Of a DNA stretch of 32,000 nt, positions 1 to 32,000 are shown piece after piece. How positions within the stretch are numbered: the first letter of the stretch is position 1; each line of letters starts with the position of its first letter. Under the pieces are notes generated by a model. The model searched no databases. It was not told where the DNA came from and was given only the letters and a program-made list of their open reading frames with translations. This DNA comes from Candidatus Helarchaeota ASGARD archaeon Hel_GB_B (GTDB lineage: Archaea > Asgardarchaeota > Lokiarchaeia > Helarchaeales > HEL-GB-B), in NCBI GenBank assembly GCA_005191425.1, contig SUPR01000014.1, forward strand, positions 1-32,000, given 5' to 3'. Made by a program: the position numbers and the translations under genes.

Positions 1-124
1 GATGTTTTTTTCTTCACGAACCCCGCACAATATATCAAATTAATTGTTTCAAAATTTTTAATTGAAAAAAAGTTGATTTTTTCCATTAATATGAATTCTC
101 TCTCGTTTTTTTTTATTTTTTATT

Positions 125-766
125 TTAAGTCAAAATTTCATTACAATAGGGGCAAAAATTCCAGTTTAATTTTATTCTTTTACCACAATGAGGACAGAAA
201 AACAATTCTTTGCGGGATTTTCTCACCATTTTTGCGATCTCTTTCTGTTTGACTTTTTTTAAAGCATCTTTTGCCGCTTTCCTAATATCTATAATAATAT
301 TTCTATTTTTTGTTCCATAGGCATTTTTAGGAATTTGGAAAATAGAAAGTACCAATAAAATCGTTATTAACAGAAATAAAATTGAAAATGCAGTTATAAT
401 TATTCCGGATGAAATATTATCAAAGTCAAACATTTGCGTAAATATTGGATAAAAATATAAACTACCTAAAAAATCTCCTAATAATAGTATTACAAATAAT
501 ATTCCTAACAATAATTTTAAGAGTGGACTAAATACTATTTTATAATAAACCCATAAATCATTTCCTTTTTTAGTATAATATATTTTAATGATTTTTTTCC
601 ATTCTTTATTGAAAAATAAAAAGTTCAATTTTTCTTTTCTAAATTGGTAATTATATAAGTCCATTTTTTTGATATAATACTGTTTCCATAAGTCCAATTT
701 ATCTCCAACATCTTCTAATAGTATTTCTTTTTCTAAAACAACTGGACAATTAGAATAATTATACAT
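125..766 (-). CDS. Membrane protein with two TM helices and a C-terminal zinc ribbon (paralog 3 of a tandem triplet)
   Basis: ATG preceded by AGGGATG; two hydrophobic stretches (LLKLLLGILFVILLLG, IIITAFSILFLLITILLVLSIF); C-terminal CPHCGKRIKLNWNFCPYC; similar to the two upstream genes. Confidence 0.85.
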   Translation of the reverse strand: MYNYSNCPVVLEKEILLEDVGDKLDLWKQYYIKKMDLYNYQFRKEKLNFLFFNKEWKKIIKIYYTKKGNDLWVYYKIVFSPLLKLLLGILFVILLLGDFLGSLYFYPIFTQMFDFDNISSGIIITAFSILFLLITILLVLSIFQIPKNAYGTKNRNIIIDIRKAAKDALKKVKQKEIAKMVRKSRKELFFCPHCGKRIKLNWNFCPYCNEILT

Positions 767-781
767 ATTTTTACATCCCTT

Positions 782-1441
782 TTAAAGCCTAAATCCACAA
801 TAAGCACAAATCTTCCAATTTGGACGAACTTCTCTATTACACGAAGGACATATTTTCTTTCCACTAAATACTTTTGTACCTTTTGTCAGAACATTATCTG
901 CCGAATAATGAATCGCATTTTGTATTGAATATCGAACAAGTGGATAATTCGGAAGACCATAGATATGTGAGGTTGAACCAAATGATATTAATAATAATAC
1001 AATCACGAAGACCGAAAAAATTGGTATTAAAAAAATCATAAAACTATCTAAGTAATTATCTTCTCCAAAATTATAACTATTAAAAAAATACAGAATAGTA
1101 TTTAAAAAAATAATACATGCAAGAGCTCCTATTGTTATAAATACCAATACTATAAAGGATGTGGATAGTCCAACTTTTGGATTAAACCAAATATCCTCAT
1201 CATCAATTTTATAATTTATTTTGATGTCCAAAAACTTTTGTTTTTTAAAAGTCCATCCATTTTCTAATTTGTTTATAAAAATGAAATTTCGCATTTCCAT
1301 TTCATTTAAGAAAACCTGTTCAAATAAATCCAATCTGGGTAACAAGCCTTCGATTTTAATATTTTTTTCAATAGTCTGAATACACATAGACCTTTTATTC
1401 TTTAAATCAGCATTCTCTGTTGTATAAAAATTTCTTACCAT
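782..1441 (-). CDS. Membrane protein with two TM helices and a C-terminal zinc ribbon (paralog 2)
   Basis: GGAGG RBS; ATG overlaps the stop of the previous gene (ATGGTAA); two TM segments; CPSCNREVRPNWKICAYC. Confidence 0.85.
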   Translation of the reverse strand: MVRNFYTTENADLKNKRSMCIQTIEKNIKIEGLLPRLDLFEQVFLNEMEMRNFIFINKLENGWTFKKQKFLDIKINYKIDDEDIWFNPKVGLSTSFIVLVFITIGALACIIFLNTILYFFNSYNFGEDNYLDSFMIFLIPIFSVFVIVLLLISFGSTSHIYGLPNYPLVRYSIQNAIHYSADNVLTKGTKVFSGKKICPSCNREVRPNWKICAYCGFRL

Positions 1442-2118
1442 CTCTGGTCCTCCACCCTCAAATTTTCTCTACAAATGGGACAGATTTTCCAATCCACGCT
1501 TATTTTTTCTCCACAATTGGGGCAGACCCCTGCCTTTATTTTTTCTATTTTGTATTCACTATATAAATACTTTCTTTTAATCTTATCTGCGCTTTGCTTA
1601 ATTGTTTTCTTAATTTCATGTAAATCTTTTTGCTCTTTGCTATAATTTGGTAATGGATTGACTTTATTGAAAAAATTTTGAAAAATAAAAGATACAATGG
1701 ACATGGCTATAAATATAATTATAAATGGAATAAATGGCTGGAATGAATTTATTAATATATCTAACCCACTTGTATGTAAAGAATCACCAAAAATCGTAAA
1801 TACACCAAAAAAAACAACACACAGAAATATTATAGTCCCAATTACCATTCCAGCCCCCAGGAGTGTATAATACGGGTGCGATTTAAATTTTAAATAGACC
1901 CAGATATCATTGTTATTAACTAAATAATTTAAACGAATTTTCTTAAACTTTCTATTTATGTTAACAATTTTATCATCCAAACTTCTTACTTTATATCCTC
2001 TAAATTGAATTTCACTCTTAAATTCATCCCACCACTCTTTATCATACGAGGCAATCTTTCGTACTGGAAATTCTTTTTCCATAAGTTCTAAATCTATATT
2101 ATATGAAATAATTATCAC
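1435..2118 (-). CDS. Membrane protein with two TM helices and a C-terminal zinc ribbon (paralog 1)
   Basis: Two TM segments; CPNCGEKISVDWKICPIC. The GTG at 2118 lies inside the AGGTGA RBS, so the true start may be ATA/ATT at 2115-2109. Confidence 0.85.
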   Translation of the reverse strand: MIIISYNIDLELMEKEFPVRKIASYDKEWWDEFKSEIQFRGYKVRSLDDKIVNINRKFKKIRLNYLVNNNDIWVYLKFKSHPYYTLLGAGMVIGTIIFLCVVFFGVFTIFGDSLHTSGLDILINSFQPFIPFIIIFIAMSIVSFIFQNFFNKVNPLPNYSKEQKDLHEIKKTIKQSADKIKRKYLYSEYKIEKIKAGVCPNCGEKISVDWKICPICRENLRVEDQRW

Positions 2119-2839
2119 CTCGAAATCTAAAAATAAATCACAAGAATAATTTTTTAAATTGTTGAATTTTTATAACCATTTCTTATTTATATTAATTGTA
2201 ATTTCTTATTTAAATTATTTATCCAATGAGATCATATTGAAATCTGTTTATTAAAGGCTATTTAAAAATCTTGCATTTTTAATTATTGATAATGATTTTT
2301 ATTTTATTAAAATTTGAGATAATATTTCTTTTTAAAACAAATTATTTCATTTATCAATAATTCTAAAAAGAAATACTAATTGAAATAAAAATATGGCTCT
2401 TAGATACGGATGCGCTCATAAAATATAAAATGGCTGTTGGTAATGAGTTTTTTTATTATGATACCTTTTTTATTTAACAATATCATATATAAAATCAGTT
2501 TCATAATCAAAATCTAAATCAACTAACCGTAAGTTTCATAACTTGGATGAATATATAATAGTGGAGATGAAAATATATCTGATAGTCGTAAGAAATTCTA
2601 AAAATCTATTATAAAGTCTATTAAAAACTGGCGAGAAATTAAAGTCGGAAATTATATATGTAAAAAAATCCATTTAATGAAAGCAACTGGAAATAAAAAA
2701 ACTCCATTGTTGTTCAATTAAATAAAAATATTAAAAAATGAACAAGAGGGTGAAATTTATTAATTATTGATAATATAATTTTTTGTTGTATTCAGATATA
2801 AAATGAAGTTGGTTAATGAATTTTAAAATAGTGATAAGA

Positions 2840-3316
2840 ATGCCCAGAAGACAAGTCGTTATTGGACGAAAAACTCATGCTAAGGGAGAAACTTTTGAAT
2901 TAGAGAAAAAGGACAGATATTTTTTAAATGTATCTTTAATGTCATTAAAAACAAGAAGAGATTATGATATTGGGAGAGGTGGTGAATTTTTCTTTAGAGT
3001 TCATAGAAAAGGTGAATTACGGGGAAGACGGTCTCCAGATCATGGCCAAATTGAACTTATGGAAAACCAGGTATTTGAAGCCCGTCAAGACTTCACGCTT
3101 TGGACTGAATTTATTCGGTTGAAGCAAGGAGACCCAAAAGAAGTTAATTTACATATCAAGTTATTTGAGCATGATTTAATAAAAAATGAAAAAATAATTG
3201 ATGAACATATTGCAATTAAATTAGGGATGGCACAAGCAAAATATTTAGTTATTGAAGATAAAAAAGGGAATACTAAAGCAAAATTAAAGATAACTTCTGC
3301 AAGAACTAGATTTTAA
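2840..3316 (+). CDS. Hypothetical all-beta protein, possibly C2-domain-like
   Basis: The ORF opens at 2816, but the ATG at 2840 follows a GTGATA RBS-like motif (MPRRQVVIGRK). Alternating beta-strand pattern; LHIKLFEHDLIKNEKIIDEHIAIKL resembles the C2 late-strand pattern. The CDS is well supported, the fold is tentative. Confidence 0.7.
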   Translation: MPRRQVVIGRKTHAKGETFELEKKDRYFLNVSLMSLKTRRDYDIGRGGEFFFRVHRKGELRGRRSPDHGQIELMENQVFEARQDFTLWTEFIRLKQGDPKEVNLHIKLFEHDLIKNEKIIDEHIAIKLGMAQAKYLVIEDKKGNTKAKLKITSARTRF

Positions 3317-3341
3317 ATTTCAATATTTTTTATTTTATTGC

Positions 3342-4160
3342 TTAAAGTTTGTCTAAATATTTTATCCATTCGGGTTTTAAGATATACAATTGTGAAATCG
3401 ATTCTCTAATTACTTCTCGACATACTTTTATCTCTTCGACAGTCGGAGGGTCGACCAATTTTACGTCATCGGGGACCTTTAATTTCCATCCTGTATTTTT
3501 CAAGACATCTTCGATTTTAACATTATAATATATAGAATCAAGGAAAGCTTCTTTATCTTCTTTATCAAACTTTAGAATACAAAGTGGAGTAATAATAGCT
3601 TCAGGTTTGGCATTGATGGGATAACCCAGTTCATATTTTGTATTTCCTCCATTTAGAAATCCTAGATCTGTGATAAAGGAAACTTTTGGGACTAATCTTC
3701 TTGGATTATGTTCATCCAAAAGCCAATATAACTTTTTTGATAGGGCAGCAACTTCCGTTGCACCACCTCCTCCAGGAAGACGATATTTTGGTCTTTCATA
3801 ATTACCTATTGAAGTAGTATTACAATTTCCATATTTATCAACTATGGACGCCGATAAAAATGCAATATCAACTTCACCTCTTTGTAAAAACCCCAATGAA
3901 TCAATTGAATCTCCAATATAAATTGAATCTTGGACAATAATTGGGTCTATTATTGAGAATGGTAATTTCTCAGGCATTGACTTATGAACTGTTCCTGTTT
4001 CCAAAATTATATTAATATTTGGTGCATGTAATCTGTTTGCTATTTGTAATACAAGAAATGGCCATTGAATACCACCGAAAATTACATCATTATTTTTTAT
4101 TTGTCTGGCTGATACTATTAGCATCATTTCAAACCCAGTAAATTCTTTACATCTCTTCAT
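3342..4160 (-). CDS. Family I CoA-transferase, beta subunit (glutaconate/3-oxoadipate CoA-transferase type, GctB/CatJ-like)
   Basis: GIQWP..A.RLHAPN, IILETG (candidate catalytic Glu), AFLSASIVDKYGNCNTT, RLPGGGGATEVA, ITPLCILKFD; adjacent to the alpha subunit. Confidence 0.9.
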   Translation of the reverse strand: MKRCKEFTGFEMMLIVSARQIKNNDVIFGGIQWPFLVLQIANRLHAPNINIILETGTVHKSMPEKLPFSIIDPIIVQDSIYIGDSIDSLGFLQRGEVDIAFLSASIVDKYGNCNTTSIGNYERPKYRLPGGGGATEVAALSKKLYWLLDEHNPRRLVPKVSFITDLGFLNGGNTKYELGYPINAKPEAIITPLCILKFDKEDKEAFLDSIYYNVKIEDVLKNTGWKLKVPDDVKLVDPPTVEEIKVCREVIRESISQLYILKPEWIKYLDKL

Positions 4161-4178
4161 TTTTAATCCTCTATATTT

Positions 4179-5111
4179 TTAAGTTCCAAAATTAATTCCA
4201 TGACTAAATTTCGGAGTAGCTTTCAATTCTTTTATTCGATTTTTTCCCAGAATTTTTAAATATTCCTGCCGATCTTCCACACCTAAAACCCATTTCTCAA
4301 GCCATTTCTCCCACATTTCAATAGTTTTAGTTTCTTTTGCATATTCAAAAATATATTTAATGTCCGTATTATAGAAGCCCTGGACATTACCTGGATGTCC
4401 GCCCCATGGCTCTTCAACAACTCCAGAAACGCGGAATCCCGGCACGATGGTTAAATTAGGGATCTCCTTGATTATTTCTGTATCTACTATTTCCTCACTA
4501 ATTACTATGATTTTTTTACATGCATTTATTCCTAACTTTATATCACCTATAAGGCCCCAAATCTGGGCATTTCCATCCCTATCAACTCTCTGACAATGTA
4601 TAAATCCAACGTCTGCTTTAATTGGTGGGACTACACAAATACTATCATCTGAAAATGGTGACTTAACTACACCGAACTTGTTTTTTATTGATTCTGGCTT
4701 ATCATAAATATCTGTTCCAACTAACGATCTTATTGGCATGAATGGGATATTTAAATAACCTGCTAAATATGACATATTTAGCCCAAATAAAGAATATTCG
4801 TGATAGATAACCTTTTGAGGTATATTTTTTTCAAATGCTCTCTTAAAATTCCATAATGGTTGGGGACCAATTCCATCCCAGACATGTGATGTTATAATAT
4901 AATTTGTACTACCAGTCCCTATTAATTGGTCAAATATTAAACCTCCTGCACACCTTGTAATTTTCAAATTTTTCTTCCCCTGTCTGATTATTTCATGCAC
5001 CACTGAATAAACACTACAATTCCCAAATCCCCCGAAAAATACCAAATCTCCATCGTTTACATATTTCTTTACTGCCTCCTTAACTGTCATTAATTTATTA
5101 TCCGAAATCAT
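4179..5111 (-). CDS. Family I CoA-transferase, alpha subunit (GctA/CatI-like)
   Basis: MTVKEAVKKYVNDGDLVFFGGF, HEIIRQG, PFMPIRSLVGTDI, ADVGFIHCQRVDRDGNAQIWG, VEEPWGGHP; GAGGA RBS. Confidence 0.92.
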   Translation of the reverse strand: MISDNKLMTVKEAVKKYVNDGDLVFFGGFGNCSVYSVVHEIIRQGKKNLKITRCAGGLIFDQLIGTGSTNYIITSHVWDGIGPQPLWNFKRAFEKNIPQKVIYHEYSLFGLNMSYLAGYLNIPFMPIRSLVGTDIYDKPESIKNKFGVVKSPFSDDSICVVPPIKADVGFIHCQRVDRDGNAQIWGLIGDIKLGINACKKIIVISEEIVDTEIIKEIPNLTIVPGFRVSGVVEEPWGGHPGNVQGFYNTDIKYIFEYAKETKTIEMWEKWLEKWVLGVEDRQEYLKILGKNRIKELKATPKFSHGINFGT

Positions 5112-5445
5112 TTTAAATTCCTCTGACCATTATTACCAAATCCTGATTTTTTAAATTAAAATTATCACTCGATATTAAGAATGTAAATAATTATTTATGA
5201 ATTTCAAATAAATTAAATATCTTTAACATAACATCTTTATTTTAAAACTAAATTTTAAAGCAGATAAACCTAATTTCTTAAAATTTATCATTAATAAAAT
5301 TCTCCTTAACAGATAAATTATTGATTTTTTCTAAAATATTAATTTATTGATTGATTTAAATAAATAGAATAATTCACAATTAATTTTGTCTTTGTTAAAT
5401 ATAATTAGATAAACTTTTTAACTCAAGAGAAAAATTATACTATAT

Positions 5446-5655
5446 ATGTTAGATAGGTGCAATTATAACTGCGACAATTGTGAAAAAAGTCCATTTCGAA
5501 GGTCTGCATTTAGTATGGTAGAGGTCTTATACAGAAATGACCCATATATAATAAAAGCCACTAATTATTTAAACAAAAAATTTGGTATTAATAAACCTCC
5601 AAGATATTGGGCATGTCAAATGCAAAAAGGAAAAATTCCAAGATCTCCTTGGTAA
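5446..5655 (+). CDS. Small Cys-rich hypothetical protein (CxxxCxxC plus a distal Cys)
   Basis: 69-aa ATG ORF filling an intergenic gap; RCNYNCDNC near the N-terminus and WAC near the C-terminus; less AT-rich than its flanks. Confidence 0.7.
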   Translation: MLDRCNYNCDNCEKSPFRRSAFSMVEVLYRNDPYIIKATNYLNKKFGINKPPRYWACQMQKGKIPRSPW

Positions 5656-5829
5656 AATTATAGTCCTTATTGTTCTATTTTTCATGGTACTATTAATAAT
5701 TTTTATGTTTCTTTTTTATTAAAGACAATGAATCTTTAATTTAAGATTAATATTTTCTTGATTTTTTTTGAGTATAATTAAAAAAATAAAAAGAAAAATA
5801 CTAAAAGATTTTAAATAAAAATTTTCAAA

Positions 5830-6306
5830 TTATTTATAATGTTCTTTTATATATTTTTGGATAAATTCTTCTGATTTTTCTATTAATTTTAAGACATCAG
5901 CTGTTTCCTTTTTAATCAAATCATTAATACTTTCTTTTACTTTATGTTTTTTACTTTCTTTCCATGCCCGCTTATAAAATTCGAGTGCTTCATCTCTGCC
6001 ATTTTTGTATTCTGCAAACATTCGTGCCATTTCTATATCTGCCATTACAACTCCTTCAAAATCCTTATTTTTATTTTTTAAATCGTGTTTTCGTTCAATA
6101 TAAATTAGAGCTTGACGAGGCTTTTTTAATATCTTATGATAACATTCAGCAATTTTATCAAGAGTTTTATAGGCATCGTCCCATGCAGTCAACGACTCAA
6201 AACGTTTCCATGCCTTTATAAAGAAATTAACTGCTTTTTTAGGATTTGGTTTATCTGCTTCTAAAAATGATAGCCCTTTCTCATAAAATGATTTTGCTTT
6301 TTCCAA
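5830..6306 (-). CDS. Small TPR/SNAP-like helical-repeat protein
   Basis: TTG start after GGTGA; repeated helical pairs AKSFYEKG, AVNFFIKAWKRFE, AYKTLDKIAECYHK, ALEFYKRAWK. Confidence 0.75.
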   Translation of the reverse strand: MEKAKSFYEKGLSFLEADKPNPKKAVNFFIKAWKRFESLTAWDDAYKTLDKIAECYHKILKKPRQALIYIERKHDLKNKNKDFEGVVMADIEMARMFAEYKNGRDEALEFYKRAWKESKKHKVKESINDLIKKETADVLKLIEKSEEFIQKYIKEHYK

Positions 6307-6722
6307 ATAATTTCACCTTTTAATACAAATTTTGTTTTTTAATGATAAATTCTTTAAAATAATATAAATTTATAAAGTATTATAATGATCTTGCTAATTT
6401 TTTTTATATTCTTTTATAAATTATAATCTAAATAAATACTTTTCAATAATATTCAGAGGAGCTTAAACGAAAATAAAGTATTAATTTATTAATAATTGTT
6501 CATCTACTTTAGAATTTTAAAGTATTAATACTCTTAATAAAATAATTGAATGATTTTATAAAAATGTAAGTAAAAAATTCAAATTTATCCTTATTTTATT
6601 AACACGAAAAACCTAAAATAACTGCAGGCCGTCAATCTTCGATAAAAAAGAATTTATAAAATTAAAATCGGTAAGAATATCAATTAAATTACTTATTATT
6701 AATTAATTATGTTGGTGATAAA

Positions 6723-7847
6723 ATGAACATTTCAAAAGATAATTTAAAAAAATTGGATAAATTCAAAGGGTATCTAAATAATGATCAGGTAACTGAATTA
6801 TTTAAAATATTTGATATTAAGTTTGCAGCTGGACATTGGTGTGCTGGAGATTTTATGGATCGATTTATGACCGTTGGCTATAATGACCCAGATAAATTGA
6901 GTTCTGATATAATTAGCCAAATAAAACGGGTAGCAGATGCAAAAATTGTAGGAATTGAATTTCATAATAATATTTTTTTGAATGGAAAAGGCGCTATTGA
7001 CTATGATGTTATTAATACCGTTAAAGAAACCTTAAAAAAATATAATATGGTCGCTACTAATATGAACACAAATTTATGGGGGGCTCCTAAATGGAAATTA
7101 GGTGGAGTAGCAAATCCTGATAAGAGAATAAGAGAAGAAGCTTTACAAGTATTAATTCAAGCAATTGATATTGCGAAAGAAGTAGGGTGTAAGTCTGTCG
7201 CTTATTGGCCGGGTTCTGATGGCTGGGATTATAATTTTCAAATCAATTACGGAGTTATTTTAAAATATTATATTGATGGTTGTATTGAGGTAAATAAGGA
7301 AGCCAAGAAAAAGGGCCTAAAATTTGCAGTTGAAGCCAAACTTCATGAGCCTCGTGAAGGAAATATTGTCATTGGAACGACTGAAAAAGCAGGATTAGTC
7401 TGTAAACAAGTTAATGAAGCGTGTGGAGGAAATAATATGGGTGTTGCTATTGATTATGGTCATGTACAGATGTATGCAGGTGAGCCAGCAGACAATCTAT
7501 ATACAATGAAACAATTTGGAGTTCCAATTCATAATTTTCATGTAAATAATGCAAAACTACATTCAAATGATGAGGACCGGATAACTGGTACTGGTGACAT
7601 TTGGAGGTTTATTGATTTTTGTTATGCTGCTATTGATACTGGATATGAAGGATGGTTTGGAGAAGACCAATTTGAATATAGAACTGACCCTGTCCAAGCA
7701 ATGACATTATCTCGTGAACTATTTGGCAATTGTATGAAAAAAGCACTCATAATATATTCTAAAAAAGATGAACTTGAAGAAGCACAATCAACTGGAAATG
7801 CAATTAATACTATTAATATAGTTAAACGAATAATTTTCAATGAATAA
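6723..7847 (+). CDS. Xylose isomerase-superfamily sugar isomerase, L-rhamnose isomerase (RhaI)-like
   Basis: GGTGA RBS; KFAAGHW, IEFH, WPGSDG, EAKLHEP, IDYGH, FHVN, DEDR, GEDQ. The D-x-G-H and F-H-x-N motifs match the RhaI type rather than the classical XylA EVGH/IDLN motifs. Confidence 0.8.
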   Translation: MNISKDNLKKLDKFKGYLNNDQVTELFKIFDIKFAAGHWCAGDFMDRFMTVGYNDPDKLSSDIISQIKRVADAKIVGIEFHNNIFLNGKGAIDYDVINTVKETLKKYNMVATNMNTNLWGAPKWKLGGVANPDKRIREEALQVLIQAIDIAKEVGCKSVAYWPGSDGWDYNFQINYGVILKYYIDGCIEVNKEAKKKGLKFAVEAKLHEPREGNIVIGTTEKAGLVCKQVNEACGGNNMGVAIDYGHVQMYAGEPADNLYTMKQFGVPIHNFHVNNAKLHSNDEDRITGTGDIWRFIDFCYAAIDTGYEGWFGEDQFEYRTDPVQAMTLSRELFGNCMKKALIIYSKKDELEEAQSTGNAINTINIVKRIIFNE

Positions 7848-8290
7848 ATCAAATTCTACTTTTATTTTTTCTTTATTTATGTGAAATGGACAAAATTTAT
7901 AATTAATATATCTGTATATTTACTTACGGAGATTCGGAATAATCCTTGATCAATATTCTATCATATTTATATATTATAATCATGGAATTGGCTAGAAATT
8001 TAATATATTAACGGAATTTAACTATAAACAATTTAAACACTTGAAGCTTAAAATATTATAGTTAAAAATTATTCTAAAACATTGTTTAATGAAGTCAATC
8101 ATTTTAATAAAAGAAATTTTTAACAATAATTAATATATTAATTTACCAAATCCTAACTTATTTATTATCATAAATTAAAGAATAACCCAAATAATCTTTT
8201 TTAAATAAAATTTTTATAAAAATCTTAAATCGTAAATATAAAGATTTTTTGAAAAAAAGTGATTATTGTTTAAAATAGAGGTATTTGTAA

Positions 8291-9535
8291 TTGTTAAAAT
8301 ACATTAATGAAATTGATCCTGAAGTTGCAAAAGCATTAAAAAATGAATTAAAGAGACAAGAAGAAGTCTTAGAATTAATTGCAAGCGAAAATTATGCCCC
8401 AATGGCGATATTAGAAGCCCAAGGTTGTGTAATGACTAATAAATATGCAGAAGGTTATCCCGGCCATAGATATTATGGGGGTTGTAAATATTACGATATA
8501 GTTGAAGATTTAGCACGTGAAAGGGCAAAACAGCTATTTGGAGCAGAGCATGTAAATGTGCAGCCGCATTCTGGGACACAAGCTAATATGGCCGTCTATT
8601 TTGCCGTCATAAAACCTGGAGATACTTTAATGGGAATGAAATTAGACCATGGCGGGCATTTAAGTCACGGATCACCAGTAAATTTCACTGGAAAATTATA
8701 TAATACTGTTTCTTATGGCGTAGATGAAGAAACTGAAATGATTAATTATGAAAATATTATGGAACTTGCAATTAAATATAAACCCAAGATTATAATTGCT
8801 GGTGCTAGTGCATATCCGCGAACAATCGATTTTAAGAAATTTAAAGAGGTAGCTGATGAGGTAGGAGCTTATCTTCTTAGTGATATTGCTCATATTGCTG
8901 GTTTAGTTGCTGCTAAAATCCACCCAAACCCTATAAAATATTCACAATTTGTCACAGGCACTACCCAAAAGACTTTAAGAGGACCCCGAGGTGGATATAT
9001 TTTTTGTTTTAAAGAATTTGCTAAAAAAATTGATAGTTCAGTATTTCCGGGTGTTCAAGGTGGGCCACTTATGCATGAAATTGCAGCAAAGGCTGTTTGT
9101 TTTAAATATGCAATGACCAAAGAATGGAAAGAATACCAAAAACAAATAGTGAAAAATGCCAAGGCTATGGCAAATGCTCTTTTAGATAATGGATTTAAAT
9201 TAGTTTCAGGTGGCACAGATAACCATTTAATGCTCGTCAATCTGTCAGATAAAGATTATACAGGGAAAGATGCTGAAGAAGCTTTAGAAAAAGCCAATAT
9301 AACTTTAAATAAAAATACTATTCCGTTTGAGAAAAGAAGTCCTTTTATTACTAGTGGTATTAGAATTGGTACACCTTGTATTACCAGCCGCGGAATGAAA
9401 GAAAATGAGATGAATATTATTGCAAATCTAATTACAAGAGTTCTTAATAATATTAATGACAAGAGTGTGATTGAAGAGGTAAAAAAAGAAGTCTTAAAAT
9501 TATGTAAAGATTTTCCTATTTATCCAGATCTTTAA
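8291..9535 (+). CDS. glyA: Serine hydroxymethyltransferase, bacterial type
   Basis: [63 protein letters not shown] (PLP lysine), [16 protein letters not shown]. Confidence 0.97.
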
Positions 9536-9617
9536 CAATATTTTTATTTATAACTATCTTTATTTTTCTTTAATATTAATTCTTAAATAAAATTTCCAAT
9601 TTTATTTGATATAAGTA

Positions 9618-9622
9618 GGTGA
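9618..9622 (+). promoter_or_regulatory. GGTGA ribosome-binding site of folD
   Basis: Same motif precedes the starts at 6723, 28825, 6306 and 23369. Confidence 0.6.
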
Positions 9623-9623
9623 T

Positions 9624-10475
9624 ATTACGATACTTTTAAATGGGAAATTAATTGCAGAAAAGATCCGTAAAAAGCTAAAAGATGAAATTAATGAACTTAA
9701 GAAAAAAACAGATAAAATTCCCACTTTAGCTACTATTTTAGTCGGTGAAAACCCTGCATCTCAAATTTATGTACGGATTAAACATAATGCATGTAATGAA
9801 GTTGGTATTAATTCTAAAATCATTAAATTATCCGAAAATATTTCTGAAAATGAATTAGCTCAAAAAATAGAGTTGTTAAATATGGACGATTCTATTCATG
9901 GAATTCTACTCCAGCTACCATTACCACAGCATTTAGATTCCAATAAATTTTTTGACCAAATTGATCCAGCTAAAGATGTGGACGGATTTAACCCTAAAAA
10001 TTCAGGCAATCTTTTAATAGGAAATGAAACATTTATTCCTTGTACCTGTAAAGGAATCTTAACAATATTCAAGGAATACAATATTGAATTAAAGGGAAAA
10101 AATGTGGTAATTATAAATCATAGTAATATAGTTGGTAAACCTCTCGCTTTATTATTATTAAATAAAAATGCAACTGTTTCAATTTGTCATGAATTTACTC
10201 AAAATATAACTTATTATACTAAAAATGCTGATATTTTAATAATTGGAATTGGAAATGCTCGATTTATAAAAAAAGAAATGATTAAAGAAAATGCTATTAT
10301 AATTGACGTTGGTATTAATAGGATTGAAAACAAAATAATTGGGGACGTGGATTTTGAGGATGTAAAAAATAAAGTCTATGCTATTACACCTGTTCCTGGT
10401 GGTGTAGGGCCAATGACTGTAGCATCACTTCTTGAAAATACAATTTATGCTTTTAAAAAGTCATTATTAACATAA
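9624..10475 (+). CDS. folD: Bifunctional methylenetetrahydrofolate dehydrogenase/cyclohydrolase
   Basis: The frame is open from 9615 and encodes the conserved N-terminus TILLNGKLIAEKI...LATILVGENPASQIYVRIK, which the ORF track missed (it starts at 9873). Also GILLQLPLP, KDVDGF, PCT, SNIVGKP, DVGINR, ITPVPGGVGPMT. About 283 aa. The start is probably ATT 9624, ACG 9627 or ATA 9630. Confidence 0.95.
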   Translation: MTILLNGKLIAEKIRKKLKDEINELKKKTDKIPTLATILVGENPASQIYVRIKHNACNEVGINSKIIKLSENISENELAQKIELLNMDDSIHGILLQLPLPQHLDSNKFFDQIDPAKDVDGFNPKNSGNLLIGNETFIPCTCKGILTIFKEYNIELKGKNVVIINHSNIVGKPLALLLLNKNATVSICHEFTQNITYYTKNADILIIGIGNARFIKKEMIKENAIIIDVGINRIENKIIGDVDFEDVKNKVYAITPVPGGVGPMTVASLLENTIYAFKKSLLT

Positions 10476-10759
10476 TTTTATAGGTGTAAATTTAATAAAA
10501 TAAATCAATAAAAAGAAAATAGATTTTTTATAATTTACTATCTTTATGCTATTCAAATCATAATTCTCATTGATAATGGAAAAAGGATCTTCTAATGCAA
10601 AAGAATAACAAATAAGAAAAAATAAAACTTATTTATTCTCATATTAACTGCATGTTTACCTTATTTTTTGAAAAATTTAATAAATTTTTAAATATGAAAA
10701 AAAGAGCATCAACAAATTTTTACCAACATTTAATTATTTGAATTTTTTTAATAAGATTA

Positions 10760-11614
10760 ATGATTCATGAAATTTACATAATAACTTCATCAGGCACCAC
10801 GCTCTATTATTATTCGAAAAAAAGAGCCAATGTAGATAAACAAATTATTTCATCATTAATAACTGCATTTGAATCTTTTTCAGATGAAGTATTTTTTAGC
10901 AAAATACAAAAAATCGATTTAGAAAATCGTAGGCTCACATTTCTCAATTTAAATATTGAGAAATCTTTTAAGAACCCAGAAATAAGTTCTATATTATGTT
11001 TTTGTGTTTCTGATTTAGTGGATCACCCATTTTCATTACAGAGATTTTTAAAAAGAATTTTAAATAAATTTATCGAGTTTTTTAATACTCAAAATTATAC
11101 TAAAGGGTTAATGAAACAAATTCCTGAATTTGATGAATATTTAGATAAGAAGATCAAAGCTTCAATTCATCCAAGAAACTGGCTTTTTATTACAGTTGGT
11201 TTTATAATATGTTTAATAGCTTTTTATATTACTACCTTAATATTTTATCAAAAAGGAATTGTGGAATGGCGTGATTTTCTAGCTTTTAGTATTGGAACTT
11301 CTTTAATAAGCCTATCTGGGCTATGTTGTGGTTCAAAACTCTGGAGTATTTTAATTGCATTAACAACGACTTTTGTGATTTCTCCATTTCTAATGTATTT
11401 ATTTAATGAATCTGGTATTGTGTCTTTTGTTTTTTCTGCAGGTAGCTTAAGTGTTATTTCAGGGTTTTTCGGTGGATATATTAGTGAAAGATTGTGGCTA
11501 TTTAAATCAGAAAAATATACATTAAATTGGAAAATCTACATTTTAATTATTATATGTGGAGCTGTTATTTGTCTAATTGAAATTTTCTTTATTTTTCCAA
11601 GTATCATTTTTTAA
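10760..11614 (+). CDS. Longin-like domain fused to a multi-pass membrane domain
   Basis: N-terminus IHEIYIITSSGTTLYYY...DKQIISSLITAFESFSDEVF.SKIQKIDLENRRLTF...LCFCVSD...LQRFLKRILNKFIEFF fits the longin pattern. It is followed by about five hydrophobic segments. Confidence 0.75.
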   Translation: MIHEIYIITSSGTTLYYYSKKRANVDKQIISSLITAFESFSDEVFFSKIQKIDLENRRLTFLNLNIEKSFKNPEISSILCFCVSDLVDHPFSLQRFLKRILNKFIEFFNTQNYTKGLMKQIPEFDEYLDKKIKASIHPRNWLFITVGFIICLIAFYITTLIFYQKGIVEWRDFLAFSIGTSLISLSGLCCGSKLWSILIALTTTFVISPFLMYLFNESGIVSFVFSAGSLSVISGFFGGYISERLWLFKSEKYTLNWKIYILIIICGAVICLIEIFFIFPSIIF

Positions 11615-11827
11615 TAATGAAAATTAGCACCGATTACATCTAATATTTAATAAAGTATTTCGGTAAAAATTAAAGGAAAATCATAAATTTTTCATATTAC
11701 ATCTATATATATCTGATCATTTTATTCATTTAATCTAAATTCGAGGATTTATAATAAAATTCTGTTATCTTTTAATATCTACCAATTATTTTTCTCAATA
11801 TTTTCATTTTCAAAAATTTTAATTTAA

Positions 11828-12988
11828 TCAAACTAGACCTATAATTCCATATATTCCTGCACTATGTGCCTTAATTGCATGGTTTGGGCAACCTTCTACG
11901 CAACATAAACAGCTGATACAAGTTGAACGCCTAAATTCAGGATACTGAGTAATTTTATTTAATGAAATACTTCCAGTTGGGCATAAATCAATACAAGTCC
12001 CGCATTTTATACATTTATACCTTTTAACTCTTGGAATTTTTCTGGTAGCTCGACTATATAGTGGTTGTAATAACCCTAAAGTATCTCCAATAGTAATCGT
12101 TGGAAAATTCAATTTACATTTTACATCATTAATAGAATTTCCCAGAATTTCAATTTGGTTGAGGTCTGCTATTCCTAATCCTCTCTGGTGACAATATTTT
12201 AATGTAGGGACATTAAAAGGATTTATACCACCAATTGATACTGCAACAGAATCAAGAGATACGCTATTTGTTGCTGTTATTATTAGTCCAAGTTCTTTCA
12301 TAACACCAAAAGAGGGCCCTCCAGTGCCATGCATAATATTAATTGCATCCATTATAATTAGGTTGTCCTTATTAATTTTCTTAATATAACTATATAAATC
12401 TGTCAGGACTACGCTAAATTTATCTGGAGAATTCCCATAAGAATGTGACCTTGATTTTACCTTACCAATTTGAACTCCCCAATAATTTTTTACTCCACCC
12501 GTAAATTTAGTTAAAAAATGCGTTTTCCATTTTGGTATATTAATTATAAAATCTGCATTTACAAAATTACTTGATATTGCCGTTTTTTCTAGTCGCTGGA
12601 ATTTCATTATTTCTTTAGAAATTAAAATTGGGTTTTCTAAAAAGGAAGTCCACTCAACTTCATTTTCAATTTCTGTTATAATATCAAATCCTGATTTTCC
12701 TTTATATTTTACCTTTTTGTAGATTTCTAATGCAGTCTTTCCACCCGACATTGGTGAATCTCCTATTATTGGGGTACCTCCTTTATTTTTGACCCATTTA
12801 GCAATATTTCCCACTATTTCAGGACTCGTGATCGCATTTTTAGATGGCATTAAACAATTAGGTTTTAAGAGTACTCTTTTTCCTTTTAGGTCAAAACTTC
12901 CTACTAAATTTATTGACGATTCGATTGCTTGATAAATGCCGGAGTATTCGTTAACTCTAATTATTGAAACTCTATTCAAATGTACCAC
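11828..12988 (-). CDS. DUF362-domain protein with a C-terminal 2x[4Fe-4S] ferredoxin domain
   Basis: VLLKPN, IGDSP, INIPKWKTH, TGGVKN.WG, MDAI..MHG.GP; CIKCGTCIDLCP and CISCLCCVEGCP. The real start is probably TTG just downstream of the AGGTG RBS. Confidence 0.88.
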   Translation of the reverse strand: MVHLNRVSIIRVNEYSGIYQAIESSINLVGSFDLKGKRVLLKPNCLMPSKNAITSPEIVGNIAKWVKNKGGTPIIGDSPMSGGKTALEIYKKVKYKGKSGFDIITEIENEVEWTSFLENPILISKEIMKFQRLEKTAISSNFVNADFIINIPKWKTHFLTKFTGGVKNYWGVQIGKVKSRSHSYGNSPDKFSVVLTDLYSYIKKINKDNLIIMDAINIMHGTGGPSFGVMKELGLIITATNSVSLDSVAVSIGGINPFNVPTLKYCHQRGLGIADLNQIEILGNSINDVKCKLNFPTITIGDTLGLLQPLYSRATRKIPRVKRYKCIKCGTCIDLCPTGSISLNKITQYPEFRRSTCISCLCCVEGCPNHAIKAHSAGIYGIIGLV

Positions 12989-13045
12989 CTAAGTTTTTAT
13001 TTACTAATTAAACACTAATTATAAATATATATTGAGGTATTTAAA

Positions 13046-13738
13046 ATGAGTTTAGATGTTTCAAAAGACCCACGTATTTTGATGGTTGAATATGTAGTAA
13101 ATAAATTGACTGAAATGACTATTAATAAAAGGTATAAACTTCCTTCTAGCAAAGAAAAAACTCTTGTAGCTATTAATAAATTAAATTCAACCATTAAAAA
13201 TATCAAATATAGTTATATTCCACCATTAGATCTCATTAATAACACTTCAGTAAAAGAAATAGATTTAATGGCAAACCAATTTTGGGATGCTATCATAAAA
13301 AATAATGATATTAATGAACAAAACCTAAATATTTTAGAGCTAAAATTTATTTTTAATATTTTAAAAGGTTTTAGAGCACGGTTAGAATTTGGAAATGAAG
13401 TTTCAATTGATAAAGCAATTGATATTATCGCAGTAAAGGTCATTTCAGTTTCAAAATTAAGTAAAAATGAGAATTTATATTTATGTAGAGTTGCTGATGG
13501 TGAAAAAATAATCAATATCATTACTAATCTTAAAAATATTAAAAAAAATTCAGTTATTCCAGCAGCAATTCTACCTCCAAGAGTATTTGGACAAGAAATC
13601 AGTGAGGCTATGTTTTGTTCTGGGAATGATATTCCCGCATTGCATGATAAAGTGGGGGAAAGAATAACAAATTTATCTGAAGATTTATTGAAAGAAGTTA
13701 ATCATTTTATTATCCAAATGATCAAAAGTCTAAAATAA
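13046..13738 (+). CDS. Archaeal tRNA-binding protein with a C-terminal EMAP/Trbp111-like OB fold (COG2517-like)
   Basis: GAGGT RBS; DVSKDPRIL N-terminus; C-terminal AVKVISVSK...LYLCRVADG..IINIITNL...AAILPPRVFG..ISEAMF. Confidence 0.8.
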   Translation: MSLDVSKDPRILMVEYVVNKLTEMTINKRYKLPSSKEKTLVAINKLNSTIKNIKYSYIPPLDLINNTSVKEIDLMANQFWDAIIKNNDINEQNLNILELKFIFNILKGFRARLEFGNEVSIDKAIDIIAVKVISVSKLSKNENLYLCRVADGEKIINIITNLKNIKKNSVIPAAILPPRVFGQEISEAMFCSGNDIPALHDKVGERITNLSEDLLKEVNHFIIQMIKSLK

Positions 13739-13766
13739 TTATAAATGATTTTAAATTTAAGGTCTA

Positions 13767-14855
13767 TCAATCATTCTCCTTCCCAGCTTTTAATCTAAAA
13801 ATGCCTTTCAATTCATTTATTAATTGAGATTTTAATTGAACTCGTGGATTTAATTTTGGTTCCTTAAAAATTTTTCTTGGTTTGAATTGTATTCCAGTAT
13901 TTGGGACTAATTTATATAACTGAGAAATATCTTGACGCAATTCATCAATTTGTTTAAAAACAATTTGTAATTGGTTACTCAACGAATCTTCAATAGTAAA
14001 TAATGAATTAAAGTAAGTCAAAAAATCACTATTTTGAAGATTTGCTAAATTATAAATGCTTGACTTATAAATTTTAAATTCAAACTTGTTTGTCAATATT
14101 GTCTCAATTTTTTCGGCTAAATATTCAAACTTTTCTTCAAATATTATATCATTAACTATTTCAGGGTCATATTTATGGATTAAAACAATGAATTCACAAT
14201 CTTCTTTCTTATTGAAATTTGCAATTATATTTGCAATTTCTCTTAAATATTTTAAAGTTTCTTCAAATCTTCGCTCATCTTGGATATCAATGACATAAAA
14301 TACAAGTGATAAATGATCAAAATATCTATGTGGGTTTTTTAAATATAAACCTCGATATTTTTTCTGCCCTCCAAGGTCTAAAATACTAATATTAAAATTT
14401 CTTAATAATAGATGCTCTCGTTTCATACCAATTGTGGGCTTAATCTTTGAAATTTCATCATGTTTAATTGACTTCTTAAAAATATTAATTATTGTAGATT
14501 TACCTGCATTATCTAGTCCTATAAATGTTATTTTAGTCTTTATTTTCGATTTTATATCTATAATTTCCGTAATCCTTCTTTTTAAATTTAAAATTTTATT
14601 TGTAAAATTAATATCACTAAAAATTTGCTTATTTTCAATAATTCTCTTGAAGTGTAATTTATATAAGCCATTAATTGAAAAAATTTTAAAATCTTCCTTC
14701 AAGATTTCTATTTCATTTTTGTTTAAATCTTTAATAGCACTAATTGGTAGCGTTAAAAATTCATCTAAAGAGAAATTAAATGATTTTATTTGTTCATTGT
14801 TCAATAATTCTTTAATTAAGTCGATATCAAGCCTTTCTGATTCTATGATTTCCAT
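13767..14855 (-). CDS. Asgard-type small GTPase (Arf/Rag-like) with an N-terminal extension and a C-terminal coiled coil
   Basis: G1 GLDNAGKS, G2 KPTIG, G3 DLGGQ, G4 HKYD, G5 SSI; YVID strand; about 105-aa N-terminal and about 80-aa C-terminal extensions. Confidence 0.9.
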   Translation of the reverse strand: MEIIESERLDIDLIKELLNNEQIKSFNFSLDEFLTLPISAIKDLNKNEIEILKEDFKIFSINGLYKLHFKRIIENKQIFSDINFTNKILNLKRRITEIIDIKSKIKTKITFIGLDNAGKSTIINIFKKSIKHDEISKIKPTIGMKREHLLLRNFNISILDLGGQKKYRGLYLKNPHRYFDHLSLVFYVIDIQDERRFEETLKYLREIANIIANFNKKEDCEFIVLIHKYDPEIVNDIIFEEKFEYLAEKIETILTNKFEFKIYKSSIYNLANLQNSDFLTYFNSLFTIEDSLSNQLQIVFKQIDELRQDISQLYKLVPNTGIQFKPRKIFKEPKLNPRVQLKSQLINELKGIFRLKAGKEND

Positions 14856-15021
14856 AATTATCTAAAAAGCTTTTTGAAAAGTAATATTTCTAACTTTTAT
14901 AAGATTTATACCAAATTTTTCTAATGTTTATACACAAAATAAAGAATAAATTAAAGGGAATTTTGAATAGGGCATTTAAAAAAATTAATAATGGTAATGA
15001 ATAAAAAGTATTAATATTTTA

Positions 15022-15969
15022 TTAAGAACAAGCGGTATTCTTAATTTCATTTATTTTCTTCCGAAGAGTTACATCTGAAATAAACGAAATTTTTGCAATT
15101 TTACTCTGATTAATTTTATATTCTTTATATTTTTTCATAACTATATAAATAGCAGCAGCTGCATAGGATTTTGGATCTCCGCTCACAATTAGTCCATGTT
15201 TTTTTGCATTTTCAAAAAGGTTAATAGCTTCTATCTGATATTGAGATGGAATTTTTAATTCATCACCAAACCTGGAAATAAAAGGTGGAATTTTTTGTGG
15301 CGGTAAATTTATATCTAATTCATTTAGAATAAGCCGATAATTTTTCGCGATTTTTTTCTCATCAATTTGCGAGGCATATGTTATTTCTTCTAAAGTTCGA
15401 GGTAAATCTAAAAGTCTAATCGCAATATAAATACAAGCAGCTACTAATTGGTCAATTGACCGACCTGTTGTTAGCCTTTTACTTAATACAACTTTAAAAA
15501 TCCTATTTGCCTCGCGAATTACCTGCTTAGGAAGCCTCAATACAGCTGATATCTGCCCAAACTTGGGATTCGCTACCATAATATTTCTTTCATATGAATT
15601 TGTAATCGATTTTTGAATTTTAGCGAGTTTCGCATATTTTATCTTGTTTTTTACAGATAAAGGATAACCAAAAATATCCATGTTATTATTTGAAATTAAA
15701 GTTCTATAACCATGGTTATTATAAAATGGCTCATTAATCCTTTTATTTTTTATATCATCAGCAGAAAAAATACGATTTTCACTCATAGATAACATAGGGC
15801 CTTTTACAACACCACAATTTTCACAAACATAAATGCCCCTATATAAAATTATATTTGGATTATCACAACATTTTTCATCAAAATCAGAAGATTTAACATC
15901 TGGCTTAAATTCTATATCTGTATTAATTCTAAATTCCATCTTTTTATATTCTAAATCTTCAGCCATCAA
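15022..15969 (-). CDS. tfb: Transcription initiation factor IIB (divergent TFB paralog)
   Basis: Zinc ribbon CCDNP...YVCENCGVV; cyclin repeats (REANRIFK, GRSIDQLVAACIYIAIR...PRTLEEI, GDPKSYAAAAIY, NQSKIAKISFISDVTLRK). Confidence 0.92.
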   Translation of the reverse strand: MMAEDLEYKKMEFRINTDIEFKPDVKSSDFDEKCCDNPNIILYRGIYVCENCGVVKGPMLSMSENRIFSADDIKNKRINEPFYNNHGYRTLISNNNMDIFGYPLSVKNKIKYAKLAKIQKSITNSYERNIMVANPKFGQISAVLRLPKQVIREANRIFKVVLSKRLTTGRSIDQLVAACIYIAIRLLDLPRTLEEITYASQIDEKKIAKNYRLILNELDINLPPQKIPPFISRFGDELKIPSQYQIEAINLFENAKKHGLIVSGDPKSYAAAAIYIVMKKYKEYKINQSKIAKISFISDVTLRKKINEIKNTACS

Positions 15970-16104
15970 ATTTATTATACACCTTAGAAATCTATAATAT
16001 TTTTAAACTAAGGTTCTAAATCCTTTAAATTATAAATTTCATCCTTGATCTAATGATAATAAAAATCAATGGTTCTATTTAAATATTATGAAGAATTTTG
16101 GGAA

Positions 16105-16193
16105 ATAACTATGTTATACAGCTAAACATTGCGACATAACTTTGTTATACCAAAAAACCTTTTTTTATTATTTCATATTCGTTGCGACATAAC
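16105..16193. repeat. Cluster of short direct and inverted repeats (operator-like)
   Basis: ATAAC-N3-GTTAT palindromes at 16105-16117 and 16136-16148, both followed by AC; TTGCGACATAAC direct repeat at 16129-16140 and 16182-16193. Confidence 0.65.
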
Positions 16194-16628
16194 ACCGCCA
16201 TATCGTAAAAAATTAAAATAACTTCAATAATTTTAGTTTTTATTAAAAAAATTTTTAAGAATAAGATATCAATATTTTTCTTAAAATAGATTCAAATTTT
16301 AGTTTTTTCCTAATAATTTCTTTTGATTTTAATGTAGTCTTTTATAATATCTGATATATTTTGCTTTTTACCCATATTTTTTTCTAATATTAATTATATT
16401 TTGGTATATTTTTTTGAATAGACTTTTACTTATTATTAGTCATGACTTTATTTTTTTAAACCCCGCATTTTACGTAAAAAAATCAAGAAAAATTCATTTT
16501 ACAGATTTTTTTATTATTTTTAAAATAAGTCATATTTTTATTTGATGAATGTTTATTCAAATTAATAACATTGGTTAGATCAATCATCGTCAAATCAATC
16601 GCCTAATATAATTATATTGAGGCATGGT

Positions 16629-18311
16629 ATGTTGGTATTCAATATAGAAGAGTTGGAAAGAATTGCCGAAAATCACCTACAAACGAAAAATTACTTGAAC
16701 TGCGCGCAAACGCTTTCTTTAATTGCTGATTTTTTTATAAACAAGAATGATGAAGAAAAATACAATTTTTATTATCAAAAAATTTTGAATTGTTTTAAAA
16801 TATCCGCTGAACAGGAAGATATCGACTTTATGGAAGCAGCTGAAAGATGGTGTGGAGCAGCGTGTTTGGCAAAAGACATTGATTTAAATGAGTATAAAAA
16901 GTGCGTAAATAAAATGGTCGAATCTTTGGAGTCTGCAGCATTAAATGCATTAAAAAAAGAAAATTATAATGATGCTGGTGAATATTATCAACAAGCTGGC
17001 AAATATATCAAAGATGAATTAGACGATAAAAAATTTCAGAACTTTTTTAAAAAAGCTATTGAATGCTATTCAAAAATAATTAATGTAAGAATAAGTCCAG
17101 ATCAAAAGGAAGAATTAGCAAAATTTTATATTAAAATTGCTCGACTTTATGAAGAATTGGACGACCAGGCAAATGCTTTAAATCTATATAATGAAGCTAT
17201 CCAAGCAATTGAATCAAATAAAATAGTCTCTTCCTATGAACTTTTGGCAAAAATCTATAATTATAAAGCAAAATGTTTACAAAAATATCCTGTCGAAAAA
17301 GTCGACCCTGAGGATTTAATATTAAAATCAATAAATTATCTCAGTCTAGAAGCTGATAGAAATTTGGAATTAAAAAATTACTTGAAAGCTGCTGAAAATC
17401 TTTGTCTGGCAAATAATTTATACGAAAAAATACAAAAGAAGGAATTAAATATTAAAAATTTAATCATAAAAGAAGCAAATTGTTATAAATATGTCGCTGA
17501 TATGTTAAAATCGAACGGCGATATATTACAAGCTGCGAAATTTGAGAGAGATGCTGCTTTTTGTTATTATAAATTAAATGACCATAATAAAGCAATAAAA
17601 TTACTATTAATAACAGCTGAACAAATGGAAAATGAAAAACAATATTTAATATCAGCTGAAAATTATCGTGATGCCAGTTTAGTATATGATCAATTAAAGG
17701 ATTATATTAATTGTGGTGAATGTGCATTTAAAGGTGGGAATCTCGCGAAAATTGGTGGCGACGAATATAGTGCACTTGAAAATTTCAAGATTGCATTCAA
17801 TTGTTTCAGTAAAATAGGGGAAAAAGACTTAATTCATAAATGTAAAAAAGAATTAACTAACTGTTTATCCAAAATTGCAGAAGGAGAAATTGAAGTAAAA
17901 AATTATCACTTAGGGGGAACTTATTTGTTTGAAGCTGCTAAGTATGAAGACAATGAAGACCTTTATAGGTCATATCTTGGGCGGTCGTTGGATTCCTATT
18001 TGAAAGCTATTGATATAGCTATTGATGATTCAAACTATTTTATTGCAGCTTATTCTTTATGTTGTGCAGGACTCGTGATGGTCCTATTAAATCGAACAAA
18101 TGACATAATCAATATACTAAAGGAATATCCTGAATTAAATAATGAACGATATACCTTATTTCTTAACGACTTTGTAAATTCTATATTAACTAAAGATATA
18201 TCTAATCAAAAATTAAAAAATATCAAAGAAAAATACTATAAGCTTATTTCAAATTCTAATGAAATTCAAAACCTTGTTTCTTTAATAGAACAGCGCGTTG
18301 GGGAAAATTAA
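16629..18311 (+). CDS. Large SNAP-like (alpha/gamma-SNAP, TPR-like) helical solenoid
   Basis: The ORF opens at 16617; ATG 16629 follows GAGG. Many repeats of the form AAE....AA..A/Y.K (AAERWCGAACLAK, AGEYYQQAGKYIK, AAENLCLANNLYEK, AAKFERDAAFCYYK, SAENYRDASLVYDQ). The C-terminal CAGLVMVLL...EYPELNNERYTLFLNDFVNSI resembles the SNAP C-terminal bundle. Confidence 0.8.
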   Translation: MLVFNIEELERIAENHLQTKNYLNCAQTLSLIADFFINKNDEEKYNFYYQKILNCFKISAEQEDIDFMEAAERWCGAACLAKDIDLNEYKKCVNKMVESLESAALNALKKENYNDAGEYYQQAGKYIKDELDDKKFQNFFKKAIECYSKIINVRISPDQKEELAKFYIKIARLYEELDDQANALNLYNEAIQAIESNKIVSSYELLAKIYNYKAKCLQKYPVEKVDPEDLILKSINYLSLEADRNLELKNYLKAAENLCLANNLYEKIQKKELNIKNLIIKEANCYKYVADMLKSNGDILQAAKFERDAAFCYYKLNDHNKAIKLLLITAEQMENEKQYLISAENYRDASLVYDQLKDYINCGECAFKGGNLAKIGGDEYSALENFKIAFNCFSKIGEKDLIHKCKKELTNCLSKIAEGEIEVKNYHLGGTYLFEAAKYEDNEDLYRSYLGRSLDSYLKAIDIAIDDSNYFIAAYSLCCAGLVMVLLNRTNDIINILKEYPELNNERYTLFLNDFVNSILTKDISNQKLKNIKEKYYKLISNSNEIQNLVSLIEQRVGEN

Positions 18312-18468
18312 ACCACAAATTTTTGGGGGGAAATTTTAGTTAACTATTTTAATTAAAATTATTTAAAATAAATTATATTTGAATAATAATAATTATTTAA
18401 TAAATTTCAAAAATCATTATTTGAAGTATTATTTTTTATTTGGTTAAAAAACAGCTTTAATTAAAAAG

Positions 18469-18606
18469 GTGAGTAAAATATCGGAAATATCTGACAAAAA
18501 GAAATTTAAGATTGTAAAAAAAGATTTATTAGTCGGACTTAAATATGCAAGGACTCTTGACGAGATAATTGCATTATTAAAAAGAAAAATTAGAGAATTG
18601 ACATAA
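18469..18606 (+). CDS. Unannotated 42-45 aa helical microprotein, paralogous to the N-terminus of the next gene
   Basis: Translated by hand: (M)SKISEISDKKKFKIVKKDLLVGLKYARTLDEIIALLKRKIRELT*. GGTGA RBS at 18468-18472; start GTG 18469 or ATA 18478. Below the ORF-track length cut-off. Confidence 0.75.
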   Translation: MSKISEISDKKKFKIVKKDLLVGLKYARTLDEIIALLKRKIRELT

Positions 18607-18621
18607 TGGAAGTTTTAAAAT

Positions 18622-18975
18622 ATGTTATCTGATAGAAAAAAATGGGCATTGGTAAGAAAACAATTGTATGTTGCAATTAAAAAAGCTCGGTCATTAGATG
18701 AAATTATTTCCATATTAAAAGACTGGTATGCAGAATTAACAGATTCGGATAGTGAAGACTCAATTCCCCATATAAATGTACAAATTAACCCTTCAGTTGA
18801 AAAGGCATCAGTACCTTCAGAAACTACTTCTGAAATGTTCGAGGCTCCTGAAGAATTTAAAAGGGAAAATTTAGAAGAGAAAGTTGAATTAATAACATGT
18901 CCCCATTGTGGAGAAAAAATTGAATATACTCAAGGGACTGTCTTTTGTCCAAATTGTGGTATGCCCATAGATTAA
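18622..18975 (+). CDS. Helical hairpin, acidic linker and zinc-ribbon protein
   Basis: LSDRKKWALVRKQLYVAIKKARSLDEIISILKDWYAELT, then an acidic S/E/P-rich linker, then CPHCGEKIEYTQGTVFCPNCG. Confidence 0.85.
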   Translation: MLSDRKKWALVRKQLYVAIKKARSLDEIISILKDWYAELTDSDSEDSIPHINVQINPSVEKASVPSETTSEMFEAPEEFKRENLEEKVELITCPHCGEKIEYTQGTVFCPNCGMPID

Positions 18976-19685
18976 TACATATATTCTGGTAGAGTATTCA
19001 AAATTCTTTGAATTCGCTGGGCTAAATCATTATTACCTGTTTGTTTGCATATTTCTAAACCTTTTTTTAATGTATCTTCAGCTTTATTGTAATTTTCAAT
19101 TGTTATTAAAGCTGAACCTAAATAATACAAGATAGTAGCTCGTTCAGATATAATTTCTGGGTCATTTGAATTTTTAGTCATTTGAAATGCTTTTTCCAAT
19201 GTTTCTATTACTTCATTGGGGTCTCCGAATTTACTTGTGGCTATTGGAAGGTAAAAATTTCTGATATCTTCTATGGAATATATTTTTTCAGGTAATTTAT
19301 CTTTTGTAATCTTTTCAGTTTCAGATTTAAAAGCTTCTATAGAGTCTATTTTTGCAAGTTCAATTAATTTGTCAATGAAATCTCGCGGGTCCTTTTTTAT
19401 TTCCTTTAATTTTTTATCAAGTTCATTTAAATTATTGACAAGAAAAGAGTTGGATGCTTTATTTGCAATAAGAAGTCCCTTTTTAATAAATTTCTCAGCT
19501 GCAGAAAAGTTATTTATATAAATATTTATAAGCGCAGAATAATAAAAAATAAGTGTCCTGAATGTAGTATTATTCATTAAATCTTTTACATCAATTACCT
19601 TTTTAATTCTAAGCAGAGCATCATCAAAATGTTGACTTGTTATATCCGTTTTTATCGTATCAAAAAATTTATATATTTTCTCTAT
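18972..19685 (-). CDS. TPR-repeat protein (N-terminally extended relative to the ORF track)
   Basis: TPRs: TLIFYYSALINIYINNFSAAEKFIKKG and ATILYYLGSALITIENYNKAEDTLKKGLEI. The frame stays open upstream of ATG 19577 and encodes EKIYKFFDTIKTDITSQHFDDALLRIKKV. Likely start ATA 19685, after GGGGCG. Confidence 0.8.
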   Translation of the reverse strand: MEKIYKFFDTIKTDITSQHFDDALLRIKKVIDVKDLMNNTTFRTLIFYYSALINIYINNFSAAEKFIKKGLLIANKASNSFLVNNLNELDKKLKEIKKDPRDFIDKLIELAKIDSIEAFKSETEKITKDKLPEKIYSIEDIRNFYLPIATSKFGDPNEVIETLEKAFQMTKNSNDPEIISERATILYYLGSALITIENYNKAEDTLKKGLEICKQTGNNDLAQRIQRILNTLPEYMY

Positions 19686-19844
19686 TTTTAACGCCCCATT
19701 TATACTTTTAATAAATATAGACGATAATAATATACAATTGGAGAACTCAATTATATAATTTTTTATTTTTTCATTTCATAAATTCTGAAGAAAAATTTGA
19801 AAATTGATTTTTATTAAGTGATAATATTTTGAATTGTTTAATTA

Positions 19845-21485
19845 TTATTTAAATTGTATAACCATACCGGGCAATTCTTCGGTGAGTTTTCCTTCGTCCA
19901 TCACAACTTTTCCATTTACAATGACCTTATGGATACCTTTTGGAAATGATATAGGGTTCTGGTGTGTTGCTGTATCAATAACTGTATCTGGGTCAAAAAT
20001 AACAATATCTGCTTTAAAATCTTCTTTTATTATTCCTCTATCATCAATAGAAAATTTTTTAGCAGGGAAACCTGTCATTTTGTAAATTGCTTCTTCAAGA
20101 GAAATAATTTGTGATTGGCGGGCGCACCTACCTAAAATCCGAGGATAAGTACCTAATACTCTGGGGTGAGGTTTTCCCACATTTGGACATAAATTATCCG
20201 TTGAAAACATTAAATATGGTGATTTCATGAGTTTAATTACATCTTTTTTTTTCATTAAGAACATTGAGATTAATATAGCACCTTCTTCCTCTCTTAATAA
20301 ATTTAAAGTTGCATTATATATATCAACGCCTGGGTATAACGTGTTAATGACATTTTCTAATGTTTTTCCTTCAAATTCGTGTTTATACTTCATGGACGTA
20401 ATTATCACTTTTTTCTGTAATTTGTCCATTATCAGTTTCATCCAGACCATTTTTGGGATAAACCGTAGAAACCATGGAATACCGACCATTTTCCACAATG
20501 TATTTTTAAACTCATTAATTATTCGTTTTCTATTTACGGGTGATGTAAGATTTTGTCTAAAAGCTTTATCGCCGCCATCAAATACCCAAGGTTGTAGTAA
20601 TCCACTCAATACGCTATTTGCAGCTGTATATGGGTACATATCTCCGTTTACATCTACACCGAACTCTCGTGCATTTTTAATCATTTTATTTATTTTTTTT
20701 ATGATATATTTTGTAAATATACTACCTGCAACTTTAACATGTGAAATTTCGACAGAAGCACCTGTACTTTTCCCAATTTCAAGAGCTTCATTTATAGCTT
20801 TTATAATACCTCTACCTTCATCTCTAATATGAGTGGAATAGATTCCACCATATTCACCGACCACTTTAGTTAATTCAATTAATTCATTTGTTGTTGTTAT
20901 GGAGCCTGGTGGGTAGATCAAACCTGTGGAGATACCAAAAGCTCCATCTTCCATTCCTTCTCGGACTATCTGTTTCATCTGTTTTAGTTCATCATCGTTA
21001 GGCTCTTGGTTGTCCATTCCCATTACATATACTCTAACATTACCTTGAGGAATTAAAAACCCAATATTCAGTGTGCAACCATTTTTATTAATGTAATTCA
21101 TAAAATCACTAATTCTATTAAAGAATTCAATATTTAATGACCCTAAAATAAACGAAATATAATTTTGGTAGTAATTTCTCACTGTTTCATTCATTGGTGC
21201 GAGTCCAATTCCACAATTACCAACAATTTCTGTAGTAATTCCTTGCATAATACTATATTTAGCGTATTTGTCTAACAAATATGAAAAATCAAAATGAGAG
21301 TGGACATCTATGAACCCCGGGCAAACAACTTTTTTACTTGCGTTAATCACCAAATCAGCAGTTTCTGAAGTATTACCGGTTTGAATATTAGTAATTATTC
21401 CTTTATCTATTAGTATATTCCCAGAGAACCTGTTATTCCCTGTTCCGTCTATGATTATTCCATTTTTTATTAGAATATCGGTCAT
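19845..21485 (-). CDS. N-acyl-D-amino-acid deacylase (D-aminoacylase)-family amidohydrolase
   Basis: DILIKNG.IIDGTG, VCPGFIDVHSH, QGITTEIVGNCG, HIRDE, SHVKV, STD, PHPRVLGTYPR, SLEEAIYKMTG.PA, ADIVIFDP. Confidence 0.93.
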   Translation of the reverse strand: MTDILIKNGIIIDGTGNNRFSGNILIDKGIITNIQTGNTSETADLVINASKKVVCPGFIDVHSHFDFSYLLDKYAKYSIMQGITTEIVGNCGIGLAPMNETVRNYYQNYISFILGSLNIEFFNRISDFMNYINKNGCTLNIGFLIPQGNVRVYVMGMDNQEPNDDELKQMKQIVREGMEDGAFGISTGLIYPPGSITTTNELIELTKVVGEYGGIYSTHIRDEGRGIIKAINEALEIGKSTGASVEISHVKVAGSIFTKYIIKKINKMIKNAREFGVDVNGDMYPYTAANSVLSGLLQPWVFDGGDKAFRQNLTSPVNRKRIINEFKNTLWKMVGIPWFLRFIPKMVWMKLIMDKLQKKVIITSMKYKHEFEGKTLENVINTLYPGVDIYNATLNLLREEEGAILISMFLMKKKDVIKLMKSPYLMFSTDNLCPNVGKPHPRVLGTYPRILGRCARQSQIISLEEAIYKMTGFPAKKFSIDDRGIIKEDFKADIVIFDPDTVIDTATHQNPISFPKGIHKVIVNGKVVMDEGKLTEELPGMVIQFK

Positions 21486-21617
21486 ATTTTCAACCTATAT
21501 TCGATAAATATTAAGTGAAATCATATTCATCAATATAATATAAAAAAATTTAGTATCAAATAAAAATTAAAAAGTAAAAAAAATTGAATAAAATTAGACA
21601 TGAATTTTTTTGTTTTT

Positions 21618-23369
21618 TTAGCTGGATTTTTTTTGTTTTTTTAATTCTTTTTGTAATAAAGCTCTCCTCATGACTTTTCCAACTGGTGTTTTTGGTATCA
21701 TTCCTACAAATTCTACAATTCTTGGCCATTTATAACCAGCCATTTTTTCTTTAGCCCAATCGATGATTTCTTGTTCAGTAATTTTACCTTGATATTCAGG
21801 TTTCAATTTAATAAAGGCTTTAATTTTTTCTCCGACAATTTCATCTGGGTCTGGGACGCCAATAACTGCACATTCAAGAACTGCTGGATGCTCATAAAGT
21901 GATTCTTCAACTTCCGCCGGTAATATTCGGTATCCTTTATATTTTATTTGTTCTTTTGTCCTGCCTACTATATAAAAAAAGCCTTTTTCGTCCATATAAG
22001 CTATATCTCCAGTTCTTAGCCAGATATTTCCGTTCTCGTCTTCAACAAGTGTATCTTTTGTAGCTTCAGGATTTTTCCAATAACCTTTCATAACTTGAGG
22101 GCCTCTTATTAATAATTCACCGCGTTCTCCGACTTTCAATTCAGTAATATAATCTGGGGGTTGGACTATTTTTGCGTCAGTGTCAATTATTGGAAAACTA
22201 ATACTCTCTGGATTAATATCTTCCCAGCAGGCAGCTACTGTGCACATGCAAGTGACTTCTGTGAGGCCATATGCATTTACTACTTTTAATCCTGTTTTGT
22301 CATGCCAAATTTTTGCTACTTTTGGCGGGAGGGCAGCAGCTCCGGATGCGCTAAATTCCAAGGACGAAAGGTCGCTTTTTTTAAAGTTTGGATGGTTAAT
22401 TAAAAAATTGTACATTGTGGGAATACCCGAAAATGTCGCAAGTTTATATCTATCTATCATTTTAAGGACTTCCCCAGCATCAAAACTAGAATAAATTATC
22501 AAGCTAATCACTCCTAACACGCATGAATTAAGGACAAAAAAACCCATTCCATGACATAGTGGATTACAAGTTAATGACCTCACTTTTCCCAATTCTGCGA
22601 GAGTCTCTTCAACTGAGCCTCTCCATGAACCAGCAACACCTGTATATAAAAATTGAAACGAATTTGATAGAATATTTGAGTGCGTTAACATAACGCCTTT
22701 TGGGAGACCTGTCGTCCCACCTGTAAATAATAGTGCACCCAAATCCTCCTTAATATTAATATTGACCTTTGGAAATAATGGGCGATACTTTTCAAGCAGT
22801 TTTTTAATAGTTATTTCATCAGGTTTGTCTGATGATATTTTAATTATATTTTCAACATTTGCTTCTTTACATGCGCGTTTTACTGTTCCAAATAATCTCT
22901 CATCCGTAATGAAAACTTTTATTATTCCCGATGAATTAACAATATGAGCAACTTCCTTTTTTTTCAATAACGGATTTACAGGAATTAGGATACCCCCTGA
23001 TTGACTTGAGGCATAAACTGCAAAAATATATTCTGGACAATTTGGAGTCATAATTGCTATTCCATCGCCTTTTTTAATTCCAAATTCGTTCATAAATACA
23101 TTTGTTAATACATCTACATAATAGGAAGTTTCATAAAATGTATATTTATCATTAGTCTGGGGAAAATGCATCATTATGTTATTGGGGAAATCTAACGCGG
23201 ATTTTTTTAATAAACAATGAAAACCTTCAAGTTCTGGATATTTTAAAGTTTTTGGGATATAATCTGGTCTATTTTTAAGCCAAGGTCTACCCGGTCTGAC
23301 CCATGGACTTTCATGGTCAAAATCTGCTACTTCCAGGCGATCATAATCACATCTTTCTTCATTAGACAA
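21618..23369 (-). CDS. Long-chain acyl-CoA synthetase (AMP-forming, FadD-like)
   Basis: FTGGTTGLPKG, AYGLTE, GELLIRGPQVMKGYW, LRTGD, GRTKEQIKYKG, KTPVGKV; TTG start after GGGTGA. Confidence 0.95.
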   Translation of the reverse strand: MSNEERCDYDRLEVADFDHESPWVRPGRPWLKNRPDYIPKTLKYPELEGFHCLLKKSALDFPNNIMMHFPQTNDKYTFYETSYYVDVLTNVFMNEFGIKKGDGIAIMTPNCPEYIFAVYASSQSGGILIPVNPLLKKKEVAHIVNSSGIIKVFITDERLFGTVKRACKEANVENIIKISSDKPDEITIKKLLEKYRPLFPKVNINIKEDLGALLFTGGTTGLPKGVMLTHSNILSNSFQFLYTGVAGSWRGSVEETLAELGKVRSLTCNPLCHGMGFFVLNSCVLGVISLIIYSSFDAGEVLKMIDRYKLATFSGIPTMYNFLINHPNFKKSDLSSLEFSASGAAALPPKVAKIWHDKTGLKVVNAYGLTEVTCMCTVAACWEDINPESISFPIIDTDAKIVQPPDYITELKVGERGELLIRGPQVMKGYWKNPEATKDTLVEDENGNIWLRTGDIAYMDEKGFFYIVGRTKEQIKYKGYRILPAEVEESLYEHPAVLECAVIGVPDPDEIVGEKIKAFIKLKPEYQGKITEQEIIDWAKEKMAGYKWPRIVEFVGMIPKTPVGKVMRRALLQKELKKQKKSS

Positions 23370-23555
23370 ACGAATTCACCCTTACAAAATAAAAATTAAT
23401 TTGATTAGTATTATTGAATTTTTATTAAAAATTTAATTAATTAATATTATTAATAATAAATATTAAATAGATTGATAAATTTAACATTTGAAGATTTATT
23501 ATTATTACTAATAATTAATTAAAGAAATCATTAATCAACAAGGCGTTTTTATAAA

Positions 23556-24575
23556 ATGAATCAAGAAATTGACCATAATTCTGAATCAATAAAGTCTATA
23601 TACCACCAAATACAGGGATTTTTTAAGAATCCATTTGATTATAAATTAAGCCTTAAATCATTATCCTGGTATTTAATAGCTTTAGTAAGTTGTTATTTAA
23701 TTTCAAGTTTATTTCATGGTAGTATAAATATTCCAGTTAATATAAGTGAACTACCAAATGGTGCTGGACAATTTTTTCCGTTTCCCTTACCTGATATAAT
23801 CGAACTTATTTTTATGGGTCCAATATTCACTCTAATCTATTTTATTATAATGAAAATAATGATAAAAAAAATTAAGATTGAAAAAAAGCGAGATTCTTAT
23901 ATTTCAGAATTTTTGGAGCTTATAAGTATTTTATTAGTGGGAATATTGGTAGCTGGACATTTTATCCATGTAACTTATAACTATGCAAGTCATCTTTATG
24001 ATTTACAATTTGGTGGATATGATACTTCTAATTTATTTTTATTTTTATATTGGTCTGACGAATGGTTAGGACATCATCTTATTCATTTTGCATTTTTTTT
24101 CCAGATAATTTTATTTTTAATAGTTGAATATAAGCTTAACGATCATAAAATTATGAGTTGGGACGAAATCGCTCTTTCTGTTTCATTAGGGATTGGTCTA
24201 TTTATTTTATTGGGATGGGCTACTTATGAAGGGCAATGTACTTTTCCATTAATGCTACTTTGCTTCATTTTATTAATTGTAGAAATAATTATTATTTTAA
24301 TAAAAAGGTTAAACCCACTAAGATTTCCTCTTATTTTCATTACAATGATCTCAAATATAATTGTAGTCGGATTCTATTTTTTCTGGATATTTAGTTATGG
24401 AATTAAACCATATTATCCTTTTATATATCAGCCGTCCGAGTTGAGCAATTACTTTGACCCGGTAAATCATTTATTAGAAATTTTTATTATAATTGCAATA
24501 ATTTATTTATCTCTTTTTACAATAAAATTTATCAAAAATTATAAAAAGAAGGACTTAAAAAATGAACCCAAATGA
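23556..24575 (+). CDS. Polytopic membrane protein, CLN6-like
   Basis: About seven to eight hydrophobic segments; motifs AGHFIHVTYN, LYWSDEWLGHHL, ATYEGQ and KPYYPFIYQPSE in the same order as the motifs I recall from human CLN6. Confidence 0.72.
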   Translation: MNQEIDHNSESIKSIYHQIQGFFKNPFDYKLSLKSLSWYLIALVSCYLISSLFHGSINIPVNISELPNGAGQFFPFPLPDIIELIFMGPIFTLIYFIIMKIMIKKIKIEKKRDSYISEFLELISILLVGILVAGHFIHVTYNYASHLYDLQFGGYDTSNLFLFLYWSDEWLGHHLIHFAFFFQIILFLIVEYKLNDHKIMSWDEIALSVSLGIGLFILLGWATYEGQCTFPLMLLCFILLIVEIIIILIKRLNPLRFPLIFITMISNIIVVGFYFFWIFSYGIKPYYPFIYQPSELSNYFDPVNHLLEIFIIIAIIYLSLFTIKFIKNYKKKDLKNEPK

Positions 24576-25062
24576 AATTTTAGAATTAATGAAAAATAGG
24601 CGGTCAATTAGAGAATATACGGATACACCGATATCTAATGAAGATATTAATATGATATTAGAAGCAGCTCGATGGTGTCAAAGTGGGAGTAATAAGCAGC
24701 CATGGCGATTTATTGTGATTAAAAATAAAAATATAATAGAAAAACTTGCAAAATTAGCTAAATATGGCCACTTTGTTAAACGAGCTCCTGTTGTAATTGC
24801 CGTTGTATCTAATAAAAAAGTATCACCAAAATGGTATATTCATGACTCTTCAATGGCAGCTCATCAAATTTGTCTAATGGTATCTGCTCTGGGATTGGGC
24901 ACTTGTTGGATAGGGAGTTTAGACCGTGATAAAGGTGCAGAATTATTAGGTCTCTCAAAAGATGAATTTCTCACAACAATTCTACCTATTGGACACCCCC
25001 AGAAAATTCCTAAACCAACACCTCGAAAACCATTAGAAAAAATCGTTTCTTATTTAGATTAG
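24562..25062 (+). CDS. Nitroreductase-family flavoprotein
   Basis: RRSIREY, ILEAARWCQSGSNKQPWRFIVI, GLGTCWI, PRKPLE; overlaps the preceding gene by 14 bp (operon). Confidence 0.93.
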   Translation: MNPNEILELMKNRRSIREYTDTPISNEDINMILEAARWCQSGSNKQPWRFIVIKNKNIIEKLAKLAKYGHFVKRAPVVIAVVSNKKVSPKWYIHDSSMAAHQICLMVSALGLGTCWIGSLDRDKGAELLGLSKDEFLTTILPIGHPQKIPKPTPRKPLEKIVSYLD

Positions 25063-25238
25063 TGGTGCAAGTTAATTAAAAAACTGTAATTTAACCTAAA
25101 ATTCAACTTCATTTTTTCTTGTCCAACCGTTAAAAAGTTTTTAAAAAAATTCATGTTCAATATTAAAAAGCATAAATTCTAGATATATCTTTTATTTTAC
25201 ATTACTTTTTATAAACAAAATTAAAGAAAATAACAAAA

Positions 25239-27036
25239 ATGGAAAACGAAAATCTGAATAAAGACCAAAAGGTCAAACAAAAATCAAAAAGGACTGATGT
25301 TTTTAAAAAATCTGGCAGTTCAAGAGTAATCGCTTCTGCAAGTTGGACTATATTAATAGCTGTTATCGGTGCAATCATGTTATTTATTTATCAAGTAATT
25401 GCCGGAAATTATTATGGAGAAAGTGGTGGGCTTTCATATTTTAGTGTGACAGCTGCGATCCTTGCCATTTCAACTGCTATAAGTGTTGGGACTGGACAAG
25501 CTTTTATTAAAATTGGAAAAGAGCGATACACAATTGATGGAATAGAAAAAGGTAATATTAAAATAATTCAAATGTCTAAAATCAATATGTTATTTGGGTT
25601 GATTATTACTGGAGTCGTCCTAATAATTTCGGTATTTAATTTTACTGATCCAGTATTTTTCATAATATTAATTGGAGCTTCAAGTGGCATCTTAATCACT
25701 TATATTAAAGATATTTTAGGAAATATGCTGGGAACTCTTAATCGGTTTGATATGTTAGCCATAGTTGGAGGTATTTATGGAGTTATTGTCTGTATTTTTG
25801 GTTTCTTGATTATTTCTTTGAATTTACCGCCTCAATTTCTAGCTTTTATTCCTACTATTATGATAATTATAATGTTAGCCCTGTCAATTTTTTTCTACAA
25901 TAAAATTAAGACTGTTAGTTTTAAGGATTTATTTTTTAGCTTGAAAAAATTTCCGATTGAAAAACGGTTTGCAAAACATTATATTATTTATGGAATTGAA
26001 TGCACAATCAGTAATTTGGTAGTATTTGGTATTTTTTCTCATATTGTGTTAATAATGACTTTTATATGCTATAATTATTGGGGTACTTTTTTAGGGATCA
26101 CAACTAGTGTCCTAAATATGACTCAAATTCTTACATTAATTGATTCTTTTGTTTTTATCGAAGTTGCTTTGATTTTTTTTTTCAGGTCCATTAAATGTTG
26201 AAGTCAGTGAAGCTTACGCAAAAAAAGATTATATAACAATGGAAAAATCAATAAATGCAGTTGGAAGGATTGGTATAATTATTGCACTTCCTATATCTTT
26301 AGCCATGACTTTTATGGCACCTCAATTAATCAAAATGTTTGCTTTAGGGTCGGTATCAAAAGGTTCTCCTCCAATATTAGACCCTTCCTTATTCTTTCAA
26401 GCATGGCTTACACTCTCTATAACTTCATTTGGTCAAGCTTTCTATGGATTAGCATGTATATTTGGAGCTGCTCTAATTGGGGCAGGAAAAGCTAAAAAGG
26501 CAGCAATGGGCTTCGGTATATCCGCAGTCCTTCTTTTTTTAAGTACTCCTGCATTAATTTTTCTGGTCGGTATTATTGATGATTATTTCCCTATTTTTGG
26601 CGTTTCTACATATTCATTAATTGGAACTGGATTTGCATTTTTATTAAGTGGAATATTTGTATTACCTTATTTAGCTCGGGCTACGAAAACTGTTCTTAAA
26701 ATTAAATATGATCTACGAGTTAAAAGATTAATCCCATGTTTAATTATCCTTGCAATATATCTTATTTTAATACCAATTGATTCTGGAGCTTCATTTTTAC
26801 TAAATTATTTTCCCACTCTTGGATTTGATCTTTTAAAGTTAATTCTCTTAACAATATTTCTTCTTATAGGGACTCTTATTAGTGGCGTTTCACTATGCTT
26901 TTTTGGAGTGATCGGAAAAGGTGATGGTAATATTTTAAGAGATACATTTGCTTCATTTAAAATGGGGATATTAGCTAAAATCATAATTAAAATCGGAAAA
27001 TTTATCTACTACTTAAATCCAATGAACCCTAAATGA
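25239..27036 (+). pseudogene. MOP-superfamily flippase (oligo/polysaccharide or MATE-like) split by a frameshift in a T10 run; may be an intact gene with a sequencing error
   Basis: ORFs 25239-26201 and 26239-27036 join into about 598 aa if one T is removed from T10 at 26173-26182. The junction then reads IFFSGPLNVEVSEAYAKKDYITMEKSINAVGRIGIIIALP, a typical flippase cytoplasmic-loop pattern. Confidence 0.75.
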
Positions 27037-27288
27037 ATTAAACAATGAGATAATTATAAATAAGATGTATTTGACCTTTTAGTATACTTAAAAAGGTGTA
27101 TTTACTTCTTTTTAATTTAAAAAATTCAATCATTTCTATTCATAAGTGCTTTTAATTTCTTGTTCAATCATATTCATAATATGCAATTAAATATGATTAA
27201 TAAAGCTATACTAATAATTTAAAAAGAAATAGTAATAAAAAATTGGGTATATTATTAATTTAATTAAATGGTATTTGTGTGAATTTAA

Positions 27289-28122
27289 ATGTGTGATTAT
27301 TGTCTAAAATATGGCGATGGACATAAATGGTATTTAAATCCCAAAAACTTTTCGGAGGAAACATTACATTCTGCTCGAGTTCAACAAGCCAGGATCATAG
27401 AATTTTTGGGTGGTAATTATAAAATGGAATTTGAAATTGGTGCAGCAACAATTATTGATTCGCTTATTCCAGATTTACATGACCACCACAATCTTGAGAT
27501 TGTAAGTACAAAAGTAGAAACAATGCATGGTGGACAGGTTGTACCACTTGAAGATGCACTTAAAATTATCGATTTATGTAATGGTAAAACAATTATTGTC
27601 CCATGTTATTGCAGACGCCATTTTGGTGGACTAGAAGATGTTATGACCTGTATGTTTTTACACCCAATTCCTGAAATGGTCCCAAAAAACCGTCCCTATG
27701 AAAAATATATAATTTTAGATAAAGAAGAAGCTAAAAAGAAATTACGCGAATTTGATAAGATTGGTTATGTTCATACAGTTTTCTGGGCACCAGTCCCGGT
27801 TCCAATAGTGATTTGTAATTGTGAATATCCATATTGTATCGGTTTAAAGTCTAGATTGAATTATAATGTAGTAAACGCCACTCGTAAATCTGAATATATT
27901 TGTGTTGCTGATGATTCTAAGTGTGATGCATGTGGTGGAGAGCCAAAATGTATCAGTAGGTGTCAATTTGGTGCAATTAAGAAAAAAATATCTGAAAATA
28001 ACAAAGTAGTGGTCAATCCCTCTCAATGTTTTGGATGCGGCGTATGCAGAGTTGCTTGCAGACAAGGTGCCCTTAAATTAATAGATCGCTCCGAATTTCC
28101 CGCATTTAAAGATGATTATTAA
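27289..28122 (+). CDS. Cys-rich Fe-S protein with a C-terminal 2x[4Fe-4S] domain
   Basis: MCDYC N-terminus, PCYCR, CMF, ICNCEYPYC, CDACGGEPKCISRCQF, CFGCGVCRVACRQ. Confidence 0.85.
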   Translation: MCDYCLKYGDGHKWYLNPKNFSEETLHSARVQQARIIEFLGGNYKMEFEIGAATIIDSLIPDLHDHHNLEIVSTKVETMHGGQVVPLEDALKIIDLCNGKTIIVPCYCRRHFGGLEDVMTCMFLHPIPEMVPKNRPYEKYIILDKEEAKKKLREFDKIGYVHTVFWAPVPVPIVICNCEYPYCIGLKSRLNYNVVNATRKSEYICVADDSKCDACGGEPKCISRCQFGAIKKKISENNKVVVNPSQCFGCGVCRVACRQGALKLIDRSEFPAFKDDY

Positions 28123-28130
28123 GGAGGCGA

Positions 28131-28382
28131 ATTGCTATTATCCACAAAAAATATAAATTAAAAGTAAATAGAAAACTTTGCATTGACCCCCTTGAATGTG
28201 GAATAAAATGCGTTAAAGCATGTCCTTTTAAGTTATTAGCATATATCCAAACTAAAACTCCACCACCTGGAGCTCCTCCAGAGCGATATAAGATTGTTTT
28301 CGCCTTTAATATTTTATGTTATAATTGCGGGAAATGCCAGGAAGCATGCCCAGTTAATGCTATTTCCATTAAATTAATATAA
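28131..28382 (+). CDS. Unannotated ferredoxin (about 83 aa) with a probable ATT start
   Basis: Translated by hand: IAIIHKKYKLKVNRKLCIDPLECGIKCVKACPFKLLAYIQTKTPPPGAPPERYKIVFAFNILCYNCGKCQEACPVNAISIKLI*. GGAGG at 28123-28127; no in-frame ATG/GTG/TTG after the upstream stop at 28113-28115. Confidence 0.88.
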   Translation: MAIIHKKYKLKVNRKLCIDPLECGIKCVKACPFKLLAYIQTKTPPPGAPPERYKIVFAFNILCYNCGKCQEACPVNAISIKLI

Positions 28383-28824
28383 TTAACGTATTTCTTTAAT
28401 TATGAAAAAAGTTATAATCTTATTGTTTAATCAATGTTTATATTCTCCTTTTTTAACACCCCTCATTTGACAATTTATTTTTTCAATTAAAAAAATATTT
28501 TAAAGGAAATCTTTATCTGTTTTCTAATTAAAAATAAAATTTTATTAAATGAGTAAAGAACAAAAAATATACTTAAATAATATGAGTATTTTATAAGGAG
28601 AAATATTATTATAATTTTAAAACAAAAATTCCATTTAATTTTTATTTAAATCAATAATGAAAAAAATAAAGACTTTTTTACCTATACTTTATTAAAAAAT
28701 CATTAGATTAATCTTTAAACATATAAATATTTAAATTACGAATAAAATAAAATTAATTAAATATATTTTATTAATAGTTTCATATTAAAGAAAATAACTC
28801 TTTTTATAAATTAGGTGATTAAAA

Positions 28825-30540
28825 ATGGTTTATTATAAAGTCGAAGGAGACAGATTATGGTATAAATATTGGCCAGAAGATATTCCCAAGAATATAGACA
28901 TACCTGATGATATAAGTATTGATGATATGCTTAAGGGTACAGTTTCAAAATATCCAGATTATCCTGCGATGGTATTTAAAGGAAAAACGTGGAATTACAA
29001 ACAATTAGATGAAGCAGTAGATGCATTTGCAAAAGGTTTACAAGATTTAGGACTACAAAAAGGGGATAGAGTTTGTATTAATATGCCAAATCTTCCTCAA
29101 TATATGATTGCATTTTTTGGAGTTATGAGAGCTGGTGGTGTAGTAAGTCCTATTGTACCACTCCAAAAGGCCGCTGAAATTCGTCACCAGATCAATGACT
29201 CAGGAGCAAAAATGTTGATTATACTTGATGTATTTTATGAAGAAGAAGTTCAAAAAATAATTGATGAATTACCACTTGAAAAAGTAATTTTAACTGGTAT
29301 TGGGGAGGCGTTAAAACCTTTTGTCCGAATAATCGGAAACCTCTTAGGAAAAGTTCCGAAAATGAAAAAATGGCCAACTGGTGATAAGTTTGTCAAATTT
29401 AAAGATTTACTTAAATCGCAAGGTAAGCCAAAAGAGGTAAAATTTGATACTAAAAATGATTTAGCAGTTTTAATGTATACAGGAGGTACAACTGGACTAC
29501 CTAAAGGAGCTATGTTGAGTCATTTTAATCTTGTAGCTAATTGTTACCAATGTGAAGCTTGGATCCCTGGTACTGAACCTGGAAAAGAAGCGACAGTTGG
29601 TGCACTCCCATTTTCTCATATATTTGGTCTTACTACTATGATGCTAGTTGCTATTAAACTTGGTGCTAAATGTATTCTTATTCCTGATCCAAAAGATATA
29701 CCTGACCTTATTTCTAATATTGTCAATAATAAGGGAACTTTATTTAGTGGTGTAAATACTCTATTTAATAAGATTAATAATGATCCCAAAGCTAAAAAAT
29801 TTGATTTATCATGTTTAAATTCAGCTCTCAGTGGTGCAGGGCCATTAGCATTAGATGTCCAAGAAAAATTTGAAAAATTAACTGGTGCGAGAATTGTGGA
29901 AGGATACGGATTAACTGAAACATCACCAGTAGTTTCTGCAAATCCACTTAGTCAAAAAGGTAAAAGAAAGATTGGGACTGTTGGATTTCCATTTCCCAAT
30001 ACTGATGTCAAGATTGTTGACCCGAGTACAAAAGAAGAAATACCCCAACCAGGTAAGGAAGAAGATGTTTCTACCCACGGAGAAATTGCAGTTAAAGGCC
30101 CACAAGTATTTTTAGGGTATTATAATAGGCCCGATGCTACTAAAAAAGATCTTCGTGATGGATGGGTATATACGGGTGATATTGGGTATTTTGATGAAGA
30201 CGGATATTTGCATATAATGGACAGGTTAAAAGACTTGATTAAATACAAAGGGCACTCGGTATATCCACGAGAAGTCGAAGATTTGATGTATCAATATGAA
30301 CCGATTAATGAAGTCGGTGTAATCGGAGTTAAACTAGAAAGTGGTGAAGAAACCATTAAAGCATTTGTCTCATTAAAAGATGAATATAAAGGTAAAATTT
30401 CAGTTGAGGACATTCAAAATTGGTGTAAAGAAAACATCGCCGGTTATAAATGGCCCAGAATTATAGAAATTATCGATGAAGTTCCTACAACTAACGTCGG
30501 AAAAGTACTTCGTCGAAAATTAAGAGAACGCATAGAATAA
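28825..30540 (+). CDS. Long-chain acyl-CoA synthetase (AMP-forming, FadD/LcfA-like)
   Basis: YTGGTTGLPKGAMLSH, LPFSHIFG, EGYGLTETSP, GEIAVKGPQVFLGY, YTGDIG, DRLKDLIKYKG, GKVLRRKL; AGGTGA RBS. Confidence 0.95.
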   Translation: MVYYKVEGDRLWYKYWPEDIPKNIDIPDDISIDDMLKGTVSKYPDYPAMVFKGKTWNYKQLDEAVDAFAKGLQDLGLQKGDRVCINMPNLPQYMIAFFGVMRAGGVVSPIVPLQKAAEIRHQINDSGAKMLIILDVFYEEEVQKIIDELPLEKVILTGIGEALKPFVRIIGNLLGKVPKMKKWPTGDKFVKFKDLLKSQGKPKEVKFDTKNDLAVLMYTGGTTGLPKGAMLSHFNLVANCYQCEAWIPGTEPGKEATVGALPFSHIFGLTTMMLVAIKLGAKCILIPDPKDIPDLISNIVNNKGTLFSGVNTLFNKINNDPKAKKFDLSCLNSALSGAGPLALDVQEKFEKLTGARIVEGYGLTETSPVVSANPLSQKGKRKIGTVGFPFPNTDVKIVDPSTKEEIPQPGKEEDVSTHGEIAVKGPQVFLGYYNRPDATKKDLRDGWVYTGDIGYFDEDGYLHIMDRLKDLIKYKGHSVYPREVEDLMYQYEPINEVGVIGVKLESGEETIKAFVSLKDEYKGKISVEDIQNWCKENIAGYKWPRIIEIIDEVPTTNVGKVLRRKLRERIE

Positions 30541-30668
30541 AATACTTATTTTATTCAATTTTTAAATCATTTTTTATATATTTTTTCTGATTAAACATGA
30601 ATTTAATTTTTTAGAACAAAAAATATGAAAATAATTAAAAATAAAAATAGTTTGATTTTATATTTCTT

Positions 30669-31862
30669 TTAGATAATTGCAAATTTCCTTAGTATTTCTT
30701 TAAATTCTTCGTCAGTTAATGCTGATTTTCTTATTCCGCTTCCAAATAAATGTTTTTGCAAATAATTTGTAAGGTTCTTTATACGACTATCTTTTTCATT
30801 AATTTCAGGCATAAATTCTTTAATTTTATAAATAATTACTTTTTTACCTGAATATGGGCCAACAAGTAATCTCCGGACATTTCCAACGCTTTCAGGGGGA
30901 AATGGTTCATATGTCTCTGGGTGCTGTATTATACCTGCCGTATGAATTCCTGATTGATGAGTAAAAGCATTCATCCCTACTATTGCCTTATTAGATGGAA
31001 TTCTTACTTCAGTGGCTTTGGATATTTTTTTACAGACTTCCGTTAAATATTTAACATTATATTTATCTACTCCATGGTGGAATTTTAAGTTCATTATTAC
31101 TTTTTCTGTTTCTGCATTTCCTGAACGCTCTCCCATTCCTAACATAGTAGTTGATGCCCACTTACAACCATGAGATAAAGCAATTAAAGTATTTGAAACT
31201 GCATTTCCCAAGTCATCATGTCCATGATATTCAAAATTGATTTTAAAATGAGTACATAAATATTCGATTTTATCTGGAATACTTTTATTAATTGAAATTG
31301 TCTCACTAGTATGATGTGGACTACCTACCCCTACTGTATCACATATCCTATATGTATCTATCTTTAAATCTTCCAATAATTGAATAATCTTTAGCTCAAA
31401 ATCCCAATCTGCTCTTGTACAGTCTTCTCCATGATAAAAAACTCTAAGGCCATGGTCTATTGCATATTGAACTATCTCTTCTATCCTTTTATATGCAGTT
31501 TCACGGTCTATATTTAATTTATATTTAAGATGAATATCTGAAATGGGGTGTGAAATACCTACTTCTTTTATATTAGGAAGATGCAATGCGTCGTCTATAT
31601 CACTTTTGTTAGCTCGAACCCAAATAGCAACTCTTGTTTTATCCGGAATTTCTGACTCCAATATTAACCTTGCAGATTGTCGATCAATGTCATACCAGGT
31701 ACCAAACATTTCAATACGTTCTATATTAATTTTTGATAATAATCTTGCAATTTCTAGCCTCTCTTCAGGGTTAGGTGCCCTAATGCCTGGCATCTGTACT
31801 CCATCGCGCAGCGTAGTATCGTCTATACACCTTGTCATCATCTCTTTTTGAGATAAAGTCAC
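30669..31862 (-). CDS. DRE-TIM metallo-lyase of the homocitrate/isopropylmalate/citramalate synthase family, without a C-terminal regulatory domain (homocitrate-synthase-like)
   Basis: DTTLRDGVQ, SDIHL, GEDCTRAD, ICDTVG, HGHDDLG.A..N, GMGERSGNA, NKAIVG.NAFTHQSGIH. Confidence 0.88.
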   Translation of the reverse strand: MTLSQKEMMTRCIDDTTLRDGVQMPGIRAPNPEERLEIARLLSKINIERIEMFGTWYDIDRQSARLILESEIPDKTRVAIWVRANKSDIDDALHLPNIKEVGISHPISDIHLKYKLNIDRETAYKRIEEIVQYAIDHGLRVFYHGEDCTRADWDFELKIIQLLEDLKIDTYRICDTVGVGSPHHTSETISINKSIPDKIEYLCTHFKINFEYHGHDDLGNAVSNTLIALSHGCKWASTTMLGMGERSGNAETEKVIMNLKFHHGVDKYNVKYLTEVCKKISKATEVRIPSNKAIVGMNAFTHQSGIHTAGIIQHPETYEPFPPESVGNVRRLLVGPYSGKKVIIYKIKEFMPEINEKDSRIKNLTNYLQKHLFGSGIRKSALTDEEFKEILRKFAII

Positions 31863-32000
31863 ATTAACACCTTTTAAAAAATTAAATTATTTTTTTAACA
31901 AAATTATGTAAATTTTTTTAGTTTTAAAAGAAAAATTAATTATTAATATGTTAAAATTATTTCTTATTTTTAAAATATTTCGACAATATGTGATTTTTTA

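Follow-up and report, generated by a model that had tools for sequence, protein, structure and literature searches.

The window, a 32,000-nucleotide stretch of the genome of the Asgard archaeon Hel_GB_B (contig SUPR01000014.1), carries two small genes that follow each other on the same strand (Table 1). The first encodes a stand-alone, basic two-helix hairpin. The second encodes a larger protein in which a paralogous hairpin is joined by a linker to a zinc ribbon. The positions of both ORFs, their strand and the 15-bp gap between them agree with those given by an initial reading of the DNA made without database searches (the sequence-only reading). That reading had placed the pair between a SNAP-like gene and a convergent TPR gene. 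Both flanking genes do give TPR matches, but the SNAP label found no support: among the Pfam matches of the 564-aa protein at E ≤ 1 there was no SNAP family, and its TPR matches are weak.

Table 1. Features of the two-gene hairpin locus and its neighbours in the window
Feature	Position	Strand	Basis
Upstream gene, 564-aa TPR-repeat protein (the "SNAP-like" gene of the sequence-only reading); context only	16617-18311	+	Pfam TPR_12, 6.1e-7
GGTGA Shine-Dalgarno-like motif, with the annotated GTG (18469-18471) inside it	18468-18472	+	Read from the sequence
Small gene, stand-alone basic two-helix hairpin, 45 aa	18469-18606	+	GTG start; ORF list and BLASTP
Intercistronic spacer, 15 bp, with a weak GGAAG ribosome-binding motif (18608-18612)	18607-18621	+	Sequence
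Long gene, 117 aa	18622-18975	+	ATG start; ORF list
Long gene, residues 1-41: paralogous hairpin	18622-18744	+	BLASTP; AF2 helices 2-21 and 25-41
Long gene, residues 42-90: linker, acidic, Ser/Thr-rich, disordered in the model	18745-18891	+	AF2
Long gene, residues 91-117 and stop: C4 zinc ribbon	18892-18975	+	Pfam Zn_Ribbon_1
Downstream convergent gene, 201-aa TPR protein; context only	18972-19577	-	Pfam TPR_12, 2.1e-7

The paralogy of the two hairpins, which had first been noticed as a gapless match between the small ORF and the start of its neighbour, was confirmed by BLASTP. Residues 7-45 of the small protein align with residues 2-40 of the long protein with 21 identities and 30 positives over 39 positions and no gaps (composition-adjusted E 2e-12). 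When the entire 3.5-Mb assembly was searched in six frames, no copies of the domain other than these two came up. The hydrophobic core positions are the same in both hairpins, and both are basic, with a pI of 9.2-10.6 across the family (9.2 for the long hairpin of the window).

In the AF2 model of the long protein the two helices listed in Table 1 are separated by a turn and followed by about 45-50 low-confidence residues and a two-stranded zinc knuckle, with beta-strands at residues 89-92 and 99-102. The mean pLDDT of this model is 67.5. Block means reach 79-87 over residues 11-40 and drop to 42-62 over residues 41-90, with values below 50 at residues 42-46 and 52-70. The C-terminus reads CPHCG, 12 residues, CPNCG, and matches Pfam Zn_Ribbon_1 (PF13240) with E 1.4e-5 and 25.2 bits, barely above the cut-off of 25; the matches to Zn_ribbon_3, DUF7577 and DUF7575 lie under their cut-offs. 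All four ribbon cysteines are kept at all loci of the family described below. The second knuckle is FCPNCG at 8 of 11 loci, a count in which a near-identical strain of the window (L065) is taken to have the motif of the window, and reads FCPKCG in G001 and FCHNCG in G006. By its sequence, the C-terminus of the long protein is thus a generic predicted CPxCG zinc ribbon, in agreement with the ribbon assigned by the sequence-only reading. NZF zinc fingers carry a ubiquitin-binding Thr-Phe signature; this signature is absent from the ribbon, and an NZF reading of it was set aside.

The long proteins of the family measure 104-147 aa and their linkers 44-82 residues. In the clade of the window the linkers contain 19-26% Asp plus Glu and 7-9% Pro (26% and 8% in the window, where the linker was delimited as 53 aa for composition), while in the other clade they contain 12-33% Pro, with Pro runs of up to 11 residues. 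Since its composition and length vary, the linker behaves as a variable spacer. The short copy had been described as strongly basic and the long copy as adding an acidic linker, and both statements are correct for the window; however, the long hairpin is basic as well, and the acidic linker is specific to one clade. Polyproline runs of 6-11 residues, in linkers with 28-33% Pro, were seen in L048 (180-623), L049 (3001-3435) and L064 (4142-4579).

A small gene followed by a long gene, on the same strand and 8-16 bp apart, was found at 11 loci, which come from about ten different organisms or assemblies: the window (with L065), L011, L030, L056, G006 (L033 plus L042), L047, L048, L049/L050, L051/L052, L053/L054 and L064. 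The pair at L011 belongs to a second species of the genus of the window (G001), those at L030 and L056 to two further NCBI Helarchaeota assemblies, and that of G006 to another family of the order, its long gene being split over two contig ends (L033 and L042). The remaining six pairs, at L047, L048, L049/L050, L051/L052, L053/L054 and L064, lie on metagenomic or MAG contigs. A related-locus search with the small-gene alignment contributed L064 and L065 alone. Among 1.84 billion representative proteins, the hairpin profile retrieved about ten clusters at E < 1e-6, and among 400 Asgard species genomes the family is present in three (G000, G001 and G006), all of the order Helarchaeales; four other genomes of this order, 82-94% complete, gave no match with the profile. 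Hairpin identity across the family goes down to about 50%. As far as these searches extend, the pair is a tiny family limited to a few Helarchaeales. A locus with just one of the two genes was not found, and the pairing of small and long genes is conserved at every locus found.

Is the small ORF a gene? Orthologues of 42-46 aa occur at 10 further loci besides the window. Over all 55 pairs of small-gene cores the median pN was 0.22 against a median pS of 0.79, at which synonymous sites are saturated, and the long hairpins gave a pN of 0.31 against a pS of 0.72, the small copy being the more conserved of the two paralogues. Seventeen positions of the small protein are invariant among the four species compared, and the probability that the small ORF would be open after shuffling at the same composition is 0.005-0.023 per locus. 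To judge from these comparisons, the 45-codon ORF is a genuine gene under purifying selection, and purifying selection acts on both paralogues, with pN far below pS in each, as the sequence-only reading had supposed. In the relatives the small ORF is intact wherever the long gene is present, and we encountered neither its absence or disruption, nor neutral evolution, nor a lost partner. The small gene is less hidden than had been claimed: the 45-aa product of the window is already in public protein sets, an orthologue is on record at NCBI as a "hypothetical protein", and a small gene of 43-46 aa is called at L048, L049, L051 and L056. The description as an unannotated ORF does apply to L047 and L053/L054, where gene callers overlooked it. 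The sequencing runs that carry DNA of the locus are hydrothermal-vent metagenomes, and among those listed there was no RNA run.

The start codon of the small gene probably differs from the annotated one. Five loci have ATG, GTG or TTG, all canonical starts, exactly five codons ahead of an invariant Asp, and this start falls 5 nt past GGTGA in G006 and L049 and 6 nt past it in L047. The window, L030 and L056 have ATA at this position, and L051 has ATT. At these four loci (window 18468-18480; L030 3843-3855; L056 about 3000-3012; L051 about 856-868) the ATA or ATT lies 5 nt past GGTGA or GGTGG, a motif that contains the annotated GTG. A non-canonical start is therefore probable for the small gene at all four, and its product in the window may be a protein of 42 aa that begins at the ATA at 18478-18480.

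Both cistrons carry a ribosome-binding motif of their own, and in the other clade a strong motif of the GGAGG, GAGGG or GGGG type comes right after the stop codon of the small gene. This arrangement fits co-transcription and roughly equimolar synthesis of the two proteins. A fusion by read-through or frameshifting was rejected, since the two ORFs stand in frames 0, 1 or 2 depending on the locus and the window has two in-frame TAA stops. In Rfam the locus gave no more than a SNORD25 match of 19.5 bits (E 0.32), below the gathering score of 39, and this match was disregarded.

Twenty hairpins, ten from each paralogue, were placed in one maximum-likelihood tree, where a single branch, with support 95/93, separates the small from the long copies. 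The sub-clade of L048 and L053 is present in both halves of the tree; that of the window, G001, L030 and L056 forms a clade among the long copies (95/85) and is unresolved among the small ones. The split between small and long copies and the recurring sub-clades indicate one old duplication, which would predate the divergence of all known members and would have been followed by co-inheritance and co-divergence of both genes. The two copies of the window show 21/38 identity, the highest among all small-long pairs. Recent gene conversion between them is unlikely, given a pS of 0.65 and their separation in the tree.

Each paralogue has residues of its own. In LLxG[IL]K, Gly is invariant among the small copies and is replaced by Ala in nine of ten long copies and by Glu in that of G001. 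At the third position of RK[IVL]xE the small copies carry Ile, Val or Leu, and every one of the ten long copies carries Tyr. The long hairpin usually ends in EL[TK]G ahead of the linker. Such paralogue-specific fixed residues would fit an asymmetric interface. Besides the pairs we observed a solo relative of the hairpin, P0015 (L055 670-1041; profile E 9.7e-7), on a contig of just 1 kb. It has no small ORF upstream, and its C-terminal domain of about 80 residues is different and without a zinc ribbon. P0015 combines the Gly of the small type with the Tyr and Thr-Gly of the long type, and from this combination of the Gly and Tyr types it may resemble the undivided ancestor.

The hairpin, a basic two-helix domain of about 38 residues, appears to lie outside any described family and to constitute a previously undescribed small family, and its lack of resemblance to anything familiar had already been remarked. 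It gave no match in Pfam, NCBIfam or PHROGs. A PDB profile search reached a best E of 0.69 with a TOG-domain protein and also listed helices of RI-type LRR proteins, which were judged chance matches. Foldseek against the PDB returned zinc-knuckle rows alone, at E of at least 0.24 and including NZF and RanBP2 fingers, and the weak structural matches included HVO_2753 (6ydh). TM values in the Atlas fold search were at most 0.35. A shape as simple as a two-helix hairpin may, however, have remote relatives that such searches miss. A feature search of the ESM Atlas yielded a single generic cluster, of Zn_Ribbon_1 at 0.79, and nothing usable for the small protein. The hairpin is also not a single TPR repeat: no TPR family matched any of the 20 hairpins at E ≤ 5, whereas TPR_12 matches both neighbouring proteins.

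Conservation of the gene neighbourhood is much narrower than that of the pair. Only L011, L030 and L056 have an orthologue of the 564-aa TPR gene upstream of the pair; downstream, an orthologue of the 201-aa TPR gene occurs in L011, a gene of similar size and position occurs in L030, and at the loci of the other clade the gene is absent. The other seven loci have unrelated neighbours (FmdE or FmdC-like, PEP-utilizers, GH2, C25/CHAT and OB-fold SSB-like genes), and across the pair loci no gene neighbourhood points consistently to a pathway. With the neighbours reshuffled between loci, each gene of the pair has only the other as a conserved partner. The synteny with TPR genes that the sequence-only reading had set as a test is thus confined to the clade of the window (window, L011, L030 and L056).

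We next consider whether the two proteins pair. Complex prediction for the small and long proteins gave a score of 0.33 in all three runs, against 0.00 for the best of three controls, which amounts to weak support. The contacts agreed between runs by at least 86%, the pLDDT of the partner was at least 70, and the predictions were built on shallow alignments. In the calibration of the method, 58 of 80 solved complexes and 2 of 110 mismatched pairs attained this mark, but scores of 0.60 or less came from only 7 of those 80 complexes and from both passing mismatches, and a score as low as 0.33 is more often wrong than right unless pairing is already likely. We also modelled an artificial read-through protein consisting of the small protein, the spacer and the long protein, with stop codons written as Gly and the five in-frame loci aligned. 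Four helices resulted, with a helix pLDDT of 77-83 and a pTM of 0.42, no more confident than the long protein alone. A VIA wide search with this model retrieved generic helical bundles only (Z ≤ 6.0). Containing no contact information, the read-through model neither supports nor refutes pairing, although it and the AF2 model of the long protein do present both copies as the helical hairpins that had been proposed. On the models, heterodimerisation is plausible, with weak support; for the four-helix heterodimer suggested by the sequence-only reading, the predicted complex counts in favour, but weakly. The genetic evidence favours binding: the two genes strictly co-occur, co-diverge and are coupled in an operon, and their fixed residues are asymmetric.

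Taking these data together, we propose that the locus is a bicistronic operon of two ancient hairpin paralogues whose products pair as an asymmetric hetero-oligomer, and we put the probability of this reading at about 0.5; that the small and long proteins form a heteromer of some kind has even or slightly better prospects. Both genes would be translated from one mRNA. The two hairpins would come together in a four-helix bundle that is asymmetric, whether in a heterodimer or in a larger hetero-oligomer, and each hairpin pair would bear one tethered zinc-ribbon arm instead of two. More speculatively, the complex would most likely be a small nucleic-acid-binding or adaptor unit, a role proposed because it would combine a basic bundle with a ribbon of the kind that typically binds nucleic acids or proteins. 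That it would bind nucleic acid or an acidic partner is a guess from the pI of 9.2-10.6 and the generic ribbon.

The same genes could encode an antagonist of the microProtein type, in which the small hairpin would titrate the zinc-ribbon protein into inactive heterodimers in competition with long-long pairing. Their layout fits the published definition (PMC5381583, PMC7534434), BLASTP establishes the paralogy, and a heteromer is predicted, if weakly (0.33 against 0.00 for the best control). Yet a single operon with the small gene first and a ribosome-binding motif for each gene predicts constitutive co-production, and the stronger conservation of the small copy (pN 0.22 against 0.31) and the co-divergence of the two copies are what one would see with an obligate partner, so that we hold antagonism to be improbable. 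The sequence-only reading had left the small protein as either a partner or a dominant-negative regulator; the shared operon, the 8-16 bp spacing and the separate ribosome-binding sites make the second role less likely than that of a stoichiometric partner. We likewise think it unlikely that the two are independent proteins, each with its own homo-oligomers or its own targets. Despite divergence to about 50% hairpin identity and reshuffled neighbours no one-gene locus was found, and the 8-16 bp spacing is kept everywhere. Against this, the adjacency could be just a relic of the tandem duplication, the shared hydrophobic core positions make homodimers plausible, the interaction prediction is weak, and the solo relative P0015 (L055) does without a small ORF upstream. 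That the small ORF is a translated leader (uORF), which would tune the expression of the zinc-ribbon gene through a peptide with no function of its own, is hardly credible: it lies directly upstream and near enough for translational coupling, but what is conserved is the amino-acid sequence and not just an open frame, with synonymous sites saturated and the 17 positions noted above invariant, and the peptide can be recognised as paralogous to a domain that folds.

Two further alternatives concern the targets of the hairpins. They were proposed to be ligands of the flanking solenoids, and might dock as ligands or cofactors into the 564-aa and 201-aa TPR proteins. The window, G001 (L011) and L030 share the gene order TPR, small, long, convergent TPR, and L056 has also kept the upstream TPR gene; however, the genomes that share this context form one clade in the tree and the other seven loci have unrelated neighbours, which makes this proposal very unlikely. 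We also took the hairpin, with its roughly 43 aa, its basic alternating KFKIL-type start and its Thr/Ser-x-Asp-Asp/Glu cap before the last helix, to recall CopG and Arc. By this likeness it would be a ribbon-helix-helix DNA binder, whose basic N-terminal beta-strand pairs across the dimer and reads DNA. RHH_1 (PF01402), however, detects seven domains elsewhere in the genome and misses this locus, hhalign of the 20 hairpins with the ribbon-helix-helix domains of the genome gave a probability of 0.5%, and no ribbon-helix-helix family matched any of the 20 members at E ≤ 5. Residues 2-21 are, moreover, modelled by AF2 as one helix and not as a strand, and we rejected this highly improbable reading.

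How does the proposed hetero-oligomer compare with known systems? The haloarchaeal C(P)XCG proteins are abundant, small and mostly uncharacterised, and some of them affect stress adaptation, swarming or transcription (PMC11241148, PMC6562870, PMC10716476, PMC2253796), while several are reported not to bind zinc (PMC11241148). Like HVO_2753 and HVO_0758 of Haloferax volcanii and Brz of Halobacterium, the long protein has a small archaeal ribbon with two CPxCG knuckles. Most haloarchaeal proteins of this kind are single domains of less than 70 aa, whereas the Helarchaeales long protein is larger and multidomain, and their descriptions lack the N-terminal helical hairpin, the long disordered linker and the paralogous partner gene. 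The likeness is that of the generic ribbon alone, with DUF7575 and DUF7577 under their cut-offs. In its architecture the long protein presumably resembles YabA of Bacillus, in which an N-terminal helical bundle sets the stoichiometry and a flexible linker leads to a C-terminal zinc module that contacts partners. YabA forms a homotetramer and is not known to have a truncated paralogue as its partner. The likeness is one of architecture.

MicroProteins are defined as small, single-domain proteins whose sequence is related to that of an interaction domain in a larger protein with several domains (PMC5381583, PMC7534434), and BLASTP, the alignment and the tree place the small protein within this structural definition. 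Like the eukaryotic LITTLE ZIPPER, miP1a/b and ID proteins, it is paralogous to its larger partner and predicted to pair with it (PMC5381583, PMC7534434, PMC4807768). The eukaryotic examples are separately regulated antagonists of plants and animals, whereas the genes described here share one archaeal operon and are co-inherited, which points to a stoichiometric subunit and not to an inhibitor. It is a long shot, but the locus might be the first prokaryotic operon-encoded system of microProtein style, in which a homodimeric hairpin-ribbon protein was duplicated and one copy lost its effector arm, leaving either an obligately asymmetric, "one-armed" heterodimer or a stump that sets the valency or activity of the ribbon protein.

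The pair defines a previously undescribed, lineage-restricted two-gene module, and an ORF of 42-45 codons in an extremely AT-rich Asgard genome appears as a selected gene with a dedicated paralogous partner. If the asymmetric heterodimer is true, it would be a compact natural case of complex asymmetry arising through duplication and domain loss, and a prokaryotic parallel to the microProtein principle. The family is confined to a few uncultured Helarchaeales and has no link to a eukaryote-like system or pathway, so that for now its wider significance is limited.

Several minor features were observed around the pairs. In L030 a TFIIB-family gene and an Arf/Rag-like small GTPase gene (both by Pfam) occupy positions 1-1185, just upstream of the TPR gene, and two ORFs of 315 and 362 aa in the window (13767-15969) match them by size and position alone; this context is kept within the clade of the window at most. 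In L048 (719-1081), L053 (3415-3768) and L064 (4794-5147), three loci of one sub-clade, the next gene after the pair, on its strand, is a stand-alone gene of about 117-120 aa for a PEP-utilizers (mobile phosphohistidine) domain. At two of these three a PEP-utilizers_C gene lies upstream (in L064, an ORF of matching size and position). In the window the stop codons of the long gene and of the convergent 201-aa TPR gene overlap within TTAA (18972-18975), and in G001 the corresponding genes are 146 bp apart. The TPR orthologues are longer in G001 (244 aa) and L030 (225 aa), suggesting that the 201-aa gene of the window may start upstream of its first ATG.

What the first reader, a model, noticed from the sequence alone, without database searches (positions are those of the whole stretch)
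23556..24575. Candidate archaeal homolog of CLN6, the ER membrane protein mutated in a form of Batten disease
Seen: a polytopic protein with four ordered motifs: AGHFIHVTYNYASH, FLYWSDEWLGHHLIHFAFF, WATYEGQ and KPYYPFIYQPSE. Established, recalled from memory and to be verified: human CLN6 has MGASIHLVGDSVNH, LLYYYDEYLGHCMWYIPFF, YLVTEGQ and KKYPGVIYVPEP in the same order, at similar spacing and in a protein of similar size. CLN6 is an ER protein linked to lysosomal enzyme export whose biochemical activity is poorly defined. Inference: the conserved intramembrane H, DE..GH and EGQ residues look like a metal or catalytic site. The prokaryotic context (acyl-CoA ligase, amidohydrolase, flavoprotein) suggests a lipid-modifying enzyme, which would bear on CLN6 function and origin. 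Bacterial homologs may exist, which would weaken its status as a eukaryotic signature.
Basis: partly seen in the sequence, partly recalled or inferred. Interest (0 to 1): 0.85.

Follow-up and report, generated by a model that had tools for sequence, protein, structure and literature searches.

The report
Asgard homolog of the CLN6 epimerase
This archaeal membrane protein is a genuine distant relative of human CLN6, the Batten-disease enzyme just shown to flip the handedness of a glycerol-phosphate lipid precursor; it keeps the mapped catalytic residues, but the family is also common in bacteria, so it is not an Asgard-to-eukaryote signature.

Summary
The ORF (23556-24575, +, 339 aa) and its four motifs are real. 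Homology to CLN6 is confirmed four ways. An Asgard-only HMM recovers Pfam-CLN6 proteins from 1.84 billion sequences. Profile-profile comparison with metazoan CLN6 gives 95.7% probability (E 9e-9). The only significant Swiss-Prot fold matches are dog and human CLN6. A metazoan-only HMM scores the protein at E 8e-7. Two October 2026 preprints show human CLN6 is a Ca2+-dependent glycerophosphoglycerol epimerase with a phospho-histidine nucleophile. The window protein keeps that His (H173), the Ca2+ ligands D168/E169, plus E225 and H138. It has N142 where human has D131. Human D59/R62 could not be aligned. All motifs face outward, as the human site faces the ER lumen, and a homodimer is predicted. 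The protein is below the Pfam threshold, has an extra eighth helix, and lies in a "long-form" Asgard clade separate from the half of the tree holding animal CLN6. The superfamily is patchy in Asgard (43 of 301 genomes) and abundant in bacteria (Chloroflexota, Actinomycetota). Eukaryotic ancestry is unresolved. Gene context is not conserved, and no CLN8 or CLN5 partner was found. The scan noted the same idea on another genome (e1-5425166).

The parts
23556..24575 (+). CLN6-superfamily gene (339 aa): predicted 8-TM, N-terminus in the cytoplasm, homodimeric membrane enzyme
   Evidence: ORF. AF2 model pLDDT 86, pTM 0.81. CLN6 homology. Topology. Homodimer model.
23952..23993 (+). Motif 1, aa 133-146 at the outer end of TM3. 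H138 = human H127 (patient variant H127Y is inactive). N142 = human D131.
   Evidence: hhalign. In the 152-sequence alignment the column is H in 143 of 152, and D or N at the D131 column. Human data.
24042..24098 (+). Motif 2, aa 163-181 at the outer start of TM4. D168/E169 = human Ca2+ ligands D173/E174. H173 = human H178, the proposed phospho-histidine nucleophile. H177 = human Y182.
   Evidence: D in 150/152, E in 152/152, H in 152/152. Human mutagenesis.
24216..24236 (+). Motif 3, aa 221-227, external loop between TM5 and TM6. E225 = human E227 (essential). W221 = human Y223.
   Evidence: E in 133/152. Invariant in the 23-member window clade. Human data.
24405..24440 (+). Motif 4, aa 284-295, external segment after TM7. 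It corresponds to the metazoan KYPGxIYVPEPW tail and forms part of the predicted dimer interface.
   Evidence: Y287, P288 and Q292 invariant in A1. Y and P shared with metazoa. Interface residues 284-295.
24459..24560 (+). Extra C-terminal transmembrane helix (aa 302-335) and Lys-rich tail. Found only in the window's five-member subclade. It returns the C-terminus to the cytoplasm, unlike CLN6.
   Evidence: Alignment (only P0001 and P0003-P0006 extend past QPSEL). DSSP. Positive-inside count.
24562..25062 (+). Nitroreductase-family gene whose start overlaps the CLN6-like stop by 14 nt. Probably co-transcribed, but the link is not conserved.
   Evidence: Pfam PF00881 E 1e-32. The same downstream neighbour occurs only in L030 among 26 loci.
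21618..23369 (-). Divergently transcribed AMP-binding (acyl-CoA ligase type) gene. Adjacent but not a conserved partner.
   Evidence: Pfam PF00501 E 1e-72. Absent beside homologs elsewhere.

Best explanation
The gene encodes a divergent prokaryotic member of the CLN6 superfamily. It is a homodimeric polytopic membrane enzyme whose active site opens to the outside of the cell, the topological equivalent of the ER lumen. By analogy with human CLN6, it most likely binds a glycerophosphodiester through Ca2+ ions held by D168/E169 (with E225 and N142). It would then use H173 as a nucleophile to form a phospho-histidine intermediate, and return the phosphate to the other primary hydroxyl of the same glycerol. 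This 1,3-phosphoryl migration inverts that glycerol from the sn-3 (R) to the sn-1 (S) configuration or back. Shown here: homology, fold likeness, conservation of five of the six mapped essential residues (a D-to-N change at the sixth), outward topology, and a predicted dimer. Inferred: the chemistry and the Ca2+ dependence. Unknown: the physiological substrate (free glycerophosphoglycerol, the glycerol head group of archaetidylglycerol or phosphatidylglycerol, or another glycerophosphodiester). My confidence in homology alone is about 0.95. The figure given below is for the epimerase mechanism.
For: Homology: the Asgard-only HMM finds 129 representatives, and 20 of 128 scanned match Pfam CLN6 at E<0.01. 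P0127 scores Pfam CLN6 E 2e-44 and P0062 scores 30.2 bits against a cut-off of 27. hhalign against 20 metazoan CLN6 gives probability 95.7, E 9e-9. In Foldseek against Swiss-Prot models only dog and human CLN6 are significant (E 5e-4 and 7e-4, TM about 0.5; next hit E 0.05). A metazoan-only HMM scores the window protein 14.2 bits, E 8e-7 for one comparison. The Pfam CLN6 model itself hits Asgard ORFs, one over its cut-off, and 0 of 14 control genomes. Catalytic site: human D173, E174, H178, E227 and H127 map to D168, E169, H173, E225 and H138, which are invariant or nearly so over 152 sequences. 103 of 133 non-metazoan members keep the whole set. The human function, Ca2+ dependence, essential residues and lumen-facing cavity come from two independent preprints. 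Topology: cytoplasmic loops carry 20 K+R and external loops 1, and all motifs are external. Millimolar Ca2+ is available outside a marine-sediment or vent organism (habitat; seawater Ca2+ from general knowledge). Dimer: complex prediction score 0.83 against a best control of 0.00. In calibration that mark was reached by 20 of 30 proteins solved as pairs of one chain and 1 of 23 solved as single chains. The runs agree in at least 95% of contacts, and partner pLDDT is 89. No CLN6-like structure is in the PDB, so the pass is not from memory. The preprint models human CLN6 as a homodimer.
Against: The window protein has N142 where human D131 is essential (D131A is inactive), although N is the commonest residue there in the prokaryotic members. 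Human D59 and R62, also essential, could not be aligned to any archaeal residue. The downstream enzymes of the human pathway, CLN8 (TLC domain) and CLN5, were not found in this 93.7%-complete genome, so the product's fate is unknown. Archaeal ether lipids cannot be deacylated to free glycerophosphoglycerol (general knowledge). The family is patchy in Asgard (43 of 301 genomes), so it is not a core lipid function. There is no conserved operon to suggest a substrate. No biochemical evidence exists for any prokaryotic member.
Confidence: 0.55

Rival explanations
1. Same fold and same phospho-histidine/Ca2+ chemistry, but a different net reaction. The phospho-enzyme intermediate is resolved by water or by another alcohol, making the protein an outward-facing phosphodiesterase or head-group transferase acting on membrane lipids or on scavenged glycerophosphodiesters, not an epimerase.
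For: The nucleophile and metal ligands are conserved, but substrate-contacting residues differ: human Y182 is H177, Y223 is W221, D131 is N142, and D59/R62 have no counterpart. The window clade has two extra invariant histidines, H174 and H177. There are no CLN8 or CLN5 partners. The window clade is the part of the tree furthest from animal CLN6.
Against: The residues essential for the human reaction are exactly those most conserved across the superfamily. Nothing in the sequence points to a second acceptor site. No hydrolytic relative of this fold is known.
Confidence: 0.25
2. One reading: a metal-dependent lipid-modifying enzyme that works with the neighbouring acyl-CoA ligase, amidohydrolase and flavoprotein.
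For: The nitroreductase gene overlaps the stop codon by 14 nt. Two AMP-binding ligases and an amidohydrolase lie within 6 kb. One other genome (L030) also has a nitroreductase just downstream.
Against: Across 26 loci with family members, no flanking ORF cluster recurs beyond four near-identical syntenic loci, whose neighbours are a proteasome subunit, a radical SAM protein and an FKBP. The ligase and amidohydrolase are never adjacent elsewhere. Those enzymes are cytoplasmic, whereas the conserved site faces outward.
Confidence: 0.08
3. A non-catalytic membrane scaffold or cargo receptor, as in the older model of CLN6 as part of the CLN6-CLN8 ER export complex.
For: This was the prevailing view of CLN6 before October 2026; the search lists reviews that still describe this role.
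Against: Polar residues at a membrane face are near-invariant across Asgard, bacteria and animals. Purified human CLN6 has direct enzymatic activity. There is no CLN8 partner here.
Confidence: 0.04
4. The resemblance is convergent or chance, and the protein is unrelated to CLN6.
For: The single-sequence Pfam scan finds no CLN6 hit. Pairwise BLASTP against frog CLN6 gives only E 0.001 with the first motif out of register. TM-scores to CLN6 models are only about 0.5.
Against: Four independent profile or structure tests agree, and a continuum of intermediate sequences links the groups.
Confidence: 0.02

Closest known systems
Human/metazoan CLN6 (Pfam PF15156), the ER glycerophosphoglycerol epimerase of BMP biosynthesis
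   Same: Homologous by profile and fold. Similar size. N-terminus cytoplasmic, seven core TM helices, active-site motifs on the luminal/external face. His nucleophile, Asp-Glu Ca2+ pair, EGQ glutamate and first-motif His conserved. Predicted homodimer.
   Different: About 13-14% identity and below the Pfam cut-off. N instead of D131. No alignable D59/R62. H177 for Y182. An extra eighth TM helix puts the C-terminus inside. No CLN8 or CLN5 partners found in the genome. Plasma-membrane rather than ER setting. Substrate unknown.
Short-form (about 240 aa) prokaryotic CLN6-like proteins of Asgard (Hermod-, Baldr-, Jord-, Promethearchaeota) and bacteria (Chloroflexota, Actinomycetota, Obscuribacterales)
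   Same: Same superfamily and catalytic set. Atlas structural matches have TM by row 0.75-0.86.
   Different: These end at the QPSE motif, lack the N-terminal extension and TM8, and sit in the half of the tree that also holds animal CLN6 (97/97 support). Some already reach the Pfam CLN6 cut-off, whereas the window protein does not.
Other histidine-nucleophile phosphoryl-transfer enzymes (for example HKD/phospholipase D family and cofactor-dependent phosphoglycerate mutase; comparison from general knowledge)
   Same: The proposed covalent phospho-histidine intermediate and phosphoryl migration between hydroxyls.
   Different: No sequence or fold relation was detected. CLN6-type enzymes are integral-membrane and Ca2+-dependent.

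Membership tests
Pfam CLN6 (PF15156) | Scores over the curated gathering cut-off (27 bits) of the Pfam model | tested here: not met
   No CLN6 hit for the window protein even at E<=10, nor for any of its 22 closest relatives. Relatives P0062 (30.2 bits) and an Asgard ORF in G044 (27.4 bits) do pass.
CLN6 superfamily (homology) | Significant profile-level similarity to bona fide CLN6 | tested here: met
   The A1 HMM reaches Pfam-CLN6 proteins. hhalign probability 95.7, E 9e-9. Metazoan-only HMM 14.2 bits, E 8e-7.
CLN6 superfamily (homology) | Same predicted fold as CLN6 | tested here: met
   Foldseek against Swiss-Prot models: dog and human CLN6 are ranks 1-2 (E 5e-4 and 7e-4, probability 1.00, TM 0.47-0.51); all other hits have E>=0.05. 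CLN6 entries also appear in the cluster library. Both sides are predicted models.
CLN6 superfamily (enzyme) | Catalytic histidine (human H178) and Ca2+ ligands D173/E174 | tested here: met
   H173, D168 and E169 in the window protein; these columns are 152/152, 150/152 and 152/152 conserved.
CLN6 superfamily (enzyme) | Other essential pocket residues: H127, D131, E227, D59, R62 | tested here: inconclusive
   H127 maps to H138 and E227 to E225, both conserved. D131 maps to N142 (D or N across the family). D59 and R62 fall in an N-terminal region that does not align.
CLN6 superfamily (enzyme) | N-terminus cytosolic, active site facing the lumen/exterior | tested here: met
   Positive-inside count is 20 against 1, and all motifs lie in external loops or outer helix ends. 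The extra TM8 makes the C-terminus cytoplasmic, unlike CLN6.
CLN6 superfamily (enzyme) | Homodimer | tested here: met
   In silico only: score 0.83 against best control 0.00. Calibration: 20 of 30 proteins solved as pairs of one chain and 1 of 23 solved as single chains reached the mark. Contacts agree at least 95% between runs, pLDDT 89.
CLN6 superfamily (enzyme) | Ca2+-dependent R,S- to S,S-glycerophosphoglycerol epimerase activity | not testable with these tools
   Needs purified protein and chiral LC-MS or the coupled CLN8 assay described.
Eukaryote-type BMP pathway (CLN6-CLN8-CLN5) | Presence of the CLN8 (TLC, PF03798) and CLN5 (PF15014) partners | tested here: not met
   Neither was found in the 93.7%-complete genome. 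The CLN5 model rang in no control genome either, so that search is weak.
Asgard-derived eukaryotic signature protein | Distribution restricted to Asgard archaea and eukaryotes | tested here: not met
   Bacterial members: an Obscuribacterales MAG; groups next to PadR/zf-CGNR, RecR and YdjM; Atlas clusters of 362, 106, 88, 78 and 53 members, mostly Chloroflexota and Actinomycetota.
Asgard-derived eukaryotic signature protein | Eukaryotic sequences branch within Asgard sequences | tested here: inconclusive
   Metazoa pair with different bacterial groups in the two trees (SH-aLRT 93; 88/44), inside a polytomy that also holds Asgard groups. The AU test does not reject metazoa with the window's half (p 0.21) or eukaryote monophyly (p 0.43).
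DUF63 (PF01889) | Match to the family, or shared motifs | tested here: not met
   Four Asgard DUF63 proteins give negative bit scores against the A1, A2 and A3 HMMs and lack the DE..GH and EGQ motifs. No family member hit PF01889.

The most novel reading that the evidence does not exclude
Prokaryotic CLN6-like proteins are surface-facing enzymes that interconvert sn-3 (bacterial/eukaryotic, R) and sn-1 (archaeal, S) glycerophosphate linkages. In Asgard archaea living next to bacteria, they would set or re-set the handedness of glycerophosphoglycerol-type head groups, or of scavenged bacterial lipid fragments. Eukaryotes later used the same activity to make S,S-BMP. That would be the first enzymatic bridge across the archaeal/bacterial lipid-stereochemistry divide found in the lineage related to the eukaryotic host.
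Probability: 0.12. Interest if true: 0.9.

Novelty: new variant of a known kind. Interest (0 to 1): 0.62.

Why it matters
CLN6 was assigned an enzymatic function only in October 2026, and neither preprint mentions prokaryotic relatives. A 2008 survey dated CLN6 to vertebrates, with no homology to anything else. Full-text searches found nothing that links CLN6 to Asgard or other archaea. Showing that the catalytic core is near-invariant from bacteria and Asgard archaea to humans does three things. First, it independently supports the proposed active site: evolution conserves the same residues that mutagenesis found essential. Second, it offers small and possibly robust homologs from vent and sediment organisms for structural and mechanistic work on a Batten-disease enzyme that has no solved structure. 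Third, it raises a testable question of what a glycerol-phosphate stereo-inverting enzyme does in organisms whose lipids differ from bacterial ones in that same stereocentre. It does not support an Asgard-specific origin of CLN6.

Tried and rejected
- Single-sequence Pfam and NCBIfam scans gave no meaningful hit.
- PDB sequence searches with the protein and with the profile gave nothing relevant.
- Foldseek against the PDB found no match at E<=0.001. The VIA-align wide search returned only generic helical bundles with Z<=9.2. The Atlas shape search with my own model gave TM<=0.34. So no solved fold relative was found, which does not prove the fold is new.
- The 'DUF63 family protein' label on an AFDB hit was tested and rejected. 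The 'Peptidase S54 rhomboid' label on the top AFDB hit is probably a mis-annotation; I did not test it.
- The search for related loci with the broad alignment failed for lack of a conserved stretch. With A1 it found only six close Asgard loci.
- The search for homologous proteins with the broad alignment was capped at 8000 candidates and added little beyond one named bacterial member.
- Neighbourhood conservation was negative.
- PF13685 as a probe for sn-glycerol-1-phosphate dehydrogenase in the genome was not diagnostic: four generic Fe-ADH hits, and it rings in most control genomes. Whether this genome makes G1P the canonical way is left open.
- CLN8 and CLN5 were not found.
- The AU topology tests were not decisive.
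- Expression: no RNA holder was listed for this DNA.
- I could not inspect model coordinates, so clustering of the conserved residues in one pocket is inferred from topology, from helix faces opposite the dimer interface and from the human model. It was not measured.

Full report
OBSERVATION. The window holds one ORF at exactly 23556..24575 on the + strand (ATG start, 339 aa). I fetched 20 named metazoan CLN6 proteins.

IS IT A CLN6 HOMOLOG? A direct Pfam or NCBIfam scan finds nothing, and the PDB holds no sequence relative. The 23 close homologs are all unannotated proteins of Asgard MAGs: Lokiarchaeota, Helarchaeota and Promethearchaeota. Their alignment A1 has H138, D168, E169, G172, H173, H174, H177, E225, G226, Q227, Y287, P288 and Q292 invariant. 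A profile of this Asgard-only alignment, run against 1.84 billion representatives, returned 129 proteins at E<=1e-3. Of 128 scanned, 20 match Pfam CLN6 (PF15156) at E<0.01. Among them, P0127 is a bona fide CLN6 (Pfam E 2e-44) reached at a library-wide E of 1.4e-5. P0062 passes the Pfam cut-off (30.2 against 27 bits) and was reached at 4.6e-22. Profile-profile comparison of A1 with the metazoan alignment A3 gives probability 95.7%, E 9.1e-9, over 183 columns with the H, DE..GH and EGQ motifs in register. A good AF2 model (pLDDT 86, pTM 0.81) has only two significant matches among 550,129 reviewed-protein models: dog and human CLN6 (E 5e-4 and 7e-4, TM about 0.5). The next hit is at E 0.05. A metazoan-only HMM scores the window protein at 14.2 bits (E 8e-7 for one comparison). 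The Pfam CLN6 model itself hits several Asgard ORFs, one above its cut-off, and none of 14 control genomes. Homology is therefore established, but the window protein is not a member of Pfam CLN6 by that family's own threshold.

WHAT CLN6 DOES. Two independent preprints of 9 October 2026 show that human CLN6 is a Ca2+-dependent epimerase. It converts R,S-glycerophosphoglycerol to S,S-glycerophosphoglycerol, upstream of CLN8 and CLN5 in the synthesis of bis(monoacylglycero)phosphate. The N-terminus is cytosolic, the C-terminus luminal, and the cavity opens to the Ca2+-rich ER lumen. The protein is modelled as a homodimer. D59, D131, D173, E174, H178 and E227 are essential. The patient variants R62H/C, H127Y and D59E are inactive. 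QM/MM supports a phospho-His178 intermediate with two Ca2+ ions and a 1,3-migration of the phosphate along the glycerol.

MAPPING ONTO THE WINDOW PROTEIN. I aligned 152 sequences: the window clade, other family representatives and metazoa. The column of human H178 is His in 152/152 (window H173), E174 is Glu in 152/152 (E169), D173 is Asp in 150/152 (D168), H127 is His in 143/152 (H138), and E227 is Glu in 133/152 (E225). D131 is D or N (window N142; N is the commonest state in prokaryotes). Y182 corresponds to H177 and Y223 to W221. D59 and R62 lie in an N-terminal region that does not align. An acidic residue at window E83 is conserved family-wide, including the metazoan Asp in GDYFH. 103 of 133 non-metazoan members keep the complete H-[D/N]-D-E-H-E set. 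So evolution has held constant the residues that mutagenesis found essential.

TOPOLOGY AND ASSEMBLY. The model has eight helices long and hydrophobic enough to span the membrane. Loops on the predicted cytoplasmic side carry 20 Lys+Arg and those on the outer side carry 1. Every conserved motif sits in an outer loop or an outer helix end. This is the CLN6 arrangement, because outside the cell is topologically equivalent to the ER lumen. The exception is the eighth helix (aa 302-335), present only in the five-member window subclade, which returns the Lys-rich C-terminus to the cytoplasm. A two-copy prediction of residues 25-300 scored 0.83 against a best control of 0.00. In the tool's calibration that mark was reached by 20 of 30 proteins solved as pairs of one chain and 1 of 23 solved as single chains. 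The three runs share at least 95% of contacts, and partner pLDDT is 89. The interface uses TM3, TM4, the beta-hairpin (59-76) and the C-terminal motif. The catalytic residues 138, 142, 168, 169 and 173 are not among the contact residues, whereas their helix neighbours are. That fits one pocket per protomer beside the interface (inference). No CLN6-like structure is in the PDB, so the pass is not template memory.

DISTRIBUTION AND ANCESTRY. The genome (3.54 Mb, 93.7% complete) has two further paralogs on contig C160. One is intact (266 aa). The other is split over two frames. Across 301 Asgard species genomes the family is patchy: 43 genomes and 24 of 70 genera. It is universal in some families (5/5, 6/6) and not found in others (0/76, 0/19). 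Named members come from Loki/Prometh-, Hel-, Sigyn-, Hermod-, Baldr-, Hod- and Jordarchaeia. One protein is labelled Reticulomyxa filosa, but it sits on a 1.8-kb contig, so its eukaryotic origin is unverified. Bacterial members are clear. One comes from an Obscuribacterales MAG. One group lies beside PadR and ABATE/zf-CGNR regulators. Another lies beside RecR and YdjM. The ESM Atlas holds clusters of 362, 106, 88, 78 and 53 members that are mostly Chloroflexota and Actinomycetota, with TM by row 0.75-0.86. 12% of the largest cluster already carries Pfam CLN6. In a careful IQ-TREE analysis, the long-form Asgard clade holding the window protein is separated (97/97) from a short-form half. That half holds metazoan CLN6, the Reticulomyxa group, short-form Asgard groups and three bacterial groups. 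Its backbone is a polytomy. Metazoa paired with one bacterial group in the quick tree (SH-aLRT 93) and with another in the careful tree (88/44). AU tests reject neither metazoa with the window's half (p 0.21) nor eukaryote monophyly (p 0.43). The donor of eukaryotic CLN6 is therefore unresolved, and the protein is not an Asgard/eukaryote signature.

CONTEXT. The neighbours are an AMP-binding ligase (divergent), an amidohydrolase, a nitroreductase whose start overlaps the stop codon by 14 nt, two membrane ORFs without a family, a ferredoxin-domain protein and a second ligase. None recurs beside family members in 26 loci, apart from a nitroreductase in one other genome. The only shared synteny, among four close relatives, involves housekeeping genes. 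No CLN8 (TLC) or CLN5 homolog was found in the genome. The DNA occurs in hydrothermal-vent and marine-sediment metagenomes.

INTERPRETATION. The best-supported reading is an outward-facing, Ca2+-dependent, histidine-nucleophile phosphoryl-migration enzyme that inverts a glycerol in a glycerophosphodiester, with unknown natural substrate (confidence 0.55; homology alone about 0.95). The main rival keeps the chemistry but resolves the phospho-enzyme by hydrolysis or transfer (0.25). The context-based lipid-enzyme idea (0.08), a non-catalytic role (0.04) and chance resemblance (0.02) are weak. From established stereochemistry, the R-glycerol phosphate of bacterial and eukaryotic lipids is sn-3 and the S form is sn-1, the archaeal configuration. 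So the reaction that CLN6 catalyses crosses the stereochemical difference that separates archaeal from bacterial membranes. Whether that matters in Asgard biology is speculation (novel case, probability 0.12).

NOVELTY. The searched literature holds no report of archaeal or bacterial CLN6 relatives, although Pfam already tags some bacterial proteins. An earlier first-stage note of this scan raised the same idea on another genome (e1-5425166). I class the finding as a new variant of a known kind. It is timely and testable, but the specific claim of Asgard ancestry is not supported.

Noticed in passing
G000 contig C160: L002 1480-2280 (-) and L003 1184-2034 (+): Two more CLN6-like paralogs in the same genome. 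L002 is an intact 266-aa protein with all catalytic motifs. L003 is split into overlapping 137-aa and 170-aa ORFs in different frames (frameshift, pseudogene or assembly error). Its first motif (LGIHYVGD) looks more like the metazoan ASIHLVGD than the window copy does.
   Followed up: partly
G291:C107:4868-5680 and 5696-6565 (locus L026): Tandem duplicate CLN6-like genes 16 nt apart in another Asgard genome, with a third copy on another contig. The family expands by local duplication.
   Followed up: no
family subclade P0025-P0042 and P0056 (sister to the window clade): About 15 representatives keep H, D, DE and the nucleophile His, but have lost the Glu of the EGQ motif (human E227, essential). 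They may be inactive or have a changed reaction.
   Followed up: no
window 25239-26201 (+) and 26239-27036 (+): Two ORFs (320 aa, strongly hydrophobic; 265 aa) just downstream of the nitroreductase have no Pfam match.
   Followed up: no
L021 8001-8729 (metagenomic archaeal contig): A short-form family member overlaps the stop of an archaeal Cbf5 pseudouridine-synthase gene, in a run with an adenylate-kinase-like gene and an EMC3/TMCO1-family insertase gene. The context is entirely different from the window's.
   Followed up: no
AFDB cluster hits A0A7V5VYF2 and A0A7J2L4V5: The best structural relatives in AFDB carry the automatic names 'Peptidase S54 rhomboid domain-containing protein' and 'DUF63 family protein'. 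DUF63 was shown to be unrelated by sequence, so these names are probably mis-annotations of CLN6-like proteins.
   Followed up: partly
P0102 (Reticulomyxa filosa ETO14140.1 / X6MM22): The only named non-metazoan eukaryotic member sits on a 1.8-kb contig, and its two relatives are short metagenomic contigs. It could be a contaminant, so the range of CLN6 in protists remains open.
   Followed up: partly
G213:C1:462739-463542, G038:C1:497304-498170: Closed single-contig Asgard genomes (4.36 Mb and 3.58 Mb) carry family members. If these are cultured strains, they would allow direct lipid and genetic tests.
   Followed up: no
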